This document shows, in pieces, positions 1 through 64,000 of a DNA stretch of 64,000 bases. The DNA comes from a bacterium (lineage in GTDB: Bacteria > Sysuimicrobiota > Sysuimicrobiia > Sysuimicrobiales > Segetimicrobiaceae), in contig DATGJN010000085.1 in NCBI GenBank assembly GCA_035295165.1, forward strand, positions 34,707-98,706. Direction: 5' to 3'. A program made the position numbers and the translations under genes. Position 1 is the first letter of the stretch. Every line of letters begins with the position of its first letter. The notes under the pieces were generated by a model. That model was not told the origin of the DNA. It worked only from the letters and a program-made list of their open reading frames with translations, and searched no databases.

Positions 1-672
1 CACGCGGAGGGCCTCCGGCACCGACCAGCCGCCGTTCGGGTCGATCCGGAGCCGGCACGCGGCCCCAAACCGCGCCCGCAGCAGGCGCAGCGCCTCAACT
101 TCCTCTTCGGGCGACAACACGCCGCCTTTGAGCTTGAGCACGCGGAACCCGTAGCGCCGCACGAACTCCTCGGCCTCGGCGACCATCGCCTCAGGAGTGG
201 CCACGGCGTCGCCCCAGCCGTGCATGCCCAACGGGGCGCGGGGCGTTGGCCTCCCGGCGGGTGTGTCCAACCAGTCGTCCGGGGTGGCGAACTTGAAGAA
301 GAGGTACGCCGACATCGGCACGCGATCCCGGACGGCCCCGCCGAGCAGGTCTGCGACGGGACGTCCCACGGCCCGCGCCGCCAGATCGAGGCAGGGCAAC
401 TCAAAAGCGCTCTGCACTCGCGGGCGACCCGGAAAGAGCGTCCGGAGGTGTTCCCGGCGGAAGGGGTCCATGCCGATCAGATGCGCCGCCGCCTCTTCGA
501 GCTCGACCTGCGCCTGCGTGCCGCCGGGCATCTCCCCCAGCCCGGTCAAGCCGTCGTCGCTGCGCACCTGGATGACGTTGCGAAGCGCATACGGCTGATG
601 GCAGCCGATCACGTTCCGCAGCGGGAGATCCGGCACGGCGACCACGGTTACCTTCACAGCGGTGATGCGCAT
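1..672 (-). CDS. enolase-superfamily protein, glucarate dehydratase-related (GudX-like). It is partial because the 3' end runs off the window
   Basis: An open frame runs from an ATG at 670-672 (minus strand) to nt 1. The translation [15 protein letters not shown]...KLKGGV...RIDPNGGW carries the mandelate racemase/muconate-lactonizing motifs also seen in the divergent neighbour. It is absent from the ORF track because there is no stop inside the window. Confidence 0.75.
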
Positions 673-882
673 GCGTCACCCCTCTCGTGTCGAGGCGGGT
701 GGATCCACCGAGTATTCTACCCGGCCAGCGTCGCGCGCCGCCAGATCGGCAGGTCACCGTCGCGTGTCGACGGAACCTGGCCCCGGGACGAGGTGTGCGG
801 AGTGACCGAGTGGAAGACCTGTACTAGTTCACGTGGGAGCGGGGGCCGGCTCGTTCGGTTGCCGCTTGCGATCGGCAGGAGC

Positions 883-2142
883 ATGAAACCGCCACGAGTC
901 GCGGACATCCGCGCCACCACGGTCACCGTGCCGCTCGAGGCTCCGCTGCTCCACAGCAACGGAGCGCACTGGGGCCGGTTTGTGCGCACCATCGTCGAGG
1001 TCGAATCGGAGAACGGCCTGATCGGCCTTGGAGAACTCGGGGGCGGTGGAGAAAGCGCCGAGCGCGCGCTCGTGGCTCTCAAACCGTATCTCGTCGGCCA
1101 CGACGTGTTCGACCTGGAGGCCCTCCGCTTCAAGATCTGCAATCCGACCGCCAGTCTCTACAACAACCGGACGCAGCTGCATGCCGCGGTCGAATTCGCG
1201 TGCCTCGACATCGCGGGGCAAGCCCTGGACGTGCCCGTCCACGATCTCCTTGGAGGGCGCCTGCGCAACACGATCCCGTTCGCCAGCTACCTGTTCTTCC
1301 GCTATGCGAACCCGGCCATGGGCGTCGGCGAGGTGCGCACCGTCGATCAACTCGTCGCACACGCCCGCGACCTCAGGGACCGACACGGGTTTCGCACGCA
1401 CAAGCTCAAGGGCGGAGTGTATCCGCCGGACTATGAGCTGACGTGTTTCCGCGCCCTGGGGCACGCGTTCCCGGCCGACTCGCTCCGCTATGACCCCAAC
1501 GCCGCCTTGAGCGTCGAAGAGGCCATCCGCTTCGGACTCGCGATCGAGGACCAGCGGAACGATTACTTGGAGGATCCGACCTGGGGCCTGAACGGTCTGC
1601 GCCGCGTCCGCGAGCGCGTCCGCGTGCCGCTTGCGACCAACACCGTGGTGGTCACCTTCGAACAGCTGGCGGCCAACATCCTCCACCCGGCCGTGGACGT
1701 GATCCTGCTCGACACGACGTTTTGGGGAGGCATCCGGCCCTGCATTAAAGCCGCGGGGGTGTGCGAAACGTTCCAGCTCGGGGTCTCGGTGCACTCCTCG
1801 GGGGAGCTCGGCGTCCAGCTCGCCACGATGCTGCACCTCGCCGCGACGATTCCGAACTTTACCTTCGCGGCCGACGCGCACTATCATCACGTCACGGACG
1901 ACATCATCGCCGGAGGCAAGCTCCGGTACCGCGACGGCCACATGACCGTACCGGACGGGCCTGGGCTCGGCGTGCGCCTCGACCGTGAGAAGCTCGGGCG
2001 CTATGCCGCCCTGTACCGAGAGCTCGGCGGCTATCCCTACGATCGCGACCCCGGCAGGCCCGACTGGTATCCCCTCGTCCCGAACACCCGATGGGCGGAT
2101 CCCGGGGTGGCATTGTCTCTCGAGGACCGACCATGCGCCTGA
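883..2142 (+). CDS. gudD: glucarate dehydratase (enolase superfamily)
   Basis: The internal start at 883 ([14 protein letters not shown], preceded by GGCAGGAG) is in frame with ORF 220..2142. The motifs [21 protein letters not shown] and RYDPNAALS match the GudD family. Confidence 0.85.
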
Positions 2143-2168
2143 CCCTGGGAGGCGCGGGCCCGATGCGC

Positions 2169-3365
2169 CTACCGGCGCAGCTCGACGCGGCGTCCTTCCG
2201 CCGCCGATAGATATCCCGCGTAGACGGTTTCCACGACGTCCCGCCCCAGCCGGCCGTCGGCCCGCGGTGTGCGCCCCGTGGCGACGCACTCCACAAAGTC
2301 CTGAAGCGCGTGGACGTGGCCCTGCGCCCAGTCCTCATCCGGTGCCGGGGAGCTCCAGCCGGCCTTCGTCTCAAGCTTCTCCATGAGGTACTCGCGCTCA
2401 AAGACCCCCGGGCTCGGCGCAAACGCCTGCACCAGGCCGGTGTGTTCCATGTTGCACTTGATGTGCGCGTTCGAGAGGAAGATCTGCAGGCTGCTCTCCA
2501 TCCCGCCCAGCACCGACTCCGACGCCCACACGATGCCCCGGCTGCCGTCCTCGAAGGTGATGATCAGCGCCCCCCAACTCTCGACGTCGACCCACCCCTC
2601 GCCGACCCAACGCTGCGGTTGTTCCCGAAATCCGCGCGTCTCGGTCAAATCGCCGACCTCCGCCACGACGGCGCGCGGCCGAATCGCGCCGCCGAAGCGC
2701 CGGATGCCCTCCTGCCGCTTCAAGTACAGCATCGCCCCGACCGGATGCACGCCCAGTTGGAACAACGCCCCGCCCCCGGCGTATCGCCACTCCCGCGAAT
2801 ATGGGGAGTGCGACCCGCTGTGGCACTCGCCGCCGCGCATTTCCAAGATCACGCCGTCCGACGCGGCCATCAACCGATCGGCCTTCACAATCGACGGGGC
2901 GTACACCCAGTTCTCAGCGTACATCAGGTGCACGCGGGCCCGCTCCGCCGCCGCGACCATCGCGTCCGCGCTTTCCACGGCCGCCTGCAGCATCGTGGTG
3001 CGCGACACGCTCCGCGCGTCGGCGTCCGGCGCCAGCTGATCCCCGCTGAACGCGGTCAGCGGCTTCGCGCAGATCACATGCTTGCCGGCCGCCGCGGCCC
3101 GCTCGGCCATCGGCCGGTGCAGATGGTTCGGCACGCACAGGTCCACGACGTCGACGTCGGGCCGCCCAAGCACGTCGTCGTAGTCGTCACACACGTCGGG
3201 AACGCCGTGCTTCCGCGCGTAGCTCACGGCCCGGTCCTTGGATCGGCTCACGACGGCCAGGATGCGCACGTCGTGCCCCGTCACGGACGCGTACGATCGG
3301 GCGCGCGTCTCGGCGAGGAACCCTGCGCCGATCATCGCGACGTTCACCTGGGGTTTCTTGGCCAT
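2169..3365 (-). CDS. Gfo/Idh/MocA family NAD(P)-dependent oxidoreductase
   Basis: A 398-aa ORF. It has the N-terminal Rossmann fold VAMIGAGF and the typical Gfo/Idh/MocA alpha/beta C-terminal domain. Confidence 0.85.
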   Translation of the reverse strand: MAKKPQVNVAMIGAGFLAETRARSYASVTGHDVRILAVVSRSKDRAVSYARKHGVPDVCDDYDDVLGRPDVDVVDLCVPNHLHRPMAERAAAAGKHVICAKPLTAFSGDQLAPDADARSVSRTTMLQAAVESADAMVAAAERARVHLMYAENWVYAPSIVKADRLMAASDGVILEMRGGECHSGSHSPYSREWRYAGGGALFQLGVHPVGAMLYLKRQEGIRRFGGAIRPRAVVAEVGDLTETRGFREQPQRWVGEGWVDVESWGALIITFEDGSRGIVWASESVLGGMESSLQIFLSNAHIKCNMEHTGLVQAFAPSPGVFEREYLMEKLETKAGWSSPAPDEDWAQGHVHALQDFVECVATGRTPRADGRLGRDVVETVYAGYLSAAEGRRVELRR

Positions 3366-3446
3366 CGGTCACCTCGCCCTCTCGACTCGCCGCATCCGGC
3401 GGCCCCCGTCCGCGCGATCGCCTTCGCACCGCCGCCGACCGGACCG

Positions 3447-3929
3447 CTATCGGTCAACGGGGGCAAACGTTTTGATGAAGTTGATGACATGCCACCGGTC
3501 CGCGTCCGCGATCTTGTCCTTGAATCCCGGCATCGGCGTGCCGGGCATGCCGTCCGTAATCCAGAAGTACAGCCGCCCGTCGGGGTGCGTATGTCCCGAA
3601 CCGAAATGCGCCCAGAAGTCGATCGGGCGCGGGAACAATCCGGCGGCGTCCGGTCCGTCTCCGCGGCCGTCCACCCCGTGGCAGACCTGGCAGTACGCAC
3701 GGTAGACCCGCTCGCCGGCCGCCAGCGATGCCGGCGTCGGAGGAAACGGATTACGTCGGGCGTCAATGGCGTCGGGTGCGGGGGGCGCCGACACCAGGGC
3801 CCGTGTAGCCATGATCGCAGCCAGCCCCACGGCCGCGAGTGCGACACCAAGCAGGAGCGTTCTTCGGTCCGGGATGGGCCGCACCTTGACGATCGACCTG
3901 AACTCTTGCGCGCACGCGGTACGCTCCAA
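3447..3929 (-). CDS. class I c-type cytochrome with N-terminal membrane anchor
   Basis: It has the heme-binding motif CQVCH, a downstream Met ligand region (GMPGTPMPGF) and an N-terminal hydrophobic helix. It lies immediately upstream of, and is co-oriented with, the Gfo/Idh gene. Confidence 0.8.
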   Translation of the reverse strand: MERTACAQEFRSIVKVRPIPDRRTLLLGVALAAVGLAAIMATRALVSAPPAPDAIDARRNPFPPTPASLAAGERVYRAYCQVCHGVDGRGDGPDAAGLFPRPIDFWAHFGSGHTHPDGRLYFWITDGMPGTPMPGFKDKIADADRWHVINFIKTFAPVDR

Positions 3930-4113
3930 GCTCTACGACGTCATCCGCACCGTTCCCTCGGGCTTGCACGTCGCGTCGTTCGCCCCCGCGTCCCGCCGGG
4001 CCGCGACAGGTCGTGTAGGAGCCCAGCGTGCGGTATGGAACAGTACGGCTGGACGGTCGCGGTGGCAACGGCGCATGGGTCGACCGCCGACGCGTTGGAA
4101 GGAGGCTCGGGCT

Positions 4114-4497
4114 ATGGGACGGGAGAGCATATCGGTCAGCGGGGTACACAAGACGACCGGATATTCGCACGCGGCCAAGGCCGGCGGCTTTGTCTTTGCC
4201 GCAGGACAGATCGCCCAGGATGTGAACGGAAACCTCGTGGGCAAGGGAGACATCGAGGTGCAGGCCGTCCAGATCTTCGAGAACCTCAAGGCCGTGCTGG
4301 CGTCGGCGGGAGCGACGCTCGATGACGTCGTGAAGCTCACGACGTATACGACGAGCGTCACTTACCGAGCAAAGATCGCGGAGGTGCGGGCGCGGTACTA
4401 CCATACGTACTCCCCGCCCAACACGTTCCTCGTGGTGGCAAGCTTGGCCATGCCAGAGTACCTGTTGGAGATCGAAGCCGTGGCCGCCCTGCGCTGA
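4114..4497 (+). CDS. ridA: RidA/YjgF family reactive-intermediate deaminase
   Basis: Internal ATG at 4114 preceded by GGAAGGAGG; 127 aa. The sequence contains GYSHAAKAGGFVFAAGQIA...VKLTTY...PARSAV-like motifs of the YjgF/RidA fold. Confidence 0.85.
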   Translation: MGRESISVSGVHKTTGYSHAAKAGGFVFAAGQIAQDVNGNLVGKGDIEVQAVQIFENLKAVLASAGATLDDVVKLTTYTTSVTYRAKIAEVRARYYHTYSPPNTFLVVASLAMPEYLLEIEAVAALR

Positions 4498-4609
4498 CGG
4501 CCCGGGTCGGGTGTCGGCGACGTACCGGCATCGGGCGCAGGGACTGCGAGCGCGTCTCTGGCACAACCCACCGGATCCCGTCGGGGCGGCACGCCAGGGG
4601 GGGCCTGGG

Positions 4610-5524
4610 CTAGCGGATGCCGGAGGGGCTGGCCGTGAGTCCCCAGCGAGTCGCCACCGACTCGCCGGGGCGCAGTACACGCACTCCGGTCCCGGTCCGA
4701 AACGCGTCAGGCGGGCACGTCATCGGCTCGACGGCGAGGCCCCGCCGGCGCTCGGCCGGGTCGGGGAGCGGATCGCCCGTGAAGAGCATCACGTGAGTAT
4801 ACCCCTCGTCGACCCACAGGACGGTGTCCTCGAAACGGATGCGCGCCCGTCCATCCGCGTCGCACCCCAGGCCGAAGTAGCAGTCATCGAGCTGCAGATC
4901 GCCGATCAGACGCGAGCGGCGCAAGTCATACGCGGTGCGGTCGACGGCCTCGGTGTCCCCCGTCGGCAGCCCAGGCGGGCCGATCAGCAGCCGCCGCGTC
5001 GCCGGCACGAGCAGGGTCGCCTCGTTCACCCCACCGCAGCGGCCCGCCAGGTAGGGATGGTGCCCCGCCCCATAGGGCCGCGCGCTCGCGCCGTCGTTTC
5101 GGGCGGTCGTCTCTGCCGAGAGCCCCGCGGCGGACAGCTCGTAGGAGACTTGGAGCGTCAACATAAAGGGATATCCCGGCTGGGGATAGATCGTCGTGCC
5201 GAGAACCACCCGCGACGCGGTGTGCGCGATCGCACACCACGGGACCCAGGCGGTGAGCCCGTGGATCGCACTGTGCTCGCTCACGCGATTGATCGGGAGC
5301 TGATGCTCCTCCCCATCGAACCGGTAGCGGCCGTCCCGGATGCGGTTCGGCCAAGGCAGCAGCGGCAGACCCCGGCTCCCGGTGACGACGTCGTGCTCGG
5401 CATATCCATCGAGGATGGAACGCCCGTCGGCGCTGTACTTCCGCAGTCCGCCGCCGAGCTCGACGGCCACGGCTGCGTGGCGGTCAAACCGGTTGCGGTA
5501 CTGCCGTCCGGTGGGAAGCCGCAT
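4610..5524 (-). CDS. aldose 1-epimerase family protein
   Basis: The internal start MRLPTGRQYRNRF is 12 nt downstream of the upstream gene's stop. The translation has galactose-mutarotase-like sequence and conserved His/Glu-containing blocks. Confidence 0.75.
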   Translation of the reverse strand: MRLPTGRQYRNRFDRHAAVAVELGGGLRKYSADGRSILDGYAEHDVVTGSRGLPLLPWPNRIRDGRYRFDGEEHQLPINRVSEHSAIHGLTAWVPWCAIAHTASRVVLGTTIYPQPGYPFMLTLQVSYELSAAGLSAETTARNDGASARPYGAGHHPYLAGRCGGVNEATLLVPATRRLLIGPPGLPTGDTEAVDRTAYDLRRSRLIGDLQLDDCYFGLGCDADGRARIRFEDTVLWVDEGYTHVMLFTGDPLPDPAERRRGLAVEPMTCPPDAFRTGTGVRVLRPGESVATRWGLTASPSGIR

Positions 5525-5535
5525 GTCGCGGGGCG

Positions 5536-6042
5536 CTAGACGAAGGGCTGCTCGAAGCGCCCGCGATGCGCGACCTCCGAGAGCGGCTTGCGCTGCTTCT
5601 TGCCCAGACCGCGGCGCTGCGCCGGGTAGCCAAACGGAACGATCGCCAACACGTCCAGGGCATCGGGGATGCCGAGGAGCGGCTTCACCTCGGTCAACCC
5701 CAGAAAGCCCACCCAGTTGGAACCGACCCCCGCCGCCCATGCCGTGAGGACCATCGATTGAATCGCGCGGCTCCCGTCCGAGACCGCGAATCTCGTCTTC
5801 TCGATCGCCACGACAATCGCGAGCGGCGTCTGTGCGACGTACGGCCCGCTTCGCGCCAATGCGCCCAACTGGCGGAGCACCTCCCGGTCCTCGACGACGA
5901 TGAAGTGCCAGGGCTGCCCGTTCATGCTGCTCGCCGTCAGCCGCCCGGCTTCGACGATCTGCCGGACGATCTCCGGCGGCACCGGCCGGTCTTGGTAGGC
6001 ACGCACGGCCAGCACGGTGCGAACCGCGTCAAAGACGTCCAT
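5536..6042 (-). CDS. nitroreductase family protein
   Basis: From the internal start MDVFDAVRTVLAVRAY, 169 aa, with NADH-oxidase/flavin-reductase-like nitroreductase-fold blocks (PSSMNGQPWHFIVV). Confidence 0.8.
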   Translation of the reverse strand: MDVFDAVRTVLAVRAYQDRPVPPEIVRQIVEAGRLTASSMNGQPWHFIVVEDREVLRQLGALARSGPYVAQTPLAIVVAIEKTRFAVSDGSRAIQSMVLTAWAAGVGSNWVGFLGLTEVKPLLGIPDALDVLAIVPFGYPAQRRGLGKKQRKPLSEVAHRGRFEQPFV

Positions 6043-6113
6043 CGCCCGCCTCCCCCAGAACTTCCGCCACGGGCCATCCGAGCGGTCGGCGGCCCGTTTC
6101 GTTCCTGCGCCTC

Positions 6114-6722
6114 TCAGCCCCCGTGGCGCTCCGCCTTGTCCTGCCTCACCCGCAGCGCCCAATGTCTGCGTTCTTCCCGGACGAAGCCCCACGTCTGTAC
6201 GAGCGCCCATGCCTCGGCTTCCTGGGCCTCGTAGTCGTTCATCCGGCCGACGTGGTGCGCCAGCGCGATGTGCGCGAGCTCATGGGCGACCTCCGCGACG
6301 ACAATCGCGTCGGCTGCACGCTCCAGCATCGGCGACAGGTACAGCATTCGGGCGTGAGGGGCCCGCGGCAACACGATCTCGTCCGGCGGGTGTACGGTGA
6401 CTGGAAACGGCCACAACCCAGCTCGCATCAACGGATGGGGGATGAACCACGAAAACGAGTCTTCGTCGGACGCCGCTTGTTGGAGCAACCGTTCGTACCA
6501 GTCGTCAGGAAGTCGCCGGAGCACCTCTGCGATCGCCCGGCATCGCCGGTTCGCGTCCGGACCGCTGAATCCGCTCTCCGTAGTCGGCCAGAGCGCCGTC
6601 CAAAGGACGGTCTCGAGCGCCCGGTGGTAGGTGGGGCCTGTCCTGGCAACGCGCTCCCGCATCGCGACCCTGCCCTTCTCCGGGTTCCATTCTAGATCGG
6701 ATCGTTCATCCATCGCATTCAC
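6114..6722 (-). CDS. hypothetical protein with HExxH metallopeptidase-like motif
   Basis: A 202-aa ORF containing AEVAHELAHIALAHH (HExxH plus a downstream His), reminiscent of ImmA/IrrE-type zinc peptidases. No other domain was recognised. Confidence 0.5.
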   Translation of the reverse strand: MNAMDERSDLEWNPEKGRVAMRERVARTGPTYHRALETVLWTALWPTTESGFSGPDANRRCRAIAEVLRRLPDDWYERLLQQAASDEDSFSWFIPHPLMRAGLWPFPVTVHPPDEIVLPRAPHARMLYLSPMLERAADAIVVAEVAHELAHIALAHHVGRMNDYEAQEAEAWALVQTWGFVREERRHWALRVRQDKAERHGG

Positions 6723-7035
6723 CTCGCTCCATCACAATCCCCCTCACCCGCCGTCCGCGACCTGGGACGCGCATATCTACTATGCTCAGGGCAATCTATG
6801 GGAGTTTCTCACCCCCTGCGATGCCGATGAGGTCCAGTCTATGACATTCACAGAACGATTCTGCGCCGGTGTGCCCAACCAACCCCCGTTTCGGTCCCCT
6901 CGGATGAAGGATTTCGCATCCTCGGAGTGAGGATTCCGGGCTCGCGGGTGCTGGCAGGGGACGTCTCGGAACACAGCTAAGAGTCCGAGCGATCGCCCGC
7001 CGCCGTCAGGTCACGGCCGGGCAAAAGGGGCCGCC

Positions 7036-8040
7036 ATGGAACAGCGCCTGCTCGGAAAGACAGGCCTCCGCGTCTCCGCCCTCGGCTTCGGTGCCGGCGC
7101 AGTCGGAGGCCTGTTGGTGCGCGGCGAACGCGCAGACCAGACGCGGGCCGTCGCGCGAGCGCTCGATGCGGGCATCACGTACTTCGATACGGCGCCGAGC
7201 TACGGCGACGGACGCTCGGAGGAGAATCTCGGCGCGATCCTCGGCGAACTACGCGCGTGGCGCCGCGTCGCGGTCGGCACAAAAGTCCGCCTGCAGCCGG
7301 CTGACCTCGCCGATCCGGCTGCGGCCATCAGGCGCTCGTGCGAGGCCAGTCTGCGCAGGCTGGGGTGCGATGCCGTCGACCTGCTGCAGCTTCACAATCC
7401 CATCGCCAGCAGCGCCGCCGACAACACGGTCACCGGCAGCAGCCGCCCGGTTCCGCTGGACGTGGTCACCGGTGCCGTTGCCGAGGGGATGCGCGACGTT
7501 GTGGCACAGGGGCTCGCCCGACACGCGGGTTGCACTGGCCTCGGCGACGCGCGCGCCCTGCACGCGCTCGTCGCGAGCGGCGCGTTCGCCACCGTTCAGA
7601 CCTACTTCAACGCGATCAACCCGAGCGCCGGCGTCGCGGGCGCCGCCGGCGGCGAGCAGGACTTCGCGGGACTGATCGGCGCCGCCGCGACCGCGGGCCT
7701 CGGGGTCGTTGCGATCCGCGTCATGGCCGCAGGCGCCCTGCTCGCGCGGCCGCAGCGACACCGAAACGCCGGGGATCCCGGCGCGCTGCTGGTCGACGGC
7801 GCGCGGTACAACCGCGACCTCGAACGTGCCCGCGAGATACAAGCGATCGCCGCTGAGCTCACCTACGACGGCCCGCTCGAACTCGCGCTGCGATTCGTCC
7901 TCGCCGCACCCGGGATCTCGACGGCGTTGGTGGGGTTCTCGAGCCCCGAACAGCTCGACGACGCGCTGCGCTGGACCCGCCGTGGTCCTCTTCCTCGGGC
8001 CGCGATCGACCGTGTTGTAGATCTGGCCCGCCGCCCGTGA
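7036..8040 (+). CDS. aldo/keto reductase
   Basis: The 334-aa ORF begins LGKTGLRVSALGFGAG and has the AKR signatures ITYFDTAPSYGDGRSEENLG. Confidence 0.9.
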   Translation: MEQRLLGKTGLRVSALGFGAGAVGGLLVRGERADQTRAVARALDAGITYFDTAPSYGDGRSEENLGAILGELRAWRRVAVGTKVRLQPADLADPAAAIRRSCEASLRRLGCDAVDLLQLHNPIASSAADNTVTGSSRPVPLDVVTGAVAEGMRDVVAQGLARHAGCTGLGDARALHALVASGAFATVQTYFNAINPSAGVAGAAGGEQDFAGLIGAAATAGLGVVAIRVMAAGALLARPQRHRNAGDPGALLVDGARYNRDLERAREIQAIAAELTYDGPLELALRFVLAAPGISTALVGFSSPEQLDDALRWTRRGPLPRAAIDRVVDLARRP

Positions 8041-8176
8041 AGGCCGGAGAGAACCCTCCCAGATCCGCGCGTTGGAATGCCGGGCCGCAGCGCGCTGCGG
8101 CCCGGCACCTTGTCCTGCGCAGGTGACGAACCGCGCCCGACCCGCGACCGCGGTGCCTGTGCGGTCACCGACGACG

Positions 8177-8627
8177 CCACTTGGACGTTGCCCGTGGTCG
8201 GCTTGGCGCGTTCCGTCTTCGGGTTCGTCACCTCGAGCACGCCGTCCTTGTGGACGGCCTTCGCCCCCTCGCCCTTGACCTCGCTCGGCAGCCTGCGCGT
8301 GAAGGTGCCGGCCCGAACCTCCCGGCGGTGATACGTATCCGTCGGTTCACATTCCGCCCAGCTCGCCGTGGATGGTGATGGTGCCGCTCGTCACTTGATG
8401 TTGAGGTTCTTCGGATCGATGTTCGGGAGTTCGGCTCTGACCACGACGTCGTTCTCCGTCTCGAACACGTCGACCACCGGCTCCCAGATCATCGCCGTCA
8501 TGCCCACGCGCTCCGCCCGAACGCGGCGCGTGGCGTAGAATTCATCGAGGAGCCGGTTCACGGACCACCGCAGCGGGGCCTTCACGGCCGTTGACGGGAT
8601 CCACGGATGCGGGGCTTCCGACCCCAT
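8177..8627 (-). pseudogene. Hsp20/alpha-crystallin small heat-shock protein gene disrupted by an in-frame TGA and a local double frameshift
   Basis: The N-terminal part (WEPVVDVFETENDVVVRAELPNIDPKNLNIK) stops at a TGA. The next block, VTSGTITIHGELGG, is encoded in the -1 frame. The C-terminal block YHRREVRAGTFTRRLPSEV...DGVLEVTNPKTERAKP is back in the original frame. It then continues as a long tail overlapping the AKR gene. Confidence 0.6.
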
Positions 8628-9254
8628 GCTTGGCCGGGCAACACCCGTTGCCCGATCCCTACTTCCCGTGCCCTCCGACGCCAATTCCCCTCCACCGTGG
8701 TGGGCGAGGCGCTCGCGATGATCGTCGGCACGATCGCCGGCGGAGCCGAGGTCAGTTCGCGGGACGAGTGCCAGGAGAGATTCCTCCTGGCTGCGCGGGA
8801 ATCGGAAATCGAGTGGGCGGACGCTCGGGATCGATCCGACCGCGTGCACTAAGAGCGCACCCGCACACCACTGGCTCGACGCGCCGCCGTGTCTGTCGCC
8901 CGCTGCAATCCAATCACCAGTGCCGCGCCGGGAGAAATGGCCGAAGAGCCTAGTCCTTTCGCATGAGTGGTCCGGTGACGACGCACCACCGGCTGGGAAC
9001 TAAATGCTGGGGAGCAGATTCGACGGTGACAGCCGGATGGTGATTGAGACCGATGCGAGGATCGCTCCGAAGCGGTGTTCGATGAGCAGCTCCCCATCTC
9101 TGCGTGGACGTCCGTTCCGCGCTCAACCTGCGGAGCGATCCCCCCCGCTCGAACCTCGCGGCGCCCGGCGCACGCCGGAGACGCCCCATCCCATCAGCTA
9201 GGCTAGGCGCGACAAATCGGCAGCAGGTTCCAGAACCAAAAGGAGGCGATGTAG

Positions 9255-10910
9255 GTGGGCGGCGGTAACAAGACGCGCTCCGTTCTGTATCTCGTCATCA
9301 CGGCACTGCTCGTCCTCGCGATCCCCGGGTGGTATGTGAATGCGACCGCTACGGTGGCTCACGCCCAGACCTCCGGCAACGGTGGCGGCGGCGGCGCGGG
9401 TGGTGGCGCCGGCAACGGCAACGGCTTGCCCGGTAACCCCGGGACCACCGTAGTGGGTGGCGGGACCGGCGGCTCCGGAGGGGCTGCGGGTACGACCGGC
9501 GGTAGCGGCGGGCACGGCGGCGCCGGAGGCGCGGGCGGCAGCAACAACACCAATACCTCCGGCAACGGCGGTAACGGCGGCGCGGGCGGCAGCGGCAGCA
9601 ACAGCAACAGCGACGGTGGCAACGGTGGTAGCGGCGGGGCCAGCTCAGGAGGCAGCGGCGGCACCGGTGGTGCCGGCGGAGCGAACAACGGGAACGGCGG
9701 CGCCGGCGCCGCCGGCGGCGCGGGCGGCAGTTTCAACACCAACAACTCAGGCAACGGCGGCGCGGGTGGCGCCGGCGGAGCCAGTCAGAATAGCACTGGC
9801 AATACCCCGGCCGGTGGCAATGGCAACGGGGGCGCCGGTGGCACCGGCGGCGCGAATTCCGGTGGCAGCGGCGGGACCGGTGGCGGGGGTGGCACCGGGA
9901 ACGGCAACGCCGGCGCGGGTGGCGCCGGCGGCAACGGCGGCAACGTCGGCGGCACTGCCACCGGCGGCAACAGCAATAACTCCGGAGACGGCGGTGCCGG
10001 CGGGGCCGGTGGGACCGGCGGCATCAACAACGGCGACGGTGGAAGCGGCGGGACTGGCGGAGCCGGCGTCGGCGGGAGCAGCGGCGGGACCGGCGGCACC
10101 GGTGGCGCCGGCAATGGGACCGGCGGCGCGGGCGGCACGGGCGGCGCGGGTGGTACGGCCAACAACACCGCCTCCGGCAACGGCGGTGCGGCTGGCGCCG
10201 GCGGAGCCGGCGGCAATACGAACGGCGGCGGCGGCGCGGGCGGTCTCGGCACGACAGTCGCCGGCGGTAACGGAGGAGCGGGTGGTAGCACGAACGGGAC
10301 CGGTGGGGCCGGCGGCGCCGGTGGTGCCGGCGGGAACGCGAACATCGGTCAGACGACCGGGCCAGGGGCGCTGGGCGGCTCTGGGAATGGCGGCGCCGGC
10401 GGCAAGGGCGGTGCCGGTGGAAGCAGCAATGGCATCGGTGGGACCGGTGGGGCTGGCGTAAACGGCGGGGCCGGCGGGAACAGCAACGGTGACGGTGGAA
10501 GCGGCAGCGCCGGCGGCAGCGGCGGCAACAGCAACGCCAACGGCTCCGGCAACGGTGGCGCCGGCGGCAATGCCGGTGGTGGTGGTAGCAACAACGGCAC
10601 AGGTGGTAACGGCGGGGCGAGCGCCGGCGCGGCCGGCGGCAGCAACAACGGCAACGGCGGCGGCGGCGGCGCGGGCGGTGGCGGCGGCAACAGCAACACC
10701 AACGGCTCCGGCAACGGTGGGGCCGGCGGCACGGGAGCGACGGGTGGCAACAGCAACGGCAATGCGTCCGGCTCAGCCGCTGGGACGAACGAGAACGGCA
10801 ACGGCGGCGCGGGCGGTGGCGGTGGTACCGGCGGGAACAATAACGGCGGCAACTCCGGCAACGGCGGCGCGGGCGGTAATGGCGCTCCAGGCGGGAACAA
10901 CAACAACTAA
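9255..10910 (+). CDS. secreted glycine/asparagine-rich (Gly-Gly-X)n repeat protein, PGRS-like
   Basis: GTG start with a perfect AGGAGG 8 nt upstream, and an N-terminal signal peptide (LVLAIPGWYVNATATVAHA-Q). About 500 aa follow of GGAGGxGG / GNGG / NSNGNG repeats with almost no hydrophobic or aromatic residues. A perfect hairpin terminator follows. Confidence 0.75.
   Translation: MGGGNKTRSVLYLVITALLVLAIPGWYVNATATVAHAQTSGNGGGGGAGGGAGNGNGLPGNPGTTVVGGGTGGSGGAAGTTGGSGGHGGAGGAGGSNNTNTSGNGGNGGAGGSGSNSNSDGGNGGSGGASSGGSGGTGGAGGANNGNGGAGAAGGAGGSFNTNNSGNGGAGGAGGASQNSTGNTPAGGNGNGGAGGTGGANSGGSGGTGGGGGTGNGNAGAGGAGGNGGNVGGTATGGNSNNSGDGGAGGAGGTGGINNGDGGSGGTGGAGVGGSSGGTGGTGGAGNGTGGAGGTGGAGGTANNTASGNGGAAGAGGAGGNTNGGGGAGGLGTTVAGGNGGAGGSTNGTGGAGGAGGAGGNANIGQTTGPGALGGSGNGGAGGKGGAGGSSNGIGGTGGAGVNGGAGGNSNGDGGSGSAGGSGGNSNANGSGNGGAGGNAGGGGSNNGTGGNGGASAGAAGGSNNGNGGGGGAGGGGGNSNTNGSGNGGAGGTGATGGNSNGNASGSAAGTNENGNGGAGGGGGTGGNNNGGNSGNGGAGGNGAPGGNNNN
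9370..10900. repeat. degenerate tandem GGC/GGN-rich coding repeats (low-complexity DNA)
   Basis: About 1.5 kb of imperfect ggcggcgccggcgg-type repeats produces long ORFs in most frames on both strands (Gly-rich, Ala-rich and antisense Pro-rich). Confidence 0.8.
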
Positions 10911-10931
10911 CGCCTGAGCACGTCGTAGATC

Positions 10932-10966
10932 GGGGCGGGGCATGCGACTCGTGCATGCCCCGCCCT
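10932..10966 (+). terminator. rho-independent terminator
   Basis: A perfect 13-bp GC stem (gggcggggcatgc / gcatgccccgccc) with a 7-nt loop, followed by tcgtcgttgttgtg, directly after the stop of the Gly-rich gene. Confidence 0.75.
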
Positions 10967-11115
10967 CGTCGTTGTTGTGAACATCCCTACGCGACGCGCG
11001 CCCCGCGCCGACGTCGCGTGGCCGCGCGGAACGTACCGTCTGTCGCCCGACGAACTGGGGCACACACTGCAAGGGCAGGCCGATACACGGTGAGAAACGA
11101 GGCGCGAACGGGCCG

Positions 11116-14100
11116 GTGAAGACTCCTTCGACCGACGACGAGCACAACCCGCGGACACCGCTCTCCATGCTCATCGTCGGAGACCGCCCAACCGACAGTG
11201 CCCTGGTGGTCGACAAACTTCGCCAGCACGGGTTCGACGTCGAGTGGCACCGCGTGGAGCACGAGTCGGACTACCTGGCACGCCTCAGCCCTGAACTGGA
11301 TGTCATCGTGGTCGACGACGGCCTGCTGCAGGTGGACGCCCGCCGCGCGATCGCGCTGGCGAAGGACCGCAACCTCGATGTGCCGATCGTCGTGGCCGTG
11401 GCGGCGCTCGGAGACGAAGCCGAGGCGTTGGTGAGCCGGTGGGGCGCCACCGATTGCGTGGTCAAGCCACACCTGCCGCTGCTTGCGCACGTGGTGGAAC
11501 GAGCGCGGACCCACCGACGCCTGCGACACGAACAGACGCAACTCCGCCGACGCTTGGACGCGTTCGTCGAAAATAGCTACGACGCCCTCGCGTTGATCGG
11601 TGACGATCTGAGAGTTCGGTACGCGAGCCCCTCGATTCGCCGCGTCATGGGCATCGAACTCAACGATTTCGTCGGACACGAAATTCTGGAGTTCGTGCAC
11701 GCCGATGACCACGAGCAGGTCCGCCGCGCCTACGACGCGCTCCGCCGCGATCCGACCCGCACGCAGGCGTCGCTCATCAGGCACCGACACGGAGATGGGT
11801 CCTGGCGCTTGGTGGAGATCACCCGCCGCAACCTCCTCGCCGAACCCAGCGTGCGCGCCATCGTGGTCAACTTCCGGGACGTGACGGAGCGCGAAACGGC
11901 GCAGAACGCGCTGCAACAAAGCGCATCGCGGTATCGAGGTTTGTTCGAGAGGGTGCCCATCGGACTGTACCTGACCCGCACCAACGGGACGTTCGTGGAC
12001 GCCAATCCAGCGTTCCTCGAGATGCTCGGGTATCCGGACCGCGCCACCCTTCGAGGAATCAACGCGACCTCGCTGTACGTCGACCCGGGCGCCCGCGAGC
12101 GGCTCACCGAGGCGCTCGAACGCGACGGTGTCGTGACGGGGTGGGAAAGCGCGCTCCGTCGGCGGGACGGCACGATCCTCTGGGGACGAGCGAACGTGCG
12201 CGCCGTTCACGACCCGACCGGCGAGGGGGACGGCCTCGAAGGCGCCATCATCGATATCACCGACCAACGCGCCGCCGAGACCGCCCTGCGGGACAACGAG
12301 CAGCGTTTCCGCGCATTGATCGAACACGGTTTTGATATCATCCTGCTCCTCGACCGACGCGGCATCATCCAGTACGCCAGCCCCTCCGCCGAGCGCGTCC
12401 TCGGCTACGAGCCCGACGCTCTCCTCGGCCGCGACCGCCTCGAGCTCGTCCACCCCGACGACCGCGCCGAACTGCGGCATCGGTTTGCGAGCCTGGTCGA
12501 GCACCCGGACGGGCAGGCGTTCACGCAAGCTCGGCTGCGGCACCGGGACGGCACGTGGCGCTGGACGGAGTCGGTGGCGACCAACCTGCTTCATGATTCC
12601 AGTGTGCAGGCCGTGGTGGCGAACTACCGCGACATCACCGTGCGAAAGTTGGCAGAGGAAGAGAACCAGCGACGTGCGGCACACCTCGAGACGATCAACG
12701 CGATCGTGGCGGCCGCCGTGTCGGCGCGCGACCTGGGGCAACTGCTGGAGCACACGGTCGACCTGACGCTCCACGCGCTGGGGCATACGATGGGGGGCAT
12801 CTGGATCGGGACGGAACATCGGGGCAGCGGCATGTCGGCGGACGTGGGCCCGTCGATCCTGCGGGCGGCGGCGTCGCTGGGGCAGGTCCTTGACGCCTCG
12901 GAGGCCGTCGCGGACGCGCGTGCGCCCGACGCGCACGGGTTGGCATCCGTAATGAAGGGCCTCGGCATTCTCGCCTGGATCGCCGCGCCTATCCGGGCCG
13001 GGGGACGCGCGATCGGGGGCATCGCCGTGGCGTCACCGGTGCCGTGCGCGTGGCGCCCGGACGAGACTGCGCTCGTGGAGACCGTGGGACGGCAGATCGG
13101 CGAGGCGGCCGAGCGGCTGGATCTGTTGCAACGCGCCGAACGGCGCACGGCGGAGTTGTTGGCGGTCACAGACCTCGGCCGCCGGCTCCGCGAGGCGGCA
13201 AGTGTGACCGACATGTACCCCATCATCGTCGAACACGCCATGCAGGTGCTCGCGAGTGAACACGGAGCCCTCGCGCTCTTGAACGAAGACGAAGAGTCCT
13301 TCACGCGGGTGTACGCGAGGGGGGTCTCAACGGAACCGCCCGGATCGACGTTCCCCGCGGCCGGCAGTCGATCGATGGAGGTTGTGCGAACGGGCATCCC
13401 GCGTGTGGCCAAAGATATCGGCGAGGAGCAGCGTCCGCCGTGGATGGATCACTTCAGCTACCGAGACTTCGGCCCGTACCTCGTGGTGGCGGTGCGATCC
13501 GAAGCGGAGAGCATCGGGACCCTCACGCTGCTCCGACGGAAGACCGGCCAGGATCGATCGTTCAGCGAGGACGACGTGCGCGTGCTGATGGGGATTGCCG
13601 AAATCGCCGGCTCGGCCATCCGGCGAGGACGCCTGCAACAAAGCCTGGAGCAATCGTACATCGAGATGGTGCTCGCGCTAGCCCGGGCCGTGGACGCCCG
13701 GGACAGCTACACCGGCGACCACAGCGAGCGCATCGCCGCACGAGCCGTCGCAACGGCGCGAGCGCTCGGATGCACCGACGATGAGACACAGACCATCCAT
13801 TGGGCCGCGTTGCTGCATGACATCGGCAAGCTCAGCGTGCCCGATCAGATCCTCAAGAAGCCCAGCCCGCTCACGGCGGCCGAGTGGGATGTCATGCGCG
13901 AGCATCCCACGATCGGCGAACAGATCTTGCGGCCGATCGAACGGATGCATGGGGTCGCCGCGATCATTCGCCACCACCACGAACGATGGGATGGTACGGG
14001 CTATCCCGACCGTCTGCAGGGCGACGAGATCCCGCTCGGGGCCCGTATTCTCGCGGTGGCCGACGCCTACAGCGCCATCATCGATACTCGAGCGTACGAC

Positions 14101-15288
14101 GCGGGCAGGCCCAAGAACGAGGCGATCGCGGAGATCCGCCAGTGCGCCAGCACGCAGTTCGATCCCGCCGTCGCCGACGTCTTCTGCCGTGTGATCGAGC
14201 ACGCCGACGCGGCGATCGTCCCGGTCGCGGAGATGGCCTCTGCGGGCAATGAGTCCATCCGATCACTGGCCTCGGCGGTGGTACAGCCGTTTCAGCAAAA
14301 CCGGCACCTCCGCCGCGCCGCCCCGGCGGTGGCGGACGTGGCACAACGACTCCTGCGGCCCCTCGATCTCACGGCCGTGCTCGAGGCGATCCTGAGCCAG
14401 ATCCAGAGTGTGTTCGGGTATCCGATCTGCGGCGTGCTTCTGCTGGATGAGCGGACCCGAGAGCTGCGCGTGGCCGCCCAGCGCGGGTTCGATCCCGATG
14501 TCGTGACCGGACTGCGGCTCCGGGTCGGCGAGCAAGGGATCGCCGGCTGGGTCGCGCAGCGGGGACGGTCCTACTACGCGCCTGACGTTACCCTGGATTC
14601 TCTGTACGTCGCGGGGTCATCGTCCGCGCGGTCGAACGTCGCGTTTCCGCTGATGGTCGACGACCGGACAATCGGTGTCCTGGACGTCGAGAGCCCGAGC
14701 GTCGACGCGTTCCCGAAGGAAACCCGCGAATTCCTCGCGACGTTCGCGGTCCTCGCCGCGCTTGCCATTCTCCGCGCCCAACGGGACGAGAATCTCAGCG
14801 AGCTCGCGCGCACCGACGGGTTGACCGGCCTCGCGAACCATCGGGCGATCCTGCAGGATCTCGAGCGCGAGATCGTACGCGCCCGCCGCAGCGGCCACCC
14901 CGTGTCGGTGGCGCTCGTAGAGATCGATGGGTTCAAGCGGCTCAACGACAAGTTCGGTCACCTGCAGGGCGATCTGGTGCTGCGGGAGGTGGCCGACGTG
15001 CTCCGCCGGCATTCTCGCGCCGGCGATCTCGTCGGGCGGTTCGGCGGCGACGAGTTCGTGCTGGTGCTGCCCCAGGCGACAAAGAACGTGGCCGCACAGA
15101 TCGTGGAGCGAGTGCGGGGGCACGTCGAGGAGATCCGCGTCCCGGGCAACGAGCGCACGTTGAGCGTCAGCATCGGACTGGCCGCCCATCCCGCCGACGG
15201 CGACGATCCGGACGGTCTTCTGGAATCGGCAGATCACGCCATGTATCAGGCGAAGCGCAACGGCGGCAACCGCGTGTGCGTAGCCTAA
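11116..15288 (+). CDS. multidomain c-di-GMP signalling protein: REC-like – 3x PAS – 2x GAF – HD-GYP – GAF – GGDEF
   Basis: A 1390-aa ORF. N-terminal receiver-like fold (LIVGD...DVIVVDDG...CVVKP). Three PAS blocks. GAF domains. An HD-GYP domain (HDIGK ... HHERWDGTGYP). A C-terminal GGDEF domain with intact RxxD I-site and GGDEF motif (RAGDLVGRFGGDEF). Confidence 0.9.
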   Translation: MKTPSTDDEHNPRTPLSMLIVGDRPTDSALVVDKLRQHGFDVEWHRVEHESDYLARLSPELDVIVVDDGLLQVDARRAIALAKDRNLDVPIVVAVAALGDEAEALVSRWGATDCVVKPHLPLLAHVVERARTHRRLRHEQTQLRRRLDAFVENSYDALALIGDDLRVRYASPSIRRVMGIELNDFVGHEILEFVHADDHEQVRRAYDALRRDPTRTQASLIRHRHGDGSWRLVEITRRNLLAEPSVRAIVVNFRDVTERETAQNALQQSASRYRGLFERVPIGLYLTRTNGTFVDANPAFLEMLGYPDRATLRGINATSLYVDPGARERLTEALERDGVVTGWESALRRRDGTILWGRANVRAVHDPTGEGDGLEGAIIDITDQRAAETALRDNEQRFRALIEHGFDIILLLDRRGIIQYASPSAERVLGYEPDALLGRDRLELVHPDDRAELRHRFASLVEHPDGQAFTQARLRHRDGTWRWTESVATNLLHDSSVQAVVANYRDITVRKLAEEENQRRAAHLETINAIVAAAVSARDLGQLLEHTVDLTLHALGHTMGGIWIGTEHRGSGMSADVGPSILRAAASLGQVLDASEAVADARAPDAHGLASVMKGLGILAWIAAPIRAGGRAIGGIAVASPVPCAWRPDETALVETVGRQIGEAAERLDLLQRAERRTAELLAVTDLGRRLREAASVTDMYPIIVEHAMQVLASEHGALALLNEDEESFTRVYARGVSTEPPGSTFPAAGSRSMEVVRTGIPRVAKDIGEEQRPPWMDHFSYRDFGPYLVVAVRSEAESIGTLTLLRRKTGQDRSFSEDDVRVLMGIAEIAGSAIRRGRLQQSLEQSYIEMVLALARAVDARDSYTGDHSERIAARAVATARALGCTDDETQTIHWAALLHDIGKLSVPDQILKKPSPLTAAEWDVMREHPTIGEQILRPIERMHGVAAIIRHHHERWDGTGYPDRLQGDEIPLGARILAVADAYSAIIDTRAYDAGRPKNEAIAEIRQCASTQFDPAVADVFCRVIEHADAAIVPVAEMASAGNESIRSLASAVVQPFQQNRHLRRAAPAVADVAQRLLRPLDLTAVLEAILSQIQSVFGYPICGVLLLDERTRELRVAAQRGFDPDVVTGLRLRVGEQGIAGWVAQRGRSYYAPDVTLDSLYVAGSSSARSNVAFPLMVDDRTIGVLDVESPSVDAFPKETREFLATFAVLAALAILRAQRDENLSELARTDGLTGLANHRAILQDLEREIVRARRSGHPVSVALVEIDGFKRLNDKFGHLQGDLVLREVADVLRRHSRAGDLVGRFGGDEFVLVLPQATKNVAAQIVERVRGHVEEIRVPGNERTLSVSIGLAAHPADGDDPDGLLESADHAMYQAKRNGGNRVCVA

Positions 15289-15438
15289 CGGACTCCCTCG
15301 AGCGCATCGATCGGCGTAACAAGTTCATCACCTCTCGCGTCGACCGACATCCAAACGCCCCGTCCGAGGTTATTCATGCGTGAACCACGACAGAGAGTGC
15401 GCGCCTCTCTGATTCCGCCACACAAGGAGGCACCGCCC

Positions 15439-15645
15439 ATGCGTCAACTGGTTGCAGCGATCCTGGTGGGGGGCGCGCTCTCGACGAGCATGTCCGGAGC
15501 CTTTGCCAACGACATCGCGGAGCGGTCGTTCCCGCGGCACAACGGGTACGTCGCAGCGGAGGACCAGAACCAGGCCGCGCCGATGACCCCGGTCGACAAC
15601 CGGGAACCGCCCAACTACCCGACGTCGACGAGCCAGAACCAGTAG
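15439..15645 (+). CDS. small exported hypothetical protein (68 aa)
   Basis: The internal ATG has AAGGAGG 8 nt upstream. Signal peptide MRQLVAAILVGGALSTSMSGAFA, followed by a hydrophilic tail. Confidence 0.5.
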   Translation: MRQLVAAILVGGALSTSMSGAFANDIAERSFPRHNGYVAAEDQNQAAPMTPVDNREPPNYPTSTSQNQ

Positions 15646-15710
15646 CGCCGGCGCGGCAGACTGCGGCGGCCGTCGCGAGCCAATCGCTGGTCGTCCCTCC
15701 CCCCGTGGTC

Positions 15711-15745
15711 GTGTGACGAAAACGTGACACGATACCTGTGACATT
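15711..15745. promoter_or_regulatory. array of three direct TGTGAC(A) half-sites upstream of the aldehyde oxidoreductase operon
   Basis: TGTGAC at 15712, GTGACA at 15725 and TGTGACA at 15737, spaced 12-13 nt apart, in an AT-richer stretch just before the 2Fe-2S subunit gene. Confidence 0.35.
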
Positions 15746-15837
15746 AGTAGGTGAACTCGGTCTCTCCCGCAGCACCGATTCGCGCGCTCGGAGGTGGCCC
15801 CGCATTGAACGGAGATCCCACGGATCGTCGCCGCCAG

Positions 15838-16341
15838 GTGGCGGTGCTGGCGGCGTCTCCTCTCGCCCCGATCCCCTCGGGCGCTCGCCGTCTCGCCGTC
15901 AACGGAACCGTCCACAGCGTTCGCCTCCCGCCGGATACCCCGCTGCTGTATGTCCTCCGAGACGAATTGCATCTGCACGGACCGCGCTTCGGCTGCGGGC
16001 TCGGTCAGTGCGGGGCGTGTACGGTCCTGCTCGACGGCACCGCGGTGCGGTCATGTACCCTCCCCGTTTCCGCCGTCGGCGACCTGCCGGTCACGACCCT
16101 GGAGGGCCTGGGTACCCCCGATCGGCCGCATGCGGTGCAGCAGGCGTTCATCGAGGAACAGGCGGTGCAGTGCGGGTACTGCATCAACGGCTGGATCATG
16201 ACGACGGTGTCGCTCCTGGCGAAGACGCCCAATCCGAGCGACCCCCAGATTCGGTCCGCCTTGTCGGGCTTGATCTGCCGCTGCGGCGCGCACATGCGGA
16301 TCTTCAGGGCGGTCAGACGCGCCGCTCAACAGCGGAGCTGA
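15838..16341 (+). CDS. (2Fe-2S)-binding subunit of xanthine dehydrogenase-family aldehyde oxidoreductase (IorA/CoxS-like)
   Basis: It has the two cluster motifs CGxGxCGAC (GCGLGQCGACTV) and QCGYCxxG...CRCG. The start is uncertain (GTG at 15751 or 15838). Its stop lies 8 nt before the large subunit. Confidence 0.8.
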   Translation: MAVLAASPLAPIPSGARRLAVNGTVHSVRLPPDTPLLYVLRDELHLHGPRFGCGLGQCGACTVLLDGTAVRSCTLPVSAVGDLPVTTLEGLGTPDRPHAVQQAFIEEQAVQCGYCINGWIMTTVSLLAKTPNPSDPQIRSALSGLICRCGAHMRIFRAVRRAAQQRS

Positions 16342-16348
16342 GGGAGAG

Positions 16349-18634
16349 ATGCGCATGCGGCGCCCATGGGCTCTCTCTCGACGCCGGTTCCTCAAGACCT
16401 CAGGTGCGATCGTCGTCGCCTTCGCGATGCCGCCGGCGGTCCTTGGCTCGCACCCGGACGCCGCCGGGGCCGCGCCGGCTCGAAACGCCTCGGCGGACCC
16501 GGCACAGTTGGATTCGTGGTTGGCGATCGCTGGGAACGGCAGCGTCACGGTGCTCACAGGCAAGGTCGAGCTCGGGATGGGCGTGTCGACAGCCTTTGCG
16601 CAGATCGTGGCCGAGGAACTCGACGTCCCCGTCCGGGCGGTTTCGGTCGTGATGGGAGACACCGCGAGGACACCCGATCAGGGGGGCGTAGGCGGAAGTA
16701 CGTCGATCTCGATCGGCGCCAAGCCGGTCCGGCAGGCGGCCGCGGAGGCCCGGCGGGTGTTGTTGGACCTTGCGTCGGCCCGCCTCGGGGCGCCGGCCGC
16801 CCAGCTCTCCGTCCGCGATGGCGTCGTACGGCGGGTGGACGACCCGACCCGCACCGCGTCGTACGGGGAGCTGATCGGTGGACGACACTTTGATGTCGCG
16901 CTCACAGCCGGCGGTGGAAGCTACACGCTCGGTGTGACGGGGAGCGCCCGGCCGAAATCTCCGGACCAGTACACGATCGTCGGCACCTCGGTGCCGCGCA
17001 TTGACATCCCTGACAAGGCGACCGGCCGGTTTACGTATGTGGTCGACGTGCGTGTCCCCGGTATGGTGCACGGCCGGGTCATCCGTCCTCCGGTCCCCGG
17101 GGCAACACTGCTCCGCGCCGAAGACGCGCCAGGCGTGCCGGGGTTGATCAAGGTCGTGACGAGAGGAAACTTCGCCGGGGTCGTGGCCGAAACCGAGTGG
17201 GGCGCGATTCAGGCGGCGCGAACGCTTACCCTGAAGTGGTCCATCACGACCGCGACCTGGCCAGCCATGGCCGACCTGTACGCTGCGATGTGGGCCATGC
17301 CCGCCCGCACACGCCGGGTGATGGCACAGGTCGGCGATGTGGACGGGGCCTTGGCGTCGGCGGGTCGCACGATTCAGGCCCGCTACGAGTGGCCCTTCCA
17401 AGCGCACGCGATGATGGGCCCCGGTTGCGCGGTGGCCGAGGTTCGTGATCGAGGGGCCACGGTTTGGTCAAGTACGCAGCATCCGCACCAACTCCAGCGG
17501 GGGATAGCCGAACTACTCGGCTTCCCGGCCGACGCCGTGCATGTGATCTGGGTGGAAGGCGCCGGCTCGTACGGCCGCTCCGGGGCCGAAGACGTGGCGG
17601 GTGACGCCGCCCTGCTGTCGCAGGCCGTGGGCCGGCCGGTGCGCGTGCAGTGGATGCGAGCAGACGACACCGCGTGGGACCCCAAGGGACCGCCGGTCGT
17701 CATGGCGGTCCGCGCGGGCTTGGACGAGCGAGGGACCATCGTCGCCTGGGACTACCTGGCGCGCGCGTTCTCCGGCAGCGGGATTCCGCCGAGCCCGGCC
17801 ACCGCGGGGAACCTGCTCGCGGGTCAGTTGACGGGACGGTCGGCGGCAGGCGTCGACGTCCCCACGACCGTGCAAGAAAATTACGCGTTCGCGGCCAAAC
17901 GCAAAGTCGGCGAGATCGTCCCCTGGCCCCAAGACGGCTCGCCGCTGCGCACGTCCAACCTGCGGGCTCCCAGCCAGCCGGCCACCACGTTTGGCGGGGA
18001 GTCGTTCGTGGACGAGATCGCGGCCGCCGTCGGGGTCGATCCGCTGGAGTTCCGCCTGCGCTATCTCCGGAACCCGCGCGACCTCGCGGTGGTGCGAGCG
18101 GCCGCCCAGCGTGCCGGGTGGACCTCGCGACCGTCGCCGCAATCGGGCATCTCGCGCTCGGGCCTGGCCACGGGCCGCGGCATCGCCTACGCGCCGCGCG
18201 GCAACACCTTGGTTGCGACCGTCGCCGAGGTGGAGGTCAACCAGGCGACCGGACAGGTCCACGTGACTCGCCTGGTGATCGCCCACGACTGCGGGTTGAT
18301 CATCAACCCGGATGGCCTCCTCGGGACGATTGAGGCAAACGCGGTGCAGTCGACGAGCCGGTCCCTCAAGGAGGAGGTACACTGGGGTCCGTCCGGCGTG
18401 ACCAGCGTGGATTGGGTCACGTACCCGATTCTTCGGGCGCCGGAGATCCCCGATCACATCGAGGTCGTCCTGATCAACCGCCCGGATCTGCCGCCGTTTG
18501 GAGCCGGGGAACCTGCGTCGGTGACGACGGCGCCGGCCATTGCCAACGCGATCTTCGACGCGACGGGCGCGCGGTTACGCACCGTCCCGTTCACGCCTGC
18601 GCGGGTCAAGACCGCGCTTCAACACCGCGCCTAG
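16349..18634 (+). CDS. molybdopterin-binding subunit of xanthine dehydrogenase-family aldehyde oxidoreductase (IorB-like), TAT-exported
   Basis: 761 aa with a twin-arginine signal (SRRRFLKTSGAIVVAF), GAGGGA upstream, and the aldehyde-oxidase/xanthine-DH a/b hammerhead and MoCo-binding blocks. Confidence 0.9.
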   Translation: MRMRRPWALSRRRFLKTSGAIVVAFAMPPAVLGSHPDAAGAAPARNASADPAQLDSWLAIAGNGSVTVLTGKVELGMGVSTAFAQIVAEELDVPVRAVSVVMGDTARTPDQGGVGGSTSISIGAKPVRQAAAEARRVLLDLASARLGAPAAQLSVRDGVVRRVDDPTRTASYGELIGGRHFDVALTAGGGSYTLGVTGSARPKSPDQYTIVGTSVPRIDIPDKATGRFTYVVDVRVPGMVHGRVIRPPVPGATLLRAEDAPGVPGLIKVVTRGNFAGVVAETEWGAIQAARTLTLKWSITTATWPAMADLYAAMWAMPARTRRVMAQVGDVDGALASAGRTIQARYEWPFQAHAMMGPGCAVAEVRDRGATVWSSTQHPHQLQRGIAELLGFPADAVHVIWVEGAGSYGRSGAEDVAGDAALLSQAVGRPVRVQWMRADDTAWDPKGPPVVMAVRAGLDERGTIVAWDYLARAFSGSGIPPSPATAGNLLAGQLTGRSAAGVDVPTTVQENYAFAAKRKVGEIVPWPQDGSPLRTSNLRAPSQPATTFGGESFVDEIAAAVGVDPLEFRLRYLRNPRDLAVVRAAAQRAGWTSRPSPQSGISRSGLATGRGIAYAPRGNTLVATVAEVEVNQATGQVHVTRLVIAHDCGLIINPDGLLGTIEANAVQSTSRSLKEEVHWGPSGVTSVDWVTYPILRAPEIPDHIEVVLINRPDLPPFGAGEPASVTTAPAIANAIFDATGARLRTVPFTPARVKTALQHRA

Positions 18635-18721
18635 CGGGGTTGGCGCACTCAGCCCCGCGCGGATCCCGGGCTCCAGCGGGTTCGCGGTCAGCCGGAGCCC
18701 ACGCGTTCCATAGTCCTCCGC

Positions 18722-19501
18722 TCAACCCGGCACAGGAGCCAGCACCCGGACCGGGCTCCCGCTCCCGTCCACGATCTTCAGCGGCGCCGCGATGACCACC
18801 GCGCCGGTGGGCGGAACTCGATCGAGATTGCAAAGGCTGGCCAGCCCGAACTTTCCAGCCCCGTGCATGATCGCGTGGTTGGAAAAGGGCGGGTCGAAGG
18901 TACCGGCCTGGCCCGCATCGGTCCCCACCGTCTCGACACCCACCCCGAGGATATCCCGTTCTCTGACCAGGAATTCGGACGCCGACTTGTGAAAACCGGG
19001 GCTGTGTGCGCCGTCGTTACGCACATTGAGGAATTTCTTGGGGTCGCGGCGCTTGCTCCACGCCGTGTACAGTAGCACCCACGACGCGGCGGGGATGCGG
19101 CCGTACCGCGCCTCCCAGGCCGCTATGTGCGCGGGCATCACCAAGTAGTCCTGATTGCGCTCGACCTCGACCGTCACATCGATCACGACCGCCGGGCCGA
19201 CGAAGTTGCGGGCCGGAATCGTGTCGCAGGCGTTGTTGGGTAGGTCCTTGCCTGTGACCCAGTGGATCGGCGCATCGAAGTGCGTTCCGGTGTGCTCCCC
19301 GAGGTGCACCGTGTTCCAGTACCAGGCCGGCCCCCGGTCGTCATAGCGAGAAATCGCGTCCATGGAAAACGGCGGGGATGGACCGAACATGGGCGGCAGA
19401 CCGATGACGGGTGTTCCCGGCTCCAGCGGTTGCGTGAGATCCACGACCTTGACCCGTTGCGCCCTGAGCTCCTCGACCAGCTGCCCCAACACGCTCGCCA
19501 C
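18722..19501 (-). CDS. cyclase family protein (kynurenine formamidase-like)
   Basis: 259 aa with the HxGTHxDxPxH motif (HLGEHTGTHFDAPIH). Confidence 0.85.
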   Translation of the reverse strand: MASVLGQLVEELRAQRVKVVDLTQPLEPGTPVIGLPPMFGPSPPFSMDAISRYDDRGPAWYWNTVHLGEHTGTHFDAPIHWVTGKDLPNNACDTIPARNFVGPAVVIDVTVEVERNQDYLVMPAHIAAWEARYGRIPAASWVLLYTAWSKRRDPKKFLNVRNDGAHSPGFHKSASEFLVRERDILGVGVETVGTDAGQAGTFDPPFSNHAIMHGAGKFGLASLCNLDRVPPTGAVVIAAPLKIVDGSGSPVRVLAPVPG

Positions 19502-19580
19502 GTCACGGCTCCCTTCCGGTCAGTTCTCTCGTTCGTTCCGAACCTTGCGTGACCGACCCATCCGAGTCTCTCAGATGCTG

Positions 19581-20159
19581 TCATTCCTTCGGGGCGCGCC
19601 AACTACGTAGCTGTCGCTGGAATTGAAAGCGGTTCTCCAGCATGGAGAGGTCGGTCAAGTAGACCGGCGGGCCCGTGGCCTCCACTTTCGCCACAAGGGT
19701 CGTCAAGGCATTCGCCCGAAGCGCGTCATCGAACGCAGCCGTGAACTCCGCGACGGTGTGCACCGTCGACGTGCGCGGCACACCGGCGGCGGCGGCGATT
19801 CCGGCGATGTCGCTCCCGGTCGCGGTCGCCGTGGGAAACCCGCCCACGGAAAGGAGACTCTCGTTGTCAAACACGACGTGCACGAGGTTGCGCGGACGAT
19901 AGCGCGCCAAGGTGGTCAGGGCGCCCAGGTTCATCAAGATCGACCCATCCCCGTCCAGCACGACCACCTGCAACTCCGGACGCGCGAGTGCGATCCCCAA
20001 CCCCATGGAGGAGGCGAGCCCCATCGCGTGCAGCAGGTAGAAGAACCCCGGCCGATGTCCGAGCGACTGCAGCTCCGCCGACACGGCTCCCATGATCGTG
20101 ACCACGACACACCGTTCCAGCCTCGGATAGACCGCCCGCAACGCGTCGATCCGGAGCAT
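19581..20159 (-). CDS. comE: sulfopyruvate/phosphonopyruvate decarboxylase beta subunit (ComE-like TPP-binding domain)
   Basis: 192 aa with the TPP-binding GDG...N region (VVLDGDGSILMNLGAL...NES). Confidence 0.75.
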   Translation of the reverse strand: MLRIDALRAVYPRLERCVVVTIMGAVSAELQSLGHRPGFFYLLHAMGLASSMGLGIALARPELQVVVLDGDGSILMNLGALTTLARYRPRNLVHVVFDNESLLSVGGFPTATATGSDIAGIAAAAGVPRTSTVHTVAEFTAAFDDALRANALTTLVAKVEATGPPVYLTDLSMLENRFQFQRQLRSWRAPKE

Positions 20160-20196
20160 CAGTCCGTCACCGTTGGCAGCCGGCGGGTGCGAGCGG

Positions 20197-20709
20197 TTAG
20201 TCTTCCCACATCAGATCCCGGCACAACAGGAGCGCGACCGGCTTGAGCGACGACTCCGCCAACGTTTGCGCTTGTCCGATCCGATGCGCCACGTGGGTGG
20301 GCGCGTCCAACCGTTCGTAGGGGATATCGAGGGCCCGCAACACGGGCTCAGTTGCCCCGCCGCCCTCGGTCTGCCATGGATCTCGCTCGCCGAACTCGCC
20401 GCGGTAGCTGATCAGCATCAGCAGCGGGATCCGGTAGAGGCGCGCCAGCGAGACGATACCGTTCACGCTTGCGAGCAGCCCGTGGTTCTGCAGGAGCATC
20501 GCAGACTTTACTCCCGCCAGGTACGCGCCCGCAGAAATACCGACCCCTTCTTCCTCCTTGGCGAGACGCACGAGAATCATCTCCGGGTCGTCTTCCGCGA
20601 TCTGCAGCAGGTGCACGAGCCACGTCTCCGGGAGGGCAGAAAGCAGTCTGATTCCACAGGATTTCAACGCGTCGTAGACCATTCGCGAGTTCTTTACGGA
20701 AACCGGCAC
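20197..20709 (-). CDS. comD: sulfopyruvate/phosphonopyruvate decarboxylase alpha subunit (ComD-like TPP pyrimidine-binding domain)
   Basis: 170 aa. The N-terminal TPP-enzyme PYR domain lies directly upstream of the ComE-like gene, the split arrangement typical of ComDE. Confidence 0.75.
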   Translation of the reverse strand: MPVSVKNSRMVYDALKSCGIRLLSALPETWLVHLLQIAEDDPEMILVRLAKEEEGVGISAGAYLAGVKSAMLLQNHGLLASVNGIVSLARLYRIPLLMLISYRGEFGERDPWQTEGGGATEPVLRALDIPYERLDAPTHVAHRIGQAQTLAESSLKPVALLLCRDLMWED

Positions 20710-20929
20710 GTTCGCCTCGACGTCTTCATCATTGTCCTCCTCGAACGATGCCCGGCCCTGAAACCGCTACGATATTCACCCGCCGGCGGACGAACGCCTG
20801 CCCTACCCGCGGCCCCGGTCGGGCGGTCCTGCGCGCGCACCGGAGATGCCCTCTCGTTGGATCGCGGGGATCGGCCGAGACGGCGCAGACGGGGCGCCGT
20901 GCCACGGATCAGGCGATGGTTGCGCGTCC

Positions 20930-21826
20930 TCATACGGCGCGCAGCGCCTCGCTGACCCGCCGAATCGCGTCGCGGTGCGCCCGCGGTGAGGAGAGGCCGA
21001 CCCGCATCGTGCTTACGCTGACATGGGTCCCCCCGATCGCCCGCCACTCCGCGACAACACGCGCCCACTCGGCGGGCGACTCCGCATACCCGAGACGGCG
21101 CTCAAGCCCGATGGTCCCGGCATCGCGGCCGGCTTCCTTGGCGTATGCTCGAATCTTCGCGACCATCGCGCGGTAGCCGTCCGTGACCGGGGGAAAGCGG
21201 GACGTGGGTGAGACAATACCTCCCCCGGCCATCCATCCGTCCGCCATCCGCGCCACGCGCCGGAACACGGCATCGCTCTCCCCGCCCATCCAGACCGGAA
21301 TCGGACGCTGCACCGGCAGTGGGTTAATCCCGGCGCGGTCGATGTGGTGCCAGCGGCCATGGAAGGTGACGATCTCCTGCGTCCAGAACGCCCGCAGCAC
21401 CGCGACCTGCTCCTCAATGCGCTGGCCACGAGACTTGAAGTCTGCCCCAACCGCCTCAAACTCCGCGCTGTTCCAGCCGACGCCAACACCGAGGCGGAGC
21501 CGCCCGCCGCTCAGCAGGTCGACTTCGGCGGACTGTTTGGCGACGAGGGCGGTTTGGCGCTGGGGCAGTACCAGGATGCCGTTCGTGAGTTCGATGCGAC
21601 TCGTGACCCCTGCGAGATAGCCGAACAGGACGAACGGCTCGTGGAACATGTCCCGGTGCGTGTATCCGAGCCAGTTGTCCTCGCGCGGTACGACGCCAAG
21701 GATGTGGTCGTACGCGATGAGGTGATCGTACCCGAGATCCTCCGCCGCCCTGGCGAAATCTGCAGCGTCCGAAGGATCCGCCCCGAGCTCCGTCTGAGGG
21801 AATACCACGCCGACCTTCACGAGCAC
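20930..21826 (-). CDS. LLM-class F420-dependent oxidoreductase (luciferase-like monooxygenase family)
   Basis: 298 aa. Sequence blocks are typical of TIGR03619-like F420-dependent LLM oxidoreductases (GVGVGWNSAEFEAVG..., HHIDRAGINP). Confidence 0.8.
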   Translation of the reverse strand: MLVKVGVVFPQTELGADPSDAADFARAAEDLGYDHLIAYDHILGVVPREDNWLGYTHRDMFHEPFVLFGYLAGVTSRIELTNGILVLPQRQTALVAKQSAEVDLLSGGRLRLGVGVGWNSAEFEAVGADFKSRGQRIEEQVAVLRAFWTQEIVTFHGRWHHIDRAGINPLPVQRPIPVWMGGESDAVFRRVARMADGWMAGGGIVSPTSRFPPVTDGYRAMVAKIRAYAKEAGRDAGTIGLERRLGYAESPAEWARVVAEWRAIGGTHVSVSTMRVGLSSPRAHRDAIRRVSEALRAV

Positions 21827-22133
21827 CCTCCGGCAACTCGTTGTCGCTTAGCGGGCCCAGCGGGCATGCGAACGCCGCTGCGCCCCGTCGATGTCGCGAA
21901 CCATTTCTCGTCTCGCCGCTCGCATTCCCGCGGAACGGCCTCCCGACTCGCACGCCCGGGTTGCCCGTGGCTTCTCCGCGGCCGACCCGCGCCGCCATGT
22001 CGTTGGCCGTCGCGCCACTGTCCTCTCCCTTGCACGCTCGACGACAACGTAATCCTGGAAGCCGAGCGAATGGAGTGGCCCCAGATGACGGCGACCGCGC
22101 GGGTAGCGAAGCGTGATCGTGTACCTGTCTGGC

Positions 22134-22946
22134 TCAACGTGATGTCTTGCTCCGAGGTGCCCCGGGATCGGCACGTTCCGTCAACACCACCAAGCCATGA
22201 GGATTGCGCAGCAGCAGTCGCTGGCGGCCGGCGTCGATGAGCCCCTGCAACTGCCACCGGCTGACAATGCGACTTGCGGTGTACAGCGTGGTCCCGGCCA
22301 GTCCGGCCAGATCTCCGCGCGAGAGCGGCATATCGAGCAGAACGCCCCCGTCCACTTTGCGGCCGGCGTGATCGGCCAACCGCAGGACGGCCTGTGCGAG
22401 CCGTTGTTCCGCCCGATCCGCAACCTGCTCGGAGAACCGAGATTGCATCTCGAGCATCCGCGCGGTCACGATGCGAAGGACGTTGACCACAAGCGCAGGG
22501 TACCGTGCGAACAGGGTGGCGATCGTCCGACTGTCCCATACCAGTGCTTCCGCCGGAGCGGTCGCTTCGGCCGACACGGGGTACGTCGTTCCCCTTAACG
22601 CGGCGACGGTGCCAAACGCGTCACCGTGCCCGATCACCTGGATGATCACCTCCTGCCCGTCCTGGTGCACGAGCGTGAGCTTGATCTTGCCGCGGACAAG
22701 CACGTACATCGCGACCGCAGGGTCTCCCTGGCGGAACAACAGCGCCTTGCGGGGCGCCCGCGCCCGACTAGAGACTCGCACGACAGACGCGCGGGCGGCC
22801 GGCGAGAGGCCCCGGAACAGCGCGACAGGCCCAAGAAGATCGTCCGACTGGTCCACGGGCACCCTCACCACCTCCACGTGGAGCCGCGCGGCTCTGTGGT
22901 TCCGCCGGTCCGGGACACGCGCAATGCAAGTCCTCGGCCGCGACAC
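22134..22946 (-). CDS. Crp/Fnr family transcriptional regulator
   Basis: A cNMP-binding fold (LFRGLSPAA...FRQGDPA...YVLVRGKIKL) plus a C-terminal HTH (RGDLAGLAGTTLYTASRIVSRW). The true start is probably downstream of the first ATG. Confidence 0.8.
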   Translation of the reverse strand: MSRPRTCIARVPDRRNHRAARLHVEVVRVPVDQSDDLLGPVALFRGLSPAARASVVRVSSRARAPRKALLFRQGDPAVAMYVLVRGKIKLTLVHQDGQEVIIQVIGHGDAFGTVAALRGTTYPVSAEATAPAEALVWDSRTIATLFARYPALVVNVLRIVTARMLEMQSRFSEQVADRAEQRLAQAVLRLADHAGRKVDGGVLLDMPLSRGDLAGLAGTTLYTASRIVSRWQLQGLIDAGRQRLLLRNPHGLVVLTERADPGAPRSKTSR

Positions 22947-23169
22947 CCGTGGATTCCGAAGACTACCGTTGGGGTTCGATCTCGGGCATGCGGAATCCCG
23001 GCGCCGTCAAGGTGAGGCCACCATGGCGAAGCCACATGCGCATCTCTAATCTCTTCTCTCTCGTTCACTTCAACGATTACGTCGGTCCGCTCGCCGTCCC
23101 ATCACCGATCTGGTTCGACCGCGCCTATCATTCCGACCACGGATCTTGACGCAGCAGACCTCGCCGGCG

Positions 23170-23373
23170 TCATCCGCAGGCGCGGCGCAACGCATCGACC
23201 AGTTCGGTCGGAGAAATATGGTAGGCTTCGGCCACGTCCGCCACCGACTCGAACCGTGCAATCGGGCAGCCCACGCACGCCATACGACGATGGATAAACA
23301 CGCGCGCGGTCCGCGGCCAACGCCGCAACACCTCGGCAACGGGGAGACGGGCAAGCATCGTGGGCGAGAGCAT
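23170..23373 (-). CDS. DUF1858 domain protein (small redox/NO-associated protein)
   Basis: An internal start gives about 67 aa: MLSPTMLARLPVAEVLRRWPRTARVFIHRRMACVGCPIARFESVADVAEAYHISPTELVDAL, which matches the DUF1858 pattern (CxGCP...ETLEEAA). Confidence 0.65.
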   Translation of the reverse strand: MLSPTMLARLPVAEVLRRWPRTARVFIHRRMACVGCPIARFESVADVAEAYHISPTELVDALRRACG

Positions 23374-23688
23374 ACGCCTCGAGGGTATCCAACCCGTGCG
23401 GGGATGTCTTTGCGCTGGAACAAAGCGCCGTACGCACGGAGATCGCATGCACGCTTCCGACGACATTACGCTGGGCAGCGGCCGTCCATCCTGCCGGTGC
23501 CCGGTGCCGCGATCGTGAGCTCCGCGACCACGAAGTCGAAGCCGCTGTACGATCACGTGTGCGGCGAGGCGACGATCGCCGAGCGCTGGAACCCGGTGAG
23601 CGCCTACAGTCGCGCGGGCCGGCGCGGCCCCACGAACCGAGGCCGCCCGGCGGTTACGCAGCGACTAGCGGTCGCGCCGCTGCCGCCA

Positions 23689-24861
23689 TCACCTCGAACC
23701 CACGTTGCCGGCGCCGCCGTCGCTGCCCCCGCCGATGGGGCTGTCGCTCGCGGTGCGCTTGGCGCTCGACCACGAACCGTCGTCGACGTACCCCGCGGGG
23801 CGTGGCGCCAGGTCGTCGGATCGCGTCGACCGCCCTACTCGTGCATACGCTCGGAGGGCCAAGGGGAACTCGGTGCGTGCCTGGATGCGTGGAACGTAGC
23901 CGAGCGCGGTGATCTTGGCGATGTCGAAGTGATAGTCACCCAAGAACACGTCGACGTCTCGCTGCCGCAGCTGTGCTATCTCAGGAATCTGCGCCAACCG
24001 GCCAACAATACGAACCAGAGGCACGGCGCGGCGGGCGACCCACGGAGAAATGGATGGACACCACGGGGACCGATCTAGCGCGTCGGACATCCAGCGGATC
24101 AACTCCCGCAGCTCATAGCGGCAGCCGTCCGTCACGTTGTACGCTTCCCCGTGAAGTCCGGCCTCCATGACCAGCAGATGAGCTGCCGCGACATCATCCG
24201 CATGGACCAGATCTACCACGTGACGCCCGCCGTCCGGGAGGGGGATCACGGGGAGGCGCATCGTAGTCACCGTTTGGGGGATGAAATACCGGTCGCCCGG
24301 GCCGTATACGATGCATGGACGCACGATCATGCAGCGGAGTCCACTTGTCACCGCCTCCCGTATCAGGCGTTCCGCCCGAACTTTCGAGATCCCATAGGCC
24401 GACGACGCATTCACGGGGGTCTGTTCGGTGGTCCCCTGCGCAAGATGGTCACCGTACACTGCGACTGAACTCGTGTACACAAGCTGGGTGACTCCGCTCG
24501 CCTCCGCGGCCTCCAGAAGCCGCCGGGTGCCTTCCACATTGGTCTCGTAGATCTCCGCGCCAGTGCCATTCCGAAACCCCAGTTCTGCCGCGGCGTGGTA
24601 GATCTCCCCGACGCCGTCGCACGCCTTCCGTAAGCTCGCCGCAGCGCTCAGGTCGCCGACGGCAACAGACACCGATGCGCCAAAAAGGACACGGGCCCTC
24701 GCCGGGTCGCGTGCGAGCACGCACACGGAGCGCCCACGGGCCAGCAGCGCGTGCACGATCGCACGCCCCACCATGCCGGTGGCTCCGGTCACCAGGGCGG
24801 ATCGCCGCCTCGTGGACCCGGTGGTGTGGGGCCGCCCGCTCACACCGGCATCGACGGACAT
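23689..24861 (-). CDS. NAD-dependent epimerase/dehydratase family protein (SDR, 3-beta-HSD-like)
   Basis: Rossmann motif ALVTGATGMVGRAIV near the N-terminus. The start was chosen at the internal Met preceding it. Confidence 0.75.
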   Translation of the reverse strand: MSVDAGVSGRPHTTGSTRRRSALVTGATGMVGRAIVHALLARGRSVCVLARDPARARVLFGASVSVAVGDLSAAASLRKACDGVGEIYHAAAELGFRNGTGAEIYETNVEGTRRLLEAAEASGVTQLVYTSSVAVYGDHLAQGTTEQTPVNASSAYGISKVRAERLIREAVTSGLRCMIVRPCIVYGPGDRYFIPQTVTTMRLPVIPLPDGGRHVVDLVHADDVAAAHLLVMEAGLHGEAYNVTDGCRYELRELIRWMSDALDRSPWCPSISPWVARRAVPLVRIVGRLAQIPEIAQLRQRDVDVFLGDYHFDIAKITALGYVPRIQARTEFPLALRAYARVGRSTRSDDLAPRPAGYVDDGSWSSAKRTASDSPIGGGSDGGAGNVGSR

Positions 24862-25307
24862 CCCGTTAGGCACGCTGCTGTACAGGTGCATCGGCTCCTC
24901 CGTTGCTGACGCGGTGCTTGAGACGTCGGCAATCCTGGCGGCGAGATCGGCTTCGAGGACGCCCCGAAAACCTGGCCAGGGCACGCGCGAGCCCGCGAAA
25001 GCCTCGCGCTACCGACCACGCCATCCGCACCTCTGGTGGCTCGGCGCGCACTGACGACGGACACGAAACTCCCCCAAGGAGATGCGTCATCGGACGGGAC
25101 CCTACACAATCGCATGATCGGCCACCTGCCTGACTATTCGACACTCACCCCGGAACGTACTTGTCCTGAGTTTCCGATTTGGCTGGGCACTGGAAACCAG
25201 GGTGATGTGTCGAATGCCCTTATGGATGCAGGCATGCGCGCAATGATGACGCTGGGAGGGCGGTCTCGTCTCTTCGTTCGAACCTTTCGAACGCCGCGTT
25301 TCTGATC

Positions 25308-26102
25308 GTGGACGGAGGTTGGAGCGGTGGCCCCGCGGGCACGACACGCCATTCAGCAGTGTGGGATGACAAAGGGAAACGGGTGGCATCTTACGGGACA
25401 TGGGTTCCATACGCAGGCGTTGCGGCACGATTCTTAGCCGCTGTGCTGCTCGCCGTCGCGGCGGTGTTTTGGTACCTCGGGAACAGATTACGCGGCCCAG
25501 TTGCGGTTGAAAGGCCTGGGGCCGTTGTTAGCGGCTTTATGATCGTTATCTGGGCTCTATCAATATGGACGACGCTCGTCGCGTTCTACGCTTACGGGGT
25601 GCAGCTGTATGAAGTGCATCTGTTTTCGCGACCGCCGGTGGACCGGATTGCTCCCATCACTGTGCTGACCGCCGCGATCACCTTCTTCACAATCCTGTAT
25701 ATGACAAAGACGCACGGATGGAAGGTCGCTCTTGGCAGCGCGTTTGTCGGTGCCGCCGCGGCTCCAATGATCTTTGAGCTGCCATTTGATCTCATCGTCA
25801 TGGCCCGAACCGTCCCTTCCATTCCTCCTGCTCCAACACTGTATAGAGAGCTTTTCTTCTTTCCCTTGTTCATCGCCGAGATTTCGACAATCGCCCTCCT
25901 CACGCTGCTCCCTTCGATGAGGATATCAAGCTACACACTATACTCGCTTGCGGCAATGTTCTTTGTGTTCGCAGTGTGGGCGGTGTTAGGCTTCCACTAT
26001 CCAACCGATCCGATTCCCTACGCACTGAACGCCGTATCCAAGGTGGTGAGTTTCGTCAGCGTGATCACGCTCTTCTTGGATGGAAAGAACGCCAAGACCT
26101 AG
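25308..26102 (+). CDS. hypothetical integral membrane protein (about 6 TM segments)
   Basis: 264 aa with multiple hydrophobic helices. The locus has noticeably lower GC than its surroundings. No recognisable family. Confidence 0.55.
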   Translation: MDGGWSGGPAGTTRHSAVWDDKGKRVASYGTWVPYAGVAARFLAAVLLAVAAVFWYLGNRLRGPVAVERPGAVVSGFMIVIWALSIWTTLVAFYAYGVQLYEVHLFSRPPVDRIAPITVLTAAITFFTILYMTKTHGWKVALGSAFVGAAAAPMIFELPFDLIVMARTVPSIPPAPTLYRELFFFPLFIAEISTIALLTLLPSMRISSYTLYSLAAMFFVFAVWAVLGFHYPTDPIPYALNAVSKVVSFVSVITLFLDGKNAKT

Positions 26103-26282
26103 TAAGCGAACATTGCCCGTTTGGCACGATCTTGGGGGACGATCGGATCCGCTCGGAGACGGAACTCCGCCTCATGCTCCTCGTGGGCACGGCGTGGGTG
26201 CGCGTCCCGAGGAGCGATTTTGCGTGTCGCCGAATCTCGCCGCGCCATCGCGGCTCGTACTCTATACCGCTGGCGCCTGCGA

Positions 26283-27257
26283 CTATCGGAGCGCAGCGAA
26301 TCGATCGGTTGCGCGGATCAGTTCTTGGGTGACGCTCGGATTATCGGGAGAGTGCCCCGCCTGGTCAACGATCACGAGCTCGGCACGTGGCCACGCGTGT
26401 TTGAGCTCCCATGCGTTCGCAATCGGGGCCTGGAAGTCAAAGCGCCCGTTCACGAGGATACCAGGAGTGTCGATCAGCCCATCGGCGCCTCGGAGCAGGC
26501 TACCGTCTTCGATCCACGCATCGTGTCGGACGTAATGGGTAACGAGACGCGCAAACGCCATGGCAAACGCAGGATCGGTGAACCTGCGGGCCAACCCACG
26601 AGTCGGCGGCCACGCGGGTGTCGCGGACTCCCACAGACACCACGCGAGCGCGGCCCGCCGGCGCACCGCAGGGTCTGGATCGTGCAGCAGTCTATGGTAT
26701 GCCTCGACGAGATCGCCGTCTCGCTCGCCAACCGGCACAGCGGTCCGCAGGCGTTCCCACTCCTCGGGAAAGAATGCGGCCACACCGCCACGGAACAACC
26801 AGTCGAACTCCTTGCGGCGTCCAGTTGTGACGCCAAACAGGATCATCTCCGCGACCCGAGCCGGGAACCGCTCGGCGTAGGCGAGCCCCAACGTGCTGCC
26901 CCATGATCCGCCGAACACTAACCACCGCGCGACGCCCAGGTAGTAACGCAACCGCTCGATGTCCGCTATCAGGTTCGACGTGTTGTTGCTCGCCAAGTCG
27001 GTATCGGGTTCGCTTGCGTGCGGCAGACTCCGCCCGCAGCCCCGTTGATCAAACAGCACGACGCGATAGGCGCTGGGATCGAACAACCTGCGGTGCCACT
27101 CCGTACACCCGGAACCCGGCCCGCCGTGCAGAACGACGGCGGTCTTCCCGTGCGGATTGCCACACGCCTCCCAGTAGACGAGGTTGCCGTCACCAACCTC
27201 CAACATGCCGTGCTCGTATGGTCTGATCTCTGGATACAGACCTCGCATGATGGCCAC
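26283..27257 (-). CDS. pip: prolyl aminopeptidase (proline iminopeptidase), alpha/beta hydrolase
   Basis: 324 aa with HGGPGSG...GGSWGSTLGLAYA (nucleophile elbow) and the typical Pip family layout. Confidence 0.9.
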   Translation of the reverse strand: MAIMRGLYPEIRPYEHGMLEVGDGNLVYWEACGNPHGKTAVVLHGGPGSGCTEWHRRLFDPSAYRVVLFDQRGCGRSLPHASEPDTDLASNNTSNLIADIERLRYYLGVARWLVFGGSWGSTLGLAYAERFPARVAEMILFGVTTGRRKEFDWLFRGGVAAFFPEEWERLRTAVPVGERDGDLVEAYHRLLHDPDPAVRRRAALAWCLWESATPAWPPTRGLARRFTDPAFAMAFARLVTHYVRHDAWIEDGSLLRGADGLIDTPGILVNGRFDFQAPIANAWELKHAWPRAELVIVDQAGHSPDNPSVTQELIRATDRFAALR

Positions 27258-27500
27258 GGCTCCTCTTCCGTTCCTGAATTCACCGCCTGGTACGGGACGC
27301 CGGCCACCCGCGCGTCAGCGCTCCGTCGTCCCACCGGCGGGACGGGCAGCGCGTGCGCGGACGCCGGGCGGCATACGTCCATGCCACTCGTTCTGACGCG
27401 AGAGTGGAGCCGAACGACGCGCCCGAAGCACGTTCCTCCAGCGCCCGCGATCGTTCGTGGACACAGTCCCGACCGCAAACGGACGGGTCGCACGTCATCC

Positions 27501-28760
27501 TCACCGCCCGGGATCACCCTGTTCGCGGTCCGGCACGTACACAGATGGCACCGCCCCACTATATGGCCCCGCACCGCTGCGTTGCGGCACGAGCACCATC
27601 TTCCGATGATCGCGTGCAAACCGCCCGGCGAGCGCGTCCCGCAGCCAGTCCGCAAGAAACGGGTAGATTTCCAACCCCGCAATCCCCGCCTTCCCCGAGA
27701 CGCGGTGAAACTCGTTCTCAAACACCCAAAGCTCTTTGGGACCGCCGAGCTCCTCGAACAGCGCGACCGCTTCCTCCAGGTGCGACAGCGGATCGTACTC
27801 GCCCGTGACCAGCAGCGTCGGGCACGTGACGTCCGTGCCGTACCCGGCGGTCGTCATCTGCGCCGCCATCGCGTCGAACGCGTCTTCGTCGGTCATGCCC
27901 GCCATGTACATGAACATCTGCTTGAACCGCGGCGAGGCTTCCTCGAAGATCGACACCTTCGGCCCGTACACCGCGTGGGTGGTGGCGAGGGCGCGCACGC
28001 GCCGATCCATCGCGGCGACGCGAGGCCCCCAGTGCGATCCGAAGCTCACACCACACACGCCGATGCGCTCCCCGTCGACCTCGGGGCGCCCCGTCAAGTA
28101 GTCAACAGCCGCCTTCGCCGCTCGTTCGTAGTTGTCGACGGTCACCCAGAGCTTCCGGAGATTGCTCACGCCCTGACCAGGGCCGTCGATCACCAGAACA
28201 TGCATCCCCCGTGCGGCGAATGCGTTGTCGAGCGGATTCGGGGCCGCTTCCTTCGTCATATCCATGCCAGGCAGCAAGAGGATGGTCGCCGCTTTCCCGC
28301 GTTCTCCGCCGAGGTGCAAGAGCGCGCTGATCGTCCGCCCCTCCCACGGGATCTCAACCTTCTCGATCGCGTAGTCGGCCAGCGCGATCACGTGATCGAA
28401 GCACTCCAGAAGCTTCCCGTGGAAGTACCGCTTTTCGGGTTGGTCATCCTCGAAGATCGCGTGCTGCGCCTCCCGGTACGTCTGCGCCGCCCGCCAAAAC
28501 AGCGACCGGGCGGTCTCCCGGTGCCCTGCTGCAAGCGCCGCCCGCGCGATCGCTTCCGCATGCTTCGCGTCCCGGTAGAGTGTCCGTGGAATCATCCGGT
28601 AGCTCTTCACCTCGGCCGGCACGTCCCGCTCGTCGTTCGCGAAGTTCTGCACGCGACCCGTCTGCTTCACCGCCAGATCCAAGATCCACTGCTGGCCGTC
28701 CCGCCGCCGTTTCAATTGCGGCCCACCATCCTGCGCGCTGGTCCGGTCCCTCGTCACGCT
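27501..28760 (-). CDS. alpha/beta hydrolase (dienelactone-hydrolase / dihydropseudooxynicotine-hydrolase-like)
   Basis: GVSFGSHWG nucleophile motif with a long N-terminal cap region. The start was set at a GTG preceded by GGAGGGG, so the 5' end is uncertain. Confidence 0.7.
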   Translation of the reverse strand, partial: SVTRDRTSAQDGGPQLKRRRDGQQWILDLAVKQTGRVQNFANDERDVPAEVKSYRMIPRTLYRDAKHAEAIARAALAAGHRETARSLFWRAAQTYREAQHAIFEDDQPEKRYFHGKLLECFDHVIALADYAIEKVEIPWEGRTISALLHLGGERGKAATILLLPGMDMTKEAAPNPLDNAFAARGMHVLVIDGPGQGVSNLRKLWVTVDNYERAAKAAVDYLTGRPEVDGERIGVCGVSFGSHWGPRVAAMDRRVRALATTHAVYGPKVSIFEEASPRFKQMFMYMAGMTDEDAFDAMAAQMTTAGYGTDVTCPTLLVTGEYDPLSHLEEAVALFEELGGPKELWVFENEFHRVSGKAGIAGLEIYPFLADWLRDALAGRFARDHRKMVLVPQRSGAGPYSGAVPSVYVPDREQGDPGR

Positions 28761-29142
28761 CGTCACCCCTCCGATCTGATCCGCGTCGCGGGACTTCCCG
28801 CGCCGGTGCCGCTCACGTCCGCGCCACCAGCACCGCGAGCGTCGCCGCCATCGCAACGACGACTCCTCGAGGCAGCGTCTTCGTCGGCGTTGTCCCGCCT
28901 CCTTGAACCGCCGCGCGGACGGTACGTCCAGCGCCACGGCATCGCTCGCGCTGGAAGTGTGGGGCACGATGAACCAGTAGGCACCCGATCTCCTCGATGG
29001 CTGAGCCAAACTGGATGGGCTACTGACGTCGCGCCGACTCGATCACCGCACGGGCGTTTGGCGGCCGGCTCGCAATTCGATCACTTCCTTTCCTCTTGGA
29101 ACCAGCCGGCGGATGAAGCAGTGTCACCGCAGCGGCGCGTCT

Positions 29143-29172
29143 TGTGAATCTTCACATTGTGAACGTGTGAAG
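29143..29172. promoter_or_regulatory. operator-like array of four TGTGAA half-sites including two overlapping perfect palindromes
   Basis: TGTGAAtcTTCACAtTGTGAAcgTGTGAAg lies in an AT-rich stretch 70-100 nt upstream of the ATG at 29241. The TGTGA half-site is the one recognised by Crp-family regulators. Confidence 0.5.
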
Positions 29173-29240
29173 CCCATGAAATATGAAGGCGACTCTGCCG
29201 GGTAACATCCTAGAAGACTAGAGATAAGGAGGAGATCCCG

Positions 29241-29597
29241 ATGCTGGTCAGACAGGCGGGCGTAGGCGTGTTGATTCTGGCGCTCGCGTTCGCAGGCATG
29301 AACACCCTGCCCGCGGCGCTGCCACAAGCACACGCGCAAAGCTACGGCGTCGCCGGCACGATCTTGGGGCTCGCCATCATCGCGGGCGTCGTCTACCTCG
29401 TTTCCCGAGATCGGGACGGCGTGTACCATCGCTACTACTACGGGAGGTATAACGGGCCGCATTACCGGTACGAAGGAGCCTACTACAACGCGTACCCGCG
29501 GTATCACGATCGATACTATCGCGGTCCCTTGCCGGGCCGGTGGCGTAGCAACGAGGGGTGTGTGGGCGGACCGCCCTGGGTTGCGGAGTGCCGCTAG
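29241..29597 (+). CDS. small secreted/membrane-anchored Tyr/Arg-rich protein
   Basis: ATG with AAGGAGG upstream. N-terminal hydrophobic segments are followed by YHRYYYGRYNGPHYRYEGAYYNAYPRYHDRYYRGP and a CxxxxxxxxC C-terminus. Confidence 0.6.
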   Translation: MLVRQAGVGVLILALAFAGMNTLPAALPQAHAQSYGVAGTILGLAIIAGVVYLVSRDRDGVYHRYYYGRYNGPHYRYEGAYYNAYPRYHDRYYRGPLPGRWRSNEGCVGGPPWVAECR

Positions 29598-29617
29598 CGC
29601 GCACGAACGGTCCTACA

Positions 29618-29659
29618 CGAGGGGGCCCGGAGCCGCGATCGTGGCTTCGGGCCCCCTCG
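29618..29659 (+). terminator. GC-rich hairpin, probable terminator
   Basis: cgagggggcccg ... cgggccccctcg forms a 12-bp stem 20 nt after the stop of the Tyr-rich gene. There is no T-tract. Confidence 0.4.
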
Positions 29660-29824
29660 TACACGGCTCCGGAGCTGACGCCGGCCCGGCACCAGATCCG
29701 GCCGCGCGTACGTCCGTACGTCCCCGCTGGATCAGTCGGCGGGCGAACACAGAGATACGAGCGTGTCGATGCTTGGGGGGCAGAGCTTGCTTCCGCCACA
29801 TCTGCGCGATGGTGACAATTGATC

Positions 29825-29973
29825 ATGCGAACCATCACTCTGGAAGAACACTACGCAAGCCCCGCGTTTCTGGAAGGCCCTGGGCGAAAGCTGATCAACT
29901 GCCAGTCAGCTCCACCGACAGGGAACGGATCGCCCATGGCAATGCCGAACGCCTCCTTCGATTCTTTGCGTGA
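29825..29973 (+). pseudogene. relic of an amidohydrolase-2 (COG2159) gene retaining only the N- and C-terminal ends
   Basis: MRTITLEEHYASPAFLEGPGRKL (the typical N-terminus) is joined out of frame to ...TDRERIAHGNAERLLRFFA* (the typical C-terminus). The roughly 850 bp expected between them are missing. Confidence 0.55.
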
Positions 29974-30086
29974 GGTGGCAATCTAGCGCCTCAGTATCGC
30001 CAAGCGCTGACCGGGAATGCTCCGCGCCCCGACGTCACCCGCGCTGACGTCGTAAGCGAGCAAGGGATCCGCCAAAACGGGTGCGA

Positions 30087-32147
30087 TCATCCCTCCTCCC
30101 CGGCGGGAGGCGGCGTATCCCGCATCACTTCCACCATGGCGTCGAATGCGGCTTGACCGGCGGAAAAGTCGAACGTGTCCACGGCTTCATCGGGGATCGC
30201 CGATACTCCTGATGTGAGACGGTTCAGGCCCGCCCAGCCGTCGCGCATCCATACCGTCCCGGGCAGAATTCGATCGGTGACGTGCGCGCGAGCGTGGAAC
30301 TCTCCCCGACCGTTGAAGATGCGGATCGGTGCGCCGTCCTCCAAACCCCGCGCCGCGGCATCGTCCGGCGAGATCCACAGGTTCGGCTCCGGGTCGAGCC
30401 GCGCGAGCGTTGGAAGCGCCTGGCCGTGGTCGTAGAAACTGTGAAACCTGGTGAGCGTCCGTCCCTGGCGAAAGATCAATGGATAGCGGTCGGAGGCGGC
30501 CAGCGGCGTGTAGACTGGGAGGGCTGGGAGCCCAAGCGCCTTCGCTCGCGCCGAATAGAACTCGATCTTGCGCGATGGGGTCGGGAAGGAAAGATCAGGG
30601 TGGGCGACGTGGGAGATGCGCAGAGCCCGCATCCCTCCCTCGGCACGCAGCGCAGCAACGGTGGCGCGGCCCGTGGCCGGATGATCGAGAAGCGCGTCGA
30701 TCGGCCCTTCGTCTGTGTCCCACGGGAAGAAGTCCGCGAGACCCAGGCGACGTCCCAGCTCCCGAAGGATCCAGGTGATCGACCGCGCCTCGCCGGGCGG
30801 GTCGAGGACCTGCGGCATCAGGTAGAGATGGGTGTTGGTGCTCTTGCAGCCCAGCTCCTCAAGCCACGCCGTGGCGGGGAGGACCACGTCGGCGAAGCGT
30901 CTCGCCGTATCGTTCATGAAGAGGTCGTGGCTAACAACCAGGTCGGCACGCGCGAGGCCCTCGGCCAGGCGCTCGGCGTCCGCGAAGGAGGAGAGCATAT
31001 CTGTCCCGAGGAGGAAGAGCACGCGGACGCGGCCGTCCAGCAGGGCCTCCGTGATCCGGGCCATCTGGTTCGGGATGTAGCGTCCGGCCGTCCGCCGTTC
31101 CATGGCGGTGATGTTCCCAAGCGCCTGGCCGTGGCTTGCGGCGCCGTGGCGCGGACCGAAGCCGCCACCGGGTATGCCGAGGTTTCCCGTGAGCGCGGGC
31201 AGGCATGCGACGGCCCGTGCGCCCTGCCACCCGTTCGCGCCCTTATGCATCGAACTGCCGCCGAGCAGGATCATCGAGGGCCGCGTCGCGCCGTAGCGGC
31301 GCGCGAGCGCCACGATCCGATCGGCGTCAAGCCCGGTCTCGCGCGCCGCCCACTCGGGGGTATAGGCTTTGACGTGCTCCCTCAGCTGGTCGAACCCGAC
31401 CGTGTGCGCTTCCACAAACTCACGATGATGGAGCCCCTCGCCGACGAGCACGTGCATCATCGCCAAGGCGAGCGCCGCATCAGTTCCCGGACGGATCACG
31501 AACACCTCGTTCGATTGCGCCGCCGCCTCCGTGTGGCGAACGTCGACGGTCACCACCCAGGCCCCGCGGCGCTTCGCCGCCGCGAGATGGCGCCCGGTAT
31601 TCGGCTGGCTCGCCAGGTTCGCCCCCCACAGCAGGATCAGGTCGGCATGTGCGCCCATGTCCTCCTTCGTGTTCGTCTCGATGGGGCCGGTGAGTCCGAT
31701 CCCGAAGCCCCCGAGCCCCCAGCAGATCATCGCCGGGTGCCACCACTGGCAGCCGTAGAAGTTGGCAAACCGTCGCAACAGCTGAGAAGCGATGCGTGTC
31801 CCGTAGTTGTTGGCGAAGTGGCCGTGGCCCTGCCACAGCCCCACCGCCTCTCGCCCCGCCGATTGCATGCGTCTCGCGATGAGGTCGAGCGCCTCGTCCC
31901 AGCTCACCGGCCGCCAGCCGGTGTCTCTCCGGTCGCGGACCAGCGGCGCGAGTAGCCGCTTCGGGTTGTCGATGATCTCCCCCGAAGCGTGCCCGCGGAT
32001 GCACAGGAACCCACGGCTGTCCGGGTTCTCAGGATCGCCCTTGACGCCGATGAGTCGCCCGTCCTCCACCTCCACGAGCATCCCGCAGAGTGTGGGATGG
32101 CAGTTCATGGGGCACATCGTTCGGATCGTCCGGCGCATCGAACCCAT
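30087..32147 (-). CDS. molybdopterin-dependent oxidoreductase (formate dehydrogenase / DMSO reductase superfamily, cytoplasmic)
   Basis: N-terminal 4Fe-4S motif CPMNCHPTLCGM...C, the molybdopterin oxidoreductase blocks, and a C-terminal MGD-binding beta-barrel domain. Start chosen at the internal Met just before the Cys motif. Confidence 0.85.
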   Translation of the reverse strand: MGSMRRTIRTMCPMNCHPTLCGMLVEVEDGRLIGVKGDPENPDSRGFLCIRGHASGEIIDNPKRLLAPLVRDRRDTGWRPVSWDEALDLIARRMQSAGREAVGLWQGHGHFANNYGTRIASQLLRRFANFYGCQWWHPAMICWGLGGFGIGLTGPIETNTKEDMGAHADLILLWGANLASQPNTGRHLAAAKRRGAWVVTVDVRHTEAAAQSNEVFVIRPGTDAALALAMMHVLVGEGLHHREFVEAHTVGFDQLREHVKAYTPEWAARETGLDADRIVALARRYGATRPSMILLGGSSMHKGANGWQGARAVACLPALTGNLGIPGGGFGPRHGAASHGQALGNITAMERRTAGRYIPNQMARITEALLDGRVRVLFLLGTDMLSSFADAERLAEGLARADLVVSHDLFMNDTARRFADVVLPATAWLEELGCKSTNTHLYLMPQVLDPPGEARSITWILRELGRRLGLADFFPWDTDEGPIDALLDHPATGRATVAALRAEGGMRALRISHVAHPDLSFPTPSRKIEFYSARAKALGLPALPVYTPLAASDRYPLIFRQGRTLTRFHSFYDHGQALPTLARLDPEPNLWISPDDAAARGLEDGAPIRIFNGRGEFHARAHVTDRILPGTVWMRDGWAGLNRLTSGVSAIPDEAVDTFDFSAGQAAFDAMVEVMRDTPPPAGEEG

Positions 32148-32511
32148 GGACTTCCTCCTGGTTCCCGTCTCGGCCGGTGACGCCGAGCGACGTGACGGGT
32201 CGCTGCGGACACCACCGATGATTCGAGCAATCCGGCTGGCGCGCCCTCCTTCGTCCGGGCCACATGTGTTCGTGGGAACAACGAGACGCACAATACGAGC
32301 TCAAGAGCAGCCGGAATCGTCGACTAATTCAGCCTATGCATGCCGATGTCCCGCGTGCTCGGCGGCCCGATATGGATCGCGGCATACGAATTTGCAACGT
32401 CGGCCGAATCCGCGCGAGGAGGGGCTCTGTTCGGCACACTAAAGTTGGGGCACGCACCAGACTCCGTGTTCGATGGATCGCTCCGGAACGAAGGACGTAA
32501 AGCCCAGACGG

Positions 32512-32565
32512 TCATGTCGATTTCGAGCTAACGCGTTCGACTAAGTAGTGAACGAAGCACCGGCA
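32512..32565. repeat. copy A of a ~50-nt conserved intergenic element
   Basis: gtcgatttcgagctaacgcgttcgactaagtagtgaacgaagcaccggc is about 80% identical to a second copy at 37052-37107. Confidence 0.5.
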
Positions 32566-32589
32566 GCCAACTGAGAATCGGAGGGGCAC

Positions 32590-33372
32590 ATGACAACGAG
32601 AACGGAGTATGCACACGGCGAGTTTTCCTGGGTCAACCTCGGCACGACTGATCCCGCGTCCGCGAAGCGCTTCTACGGCAGCCTGTTCGGGTGGGAATGT
32701 GACGACATGCCCGCCGGACCGGAAATGACGTACACGATGTGCCGGTTGAAGAGCCACTACGTGGCGGGGTTGTATGGCTTGGATACGAGAACGTTGTCGC
32801 AAGGCGTCCCGCCGCACTGGCTTCCGTTCATCAATGTGAGGAGTGCGGACGACGTCGCGACGAAAGCGTCGCAGAGTGGCGGGAGGGTCCTGTTCGGTCC
32901 GAACGATGTCCTCGACGTCGGCCGGAGTGTGGCGATGCAGGATCCCACCGGCGCCCACTTCGCGGTATGGCAGGCGAAGAAGCATGTCGGCGCCGGGGTC
33001 ATCAACGAACCCGGTGCGATGTGCTGGAATGAACTGATGACCCCTGACGTCGGCCTCGCACGGCAATTCTACTCCACGACATTCGGCTGGACCGCCGAGC
33101 TGGTCGATATGAGCGCGGATAGCACGTATACGATCTTCAAGGCTGGCACGACACAGGTCGGAGGCATGATGGCGCGACCGCCGCAGATGAAAGATATTCC
33201 CCCGCACTGGCTCACCTATTTTGGCGTTGCCGACTGCGACGGTACCGCCGCGAACGTCGGGGAGCTCGGCGGGACGGTACTCAGGCCGCCGACGGACATC
33301 CCGAACATCGGCCGCTTCGCGGTATGCAGGGATGGGCAGGGCGCGGTGTTCGCGGTCTTCAAGGGCGCCTGA
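32590..33372 (+). CDS. VOC family protein (two tandem glyoxalase/bleomycin-resistance/dioxygenase domains)
   Basis: GGAGGGG before the ATG. 260 aa with two repeated VOC-fold halves (FSWVNL...HFAVW / WNELMT...VFAVF). Confidence 0.85.
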   Translation: MTTRTEYAHGEFSWVNLGTTDPASAKRFYGSLFGWECDDMPAGPEMTYTMCRLKSHYVAGLYGLDTRTLSQGVPPHWLPFINVRSADDVATKASQSGGRVLFGPNDVLDVGRSVAMQDPTGAHFAVWQAKKHVGAGVINEPGAMCWNELMTPDVGLARQFYSTTFGWTAELVDMSADSTYTIFKAGTTQVGGMMARPPQMKDIPPHWLTYFGVADCDGTAANVGELGGTVLRPPTDIPNIGRFAVCRDGQGAVFAVFKGA

Positions 33373-33387
33373 ACACCACTGCGGGCC

Positions 33388-33427
33388 GGGCGGCGGGGGT
33401 GATCGATGCGGTCTCACGCCCGCCGCC
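33388..33427. terminator. GC-rich hairpin between convergent genes
   Basis: gggcggcggg ... cccgccgccc forms a 10-bp stem with a 20-nt loop between the VOC gene and the convergent hydrolase gene. Confidence 0.3.
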
Positions 33428-33556
33428 CTCGAGGCAAGGAAGACGGTTCCTGAATTCAACAGTTCGGCTGGACGCGATGACGGGAACCGCGGTTTGCGCT
33501 TTTGCCTCGCTCCCCCGTGTCGCGGCGTCGGTCGGGCCCGGGGCCGGCATCCGGCG

Positions 33557-34261
33557 TCACGTACTGACGAGCTCGCGGATGAACTCCCCTGCGATGCGGC
33601 CAATGGCTCGCCCGAGGTCCTCCTGAGACCGCGGTTCCCGAGGGGCGCGGAACGAGTGGTCGGCCCCCGGCACCACGTGCAGGCGCGCCAGCGGGCGAAG
33701 CCGGTCGACTACGGCCTCGATGAGGTCGATCCTCGCGAGGGCGTCCCGGCTGCCCTGGATGAAGAGCATCGGGCGACGGATGTGCGGGAGATGGGCGTCC
33801 CGCAGTTGTCCGGGCTTGCCCGCCGGATGCAGCGGATATCCGAAGAACACCAACCCCGCCGCAGCGAACGCGTCCGTTTCCTGGGCGGCCAGCATCGACG
33901 CCACCCGACCGCCCATCGATTTCCCGGCGGCAACTACCGGCCGGTTTCCATCCTGCGCGACATGGGCGAGCACGGCGCGCCAGGGCTCGACCAGCGACGC
34001 GGCGGATCCGGGAAGGCGCCGTCGGGACTCCATGTACGGAAAGTTGAAGCGCAGCACCGAGATACCGGCACCGGCCATCTCGTGAGCAGCCCCCATTAGA
34101 AACGGATGCGTCATTCCAGCGCCGGCACCATGGGCAAGAACGCAATCGGCACATGGCCGGCGCGCGCGAGTCCACACAGCGGACACGGGATGGGCCAGGG
34201 CCTCGAGCTGGAGCTGACACGGATCGTCGCGCACGCTCGGCGGGATGACCTGGTCAGCCAT
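33557..34261 (-). CDS. alpha/beta hydrolase family protein (dienelactone hydrolase-like)
   Basis: 234 aa with the GKSMGGRVAS nucleophile elbow and a C-terminal His region. Confidence 0.8.
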   Translation of the reverse strand: MADQVIPPSVRDDPCQLQLEALAHPVSAVWTRARRPCADCVLAHGAGAGMTHPFLMGAAHEMAGAGISVLRFNFPYMESRRRLPGSAASLVEPWRAVLAHVAQDGNRPVVAAGKSMGGRVASMLAAQETDAFAAAGLVFFGYPLHPAGKPGQLRDAHLPHIRRPMLFIQGSRDALARIDLIEAVVDRLRPLARLHVVPGADHSFRAPREPRSQEDLGRAIGRIAGEFIRELVST

Positions 34262-34572
34262 CGACGCGCCTCCTCCGCTCCCACGGCTTTGGAGCAGCCA
34301 GTTCCGCGCGGGATTTGCATCTCCTACCCAATGCGGCGTTCATTGCCCCGCTGAATGACGGAGCGGCGTCGCGGCGATCCGCTGACTAGGGACAGGCGCG
34401 GCACGCGGGAGATACCGAGCCGTGGAATGAGGAGGCATCCTGTCCGAGCACGCGGAAGACACGCACGATTGTGCCGAGGCTGTCCCGACCGGGCAGGCGG
34501 CGCGTTTTCACAGTCGTAGTTGCCCGGCCGCAGAAGCCATGAGCCGTGTCTGGAAGGGGTGCACTGAGCCAT

Positions 34573-35418
34573 ATGCCGTCCGTTGCCGACAAACGCCGCG
34601 TGTTTCGCCGGCTCCATGAGTCCGGATGCTTTGTCATTCCCAACCCCTGGGACGTCGGGACGACGCGCTACCTCCAGCATCTCGGGTTCAAGGCGCTTGC
34701 GACCACGAGCGCGGGGGCGGCGTTCTCGATGGGGCTGCCCGATGCGGACTGGGCACTGACGCGAGATCCGATGCTTGCCCACATCCGCTCGATCGTGGAC
34801 GCGGCTGATGTACCCGTGAACGCGGACTTCGAGTCGGGGTATGCAGACGAGCCCGCGGAACTTGCCCAAAACGTGCTGCGGTGCGTCGAGACAGGCGTTG
34901 CAGGGCTGTCAATTGAGGATTCGACCGGCGACGCATCGAGGCCGCTGTATCCGTTCGACCTTGCCGTGGCCCGCATCCGCGCGGCGCGCGCCGCGATCGA
35001 TCAGGTTGGTGGCGATGTGTTGCTCGTCGGCCGGACTGAAGGGTTCATCGCCGGGGCACCCGACCTTGACGAAACGCTGCGGAGGTTGAAGGCGTATGCG
35101 ACGGCTGGTGCCGATTGTCTGTACGCGCCCGGGATTCACACGCGCGAGCAGATCCGGGCGGTGGTCGAGGCAGTGGCGCCGAAGCCGGTCAATCTCCTGA
35201 TCGGCGGCGCGATCGGGCTGACGGTCAACGACGCGGCAGATCTCGGAGTTCGTCGGATCAGCGTTGGCGGTGCGCTTGCGCGGACCGCCTGGCGCGGGTT
35301 CATGCGCGCGGCGCGGGATCTCGCCGCCGGGAAGTTCGACAGTTTTTCGGACGCAGCGTCGGGAGCCGATCTTAACCGCCTGTTTACCGACGACGCAAAA
35401 CGCCGCTTGCCATCCTAG
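34573..35418 (+). CDS. isocitrate lyase / PEP mutase family protein (methylisocitrate lyase / oxaloacetate decarboxylase-like)
   Basis: TIM-barrel ICL/PEPM blocks (GCFVIPNPWDVG, ADFESGY, GLSIEDS). The KxCGH motif of true PEP mutases was not seen. Confidence 0.8.
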   Translation: MPSVADKRRVFRRLHESGCFVIPNPWDVGTTRYLQHLGFKALATTSAGAAFSMGLPDADWALTRDPMLAHIRSIVDAADVPVNADFESGYADEPAELAQNVLRCVETGVAGLSIEDSTGDASRPLYPFDLAVARIRAARAAIDQVGGDVLLVGRTEGFIAGAPDLDETLRRLKAYATAGADCLYAPGIHTREQIRAVVEAVAPKPVNLLIGGAIGLTVNDAADLGVRRISVGGALARTAWRGFMRAARDLAAGKFDSFSDAASGADLNRLFTDDAKRRLPS

Positions 35419-35615
35419 GCGTGCTCCATGCGACGCGCCACCCCGGTAGGCCGGCACGTTGGGTTCCGCCAGCGAGCAACTAGAGGCTGAGGGACCCATG
35501 ACTCGGACGGAGACCACGGTGAGGTCGACACACGGCATGAGGAACGACCGTCACGCCAGGCGGTGGCGCGAACAGGTCAACCGTCACGCTGGCAAGCAAT
35601 GCCGGTGAACGGGCC

Positions 35616-36092
35616 ATGCGACTGTACTTGGTTCACCATGCCGAGGCGAAACGAGAAGACGAAGACCCTGCCCGGCCTCTCACAGCGCTGGGCGTGCAGG
35701 ACGCCCGCAGGGTCGCCCGCTATGCTACGAAGCAGGGACGTGTGCGCGTCGGCCGGATCTTCCACAGCGGCAAGACTCGTGCGGAGCAAACGGCCAGGGT
35801 CTGGGCGGAATCTCTGCTCGATGCCCAGGTTGTCCACGTCGATGATCTCGGCCCGCAGGCTGACCCGACGATCTGGGCAGAGCGCCTGGCCACGGAGACC
35901 AGCGATGTGATGCTCGTCGGCCACTTCCCCCATCTGGCGAGGCTCGCGGCGCGACTCCTGTGTGCGCACGATGGCGAGGTATTGACGCCGTTCAACGGCG
36001 GGATCACCTGCTTGGAACGGACCGGTTTGGGTCGCTGGGCGATCCACTGGATGCTCGCTCCCGACGTCATTGACGATGAATCAGGCCGGTGA
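35616..36092 (+). CDS. sixA: phosphohistidine phosphatase SixA (histidine phosphatase family)
   Basis: N-terminal RHG-type motif (LYLVHHAEA) and C-terminal His (LVGHFPHL). 158 aa. Confidence 0.8.
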   Translation: MRLYLVHHAEAKREDEDPARPLTALGVQDARRVARYATKQGRVRVGRIFHSGKTRAEQTARVWAESLLDAQVVHVDDLGPQADPTIWAERLATETSDVMLVGHFPHLARLAARLLCAHDGEVLTPFNGGITCLERTGLGRWAIHWMLAPDVIDDESGR

Positions 36093-36283
36093 AGATTCGC
36101 GCCGGGATTCCCAAACCATTGACCGACCAATCTGGGACGCAACCACACGGCCCAGTCGCCACAACCGGCGCATCACAAGATGACCGCAACCACCATCGTT
36201 CTGCGCCTCTCGCCTCTACGGGCGGTGGATGGGGCGATGTTGCCGAGCGCCTTGCCCGTAGTTGATCGCAGGACTGGCGCCAA

Positions 36284-36793
36284 TCACCGGAATGTCGAGT
36301 CCGCCGCCGCGAGGGGGGCGTAGTCCACTTGCCAGTCTTGCCCATTGTATCGTAGCCGTGCCTGTATCTGTCTCGTGATCGCCGCCGCCCCGGGGTGCGG
36401 TACCACGCTCGCCGTGAACGCCGCAGTTGCCACATCACCGCCGACGGTGATACGCATCCCGGAAAGATCGAACGCGACGAGCTGGACGCGATGCAAGGAC
36501 GCGGGCCACTCGGCGGGGCGATCGTACGTGAATCGTTCCACCCATGCCTGCGAACCGGCCTCCGCGGCGTGAAGGAACCCGTCGTACACCTGTGTGACTG
36601 CGTTCGCGATCAGCTCCGCGGGAGTCGATGGGTAGCCAATCACCAGACCGGCTGCCTGATCCGCCGCGACGGCCGCAGCGGCCCAATGCCACGGAGGTAC
36701 GTCCGGAAACGGGGCTGCGGCCCACGCGGGCGCGGCGCCGACGCATAGACAGATCGTGACCGCGGCGACCCACCTTCCGACTCCTGCCTTCAC
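36284..36793 (-). CDS. secreted hypothetical protein (signal peptide, NTF2-like tail)
   Basis: Signal peptide VAAVTICLCVGAAPAWA followed by a 140-aa soluble domain. Confidence 0.55.
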   Translation of the reverse strand: MKAGVGRWVAAVTICLCVGAAPAWAAAPFPDVPPWHWAAAAVAADQAAGLVIGYPSTPAELIANAVTQVYDGFLHAAEAGSQAWVERFTYDRPAEWPASLHRVQLVAFDLSGMRITVGGDVATAAFTASVVPHPGAAAITRQIQARLRYNGQDWQVDYAPLAAADSTFR

Positions 36794-37051
36794 GGGGATC
36801 GATCTCCTCTCCCTGGCTCCCTACCCTTATATTCCGAGGGTACCGTGCCCGTTTCCACTTCCGAAAGCAACGCGGGACGCGGCCGCACTCGAATCGGTCG
36901 TCACGGCTTCACACGACATGATCACGCCGGGGATCGGCGTCGAGGCCCGGATCAGCGCGGTTTTGATGTCACTGGCCTGGGAAAGATAACGAGCTCGCCT
37001 CAACCCGCTTCGCGCCGGACCGAAGCCACAGTTCGTCCACACGCGCGCGGA

Positions 37052-37107
37052 TCGTTGTCGATTTCGAGCCGGCGCGTTCGACTATCCAGTGAAACGAGAA
37101 GCGCCGG
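37052..37107. repeat. copy B of the ~50-nt conserved intergenic element
   Basis: gtcgatttcgagccggcgcgttcgactatccagtgaaacgagaagcgccggc, in the divergent intergenic region before the DoxX gene. Confidence 0.5.
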
Positions 37108-37191
37108 CGTCCCGCATGGTCCACATGCGGGTGCGTCGCGCGGGCCACGCCGAGCGAGAACGGCGATCAGGCAGGACGGAGGACCCTAATT

Positions 37192-37629
37192 ATGAGCTAC
37201 GCACTGTGGATCGACCAGGGGCTACTCGCGCTCCTGTTTCTGTTCACCGGCGGAATCAAGTTGATACTTCCGCTTGATCTGTTGACGAAGCAGATGCCGC
37301 TCCCGGGTCTGTTCGTGCGATTCGTTGGGGTGGCCGAGGTGTTTGGCGCGCTCGGCCTGATTCTTCCGGGCGTGCTGCGCATTCGACCGAGCCTAACACC
37401 GCTGGCGGCGGCGGGGTTGGTGGTCGTCATGGTTGGTGCGACCGGGTTCACGCTGGCCACGGGAGGTGGGGCGTTGGCGGTAATTCCGCTGGTGGTTGGG
37501 CTCGGCGCGGCGTTCGTCGGCTACGGCCGCTGGCGACTCGTGCCGCACGTCGCTGGCGGCGGATTTGCCTCCACGGGTACGAGGGTTGCGGCCAGGCCGG
37601 CCACTACAGGATCAACGCCAGACTGCTGA
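37192..37629 (+). CDS. DoxX family membrane protein
   Basis: Four hydrophobic helices with a DoxX-like pattern (LLFLFTGGIKL..., FVGVAEVFGALGLILP). Confidence 0.75.
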   Translation: MSYALWIDQGLLALLFLFTGGIKLILPLDLLTKQMPLPGLFVRFVGVAEVFGALGLILPGVLRIRPSLTPLAAAGLVVVMVGATGFTLATGGGALAVIPLVVGLGAAFVGYGRWRLVPHVAGGGFASTGTRVAARPATTGSTPDC

Positions 37630-37761
37630 GGGCACGGCGCGGCTTGATGCGATACGATTCGCCGGGAATGTCGCGCGCGACAGTCTGAAGGCGCCGCGAT
37701 ACGCGCTACGCGGAGCCTCGGAGGAGCACGGGGCGGCGGGAAGGGGTGGAGGTGGCACACG

Positions 37762-38247
37762 ATGACACGTGACGTAAGCAAGGGGCGCGTTCGAGACTGG
37801 ATGGCGGCTCCCCGGCCAGCGATCACGCCGCGGACCACGATCGCAACGGCGCTCCGGTTGCTCCGGGAGCACGGCAGCGCAGCGCTCCCCGTGCTCGACG
37901 GCGCGGGGGTGGTCGGGTTGGTGAACGAGACGGCGCTGCTCCGGTTTACTCCATCCGAGGCGGTCACGGTTGACGCGTACGAACTGCGGGAACTGCTCGA
38001 CCACGTGACGGTGTCACGCGCCACCACGCCGGTGTCCGCGGCTGTGGCGCCGGACACACCGCTCTCCGCGGCCGCCGCGGCGATGCGCCTCGCGTGTGCA
38101 CCGGTGTTGCCGGTGATGGACGGCGATCGTCTCGTCGGGTTACTGCCGTGGACGCAACTGCTCGCGGCGGCGGCCGAAGACGCTCTGCGAGGCAATCGCC
38201 CGTCGGGCACGGCCGAACGCGGAGCATCCGCACCGTTTCATCTGTGA
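37762..38247 (+). CDS. CBS domain pair protein
   Basis: Two CBS-like repeats (WMAAPRPAITPRTTIATALRLLREHGSAALPVLD... / ...VAPDTPLSAAAAAMRLACAPVLPVMDGDRLVGLL). Confidence 0.8.
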   Translation: MTRDVSKGRVRDWMAAPRPAITPRTTIATALRLLREHGSAALPVLDGAGVVGLVNETALLRFTPSEAVTVDAYELRELLDHVTVSRATTPVSAAVAPDTPLSAAAAAMRLACAPVLPVMDGDRLVGLLPWTQLLAAAAEDALRGNRPSGTAERGASAPFHL

Positions 38248-38293
38248 CGTCGGCGACGGAGTAGCGCAGCACCGCATGGACGGTGCACGGGGC

Positions 38294-39922
38294 TCATGCC
38301 CGACTCCCCGCCGCCTCCTTGGCGGAGGTCACATGACGGCACTTGCGCCATAGGGGATCCGCGGAGACGACCCGTCCGTCCGGCGACGCCGCGGGCGTCC
38401 GGATCCCCACGGCGTTGATCGCGGCACCAACAAAGAACAACACGCACCCAACCAGCATGGCGAGATGAAATGCGTGCGTCGATGCAACACGGGCGGCGCT
38501 CTCAACCTCTCCGGGGACACCCGGTGCCACGGGATTGAGCGGGGCAACGTGCTGGCGAACGCTGGCGGACGATGTAGGGAGGTCCGGGACCAGGGTCGCC
38601 AGCGTGGTGTAGAAACTGGCCGTGACCGCGATGAAGATCAGGGCCACGGCAAGTTGTGGTCCGACATCGGAGATCGCCGTGTTGATCGCGGACGCGACCC
38701 CCGCGTGCTCGGCCGGGATCGAGGCCATAAGCGTTGCGGTGAGCGGAGCCACCATCATCATGGCACCGAGGCCGAGGAAGAGGAAACCGGGAAGGAGATC
38801 GATGACATACGCGCCCGGGGGAACAAACGTGGCGATTTGCCCAGGGCGCATGACCCAGCCGGCGCTCTGCGGAGGGACCCGGGTGAGCCAGGCCGCGCCA
38901 AGGCCCATGAGGAGCGGCCCCGCCGTCATAAACCACCGCGCTCCGTAGCGCGAGGCGAGCACGCCGAACCTCGTTGAGAAGAGCGCCATGAAGATGGCGC
39001 CGGGGACGGTGGCGACGCCGGCGGCCGCGGCGGTATACCCGAGGGTCCCCTGCACGAAGAGTCCGGAATAGTAGAACGTCACGGCGAGCGCCGCATAGAT
39101 CACCAGGGTCGACAGGTTCGTGACCGTGAAGTTGCGGGAGCGGAAGAGCGCGGGCGGGACGAGCGGATGGGACGCTCGGAGCATTCGCAGCGGCAGCAGC
39201 ACGGCGGCCGTCCCGCCGATGCCGAGCGCCAGAAACGCCTCCGGGCCATGCCACCCGCGCTGCTGGCCAGAGATCGTTCCGGAGACCAGTCCCCCTACCG
39301 CCAGGGCCGACAAGATGGTGCCGGGCACGTCGAACTGCCTCGACGCCGTTTCGTCGCGGCTTTCCCGTACAAACCGCTGCACCATCCACCAGGTGAACAC
39401 AACGACCGGGACGTTGACCAAGAACACCGCCCGCCACGACACCGTATCGACGAGCACCCCCCCGATGAAGGGCGCCAGGATTGTCAGTCCGGCCGAGGCG
39501 CCCGACCAAAGGCCAAAGGCACGGCCCTGCTCCTCGCCCGTGAACGTGGTGGTGATAAGCGCCAGCGACCCTGGCACGATAAATGCGCCGGCCACGCCCT
39601 GCAGGACGCGGAACACGACCAGCCACTCCATAGTAGGCGCCAGGCCGCTAAGGACCGACGCCACGCCGAACCCCAGTACGCCGAACGAAAACATCCGGCG
39701 CCGCCCGTACACGTCAGTGAGTCCTCCGGCCAGGATGAGCAGCGCGCTCTCTGCGAGCAGGTACCCATTGTAGACATAGGACTGCCCTTCCAGCACACCA
39801 AAGAAATGGGCGGGCAGGTCGCGCCCGATTCGAGGCAGGGCCACGGTCACGACGCTTGAGTCCAGAAACACCACGCACGACCCGAGGATCGCGGCGAGCA
39901 GCGTGCCGGTCTGATACCTCAC
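38294..39922 (-). CDS. MFS transporter, DHA2 (14-TMS drug:H+ antiporter) family
   Basis: 542 aa with MFS motif A (GGLTDVYGRRRMF) and 14 predicted helices. Confidence 0.9.
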   Translation of the reverse strand: MRYQTGTLLAAILGSCVVFLDSSVVTVALPRIGRDLPAHFFGVLEGQSYVYNGYLLAESALLILAGGLTDVYGRRRMFSFGVLGFGVASVLSGLAPTMEWLVVFRVLQGVAGAFIVPGSLALITTTFTGEEQGRAFGLWSGASAGLTILAPFIGGVLVDTVSWRAVFLVNVPVVVFTWWMVQRFVRESRDETASRQFDVPGTILSALAVGGLVSGTISGQQRGWHGPEAFLALGIGGTAAVLLPLRMLRASHPLVPPALFRSRNFTVTNLSTLVIYAALAVTFYYSGLFVQGTLGYTAAAAGVATVPGAIFMALFSTRFGVLASRYGARWFMTAGPLLMGLGAAWLTRVPPQSAGWVMRPGQIATFVPPGAYVIDLLPGFLFLGLGAMMMVAPLTATLMASIPAEHAGVASAINTAISDVGPQLAVALIFIAVTASFYTTLATLVPDLPTSSASVRQHVAPLNPVAPGVPGEVESAARVASTHAFHLAMLVGCVLFFVGAAINAVGIRTPAASPDGRVVSADPLWRKCRHVTSAKEAAGSRA

Positions 39923-40042
39923 GGCGCGGAATCCGCCCGCGGTCGGAAGCAGCCGGGAATCACCAAACGGACGCGTGTCACCTGCCGGCTGCGCGATCCC
40001 ACCGCAGCGACCCGACGGTGGCGGGCGGGTGGACGTCTCGCC

Positions 40043-40351
40043 TCAATCAAGCGCCACGAATACATCATTTCCCCGAACCCGCACCGCGTAGGTGGCGACG
40101 GGTCGGCGGGCCGGTCCCTTCGTCACCTGGCCCGACGTCACGTCAAACTGGCTGCCGTGCCAGGGGCATGTGACGGTGGCTCCTTCGAGATGCCCCTTGC
40201 CTAAAGGACCTCCCACATGCGTGCACTCGTTCGCGACCGCGTAGAACGTTCCGCCGACATTGAACAGGGCGATCGCTTTCCCTTCTACCGACACGACCGT
40301 CCCCGTCCCGGGCGCCACCTCGCCAGCGTGGGCCACCTTGACCTCTGCCAC
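40043..40351 (-). CDS. Rieske (2Fe-2S) ferredoxin
   Basis: CTHVGGPL...CPWHG Rieske motifs; 102 aa. Confidence 0.85.
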   Translation of the reverse strand: MAEVKVAHAGEVAPGTGTVVSVEGKAIALFNVGGTFYAVANECTHVGGPLGKGHLEGATVTCPWHGSQFDVTSGQVTKGPARRPVATYAVRVRGNDVFVALD

Positions 40352-40550
40352 GTGCGCACCTCCTCCCGGTCAGCGGCATGGGATCGGCACATCGTCTGCG
40401 ACGGTGCCTGCGCCGCCCGACCTCATCCGTGTACTCTTAGCGATCATCTCAAACGGCACGTCCGCCGCCACCTGTCGGCGGCGGCCCGAGGGTTCCTGCC
40501 ACGGGACGCTCATGTGTCCCGCCGGCATCAGACCGCCTGCTCCAGGTGGC

Positions 40551-41480
40551 CTACGTGCGTTCCAGATTCTCGCGATCCCACTGTCCCAACGTCGCGGCCG
40601 CCGCGTACGTGCTCTGCAGGAAGTCCAGCACCATCTCACGCGGATCCGTCGCGGCTCTCACGTCGTCGTACAAGAGCAGGAAGTTGGAGAATTCGGCGCT
40701 GTAGAACGCCGACGCGGGGCGGATGTGCGCGTCCTTGAAACCGAAGGGTTCGGGCGCCGCGTACGAGTAGAATGCCGGGCCGGCGAGGCTGCCGCTGCCC
40801 GGCCAAAAACCGCAACTGCTCACTTCGTGGGAGTACCCTTCGCGGGTGACCGGGTCGGCGTCTTCGCGCACCGGCGCGCGGAGGCCGGAAAACCGAGTCA
40901 CGGCTAGGTCGAAGGTCCCCCAAAAGAAGTGCACCGGGCTCGCCTTCCCAATGAAGCGGGTCCGGAACTCCTTGAGGATGGCATCCGCCTTAAGCAGGAT
41001 GTGCCAGAATCGATGCGCATATGCCGCATCGTACGATGCGTGTTGACTGTCAAGTTCGAAGCGAATCGGATGCGGGACTTCAACTGGCATGGTCCAGATT
41101 TTGACGTTGATGCCGAGTTTCCGGAGCGTCGCCATTGCCTCGCGGTAGAAACCCGCAACCGACTGGGACCGTAACGGGATCGCTTCGGTACGTCCGTCGC
41201 TCGTTTGGAAGACCAGCGCATGGTCGATGAAGTCGAACGTCGCGTCAAACGTGCGTCCACCGGCCGGGATGGGCGTGGTGGTCAGTCCGCGCGACGTCAG
41301 GTAGAACGGAACCTGCCACCAGTGGTTGAGGTGGGGCGTGAGTTTCAGCCTGACCTTCCCGATGATCTGCGTCCACATATGGAGCGTGTGGTAAGTACCC
41401 GACCACGCCTCTAGCGGCAAAGCTGACCACGCCTCCGCGTCGCGTTGCATCTTGGAACTCCTTTCGTGTGCATCGGTCAC
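40551..41480 (-). CDS. conserved hypothetical protein (DUF5996-like, Ava_C0101 family)
   Basis: 309 aa, non-repetitive, with balanced composition and conserved blocks (HLNHWWQVPFYLTSRG, FFWGTFDL). Confidence 0.65.
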   Translation of the reverse strand: MTDAHERSSKMQRDAEAWSALPLEAWSGTYHTLHMWTQIIGKVRLKLTPHLNHWWQVPFYLTSRGLTTTPIPAGGRTFDATFDFIDHALVFQTSDGRTEAIPLRSQSVAGFYREAMATLRKLGINVKIWTMPVEVPHPIRFELDSQHASYDAAYAHRFWHILLKADAILKEFRTRFIGKASPVHFFWGTFDLAVTRFSGLRAPVREDADPVTREGYSHEVSSCGFWPGSGSLAGPAFYSYAAPEPFGFKDAHIRPASAFYSAEFSNFLLLYDDVRAATDPREMVLDFLQSTYAAAATLGQWDRENLERT

Positions 41481-41614
41481 ACGCAGCCAGGTCGCGCGAG
41501 ATACTGGCCGTGCCCGGACGGCCCTTCGACCGGTAGCCTCACTCCATCCTGCACCGCGGTGACGAGGGAACGCACCGCATTTCCTCTTGCTTGCGAGCGC
41601 AAAGACGCTCCCAC

Positions 41615-42052
41615 TTAGCGACGCCGGCAGGCATGACCGCGCGACCTGTGGTTCTTGTACCTCGGGTAGCGCCGCCTCCTCGACGAAATCAACCCGCGTC
41701 TCAGGATGTGAGCACCCGTCGGGAACGATCCGGCCCGCGTCACAGGAGTTCTCCAGGGACTGCGTCGTCTCTTTCGGATGTTCCTCCTCCGGAACCGCGA
41801 CAAGATTCGTTCAACCCGCCCGCGTACGGCCTCAGGAATCGAGCGCGTCTTGTCCGCGGCGAGTCGTTCCGGCCGTGGCAGCGCAAATGCCAGCTGTCCG
41901 GACGATTGCATACGTCCTCCCATCCGCCTACACTCGGGAGGAACGCATCCATCTCCACCTCCGGCGAACAGCGCGGCGTGCGCGTAGGCGACCATCAGTC
42001 CGATGTCGTGGGCGAGGAGTTTCGCGTGCGCGACACCGAGCGGCATCGCCAA
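41615..42052 (-). CDS. possible gene fragment / hypothetical protein
   Basis: The N-terminal 35 aa look protein-like (MPLGVAHAKLLAHDIGLMVAYAHAALFAGGGDG). The rest is Arg-rich, GC-skewed junk, so it is probably a remnant. Confidence 0.25.
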   Translation of the reverse strand: MAMPLGVAHAKLLAHDIGLMVAYAHAALFAGGGDGCVPPECRRMGGRMQSSGQLAFALPRPERLAADKTRSIPEAVRGRVERILSRFRRRNIRKRRRSPWRTPVTRAGSFPTGAHILRRGLISSRRRRYPRYKNHRSRGHACRRR

Positions 42053-42225
42053 CGCTTAGAGGTGCATGGCCGCGGGTTTAGCGGACCACCGTTTGCGCTC
42101 TGAGCTGCCGGTTGCGGAGTTACCGGTTGCCGCTATGCCGTCGGTGTTTCTTCATACGGGGTGCGGCTCGCGCGCGGGAGGCCGCTGAGATCGTCCCTGG
42201 CGGCTCAGGGCGCACCCGAGTGCGA

Positions 42226-43074
42226 TCATTCCGGCGCACCGTGGCCGGATGCGACCCGCACGACACCTCGGACGATGTCGCGAAACGCCTCGTCGAAATT
42301 CACGCCGTGAATACCCCAGGCGTAGTCGATCCCGTGGTAACGCATTCTCCACGAGCCGGCCCACCCTGGCACCGCCCGTTTGAACGCCAACGTGCCTGCG
42401 ACCACCGCCTCGTCCGCCGAGGGTGCAACCTGCGGCGAAGGAAACTGTCCCACCGTGACGCCCCACGCGGCAAAATCAGCGTCGGTCGGAAAGCGCACCT
42501 GCATGCCCAAATCCCGGGCCACGTCGGCGAATGCCACACGCTGATCGGCGCCGGCGGGGCTCTCGGCGCTCAGCAAGTAGGCCGCGGTGTACCCACGCAC
42601 CATGAGCACCGGCATGATCACCGGCCGTTGCCCCCGCCAGGGCTGTTCGCCCAGATCCGCCAGCGCCTTGTCGATCAGCGCGGGGACGAAATGCACGGTG
42701 AGGTTGAACGGTCGATCGTACGTCCCCTGGTCGTCGTGATGGTGATACGCGGCCAGTTGGTCCACATAGTCAAAGGATGCGACGAAAAGGTCCGCCTCCG
42801 CAGCCAATCTGTCGACCCGCGGATCGTGGGATAGCCGCGGCTCCCCGGAGACCTTCACGAGCACCTCGCGCAGGCATCGCGCGAATCCGGTCGGACGGCT
42901 GCGCCGGTCCGACCCTGTCACCACGGCGGTCGCCTGATACCGATTGCTCATGTCCTGGGCCCCGCTCGATCGGGCGACGGTCACAACGGGCGCGACGGAG
43001 ATCATGACGAGGAATAGCGCGAACGTACGCGACCGGCGCCGTGCTTGCCAATCCGTCATCGTCTGTCTCCTCAT
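42226..43074 (-). CDS. exported hypothetical protein
   Basis: N-terminal RR-containing signal (RRRSRTFALFLVMISVAPVVTVA) followed by a non-repetitive soluble domain. Confidence 0.65.
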   Translation of the reverse strand: MRRQTMTDWQARRRSRTFALFLVMISVAPVVTVARSSGAQDMSNRYQATAVVTGSDRRSRPTGFARCLREVLVKVSGEPRLSHDPRVDRLAAEADLFVASFDYVDQLAAYHHHDDQGTYDRPFNLTVHFVPALIDKALADLGEQPWRGQRPVIMPVLMVRGYTAAYLLSAESPAGADQRVAFADVARDLGMQVRFPTDADFAAWGVTVGQFPSPQVAPSADEAVVAGTLAFKRAVPGWAGSWRMRYHGIDYAWGIHGVNFDEAFRDIVRGVVRVASGHGAPE

Positions 43075-43196
43075 CGGTAATAACCATCTATATCGCATTA
43101 TAGGTTATTGCGATCTGTCACGGAACCCTCCCCCAGTCAAACTCCCATTGGCCGGCAACATGCTACGATGGTTGGCGACGGACATGGAGGCGAAGA

Positions 43197-43820
43197 TTGG
43201 AGCCGGGGCGACGCGAGCAGGCACCGGGGACCCTGCGCCTGCTTCAACAATTCGTCAACACGTACAACATCGAGCGAGAGCAGATCGGGTTGCGAACAGA
43301 GGAGTTCGCCTCCCCTGCCGACCTCCGCCGCTGGCTGGTGAGTCATGCGTTGCTGCCTCGAGACGCTCGGGTCCGTACACTCGAGCTCAAGCGTACCTTA
43401 GAGGTCCGTGAGGCGTTGCGCCGGCTCTTACTCGCACACAACGGATGGCCGATGGATTCGACCACCGTAGCGGTCCTGAACCGCCTTGCGCGGGATGCAC
43501 GGCTGGTGGTCCGCCTCCAACGCGATGGCCAGATGCGGCTCGAACCGGACGCGGCCGGCCTCACCGGCGCGCTCGGCCGCCTCCTGTCAGTGGCGTTTAT
43601 GGCGGAGATCGAGGGAACGTGGCAACGACTGAAGGCGTGCCGAAGATGCCACTGGGCCTTCTACGACCACTCGAGGAATCGGTCTGGAAGGTGGTGCGCC
43701 ATGTCAATCTGCGGGAACCGGACGAAGGCTCAAGCCTATCGGTCGCGTCATCGCGTGAAAACAAGGCCACGACCCCGGCTCGCATCGGCAATACTCCATG
43801 GGCGGGCACGAAGCCGGTAG
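43197..43820 (+). CDS. CGNR zinc-finger (ABATE domain) putative stress-responsive regulator
   Basis: C-terminal CRRCHWAFYDHSRNRSGRWCAMSICGNRTKAQAYRSRHR matches the CGNR zinc finger. Confidence 0.85.
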   Translation: MEPGRREQAPGTLRLLQQFVNTYNIEREQIGLRTEEFASPADLRRWLVSHALLPRDARVRTLELKRTLEVREALRRLLLAHNGWPMDSTTVAVLNRLARDARLVVRLQRDGQMRLEPDAAGLTGALGRLLSVAFMAEIEGTWQRLKACRRCHWAFYDHSRNRSGRWCAMSICGNRTKAQAYRSRHRVKTRPRPRLASAILHGRARSR

Positions 43821-44033
43821 ACGCGCAGGTTCTTTGCTGGGCGTGCTCTCCGTCATCACGCAACCACCATCCATCACCGCCTCGCGCCGCCAGGCTGAAT
43901 CGGCCCCCCCGCCGAGCACCCTTGTCGGCATAGGGGTCCGCGCGTTGGCGGGGAAGACTCCGACGGTACGGCTTGTCGGTCGTTGGGCCGACGGAGCGTC
44001 GGAGGAATGGGGAAGAAGGAGGGATCAGATAGG

Positions 44034-44495
44034 ATGCCCCGCGGCATCGTAGCGCACCGCGTGAGACGACGTGCAAACGAAGCACGCCCGACGACCATTC
44101 GGCTTAATCCCATCGGCATTATCCGATCGACCCTGAAGACGCGCGCCAACGCGCCCAAACAGGGTGCCGAGGGCGCGCCTGACGCGTGGCTCGAGGTAAA
44201 GGCGTCCGTCGTGCAAGCGCTCGACGGCATCGTCGTCGGCGACGAAATCATTGTCGTCACGTGGTTGCATCAGGCCCGGCGCAATGTGCTTAAAGTCCAT
44301 CCGCGCTCGGACAAGCGCCGTCCCCTGATCGGCGTCTTCGCGACACGATCCCCGGATCGACCCAATCCGCTGGGGCTCCACCGGGTCACCGTAAAGGCTG
44401 TTGCCAAGACTCGAGTGCTTCTCGGACCAATCGAGGCGATCGATGGCACTCCGGTCGTGGACATTAAACCGGTTCGCGTCGGCGTGCAGGACTAA
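44034..44495 (+). CDS. tsaA: tRNA (t6A37) methyltransferase TsaA/TrmO-like (YaeB family N-terminal domain)
   Basis: ATG with GAAGGAGGG upstream. The translation carries the RPNPLGLH motif and the TsaA beta-barrel blocks. Confidence 0.8.
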   Translation: MPRGIVAHRVRRRANEARPTTIRLNPIGIIRSTLKTRANAPKQGAEGAPDAWLEVKASVVQALDGIVVGDEIIVVTWLHQARRNVLKVHPRSDKRRPLIGVFATRSPDRPNPLGLHRVTVKAVAKTRVLLGPIEAIDGTPVVDIKPVRVGVQD

Positions 44496-44722
44496 TGTGG
44501 CGACGGCCATCTAGATGGGAAGTCTGCCTACCCTTCTACTGCGGGAGCGCGCGCATCAAGGGTATCGGCCTGCAAGGCGGTTGAACCATGCCGCGGGCAT
44601 CGGTAAGCGTGCCAGAGTGCCACCCCCTCGTCCACGCTCGACACCCCAGTCATGGCTTGCGCCTGGCTGTTCAGTCGCCAAGCGCCACGTCACCGGCTCA
44701 GAGGCACGACCGGCCGCTTGGG

Positions 44723-45490
44723 TCAGAAGTAGTTCGACGTGATCCCGCCGTCCGCGACCATCACGCTGCCGTTCACCCAGGTGGATTCATCCGACGCGAG
44801 ATAGAGGGCCAAGTTGACGATGTCCTCCGGCCGCCCGAAACGTCCCATCGGAATGCGGTTGAGACGGAGCTGTTTGGCCTCGGGGTTGTTGAGCAGCCAA
44901 GACGTGAGCAGAGGCGTTTCGATCGGGCCGGGCGCGATCGCGTTCGTGCGGATCTGCTTGGGGCCGAACTGGACCGCAAGTGATTTCGTGAGCGCGATGA
45001 CCGCGCCCTTGCTCGCCGTGTAGGCGTCCTGCGGCACGCTGCAGCCGACCAATGCGACGAACGACGCGATGTTGATGATCGACCCGCCCCCGGCACGCAG
45101 CAGTTCCGGAATTCCGTGTTTGCAGCAGAAGTAAATACCTTTGAGGTTGACGGCCATGACCTGGTCCCATACGGCCTCCTCGACGTCCACGACCGAGCCG
45201 TCGCGCTCGGGGAAGATCCCGGCGTTGTTGTACAGGACGTCCAGGCGGCCGAATGCCTTGACGCCTGTCCGCACCGCGTCCCGGACCTGCGCCTCCCGTG
45301 AGACGTCGACCGCAACGGCGATCGCGCGCCCGCCGCTGCGGCCGATCTCCGCGGCGGTATCCTGTACCGCCTGCGCGGAGACGTCGGCGGCGACGATTTG
45401 CGCGCCCTCTCGCGCGAAGGTCAGGGCCGCCAGCCGGCCCATCCCCCCTCCCGCGCCGGTGATCAACGCGACCTTGTCACGTAGCCTCAT
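44723..45490 (-). CDS. SDR family oxidoreductase
   Basis: TGAGGGMG cofactor motif, NNAG, and the catalytic YxxxK (YTASK). Confidence 0.9.
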   Translation of the reverse strand: MRLRDKVALITGAGGGMGRLAALTFAREGAQIVAADVSAQAVQDTAAEIGRSGGRAIAVAVDVSREAQVRDAVRTGVKAFGRLDVLYNNAGIFPERDGSVVDVEEAVWDQVMAVNLKGIYFCCKHGIPELLRAGGGSIINIASFVALVGCSVPQDAYTASKGAVIALTKSLAVQFGPKQIRTNAIAPGPIETPLLTSWLLNNPEAKQLRLNRIPMGRFGRPEDIVNLALYLASDESTWVNGSVMVADGGITSNYF

Positions 45491-45571
45491 GTCTCTCTCC
45501 TCTCCTGACCCCGTTGGGAGCGTACCTAAGCCCGCGCCGAGCGGGAAACGAACAGTGGGCCCTCCGCCGCC

Positions 45572-46933
45572 TCAGGTGCGCTCAAGGTAGCGCTCCCGCT
45601 CCCAGCACGTGACGACGCGGTCGAACTCGCCCTGCTCAACCTCGGCCGCGTGTGCGTAGTGATCCACCACCACTTCGCCGAGCGCCTTCGTGGCGACGGC
45701 GCTGCTCCGGGCCGCCCGCGCAGCCTCGAGCAAGCCCCTCGGCATTCTCGGCAGGTCGGTCGCCTCGTACGCGTTGCCACGATACTCGGCCGGCGGTTCG
45801 ATCTGTTCGCGGACGCCGTGCAGGCCGGCCGCCAACATCGCGGTGTACGCGAGGTACGGGTTGACGTCGGCGCCCGGGATTCGGCTTTCGATCCGCAGCG
45901 AATTGCCCGACCCCACGAGCCGGAACCCGCACGTCCGGTTGTCCCACGACCACGCCATGTTGACGGGGGCCCAGCTGCCCGCGGCGTACCGCTTGTACGA
46001 GTTCACGGTGGGTGCGAGGAAGACGGCGAAGTCCGCCACGTGGGCGACGAGGCCCCCGAGGAAGTGGCGCATCATTGGCGACCAATCGCGGCCGCCCGAC
46101 CCCGCCTGGAACTGATTGTGCGTCCCGGCGGGGTCCCACAGGCTCACGTGCAGGTGGCAGCTGCTCCCGGTCCAGCGGTGATCCGGCTTCGCCATGAACG
46201 TCAGGGCCAGGTCTCGCGCCATCGCCATTTCCTTGGCGCCCTCCTTGAAGAGGACGTGTTGGTCCGCGGCCTCGACCGGGTCCCCGTACCGAATGTTGAT
46301 CTCGTGTTGCCCAGCGCCGGCCTCGCCCTTGCTGAACTCTACCGGAATGCCCGCCCCAAGCATGCGGTTGCGGATCTCGCGGTACAACGGTTCCGCCTTC
46401 GCGCCCTGGAGGACGTGGTAGTCTTCGAAGTACCAGCCGAACGGCTCGATGTCGTGGAACTGCTTCCGGTGGGCCGACTCGTACGTCTCGCGAAGTAGAT
46501 AGAACTCGAGCTCCGAGGCCATCTTGGCTCGAACGCCCAGCGCGCGGGCGGCGGCCACCTGCTGCTTCAACAGCGTCCGCGGGGACACCGACACAGCCTG
46601 TCCCTCCTCGTCGAGCACGTCGCACAGGACGAACGCGGTGCCCTCGCGCCACGGAGTCACGCGCAGCGTGCCGAGGTCCGGCACGGCCAGCCAGTCGCCG
46701 TACCCCTGCGCCCAACTCATGAGGCGGAAGCCGGGGGGGCACGTCATTTCCATCTCGGTCCCGAGCAGATAGTTGCAGCAGTGGATGCCGTGATCGGCGA
46801 CCTCGTCGCAGAAGAACTCGCCGGTCACGGCTTTGCCCATCAACCGTCCCTGCATGTCGGTGAAGGCCGTGATCACGGTATCGATCTGTCCGCCACGCAC
46901 CCGCTGCCGCAGTTCGTCAAGGGAAACTGACAT
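45572..46933 (-). CDS. glutamine synthetase family protein (GlnA3 / gamma-glutamyl-amine synthetase-like)
   Basis: 453 aa with the GS catalytic-domain blocks (EFY..., NSYKRY-like VNSYKRYAAGSWAP, RIPGAD). Confidence 0.85.
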   Translation of the reverse strand: MSVSLDELRQRVRGGQIDTVITAFTDMQGRLMGKAVTGEFFCDEVADHGIHCCNYLLGTEMEMTCPPGFRLMSWAQGYGDWLAVPDLGTLRVTPWREGTAFVLCDVLDEEGQAVSVSPRTLLKQQVAAARALGVRAKMASELEFYLLRETYESAHRKQFHDIEPFGWYFEDYHVLQGAKAEPLYREIRNRMLGAGIPVEFSKGEAGAGQHEINIRYGDPVEAADQHVLFKEGAKEMAMARDLALTFMAKPDHRWTGSSCHLHVSLWDPAGTHNQFQAGSGGRDWSPMMRHFLGGLVAHVADFAVFLAPTVNSYKRYAAGSWAPVNMAWSWDNRTCGFRLVGSGNSLRIESRIPGADVNPYLAYTAMLAAGLHGVREQIEPPAEYRGNAYEATDLPRMPRGLLEAARAARSSAVATKALGEVVVDHYAHAAEVEQGEFDRVVTCWERERYLERT

Positions 46934-47004
46934 GACGACATGCCTCCTGTGTCGATCGAGTCGCGCGATCGCGCATCGCGCTTCCCTAGCGCCGCACCAT
47001 CACG

Positions 47005-47304
47005 ATGGCCGCCCCCGGGTCAAACGGCGGCCTCGCCCGTTGCCGCGTCGGATGCGACCGCCGTGAGGCGCCCGGCCGCGTCCACGTTCGGACATTCCCC
47101 GTCCGCCTGGATCACAATCACGTTCGACCGCGGCGCGGTCGCGCGCGCATTCATGTCGATGGAAGGGACTGGGAACCACACGTCGGCAGCGCTCTAACAC
47201 TCACCCCGGGCACGGTTCACCGCGTCGGGGCCATGGACGATCTCACGCTCTCCCAAGTATCGACGCCGGATCCACGTGACGTCGTGCGAGTCGGGAGATT
47301 GTAG
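47005..47304 (+). CDS. possible small cupin-domain protein
   Basis: The 99-aa ORF has cupin-like motif 2 (GSALTLTPGTVHRVGAMDDLTL) and an HNH motif-1 remnant. No SD is visible, so it could be a decayed gene. Confidence 0.35.
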   Translation: MAAPGSNGGLARCRVGCDRREAPGRVHVRTFPVRLDHNHVRPRRGRARIHVDGRDWEPHVGSALTLTPGTVHRVGAMDDLTLSQVSTPDPRDVVRVGRL

Positions 47305-47558
47305 AACCGCTGGGGTGGCAGCCGGTCTCCTCGCGACTCGCCTCCTCGGCCGACCACGCAGTCGTCAGTCTCCGCGACATAACATCGCTACCGTAGCGGT
47401 CGGGTTCGGCAGGTCAGGGGTGTGGACCTCCGGGTCCCTACAGACTGATCCGAGTCACGTCCGACGGGTCCCGAGGCATCAGAGAGACAGGAGGTGTTTA
47501 GCCCGTCCCCAAGCTCGCGTGGGCATAGGCTTCGCTTCACGGAGCTCATGTCATCGGC

Positions 47559-47822
47559 TTACCGCCCTTCGCTGACCTGCAGGACCCGCACGCCACGCAT
47601 ATCCACCCAATAGCGCCCGTTCACATGCGCGAGGCGAATCAGGGCGGTGTCGCAAGAACGACAGCGCACCACCATCCCCATGGCGTGCGTGTACGCTGCA
47701 GATGCGCCAATCGGCTCGGTCGCTCCACACCCATCACAGGTTGCCAGGGGACTGGTCATTTCGAAGGGGAAGATCTCGCCGAGGACCCCTCCGGCAACAT
47801 TACCATCCAGCCTCGTTTCCAT
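47559..47822 (-). CDS. DUF6510-like small Cys-rich protein
   Basis: The internal start METRLDGNVAGGVLGEIF...CDGCG...VVRCRSC overlaps the upstream stop (ATGA). It is the usual small partner of an FAD reductase plus a molybdoenzyme. Confidence 0.7.
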   Translation of the reverse strand: METRLDGNVAGGVLGEIFPFEMTSPLATCDGCGATEPIGASAAYTHAMGMVVRCRSCDTALIRLAHVNGRYWVDMRGVRVLQVSEGR

Positions 47823-48580
47823 TACTCGCCTCCTGTCGGCCCGAAGCGCTCGGTTTTGATGAGGGTTGGATCGTACCCCAGCGCCGCAAGGCCCGTAGCA
47901 GCCGTCTCGACGAACTGCGTGGGGCCGCAGATGTAGGCGAGCGGACGGTCTTGGGCGGGCCATGCCACGTCCCGCAAAAGATCGCTGTCGATACGGCGCC
48001 CATACCCTGTCCACCCCGAGGGCTGTCGCCGGGTCAGCGTGTAGATCACCTTGAGCCCCGTCTCGCGCGCCGCTACGTCATCGAACTCGTTGTGGTAGAT
48101 CACCTCGTCTTGCGACCGCGAGGAGTACAGCAATCGGGTCGGCACGGTGCTAGCGCGCGCCCGCCGGTGCCGGAGCATGGCCATGAGCGGCACAATCCCC
48201 GACCCCCCGCCGACGAGCAACAGCGGCCCGCCCATGCTCGCCTCCCAGACGAAGTACCCTCCGATGGGACCCCGAAGCTCCAGGCGGTCGCCGCCGTGCA
48301 CCTCGTCAACCAAATAGGGCGACACCTCTCCATCGTCCAGCCGCTCGACCGTGATGGTCACCCTCGGGTTCTCCTCGGGAGGTGAGGCGATGGAATAGCT
48401 TCGCTCCGCCCGGTAGCCGTCTTCCGCGGTGAGCCGGACGTCCACGTGCTGGCCCGGGCGGTGCCCGGGCCAGTCCGGCACCATCAGTGTCAGGCTTCTC
48501 GCCCGCGGGGTCTCCATCCGTGTCTCTACGACCTCGCCGAGCTGCCAGGTCAGTCGCCGGCGTACCGCTGTTCCTTCCAT
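47822..48580 (-). CDS. ferredoxin-reductase-type FAD/NAD(P)-binding oxidoreductase
   Basis: RxYS FAD motif (AERSYSIAS) and GGSGIVP NAD motif; 252 aa. Confidence 0.85.
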   Translation of the reverse strand: MEGTAVRRRLTWQLGEVVETRMETPRARSLTLMVPDWPGHRPGQHVDVRLTAEDGYRAERSYSIASPPEENPRVTITVERLDDGEVSPYLVDEVHGGDRLELRGPIGGYFVWEASMGGPLLLVGGGSGIVPLMAMLRHRRARASTVPTRLLYSSRSQDEVIYHNEFDDVAARETGLKVIYTLTRRQPSGWTGYGRRIDSDLLRDVAWPAQDRPLAYICGPTQFVETAATGLAALGYDPTLIKTERFGPTGGE

Positions 48581-49224
48581 GGATCACCAAGATTGTGATA
48601 GCCGAGGGTCTCCCAGAAACCTGGCTCATCCGTATCGACCAGGCGCAGCCCCCGGACCCACTTTGCGCTCTTCCAAAAATACAGGCGAGGCACCAGCAGC
48701 CGTGCCGGGCCCCCGTGCTCAGGCGGGAGCGGCTCGCCATCGTACGCATACGCGATCCACGCCTTGCCTCCCGTCACTTCATCACGTGGCAGGTTCGTGG
48801 TGTAGCCGCCGTCGCAGAAGGCGATGACGTAGTCGGCTTCGGATTCGATCTGCGCCAGCAACGTGTCGACGGAAACCCCCTCCCAGTGCGTGTCCAGTTT
48901 CGACCACTTGGTCACGCAGTGGATGTCGACCGTGATCGACTCGTGCGGCAGGGCGCGCAGTTCGTTCCAGGTCCAGCGCTTGGGCTGCGCCACACTGCCC
49001 AGAATTGAAAAATCCCACCGCTCCAGCGGCGTATGAGGAGTCGGACCGGCCGACAGCACGGGAAACCCACGTTCCAGATACTGTCCAGGAGGGAGGCGCG
49101 CCGACACGTCGTTGCTCTGCCGACGTCCATGGAACGCGCGTGAGATGAAACTCTCTGGCACCTTGCCACCTCCCAGCAAACCGCTGCGTTCCTGTTCCAG
49201 CGGGACGCCGTCAGTCTGGTCCAC
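48550..49224 (-). CDS. sulfite-oxidase-family molybdopterin-binding oxidoreductase (cytoplasmic, YuiH-like)
   Basis: LPPGQ...FPVL and HCVTKWS Moco-binding blocks; 224 aa. Confidence 0.85.
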   Translation of the reverse strand: MDQTDGVPLEQERSGLLGGGKVPESFISRAFHGRRQSNDVSARLPPGQYLERGFPVLSAGPTPHTPLERWDFSILGSVAQPKRWTWNELRALPHESITVDIHCVTKWSKLDTHWEGVSVDTLLAQIESEADYVIAFCDGGYTTNLPRDEVTGGKAWIAYAYDGEPLPPEHGGPARLLVPRLYFWKSAKWVRGLRLVDTDEPGFWETLGYHNLGDPWKEQRYAGD

Positions 49225-49450
49225 GAGTCGCTACGTGGTTCCAGCAGTCCCTGGGGATTCCTGCGGCCAGTGTTCGGACAGGCGGACGGTCGACTGGATG
49301 CACGGCGAAGACGGGCACGGGGCGGCGCAGCGATCGCCCGTACCCAGGATCGCGCGTGCGGGATTCTTGTCCACGATGGCGGCGAACGTGCACCTCAGGC
49401 ATCTTGATTGGACCGCCGATCGGCGAGGAAGTGTTCGCGGGGATCTTCAG

Positions 49451-50689
49451 TCACGACGGTCGTCGGAGGACGAGGACGGCGTTGTGTCCCCCGAATCCGA
49501 ACGCGTTGGTCATCGCCACGTCAACCCGAGCCGGCCGTGCCGTGTTGGGGATGCAATCGAGGTCACACTCTGGGTCCGGGGTCTCATAGTTGATCGTCGG
49601 CGGCAGCACCGCGCGTTCGATAGCCAACGCACACACCGCGACCTCGACAGCCCCGGCGGCGCCAAAGAGATGCGCGGTCATGGATTTCGTCGAACTCACC
49701 GCAAGCTGAGCGGCGTGGTCACCAAACACGCGCTTGATCGCCACCGTCTCTAGGCGATCGTTCAGGATCGTGCTCGTCCCGTGAGCGTTGATGTAACCGA
49801 CCTGCGCCGGGTCCAGCGACGCGTCGCGAAGCGCTAGCCGCATCGCTCGCGCGGCTCCGTCCCCCTCCGGATCCGGCTGGGTGATATGGTGCGCATCCGC
49901 GCTCCTCCCGTACCCCGCAACCTCGGCGTAGATGCGCGCGCCGCGCCGCTCGGCGTGTTGCCATTCCTCGAGCAATACAATCCCGGCGCCTTCGCCCAAC
50001 ACGAACCCATCCCGGTGGGCGTCAAAGGGCCTCATCGCCTTCTCGGGAGCGTCGTTTCTCGTGCTCATCGCCCTCATGGCGCACAGCCCTGCGAGACTGA
50101 GGGGGGTGATGGCGGCTTCTGTGCCACCGCAGACCATCGCATCGGCCTCGCCGTGCTGGATCGCCCGCAGCGCGTCACCCACGGCGTGTCCACCAGTCGC
50201 GCAGGCCGACACAGCCGACGCATTCGGTCCGCGCGCGCCCGTGTCGATGCTCACCATGCCGGCCGCCCCGTTGATCATGAGACTGGGGACGAAAAACGGG
50301 CTCACACGACCAGGGCCGCGTTCCAACATGAGCCGGTGCTGTTCCTCCCAGGTCTGCGCTCCGCCGATCCCAGACCCAATGATCACCCCGACGCGTTCCG
50401 CGTTGTGGAGCGTGATGGCGAACCCGGCGTCCTCTAACGCGAGCCGTGCGGCGGCGAGCGCAAACTGCGCGAACCGGTCACTGCGACGGATCTCCTTCTT
50501 GCCCATGAAGTCACCCGGGTCGAAATCCAAGACCTCCCCGGCGATCTGTGTGTCGTACGGGCGAGCATCAAACGATGAGATCCGGCGAACCCCCGACCGG
50601 CCTTCGATGAGGCCACTCCAAAAGGCCGTCTTGCCGACCCCGACCGGAGTAACAACGCCCAAGCCCGTAAGCGCGACACGGTTGCCCAT
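49451..50689 (-). CDS. fabF: beta-ketoacyl-ACP synthase II
   Basis: The internal start ([13 protein letters not shown]) is preceded by GGAAGGGA. The Cys-His-His triad blocks are present (SACATG, HGTST, GHNAV). Confidence 0.9.
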
Positions 50690-51247
50690 AGTCGTCCCTT
50701 CCTCAGCACGGCCTTGACGCGCGACAGCGAGTCCTTCACCGCACAACGCCGGAGGCCTGCCCGGCAGTCCCCAACACAGCTCACTCACGAGGGTTCGGTG
50801 GGGGGAGCTGCCGGCGTGAGCGCCGGCCCGACGTCCGATTCAGTCACCCGGAGGGGAGAACCGCCGGCAGCCGATCACAGCGGGGCCGTACCGGACGACC
50901 CGGGCAACGGGGGCCGCATGAAGAGACTGCGCGCGCTGCGCCCAGCACGGCGCCCTGAGTGTCGCGCGCCACCTCAAACCGCGGCACGTACGGGCTGACC
51001 GACGAGCATCGGAACGATACGCGTTCGGGATGCACCGGTCGGTCCCGCATCGTCTCGCGGGGCCCCGCCGGTGCCAGGGCGCGAAAGAGACCTCAGGAGG
51101 CGGATCAGCGGGCGTCGCTTCGCGCCAGTGCGGCCCGACGATTGCGCAGGCACCTTCCGTCCTCGGCTCCCGGTACCGGTCGATCGACGCCGCAGCCGAC
51201 AGGGTCGTGCTGCACCGTCGGACGGTGGGTCGCCAATCACCACTCCG

Positions 51248-52006
51248 TCAGTCCGCTGCCCCACCGGGCTTGGGACGGCTCCGCGACTCAATCTCCGACA
51301 GAGGAAGCACGCTGTCGTCCTCCGCCAGTCCGCCTTGCTTGTACAGGGCACGCCGCTTCTGTCGGTCGCCCTCGGCGACCTCCCGGGCGTACGTCGCCAC
51401 CTGGTCCGCGAAGTCGCGCGGCACGACCACGACGCCGTCACCGTCCGCGACCACCACGTCCTCCGGTTTGACCAGCACACCTCCGCAGTTGATCGGCACC
51501 TGCTCCGCGTTGAACTCAAGGCGGGCCGGCCGGATGGTCTTCTCGATACGCGCGCAGTACACGCGGCATCCTTGTCGGATCAGCTCGTCGGTGTCTCGTG
51601 CTCCCCCGTTCGTCACCACGCCAACCGCGCCGCGAAGAATCCAGCTGAGCGTGTTGTTGGATCCCGCGAAGCCGACGCGAGTGTCGGCGCCATCGATGAC
51701 GACGACATCGCCAGCGTGGATTTCCATCTGCGGCCCCGAAGCCAACTGTCGGTACCAATCGCGGATGAACGCCCGCATCTCATCCGGGGTGCGTGCCGTG
51801 ACCGGGTGATTCGTCGGCACAAACCGAAGCGTGTGCGCGAACCCCACGAAACGGTGTGTGAGATTCACGACGTCCCGCACCAGTGGACGGATCGCCGGAT
51901 CCATGAGTCCGATATCCTGATAGCCGAGCATGTCCAATCCGTCCGCAACATCCGTCACGCGGAGTTCCCGATACAGGTCGAGCAACCGCTGCCGTTCCGG
52001 ATCCAT
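51248..52006 (-). CDS. RraA family protein (HMG/CHA aldolase / oxaloacetate decarboxylase-like), paralog 1
   Basis: GDVVVIDG...GxxDxxE-like blocks (RGAVGVVTNGGARDTDE); 252 aa. Confidence 0.8.
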   Translation of the reverse strand: MDPERQRLLDLYRELRVTDVADGLDMLGYQDIGLMDPAIRPLVRDVVNLTHRFVGFAHTLRFVPTNHPVTARTPDEMRAFIRDWYRQLASGPQMEIHAGDVVVIDGADTRVGFAGSNNTLSWILRGAVGVVTNGGARDTDELIRQGCRVYCARIEKTIRPARLEFNAEQVPINCGGVLVKPEDVVVADGDGVVVVPRDFADQVATYAREVAEGDRQKRRALYKQGGLAEDDSVLPLSEIESRSRPKPGGAAD

Positions 52007-52153
52007 GTGGCGCTCCCTCCCACTGTTGTGAGCGTCTCTCGCTGTTCGACTACCGTTGAGACACGTGTGCGGTTGGTGAGGTTTCACTTGGCGGCATCGC
52101 GGTCAGCGGCTCGATCACGAGCGCGGAACGCCTCAACGCCAGCTGCCTCTTGT

Positions 52154-53017
52154 TCACTTGATCCCTGTCGTCGCGATGCCCTCGGTCAGCAACCTCTCGA
52201 AGAACAGGAAGATCACGAAGATCGGAACGAGGCTGAGCGCCGACATCGCGAAGAGCGGGCCCCATTGGGATGCCTCGTTGAGGTCGAGGAACAAGTTCAA
52301 ACCCAGGGGAACCGTATACATCACCGGTTTGGTCAAGTAGAGCAACGGCCCCAGGAAATCGTTCCACGAGTTGATGAACGTGAAGATCCCCGTCGTCGCC
52401 ATCGCCGGCATGGACAGCGGGACGACAATGCGCAAGAACACCTGCCAATGGCCGCAGCCGTCGATGATGGCGGCCTCGTCGATTTCCCTCGGCAGCCCGC
52501 GGATGAACTGAACCATCAAGAAGACGAAGAACCCGTCGACCGCAAGCAAGCGGGGCACCACCAGCGGCAGATAGGTATTCAACCATCCGAAACGGAGGAA
52601 GAGGATGTACTGGGGAATGATCAGCACCTGGTAGGGTAGCATGATGGTCAACAGCATAATGGCGAAGAGGGTACCTCGAAGCCGGAACTGCAGCCGCGCG
52701 AAGGCATACGCCGCCATCGTGCACGAGCACACGTTCCCGAGCACCGCGACGCAGGCGATGATCAGGGAGTTCGCGAACAAGCGGCTGAACGACAGGTTCT
52801 GCATCGGATACCAGCCGCGTTGATAGTTGGCAAACGTCCACACCTTCGGCAGCAGCCCGACGTTCACGAAGATCTGAGCGCTCGGTTCGAACGACGCGCC
52901 CACCATCCACAGCACCGGGTAGAGCGTCGCCACCAGCAGGGCGATGAGCAGCACGTGGCGGGCCCCTCCGCCCAGGGTGGCGGTGAGGTGTCTCCGAGGG
53001 ATCGCGGCGGTATCCAT
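52154..53017 (-). CDS. carbohydrate ABC transporter permease (MalG-like)
   Basis: EAA loop region (IDEAAIIDGCGHWQVFLRIVVPL); 6 TM helices. Confidence 0.9.
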   Translation of the reverse strand: MDTAAIPRRHLTATLGGGARHVLLIALLVATLYPVLWMVGASFEPSAQIFVNVGLLPKVWTFANYQRGWYPMQNLSFSRLFANSLIIACVAVLGNVCSCTMAAYAFARLQFRLRGTLFAIMLLTIMLPYQVLIIPQYILFLRFGWLNTYLPLVVPRLLAVDGFFVFLMVQFIRGLPREIDEAAIIDGCGHWQVFLRIVVPLSMPAMATTGIFTFINSWNDFLGPLLYLTKPVMYTVPLGLNLFLDLNEASQWGPLFAMSALSLVPIFVIFLFFERLLTEGIATTGIK

Positions 53018-53023
53018 CCTGCC

Positions 53024-54031
53024 TCAGTCCGCGTAGTGCACCCAGAAACGCGCGCTCAGGAATGCCGCCCCAGTCAACACCGCGATCATGACCACCAGTA
53101 CCCATGCCATGGCCGCCGCATACCCCATGTCGTAGTTCACGAAACCCTGCTGATAGAGATAGAGGGCGTAGAGAAGCATCGAATCGGCGGGGCCGCCGGT
53201 GCCATTGCTGATCACGTAGGCGGAGGTGAAGACCTGAAATGCTCGGATCAGACCCAAAACCGTGTTGAAGAAGATCACCGGCGACAGCATGGGGATCGTG
53301 ATCTGGAGAAGCTGTCGCCACCGTCGCGCGCCGTCCACCGCAGCGGCCTCATAGAGGTCCTGGGGAATTTGACGAAGGCCGGCCAGGAAGATGATCATTG
53401 TCGCCCCGAACTGCCAGACATTCAGCAACACCAACGTATAGAGCGCGGTGCCCGGGCTCCCGATCCAACTCTGTCCCGTGATGTGAACCAGGGCGAGTAC
53501 ATGGTTCAGCATGCCGTCGATGCCGAACACCTGGCGCCACAGGACGGCAAGTGCAACGCTTCCGCCCAGCAGGGAAGGAAGATAGAACAGCCCCCGATAC
53601 AGGGTCAGGCCGCGGAGGCCGCGGTTCAGCACCAGCGCCAAGGCCAACGAGATCACGAGCACGGAGGGCACTGAGATCGCGACGTAGAGGACCGTCACGA
53701 CCAGCGACTGCAGGAAGCTGGGGTCCCCTGCTATCATCCGCCGATAGTTCGTGAGTCCCGTCCATGAGGGGGCGGACAACAGGTCGTAGTGCGTGAACGA
53801 GAGCCCGAGGGACGCCAGGAGCGGGCCGACCGTGATCCCGACGAGCCCGAGTAACCACGGAGCCAAGAAGAGATACGCGATACGGTCATCCCGACGGCGG
53901 GGCTTCGCCCCCGGGTGGCGCGGCCCCGCCGGCATCATCGCCGACTCGTGCCCGACCGACATGTTCGCATCTCGGCGAATGGGGGCCATGCGTCCCACCC
54001 GGGCGTGCGATGGATCACCCATCTCCGCCAT
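53024..54031 (-). CDS. carbohydrate ABC transporter permease (MalF-like)
   Basis: EAA loop (LYEAAAVDGARRWRQLLQITIPM); 6 TM helices. The start is uncertain. Confidence 0.85.
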   Translation of the reverse strand: MAEMGDPSHARVGRMAPIRRDANMSVGHESAMMPAGPRHPGAKPRRRDDRIAYLFLAPWLLGLVGITVGPLLASLGLSFTHYDLLSAPSWTGLTNYRRMIAGDPSFLQSLVVTVLYVAISVPSVLVISLALALVLNRGLRGLTLYRGLFYLPSLLGGSVALAVLWRQVFGIDGMLNHVLALVHITGQSWIGSPGTALYTLVLLNVWQFGATMIIFLAGLRQIPQDLYEAAAVDGARRWRQLLQITIPMLSPVIFFNTVLGLIRAFQVFTSAYVISNGTGGPADSMLLYALYLYQQGFVNYDMGYAAAMAWVLVVMIAVLTGAAFLSARFWVHYAD

Positions 54032-54035
54032 ATAC

Positions 54036-55442
54036 CTAGCGTATGGCCGCGTTGGTCTCGGAGAAAAAGGCCTTCACCGCTGACTCGACGCTCGCTTTCC
54101 CGAAGGCCACATTCGAATAGTTCCTCGCCAGGGCCTGGACCGCCGCGCTGTAGTTGGCCGGAAAGTCGACGATGGTGGGCTTGCCGGTGATGACCCCCCT
54201 GATGAACTGGAGGTAGTCCTTTGTCGCCGGCAACGCAGCACCCGCCTCGGCGATTTGCGCGTCCAACAACTTCGTCCCGGTCACAGCCCCGTTGTCCGAG
54301 GCGTACGCCTTCGCTCCGTCGGGGTCGTTGGTGAAGAAATTGATCCATGCCGCGGCGGTGGAGACGTTGGTACAGTTGGCCGCGATGGACAACCCGTTGT
54401 TCACGAGCACCTGACCGTTCCCGCTCGGACGCCTGGGGAAAGCGGCCAACTTCAACGTCCCCTTGCCGCTCGCCGTGAGCGGGGCCTGGATTGCGGCCAA
54501 CTGGTTCGCCGGCCGCTCGTCGAACATTGCTCTTCCGAGCGTGAGGTACCCCTGCTGGTTATCGCTCGGCTCCTCCTGCATCATGGCCGCCGTCACCGTG
54601 GCCCCCGCCTTGCGGAGGGTCTCCCACCAGTTCCAGTACTGCACCATGAGCTGTTCGGGAAAGCCCAGCTGCCCGCTCTTGGTGAAGACAGGTTGGCCAT
54701 GAGATGCGACCCACGCCCACAACAGGGAGTCGTCGCTGCCGCGCAGGTCGCTGGCGTACACACCGGACGGCAGCCTGTCCTTGGCGGCCAACAGCCACTG
54801 CTGCAGCTGGTCCCAGGTCATGTCCGCTGGCAACGGCGCGAGCCCTGCCTTCTCGGCCATCGTGGCGTTGTACATCCAGTTGTTGGTCGCCGACCCCGTC
54901 GGCACCATGTACAGCTTCCCGTCCCGGCCCCGACCGGAGTCTACGATTACCTTGGGAATTCCGGACACGTCAATCGCCCCTGACTGAACCAGGTCATCCA
55001 GCGGGCGCAGGGCTTGCCGGGTGTCGTACACGGTGAGGTACCGGACCTGCATTTGCGGCACGTCCGGAAGGTTATGCGCCGCGGCCTCGACCGTGAGCTT
55101 CTCCCAGTAGGTGTTGAAATCACCCACCGGCTGCCCGTCCAGCTTCGCCTTGGGGAACTTCTGCTGAAACAGCGCCATCACCGCCTGGGTTTTCCGGCTC
55201 CGCTCCCCGGTCCCCCACCAGGAGAACCCGATCTCGCCTTCGACCGGCCCTTTCCCGGGCGCCGGCGCGGCGTACCCGCTCTGCTCACCCTGAACTTCCT
55301 GGAGCAGGGCCGTCAGCCCGCCACTCGCTCCCAGCATGATGACCCCTTGACGCGCCAGAGCGAGAAAATCACGACGGCTTCGGACGGTACGGACCGCAGG
55401 ACGGCTCACATCGGTGGAGATTGATCGATCCATCGCGGGCAC
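54036..55442 (-). CDS. sugar ABC transporter substrate-binding protein (family 1), TAT/lipoprotein-type signal
   Basis: SRRDFLALARQGVIMLGASGG signal peptide; 468 aa with a solute-binding fold. Confidence 0.85.
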   Translation of the reverse strand: MPAMDRSISTDVSRPAVRTVRSRRDFLALARQGVIMLGASGGLTALLQEVQGEQSGYAAPAPGKGPVEGEIGFSWWGTGERSRKTQAVMALFQQKFPKAKLDGQPVGDFNTYWEKLTVEAAAHNLPDVPQMQVRYLTVYDTRQALRPLDDLVQSGAIDVSGIPKVIVDSGRGRDGKLYMVPTGSATNNWMYNATMAEKAGLAPLPADMTWDQLQQWLLAAKDRLPSGVYASDLRGSDDSLLWAWVASHGQPVFTKSGQLGFPEQLMVQYWNWWETLRKAGATVTAAMMQEEPSDNQQGYLTLGRAMFDERPANQLAAIQAPLTASGKGTLKLAAFPRRPSGNGQVLVNNGLSIAANCTNVSTAAAWINFFTNDPDGAKAYASDNGAVTGTKLLDAQIAEAGAALPATKDYLQFIRGVITGKPTIVDFPANYSAAVQALARNYSNVAFGKASVESAVKAFFSETNAAIR

Positions 55443-55568
55443 CTCCCGAAGAATCTTCGCTGATCCTACCCCTGAGCTCCCATCGCACCCGCACGTCGCC
55501 GCTGATCGAGTCCGGCGATTCCGCCGGCCTCTCCGGCCGCCTCCTCAGCGGCCGTACGCGGCGCCGCC

Positions 55569-56294
55569 TCACAAGCCTGCGTAGAAGGCTTCCATTTCTT
55601 CCACCGCGACGGTCTCGTCCAATGGCATCCCCAACTGCTGATAGAGCTCACGCCGCTTCACGGCGTCGTCGATCAAGATGCCTTTGGCGATCCGGACCAC
55701 GTCAAGTGCGACCTCCGCAGGGACGACGATGCACCCGTCGCCGTCACATCCGATGATGTCGCCCGGACGGACCAGGGCCCCGCCGCAGGCGACCGGCTCG
55801 TTCACCCCGGCAAACGTCACGCGCCCCGGGATGATGGTTCGACCTCGCCCGCGACACGCGACCGGGGTCTTCTGCAAGATCAGTTCATCGGTATCCCGTG
55901 CATATCCGTCCGTAACCACCCCGACCGCGCCCTTGGCGATCAGTCCAAGCGAGTTGTTCGACCCCCAGATGCCGGTCTCGGGGCATCCATCCGTTGCCGT
56001 GACCACCACGCAGCCTCGTCGCACGACACTGCCGATTTCGTTGCGTCCGTGCTCGGCAAACCACGTTGCGTGCGACCGGATCGCTCCCTCGGCCGAAAGC
56101 TTTGGCATGCGCACATTGGCCGGGAGCGCCCTCACCGTCACAGCCGGCCCCCAGAATCGCATGCCCTGCCAGAGCGGCCTGATGCGTTCGTCCATCAGTG
56201 TCAAATCCTGTCTGTCCACGGCGTCCAGGGCATCGACCACGTCGGTGATTCGGAGGTACTTGAACTTGCTGGCCAGTTCATACATGTCGGTCAC
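55569..56294 (-). CDS. RraA family protein, paralog 2
   Basis: RraA fold blocks (GAVGVVTDGYARDTDE); 241 aa. Confidence 0.8.
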   Translation of the reverse strand: MTDMYELASKFKYLRITDVVDALDAVDRQDLTLMDERIRPLWQGMRFWGPAVTVRALPANVRMPKLSAEGAIRSHATWFAEHGRNEIGSVVRRGCVVVTATDGCPETGIWGSNNSLGLIAKGAVGVVTDGYARDTDELILQKTPVACRGRGRTIIPGRVTFAGVNEPVACGGALVRPGDIIGCDGDGCIVVPAEVALDVVRIAKGILIDDAVKRRELYQQLGMPLDETVAVEEMEAFYAGL

Positions 56295-56469
56295 GCTCTG
56301 CTACACCCCCTGTCTGCTCCGAGTAGGTAGCGCTACACCCGTGATGCGGCGTCGATCGATGAACGCACCTGCCTCCGTTAGAAGCGCCACGGCCACGATC
56401 CGCAGTCATCGTTGCTCAGGGCCGACGTGCCGTACATGTCGACCTGCCTCGTTGTGAGTGGCGTCCACG

Positions 56470-56934
56470 CTATGCACCCGTGTTGCCGAAGCCGTTTCGC
56501 TCCATTTGGCGAATCTTCTCCACGCGCCTCGCGGCATCTTCGTCCCCGCTGAATCGGGCCTGCAAGTACGTGCTGACCAGATCAACCGCCAGCCACGATC
56601 CCACGATCTTTGCTCCGATGCACATGACGTTGGCATCGTCATGTTCGACGCACTGGTGGGCGGTATGACCATCGTGGCAGATCGACGCACGAATTCCCCG
56701 AATCTTGTTTGCCGCGATCACCACACCGGCTCCCGTCCCCGCCACCAGGACCGCGCGGTCGGCGTTCCCGTCGAGGACGTCCGCGCAGACCCTCCGAGTG
56801 ACGTCGGGAAAGTCCACCGGCGTCTCATCGTAGCTTCCATGGTCGGTCACATCATGACCGAGATCCTTGACGGCCTGGATGATCACCGTCTTCAGCCGAA
56901 AGCCTGCGTGATCACCGCCGATCGCGACTCTCAT
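56470..56934 (-). CDS. rpiB: ribose-5-phosphate isomerase B / LacAB-type sugar-phosphate isomerase
   Basis: MRVAIGGDHAGF...GTGAGVVIAANK...CHD motifs; 154 aa. Confidence 0.85.
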   Translation of the reverse strand: MRVAIGGDHAGFRLKTVIIQAVKDLGHDVTDHGSYDETPVDFPDVTRRVCADVLDGNADRAVLVAGTGAGVVIAANKIRGIRASICHDGHTAHQCVEHDDANVMCIGAKIVGSWLAVDLVSTYLQARFSGDEDAARRVEKIRQMERNGFGNTGA

Positions 56935-57024
56935 GCCGGGCTCCTTTCCTGAGTCCCGCCGCGGACCACCGGATTCACCGCCATCCGTTGCGGTGCCCTC
57001 ACCGCGTTCCGCTGCCCTGGGGTG

Positions 57025-57750
57025 TCAGCGTTCCGCGCGGCGCGGTTCGCCGCCTCCATCGAGCCCGTACGACAGGATGTCCTCCAGGGCGCTGGATATG
57101 TGCTGATGCATGAGCTGCCCGGCATCGGCGCCGTCGCGCGCTGCAATCAGTTCGATGAGCCGGTGATGTTCCTCGATCGCGCGCACCGGCCGTCCAATGA
57201 TACGGATGGTTCGCGCCACCAGCATCTCGCTCTGCGATTGAAGCTGGCCCATCACGGCGGCCAGGTACGAGTTCCGAGCCGCGCGCATGATGGCCGCGTG
57301 CAGGTCACGGTTATAGACTCGGTAGGCGTCCATGTCGCCGGCGGCCAGCGCGGCTTCCCCCACGGACTGGTGTTCTCGCAGCCACGTGATCTCGTCTTCC
57401 GTGATGCGCGCGCACGCCAGGCGGACGCTGAGACTTTCGAGCGCGGCCCGAATCTCGTAGAGCTCCTTGATCTCCTGCTTGGTATGCTCCCGCACAAACC
57501 AGCCCTGGTTCGGTCTCTTGATCGCCAGTCCATCGCTCTCGAGGCGCTGCATCGCTTCCCGAACCGGCGTCGTGCTCACTTCAAGCTGCCGCGCAATGGC
57601 TTCCGGGCGCAGCGGCGCTCCAGGCTCGATCCGCCTGCTGACGATACTGTTCAGCAGCGCCTGGTAGACTCGTGCGCCCAGCGGCAGGCTGTTCGACAAC
57701 GGCTCAAGCGCCTGGGACTGGCTGCCGTTGGCGGGCTTACCACTTGGCAT
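57025..57750 (-). CDS. GntR family transcriptional regulator (FadR/FCD subfamily)
   Basis: N-terminal winged HTH (LRPEAIARQLEVSTTPVREAMQRLESDGL) plus an FCD C-terminal domain. Confidence 0.85.
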   Translation of the reverse strand: MPSGKPANGSQSQALEPLSNSLPLGARVYQALLNSIVSRRIEPGAPLRPEAIARQLEVSTTPVREAMQRLESDGLAIKRPNQGWFVREHTKQEIKELYEIRAALESLSVRLACARITEDEITWLREHQSVGEAALAAGDMDAYRVYNRDLHAAIMRAARNSYLAAVMGQLQSQSEMLVARTIRIIGRPVRAIEEHHRLIELIAARDGADAGQLMHQHISSALEDILSYGLDGGGEPRRAER

Positions 57751-58591
57751 AGACGGCCTTTACGTCAGTGAAGACGTCTCTCGCGGTGGGGCCGATGGAG
57801 AACGCTCCCTGTCCAGATTCCCTTCGGCCGCCGAACGGCACGCACGCCTGGCTTGCCGTTCCGTGGCTCAGGTGGATGATCCCAGCGTCGATTCCCGCAG
57901 CGAACTTGTGTGTCAACTCCGTGCGCGAGGTGAACGCCGCCGCCAGACCGTACCGCGTGTCGTTCGCAACCGCGATGGCTTCATCCGCGTCCCGTACGCG
58001 GATCACCGGCAGGATGGGCCCGAAGATCTCCTCGCGCGCCAGGGCAGACATGACGAACACGGCGGAGCGGGGTGTCAGCGACGCCGGCTTGAACACCACG
58101 GTATTGCCGTACGCGATGGCCGGCGCGATCTTCCGCACGGGGGTGATGACCGGAACATTCCAGGGGTTGATGGTTGCGACCACCCCGAGCGGCTCCAGGA
58201 CGGTGTGGCAGGAAACGCTCGTGCGCTCACTCGGAAATGTCTGTCCCAAGGGACATCTGGCCTGGCCGGCCATGTACCGCGCCACCACCACGGCCCGGGA
58301 CACCTTGCCCACGGATTCGCTGAGCGCTTTTCCCTGTTCCAGCATGACGACCTCGGCAAGATCGCTCTTCGAATCCTCCAGGAGCTGCGCGGACCGGTAG
58401 AGTGGCGCACCCCGCTGCGGTCCTAGCGTTCCCGCCCAACCAGGGAATGCGGCAGCGTCGACGTGAGCCGGTCCGGATTGGGGGAACTGGCCCAATTCCT
58501 GTTCGGGATGGGCGGGGCTATGGGTCGCATAGTCGCTCCCCGTCCCGGGTGGCACCCAGTCTCCGGCAATAAAATTAGCGTACGGCTGCAT
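57737..58591 (-). CDS. aldehyde dehydrogenase family protein carrying a ~200-aa in-frame internal deletion (probably non-catalytic or a pseudogene)
   Basis: The ALDH N-terminal half (EPLGVVATINPWNVP, GNTVVFKPASLTP) joins directly to the C-terminal EEIFGPIL...YGLAAAFTS...PFGG. The catalytic ELGGKSP / Cys region and the Rossmann GxTxxG are missing. 284 aa versus the usual 480-500. Confidence 0.7.
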   Translation of the reverse strand: MQPYANFIAGDWVPPGTGSDYATHSPAHPEQELGQFPQSGPAHVDAAAFPGWAGTLGPQRGAPLYRSAQLLEDSKSDLAEVVMLEQGKALSESVGKVSRAVVVARYMAGQARCPLGQTFPSERTSVSCHTVLEPLGVVATINPWNVPVITPVRKIAPAIAYGNTVVFKPASLTPRSAVFVMSALAREEIFGPILPVIRVRDADEAIAVANDTRYGLAAAFTSRTELTHKFAAGIDAGIIHLSHGTASQACVPFGGRRESGQGAFSIGPTARDVFTDVKAVYAKW

Positions 58592-58600
58592 GCGCGTCTC

Positions 58601-59764
58601 TCACTGCAGCGTCTGCCGGAGGATCCGCGTCATGTCGTCGACGCCCGTGCGGCGCGGGTTCACCGGGACGTTGCCGCTCGTCATGGCCTCTTCAACCACC
58701 GGGCGGACATGCTCCGCGCGCACTCCGTAGCCCGACAGGTCCTTCGGCATGCCGATATCGCGCGCCAACTCCCGCACGGCGCTGACCGCGCGGGCGGCCG
58801 CCTCCACACGCGAAAGATGCTCGACCCGTTCGCCGAGCGCGCGCGCCACATCCACGAACCGGTCCGGCGCAGCCACATAGTTGAACTCCATGACCGCCGG
58901 CAGTGTAACCGCCAGCACAATGCCGTGCGGCACGTGGAGGTCCCAGCTTCCGAGCGGCATCGCCAGGGCGTGCGCCAGCCCGAGACGCGTCGGGTTCATG
59001 GCGATGCCGGCCATGGTGGCGGCCAGCATCATGGCGTAGCGCGACTCGCACTTGCGCCCGTTGAGGGTGGCGCTGCGCAGGTGCCGGCCGATCAGCTCGA
59101 TGGCCCGCAGCGCAAGCGACGCCGAAATCGGTTGGCAGGCGTTGTTGGTGTAGCACTCAACGGCATGGGCGAGCGCGTCCATACCGGTGGCCGCGGTCAG
59201 CGTCGGCGGCAGTCCCAACGTCAGGTCGGGATCGCAGAGAGCCACCGCCGGATAGATGAGTGTGCTGCCGATCGCCACTTTTGTGCCGCTGCCCTCGTCC
59301 GTGAACACCGCCCACAGCGTGACCTCGCTCCCCGTGCCGGCCGTTGTGGGGATGGCGATCATCGGAAGCGGCCGGTTACGGATCTTGTGGAGGCCGATGT
59401 ACGACAGCGCGGGTCCTGGGTTCGTGGCGAGCGCCGCCACCGCCTTGGCCGTGTCGAGCGAGCTGCCACCGCCGACGCCGATCACGACATCGGCGGCGCG
59501 TCGCTTGAACTCGGCGGTGGTCTCGTCGATCAGGACCGACCCCGAATCCGGCTTCACGCGGTCGCACACATCGAATCCGATGGCGGCGTCTTTGAGGATG
59601 CGCATGACGTCTTCAAGAATCCCGGCCGCCGCGAGCCCCGGATCGGTCACCACGAAGGCGCGGGTGCCGCCCAAGGCTTTGATCCGCTCCGGAAGCGTCC
59701 GCAGCATGCCGCAGCCGAAATGTATGTCGGTGGGCACCGGGAAGAAATTAACCGGGATTTCCAT
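58601..59764 (-). CDS. iron-containing alcohol dehydrogenase
   Basis: The internal start is MEIPVNFFPVPTDIHFGCG. Motifs GGGSSLDTAKA and the His-rich metal site (LAHAVECY, HGIVLA) are present. Confidence 0.85.
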   Translation of the reverse strand: MEIPVNFFPVPTDIHFGCGMLRTLPERIKALGGTRAFVVTDPGLAAAGILEDVMRILKDAAIGFDVCDRVKPDSGSVLIDETTAEFKRRAADVVIGVGGGSSLDTAKAVAALATNPGPALSYIGLHKIRNRPLPMIAIPTTAGTGSEVTLWAVFTDEGSGTKVAIGSTLIYPAVALCDPDLTLGLPPTLTAATGMDALAHAVECYTNNACQPISASLALRAIELIGRHLRSATLNGRKCESRYAMMLAATMAGIAMNPTRLGLAHALAMPLGSWDLHVPHGIVLAVTLPAVMEFNYVAAPDRFVDVARALGERVEHLSRVEAAARAVSAVRELARDIGMPKDLSGYGVRAEHVRPVVEEAMTSGNVPVNPRRTGVDDMTRILRQTLQ

Positions 59765-59879
59765 TATCCGTGTCTGAACACCTTGTGTTGAAGGAGTCCA
59801 TCTGGCTCTTCGGGGACGAGTGTGACCGACGGCCCCATGAAAGGCTGTTCGGGCCCGTCCGAAACCCCCAATCCCGGGC

Positions 59880-61410
59880 ATGGTCGCGCTGGCCACCGAT
59901 TTCTCAGACACGTCCCCCTCGGCCTCCTTCTCGTCCTTGTTGGCCGCGACGATCGCCGGCTGCTACCCTGCGGGCCCCGGCAGCATCCCAAGCCGCCGCA
60001 CGATCGCCCCGAACAGCTGCGGTGTCAGGTGCCCCTCCGCCAACAGCAACCAGTAGTATCGCGCGTGTTTCACGAGCCGGCCACCCGTCTTCATCAGACG
60101 CTGCTGCAGACTCGTCAGCGACCACGTATCAATCCGTTTCGGCAGCCCGAACCGCCGCCACAAGTTGCCCAAGTTGTACGCGATCACGCTCAGCCACAGC
60201 CGCACCTCGTTCGCCCGGAACCGGTGGCAGCTCAGCCGCGTCATCTTCACCGCCTGCTTGCCTTCCTTGATCCACTGCTCCGCAGTCCCGCGCTTATTGT
60301 AGAACCGCACCACCGCGCGGCTGTCCGCCTCCAGAGTCGTCACGATGAACCCTACTCGCGGGAACAGTTCCTCGCAGTGGAACTCGATCTTCGCCACCAC
60401 TCGCCGCGCGATCTTCCAACTCGCGGCCTGGTACCGGAAGCTCTTGTACCGGACCACCGGCTTGTGACTGGGGCGTCCGACCGGCCGCGTGAGCAACTCC
60501 GCGATGGCCCGCTCCAATGTGTCGTTCGAGGGGATGCGAATAGCGTACTTTGCGTTCCGAGTCTCCAGGGCTTCGTAGAGCTCCGGCTTGGCAAAACCGG
60601 CATCGGCCCGGACGACCACGTCCTTGCCCTCCCGCTGCTGCCGCTCGAGCTCGGGCAGCAACACCTGGTCCCACTCCTCGGCGCTATGAACGTTGCCCGG
60701 CCGCAACTTCGCCGCCAGACAGTCGCCCTCCCGATTGAACAGCAGCAGCGGATGATAGCAGGTCGACTCAAAGTGCCCGTTATAGGCGCTCTGCTCCTGT
60801 TGGCCGTAGACGGGGATCTCGGTACTATCGATATCGAGCACCACCCGCTGCGGGGTGTCCATAGGATCCACCTTCGCGATCAACTCCCGGTTGATCGCAG
60901 CCAGCCCAGCGAGGTTCTCATCTTGGGTCAGCAGCTCTGTCTCGAAGGAGTGCGCCCGGGACGTCAGAGCGGCCCCGCGCTCCCAGAGCTGCTCGGCCCC
61001 GATCAGCCGGAAAGTTGGATCCTGGGAGAGGCGTTCAGCATCGTTCACGTCCTCGTACCCCGCCAATCGGCGGTAGACCGATTGCCGGACCAAGTCGGCG
61101 AGCGGGAACTGCGTGTTCGTGCCCCTCGGATCGGTCAAATGCTGCGCGATGAGTTCACTGAAGCCCAACCGCTCGTCCAGTTCGCGCACGAGGATGAGCC
61201 CGCCGTCGGAGGTGACCCGCGAGCCTTGGAATTCGATGCGGAGTCTGGGGTTAAACGAGAGCTGAAAGGGCTGATTTTGTGCTTCACCCATAGGATGCAG
61301 ACCTCTGCGGCGTCGCCATCGCGCTCAAACCCGCACAGATCAAGACGTTCGACGCATCTCCACAGTTTCCGTTCCGTCGTCACATCGGAAATCCGGGATT
61401 AAAGGACTGC
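59880..61410 (-). mobile_element. IS1380-family insertion sequence (ends approximate)
   Basis: The transposase gene is flanked by about 100 nt of non-coding DNA, wedged between the ADH promoter and the Ldh_2 gene. Clear terminal inverted repeats could not be defined by eye (weak AATCCCGG / CCGGGATT match near 59870 and 61391). Confidence 0.5.
59963..61291 (-). CDS. IS1380-family transposase (DDE)
   Basis: 442 aa. Blocks are colinear with ISEcp1/IS1380 transposases (VTSDGGLILVRELD, LDIDSTEIPVYGQQE, RADAGFAKPELYE, FYNKRGTAEQWIKEGK). Confidence 0.85.
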   Translation of the reverse strand: MGEAQNQPFQLSFNPRLRIEFQGSRVTSDGGLILVRELDERLGFSELIAQHLTDPRGTNTQFPLADLVRQSVYRRLAGYEDVNDAERLSQDPTFRLIGAEQLWERGAALTSRAHSFETELLTQDENLAGLAAINRELIAKVDPMDTPQRVVLDIDSTEIPVYGQQEQSAYNGHFESTCYHPLLLFNREGDCLAAKLRPGNVHSAEEWDQVLLPELERQQREGKDVVVRADAGFAKPELYEALETRNAKYAIRIPSNDTLERAIAELLTRPVGRPSHKPVVRYKSFRYQAASWKIARRVVAKIEFHCEELFPRVGFIVTTLEADSRAVVRFYNKRGTAEQWIKEGKQAVKMTRLSCHRFRANEVRLWLSVIAYNLGNLWRRFGLPKRIDTWSLTSLQQRLMKTGGRLVKHARYYWLLLAEGHLTPQLFGAIVRRLGMLPGPAG

Positions 61411-61426
61411 CCGGCGTCGATGGTCA

Positions 61427-62515
61427 TCAGGAGTAGCTCTCCTGTTCCAGGCAAGCGGGAAACTCGACATCCACGCGGCGGCCGAGATCCACCAGTTGCC
61501 GCACCACTTCGTCCGCGAGCGGCAGCCCGGACTCGCGGAAGCGGGCCTCCGTGTCGAACTCCACCTCCCCCGGAGCGAGTACGCGCGGAACGCCCGCGGC
61601 GGGCGGCGAGTTCTTGAGCATGCGCAGGATCGTGTCCATGCGCCGCGCGAACTCCGGCGCGGGCAGGAACAGATCCGTCCGCAGCGCGATGAACGCGTGG
61701 CCGAGGCCTTGCACCGCCTTCACGTTTTCGAGCGTGTTCAAATAGAGCGCAAAGGACGCGCCCGTCAGCACGCCGGACAGGATGTCGATGATAAACGAAA
61801 TGGCCGACCCCTTAGGACCGCCGAACGGCAGCACCACGCCGGCCAGCGCGGCTCGCGCGTCCGTGGTGGGTCGCCCTTCCGCGTCGATGGCCCACCCTTC
61901 CGGGATCGGCAGGTTGCGCTCGGCGGCGATGATGATCTTGCCCCGCGCCACCACGCTCGAGGACGCATCGAAGAGCAGCGGCCGTTCCTCGCCCGCGGGA
62001 ATGCCGACGGCCAACGGGTTGGTTCCGAGAATCCGCCCTCGTCCGCCGAAGGCCGCCATGTTGGGCGGGGCGTTGGACACCGCGCAGCCAATGTACCCTC
62101 GCCGGATCGCCTTGTCCACGTAGAACGCGGCGGCCCCGAAATGGTTGCTGCCGCGGACGCCCACGTAACCGATGCCGCTGGTTGCAGCAAGACGGAGCGC
62201 CTCGTCCATCGCGCGCGAACCGACCACCGGACCCAGGCCGTTGTCACCATCCACCAGCGCCACGGCCGCGTAGCGTGACTCCACACGGATCACCGGCCTG
62301 GCCTTCACGACCTTTGCCTCGAGCCGCCGCACGTAGACCGGCAGACGGATCAAGCCGTGCGAATCCACACCGCGCAGTTGGGCCATGACCAGACATTCCG
62401 CTACTTCGCGGGCGTCGTGCGCGGAAACATCGAGCCGCTCCAAGACGGCGCGCGAATAGGTGACCAGATCGTCCGACCGGAACCGCTGGGGCTTGTCGCC
62501 GGCGGTGTCGCTCAC
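61427..62515 (-). CDS. Ldh family oxidoreductase (malate/L-lactate dehydrogenase family 2)
   Basis: 362 aa with the Ldh_2 blocks (HGLIRLPVY, NHFGAAAFY, GTNPLAVG). Confidence 0.85.
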   Translation of the reverse strand: MSDTAGDKPQRFRSDDLVTYSRAVLERLDVSAHDAREVAECLVMAQLRGVDSHGLIRLPVYVRRLEAKVVKARPVIRVESRYAAVALVDGDNGLGPVVGSRAMDEALRLAATSGIGYVGVRGSNHFGAAAFYVDKAIRRGYIGCAVSNAPPNMAAFGGRGRILGTNPLAVGIPAGEERPLLFDASSSVVARGKIIIAAERNLPIPEGWAIDAEGRPTTDARAALAGVVLPFGGPKGSAISFIIDILSGVLTGASFALYLNTLENVKAVQGLGHAFIALRTDLFLPAPEFARRMDTILRMLKNSPPAAGVPRVLAPGEVEFDTEARFRESGLPLADEVVRQLVDLGRRVDVEFPACLEQESYS

Positions 62516-63159
62516 GTTCCGGAAACTCCGGGCTTGGCCAGGGGCGGCAGGTGCAGCAGTTCGATGGTGGTCTTGCCCTTGTTCAATTCCGCCATGATCT
62601 CCGCCTCGCGCAGGCGACGCCGCGCGGCGGCCTCCAGGATCTGTTCCGCCCGCTCCTTCGCCACGATCACGATGCCATCCGAATCGCCGAGCACGATATC
62701 ACCGGGACGTACGATCAGACCACCGAACTCAATCGGGATGTCGAGCGAGCCGAAACGCTCCTTCGTGCACGAACCGATCGCGAGGCCGCGGGCAAAAACG
62801 GGAAACCGACGCTCGGCGATGGCCTCGATATCCCGAGCCGCGCCGTCGATCGCCAGGCCCGCGACGCCTCTCGCCTGCGCGGCCACGGTGAGGACTTCCC
62901 CCCACGCGCCGGTTCGCAGATACCCGCCCAGAGTGGCTACGATGATCATTCCCGGCCCGGCCGCCGCCACGGCATGGTGCAGCATCAGGTTGTCCCCGGG
63001 CGGGCATACCACCGTGCACGCGATCCCGCACATGCGCGCGCCCGGCCACGCAGGGCGGATCGCGGGATCCACCATACCCTGGTGGTCCGCAGCCTCATAC
63101 AGTGTGGCCGGATCGAATCCGATAAACTGGTCGACGACGCGTTCTGCGCCGATCGTCAT
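62512..63159 (-). CDS. RraA family protein, paralog 3
   Basis: 215 aa; its start overlaps the upstream gene by 4 nt; RraA fold blocks are present. Confidence 0.8.
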   Translation of the reverse strand: MTIGAERVVDQFIGFDPATLYEAADHQGMVDPAIRPAWPGARMCGIACTVVCPPGDNLMLHHAVAAAGPGMIIVATLGGYLRTGAWGEVLTVAAQARGVAGLAIDGAARDIEAIAERRFPVFARGLAIGSCTKERFGSLDIPIEFGGLIVRPGDIVLGDSDGIVIVAKERAEQILEAAARRRLREAEIMAELNKGKTTIELLHLPPLAKPGVSGT

Positions 63160-64000
63160 TTGTGTGCTCCGCGGGTCGACGGTCCTCGCCTGCTTTCGGG
63201 GTGATGCAACTCGACACCGGCTAGCCCGGCCAGGTACTGCGCCGCGGCAGCAAAGTCCGCGTCGCCCTTTCCCGCGCCGCTCGCGGCCGAAAACACCTGG
63301 CCCACGATCGACGTCAGCAACAGCGGAACCCCCTGGGCACGAGCCGAATCGAGCGCGAGATTCACATCCTTCTTCATCAGGTCGAGTTTGAACCCCGGCT
63401 GGAACGACCCTTCCAGAAGAAAGCCAGGCAGCCGCGCATCCATCATCCTAGAATAGCCTGACGAGTCTTTGATGACGTTATAGAGAGTCGCTGGATCGGC
63501 GCCGCACCTGACCCCTAGCGCAAACGCTTCCCCGATCATGGCCAGATGAACCGCGGCCATCATCTGGTTGACGATCTTGACCACTTTGCCCTGACCTACC
63601 GGTCCGACATGCACGATCCGGCTCCCCATAGTTGCCAACAGCGGGCGGCAGTATTCTAGGAGGTCGGGATCGCCACCAACCATGATCGTGAGTGTTCCGG
63701 TCGCGGCACCCGGCGTCCCGCCGCTCACAGGCGCGTCGAGAACGCGACCGCCGACCGACGTGAGCGCGCGTTCGACGTCCTGCAACGTGAGCGCGGTACA
63801 AGTGGTCATATCGATCAGGATCTTCCCCTTGGAGAAGCCCCTCAACAAGCCATCGGAGCCGAAAACCGTCTCTCGGAGCTCGGCATCCGCGGGCAGAATG
63901 GTGACAATCGTATCCGTTGCGCGGGCTATTTCGGCGGGCGAGTGGAGAATGGTAGCGCCCAACTGGGCGAGTACGTCTGCGGGTGCGCGGCGCTTATGGA
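63156..64000 (-). CDS. 3-hydroxyisobutyrate / tartronate-semialdehyde dehydrogenase family NAD(P)-oxidoreductase (5' end beyond window)
   Basis: The frame stays open to nt 64000. The visible part aligns from the TILP region through the catalytic Lys block (GQGKVVKIVNQ) to the C-terminus. The N-terminal Rossmann motif lies outside the window. Confidence 0.8.
   Translation of the reverse strand, partial: HKRRAPADVLAQLGATILHSPAEIARATDTIVTILPADAELRETVFGSDGLLRGFSKGKILIDMTTCTALTLQDVERALTSVGGRVLDAPVSGGTPGAATGTLTIMVGGDPDLLEYCRPLLATMGSRIVHVGPVGQGKVVKIVNQMMAAVHLAMIGEAFALGVRCGADPATLYNVIKDSSGYSRMMDARLPGFLLEGSFQPGFKLDLMKKDVNLALDSARAQGVPLLLTSIVGQVFSAASGAGKGDADFAAAAQYLAGLAGVELHHPESRRGPSTRGAHK

Follow-up and report, generated by a model that had tools for sequence, protein, structure and literature searches.

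The locus described here raises the question whether an open reading frame (ORF) that retains both ends of an aldehyde dehydrogenase (ALDH), and has lost the part between them, still specifies a functional protein or is what is left of a decaying gene. A previous interpretation made from the letters of the DNA (the sequence-only reading) had proposed either a fresh pseudogene or a non-catalytic derivative. Here, the ORF was compared with its relatives and its orthologous loci, starting from the window, i.e. the whole 64-kb stretch of DNA that was analysed. The comparison indicates that the ORF is very probably a unitary pseudogene, the remnant of the operon's 481-aa KGSADH-like aldehyde dehydrogenase, and that presumably no functional protein is made from it.

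Operon context and family assignment

57737..58591, minus strand: ALDH remnant ORF, 284 aa plus stop codon, ATG to TAA; internally deleted orthologue of a 481-aa KGSADH-like aldehyde dehydrogenase
57737..57750, minus strand: 14-nt overlap of the ALDH 3' end with the GntR start codon; motif GTAAAGGCnGTnTATGCnAAnTGGTAA conserved in orthologous loci
57025..57750, minus strand: GntR/FCD transcriptional regulator, intact (profile match)
61427..62515, minus strand: Ldh_2 family dehydrogenase, upstream gene of the same operon (profile match, orthologous loci)

In the orthologous loci L004, L005 and L006 the order of the operon is NAD_binding_2 dehydrogenase, RraA-like protein, Ldh_2, Fe-ADH, ALDH (481 aa) and GntR/FCD regulator, with L006 lacking the NAD_binding_2 and Ldh_2 genes. 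In all three loci an intact 481-aa ALDH gene is found between the Fe-ADH and GntR genes, so that the comparison of orthologous loci, which had been proposed as a check, speaks for the loss of an internal part in the window. The operon in the window is the same and carries two lesions, the deletion in the ALDH gene and an IS1380-family element. According to the sequence-only reading the ALDH gene overlaps the GntR gene by 14 nt and precedes the Fe-ADH gene. The overlap was confirmed and is present in all three orthologous loci, and it is ancestral; the order relative to Fe-ADH has to be reversed, as the ALDH gene lies downstream of Fe-ADH in the direction of transcription. The ATG of the GntR gene is preceded, at 8-11 nt, by an AAGG Shine-Dalgarno-like motif of its own. 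A scan for promoters and terminators yielded one weak promoter-like site and no terminators.

Against the Pfam profile PF00171 the remnant scored 223.7 bits (cutoff 23) in a match that was split into two stretches. The best stretch aligned remnant residues 12-184 with positions 1-176 of the 461 in the profile, whose middle found no counterpart in the remnant. ALDHs from the PDB aligned in the same split manner; for 2d4e, query residues 2-187 corresponded to chain residues 25-215 and query residues 183-280 to chain residues 404-501. Across the retained 284 residues, the remnant is 71-79% identical to the 481-aa orthologues. The closest curated models are the alpha-ketoglutaric semialdehyde dehydrogenase GucD (NCBIfam NF042993) and 2,5-dioxovalerate dehydrogenase (NF052305). 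The equivalog cutoff of NF042993 (770 bits) was reached neither by the remnant (201 bits) nor by the intact orthologue P0003 (497 bits), and because even intact P0003 scores below this cutoff, any assignment of the ancestral substrate would be tentative.

The main deletion and the residues lost with it

58049..58591, minus strand: N-terminal piece, residues 1-181; first part of the NAD-binding domain; PWN(V)P and FKPAS retained; ends in the middle of orthologue helix 180-193
between 58049 and 58048, minus strand: junction (ATG/TCT) of the 570-nt in-frame deletion; breakpoint ambiguous by ~9-20 nt
57737..58048, minus strand: C-terminal piece, residues 182-284 and stop codon; EEIFGP, PFGG and C-terminal strand

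Alignment with the closest full-length relatives assigned remnant residues 1-181 to ALDH positions 1-187 and residues 182-284 to positions 378-481. Protein and codon alignments with P0003, P0002, P0017 and loci L004-L006 showed that the main gap comprises exactly 190 codons (570 nt), corresponding to orthologue positions 188-377. The sequence-only reading had described an in-frame internal deletion of ~200 residues in an intact ORF, and apart from the more exact length of 190 residues this description holds. It had further stated that LTPRSAVFVMSALA is fused directly to REEIFGP, which is literally correct: the protein reads ...SLTPRSAVFVM at the left of the junction and SALAREEIFGP... at its right. 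The alignment also agrees with its statement that the N-terminal half and the C-terminal region from EEIFGP to PFGG are kept; the remnant has the oligomerisation hairpin region as well as the C-terminal strand.

The residues that had been reported missing are indeed all located in the deleted orthologue segment 188-377. This segment holds the Rossmann-type NAD(P)-binding glycine motif (GxGxxxG; G205, G207 and G211 in GPGSAVG), the general-base Glu E249 (QLELGGKNP) and the nucleophile Cys C283 (CSGQRCTA), and these five residues are invariant in 118 homologues. The remnant thus has neither the catalytic Cys nor the general-base Glu nor the Rossmann glycines. In total ~40% of the ALDH fold is absent, with strands and helices removed from both the NAD-binding and the catalytic domain, and the left breakpoint falls inside helix 180-193 of the AlphaFold model of P0003. 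According to this model the deletion is not a clean excision of a domain, since it interrupts a helix halfway and cuts through two domains.

The junction tripeptide S-A-L could go back to the left-hand x-L-L or, with fewer changes, to the right-hand S-P-L. An exact microhomology at the deletion site was considered and set aside, as the ancestral sequence would be needed to establish it. The sole lead is an in-register imperfect direct repeat in the closest orthologue, L004, in which TGGAGCGGGCGG and TGGCGCGGGAGG are identical at 10/12 positions, each 7 nt 3' of its endpoint. The loss may have been produced by slippage or by illegitimate recombination involving repeats of this kind, as either would yield exactly a 570-nt in-frame deletion; because the repeat is missing in L005 and L006, it is treated as a lead only. 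A chimera of two tandem ALDH genes was rejected as the origin of the ORF, as both halves are closest to P0003 (74% and 81% identity) and the orthologous loci carry a single ALDH.

Two smaller deletions

~58454/58453, minus strand: unique 18-nt (6-codon) deletion in the Ala-rich N-terminal helix; placement ambiguous within a GCN tract
~57944/57943, minus strand: unique 3-nt (1-codon) deletion in the GLAAA(A/V)F tract (GCN), from codon alignment with orthologues

Two small in-frame deletions, which the sequence-only reading had missed, were identified in the retained parts. The larger one hits a core helix. All three indels of the remnant are therefore deletions and all are in frame, and together they make the remnant 197 aa shorter than the orthologues. 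None of the three gaps occurs in any of the 119 homologues compared (the best 119 of 7044).

Constraint on the retained halves

Deviations from near-invariant residues were counted by a leave-one-out procedure over 120 aligned proteins, scoring columns in which at least 95% of the other proteins agree and using only columns that the remnant retains. The remnant deviated at 18 of 129 such columns (N25S, D43H, P56L, F67S, I81V, T83M, E96K, E103V, E110Q, S112R, G125S, F146V, V193I, M238I, N242S, H250C, K257R and F273V, with F146V falling in the PWNFP motif), compared with a mean of 1.3 (sd 1.3, maximum 6) for the other homologues. Expressed as rates, 14% of positions deviate in the remnant in this most conserved class and 1.0% in homologues. 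In the 80-95% class the values were 12.8% for the remnant and 10.6% for functional homologues, in the 50-80% class 33% and 35%, and in the class below 50% conservation 50% and 64%. Since the excess is confined to the most conserved class, it points to relaxed purifying selection and not to general divergence. The near-invariant residues are still retained at 86%, including those of EEIFGP, PFGG and PWN, and no new conserved pattern was apparent from the site-class counts of the replacements.

As a control, the adjacent Fe-ADH was analysed by the same procedure with its own 119 closest relatives and deviated at 4 of 189 columns (homologues: mean 1.6, maximum 13). Because the adjacent Fe-ADH is normal, the relaxation is specific to the ALDH.

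Pairwise dN/dS was calculated by the Nei-Gojobori method; a branch-specific dN/dS was not feasible, as dS is near saturation and no closer relative was found. The dS between the window and its two closest orthologues, L004 and L005, was ~0.9-1.0 and thus near saturation. For the same pairs dN/dS was 0.13-0.14, and it was 0.10 against L006, for which dS (1.9) is saturated. Among the orthologues, dN/dS over the same codons was 0.07-0.09, so that the pairs with the remnant are ~1.5-2 times higher. Window pairs of Fe-ADH and RraA showed a smaller rise in dN/dS and those of GntR showed none. The extra dN of the remnant is ~0.04-0.05. By this estimate ~5% of the divergence that separates the remnant from its nearest sampled relatives would fall into the neutral phase, and the loss of function would date back ~0.05-0.07 neutral substitutions per site. 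The term fresh pseudogene from the sequence-only reading should therefore be kept in its second word and dropped in its first: with 18 of 129 near-invariant residues replaced, two more unique deletions and the raised dN/dS, the remnant is, by these substitution counts, neither fresh nor ancient and moderately aged.

Fold prediction

For the remnant, AlphaFold with the 119-sequence alignment yielded a pTM of 0.40 and a pLDDT that averaged 53; two regions stayed below pLDDT 50, namely residues 113-195, across the junction, and residues 241-284. The intact orthologue P0003, run with an equivalent 118-sequence alignment, gave a pLDDT of 89.9 and a pTM of 0.90. A complete three-domain ALDH fold was not predicted for the remnant, and the predictions argue against a well-folded non-catalytic derivative.

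Relatives and assemblies

A search of 5.8 billion clustered proteins yielded 7044 relatives, of which the best 119, excluding the remnant itself, were used. These 119 are all full length (461-496 aa, mostly 481 aa), and the architecture of the remnant was found in none of them. The exact remnant protein forms a one-member cluster. A scan of metagenome contigs with the remnant picked up only two loosely related sequences, and the deleted form was not seen a second time. When genome contigs were scanned with the ALDH alignment and the pattern AREEIFGP, the matches listed contained only distant ALDHs (30-44% identity) and no orthologues. The 64-kb window contains no other ALDH of the remnant's type, and a literature search on comparable internally deleted ALDHs returned nothing relevant.

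The exact protein is encoded on three contigs, ENA ERZ27279680 (110 kb, a k141 contig), JGI 3300027986 (56 kb) and Logan SRR5579872 (40 kb), which are 100% identical to the window across 12-16 kb. They derive from three assembly pipelines and probably from one read set, and for this reason they do not represent independent populations. Mis-assembly is nevertheless unlikely on these data, because the three pipelines agree and a collapse artefact would not account for the degraded flanks.

The IS1380-family element in the Fe-ADH gene

59752..61397, minus strand: IS1380-family insertion sequence, 1646 bp; transposase 59963..61291; terminal inverted repeats CCCGGATTTCC and GGAAATCCCGG (11 bp)
61398..61427, minus strand: orphaned first 10 codons of the ancestral Fe-ADH (MTIDAGQSFN); ATG overlaps the Ldh_2 stop codon
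58601..59751, minus strand: Fe-ADH body downstream of the IS; called 387-aa product (MEIPVN-FFPVPTD) starts at an in-frame ATG within the IS end (59764); conservation normal

The second lesion of the operon is an insertion sequence whose transposase scored 372 bits against NF033539 (cutoff 180). An IS1380-type DDE transposase, inverted repeats and a target-site duplication are all present, the latter being the 5-bp sequence TTAAT at 61398-61402 and 59747-59751. Comparison with orthologues showed that the element interrupts the Fe-ADH coding sequence behind codon 10. The ancestral Fe-ADH start ATGACCATCGACGCCGGGCAGTCCTTTAAT (orthologue counterpart MNIDFGQSFNFFPVPTD) persists and runs into the left end of the IS, CCCGGATTTCC, and behind the right end, GGAAATCCCGG, Fe-ADH continues with TTAATTTCTTCCCGGTG (FFPV...). 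As the conservation of Fe-ADH is still normal, either the insertion is recent or the fusion is functional. An adjacent deletion of the ALDH mediated by the IS was rejected, since the element is ~1.2 kb away inside Fe-ADH and its target-site duplication is intact.

The open frame

The remnant ORF contains neither a stop codon nor a frameshift, and the disrupted frame of a pseudogene is thus not seen. Neutral drift was simulated by letting substitutions accumulate in the gene up to the point at which amino-acid changes had reached 18 of the 129 near-invariant codons. This needed ~60 substitutions, for which 1.5-1.8 in-frame stop codons are expected, and 16-21% of the neutral runs had no stop codon. 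Because this share of the runs stays open, the open frame of the remnant is unsurprising and says little in favour of function. With random indel lengths, three of three deletions would be in frame with a probability of ~1/27, a value that is weakened because the two small deletions are located in GCN triplet tracts, in which slippage is expected to proceed in steps of three. There may be a mild preference for an open frame, and its likeliest source would tentatively be the GntR start within the last 14 nt, which would permit translational coupling.

Discussion

The ORF has lost the residues that are indispensable for an ALDH, purifying selection on it is relaxed compared with both its orthologues and its neighbours, and the lesion is found in one lineage while the orthologues are intact. 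Together these observations argue for a unitary pseudogene. The decay could have started with a single 570-nt deletion that took orthologue residues 188-377, possibly by slippage or illegitimate recombination between short GC-rich repeats. With it the second half of the NAD-binding domain including GxGxxxG, the general-base Glu, the nucleophile Cys and most of the catalytic domain would have been lost, which would have abolished activity. The retained halves would subsequently have drifted under relaxed selection, acquiring the two small GCN-tract deletions and ~18 replacements at near-invariant residues. The frame would have stayed open since the neutral time was short (the ~0.05-0.07 substitutions per site estimated above) and stops are rare in a GC-rich gene. 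Selection may also have favoured an open frame, as the final 14 nt of the ORF contain the essential start of GntR.

The last point can be taken further, in that the protein would be dead and the ORF would be kept open as a translated leader, with ribosomes that end 14 nt inside GntR and re-initiate there. As an account of the locus this is possible but doubtful. Frameshift and nonsense alleles would then be purged, because they lead to uncoupled or polar expression of the regulator, and missense alleles would be free, so that the frame and not the sequence is selected; this selection scheme is regarded as equally doubtful. It is consistent with the conservation of the 14-nt overlap and the surrounding GTAAAGGCnGTnTATGCnAAnTGGTAA in all orthologous loci, with three in-frame deletions out of three, with the finding of no stop where 1.5-1.8 are expected under neutral drift, and with the missense changes at near-invariant sites, which indicate that the amino-acid sequence itself is unprotected. 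However, the statistics are weak and post hoc, with a P(no stop) of 0.16-0.21 and 2/3 deletions in GCN triplet tracts, and GntR may not need coupling given its own AAGG Shine-Dalgarno-like motif. That the 284-aa product would be a functional non-catalytic derivative of an ALDH, e.g. a scaffold, a decoy subunit or a ligand sensor, as the sequence-only reading had offered, is highly improbable. The ORF is open and the oligomerisation hairpin region, the C-terminal strand and some conserved motifs are retained, but no positive support for such a function was obtained. The protein is a singleton with no second example among its closest relatives in 5.8 billion clustered proteins (the best 119 of 7044 do not share its architecture), the breakpoints cut a helix and two Rossmann-type domains instead of following domain borders, and a further 6 aa are deleted from a core helix. 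The replacements are in excess exactly at the most conserved sites and form no new conserved pattern, and the confidence of the AlphaFold model is low (pLDDT 53, compared with 90 for the intact orthologue), above all at 113-195 and 241-284.

Still less credible is an artefact of assembly or a minority allele in an organism that has the full-length gene. The data are metagenomic and the three identical assemblies (100%, 12-16 kb) are probably from the same read set, which leaves some room for it; on the other side, the junction is the same in the three pipelines (ENA k141 contig, JGI and Logan), and the longest match between the 60 nt around each orthologue endpoint is 12 nt at 10/12, too short for a collapse. 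The two other unique deletions and the 18 near-invariant replacements in the flanking parts would also stay unexplained. The unitary pseudogene is therefore preferred as the reading of this ORF.

For annotation, it follows that the NCBI name of HLJ60750.1, 'aldehyde dehydrogenase family protein', overstates the gene: an active ALDH is impossible, and the entry should be flagged as a pseudogene or partial gene. A metabolic reconstruction of the source MAG should leave this ALDH step uncounted. In a GC-rich genome an open frame is weak evidence of function, and the leave-one-out count of deviations at near-invariant sites, together with a control on a neighbouring gene, distinguishes a gene in decay from a live one. 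For biology the locus is of modest interest, as the example of an operon dismantled by a deletion and an IS insertion, with a possible preservation of the frame through the gene overlap. If the ORF were indeed kept as a translated leader, the operon would have tolerated only an in-frame loss of the enzyme.

Compared with the ALDH superfamily (PF00171), the homology of the remnant is clear and its position in the operon is that of the orthologues, but 190 residues are gone from its centre, and with them the catalytic Cys, the general-base Glu and the Rossmann glycines. Naturally non-catalytic proteins with an ALDH fold are known from the crystallin-type ALDHs and the mammalian ALDH16A1, which have a complete fold and form conserved families under purifying selection. 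Like the remnant they are ALDH homologues without catalytic activity; the remnant, however, lacks 40% of the fold, is a singleton and is under relaxed constraint. Bacterial unitary pseudogenes that arise by internal deletion are characterized by a deletional bias and relaxed constraint. The remnant resembles them in the loss of essential residues, in a lesion specific to one lineage, in having only deletions among its three indels, in the excess of replacements at conserved sites and in a nearby IS insertion in the same operon. It differs from them in that its frame is open and in that NCBI annotates its product (HLJ60750.1) as a normal protein. The locus is thus an ordinary case of gene decay in a bacterial operon that was also hit by a mobile element.

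Gene content of the operon and its surroundings

A conserved operon of six genes could be found repeatedly on metagenomic contigs, and encodes an NAD_binding_2 dehydrogenase, an RraA-like aldolase or decarboxylase, an Ldh_2 dehydrogenase, an Fe-ADH, a KGSADH-like ALDH and a GntR/FCD regulator. Its positions in the window and in three orthologous metagenomic loci with an intact ALDH (L004, L005 and L006) are as follows:

57025..63962+, operon in the window
4153-10140, operon in L004
4152-10149, operon in L005
6025-10137, operon in L006

The overlap of 14 nt between the ALDH and GntR genes was kept at the DNA level. The nearest homologues carry the labels Acidobacteriota or Bryobacteraceae, and none of the six members reached any curated NCBIfam equivalog cutoff.

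Three RraA-like (PF03737) paralogues were identified within ~12 kb of one another:

62512..63159, RraA-like paralogue
55569..56294, RraA-like paralogue
~51248..52006, RraA-like paralogue (16586-17344 in L001, a contig locus carrying the exact remnant protein)

An ABC sugar-type transporter and RpiB are interspersed among them, which suggests that several related catabolic modules adjoin one another.

Direct repeat near the ALDH deletion endpoints

In L004, the closest intact orthologue, the sites orthologous to the deletion endpoints are located at 8568-8580 and 9138-9150. An imperfect direct repeat was observed in register, 7 nt 3' of each endpoint, with copies TGGAGCGGGCGG / TGGCGCGGGAGG identical at 10/12 positions; it was absent from L005 and L006. 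A repeat of the L004 type could have been the substrate of the 570-nt ALDH deletion.

IS1380-family insertion in the Fe-ADH gene

The Fe-ADH coding sequence is interrupted by an insertion sequence flanked by a 5-bp target-site duplication, TTAAT:

59752..61397, IS1380-family element, inserted after codon 10
61398..61427, orphan 5' fragment of the Fe-ADH gene
59747..59764, junction region of the IS right end and Fe-ADH

An in-frame ATG in the IS right end provides a hybrid N-terminus (MEIPVN-FFPVPTD), apart from which the conservation of Fe-ADH is normal. Logan contig L003 (SRR5579872_3972) starts at window position 60092, inside the transposase gene, whereas the ENA and JGI contigs continue across this gene, which is consistent with a multi-copy IS in the genome or community.

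A longer ORF of 436 aa (58601..59911, minus strand, GTG start at 59911) begins in the non-coding 3' region of the IS and continues in frame through the Fe-ADH gene, and thus read-through translation from inside the IS into Fe-ADH is formally possible.

Only one sigma-70-like site was identified in 56900..61500, within the IS right end and directed into the Fe-ADH gene:

59791..59763, minus strand, TCAACA, 17-nt spacer, GATAAT

Since its -10 hexamer overlaps the new Fe-ADH ATG, this site may not serve that start. In its geometry, the putative IS-end promoter resembles the outward-directed promoter known from IS1380 elements of the ISEcp1 type.
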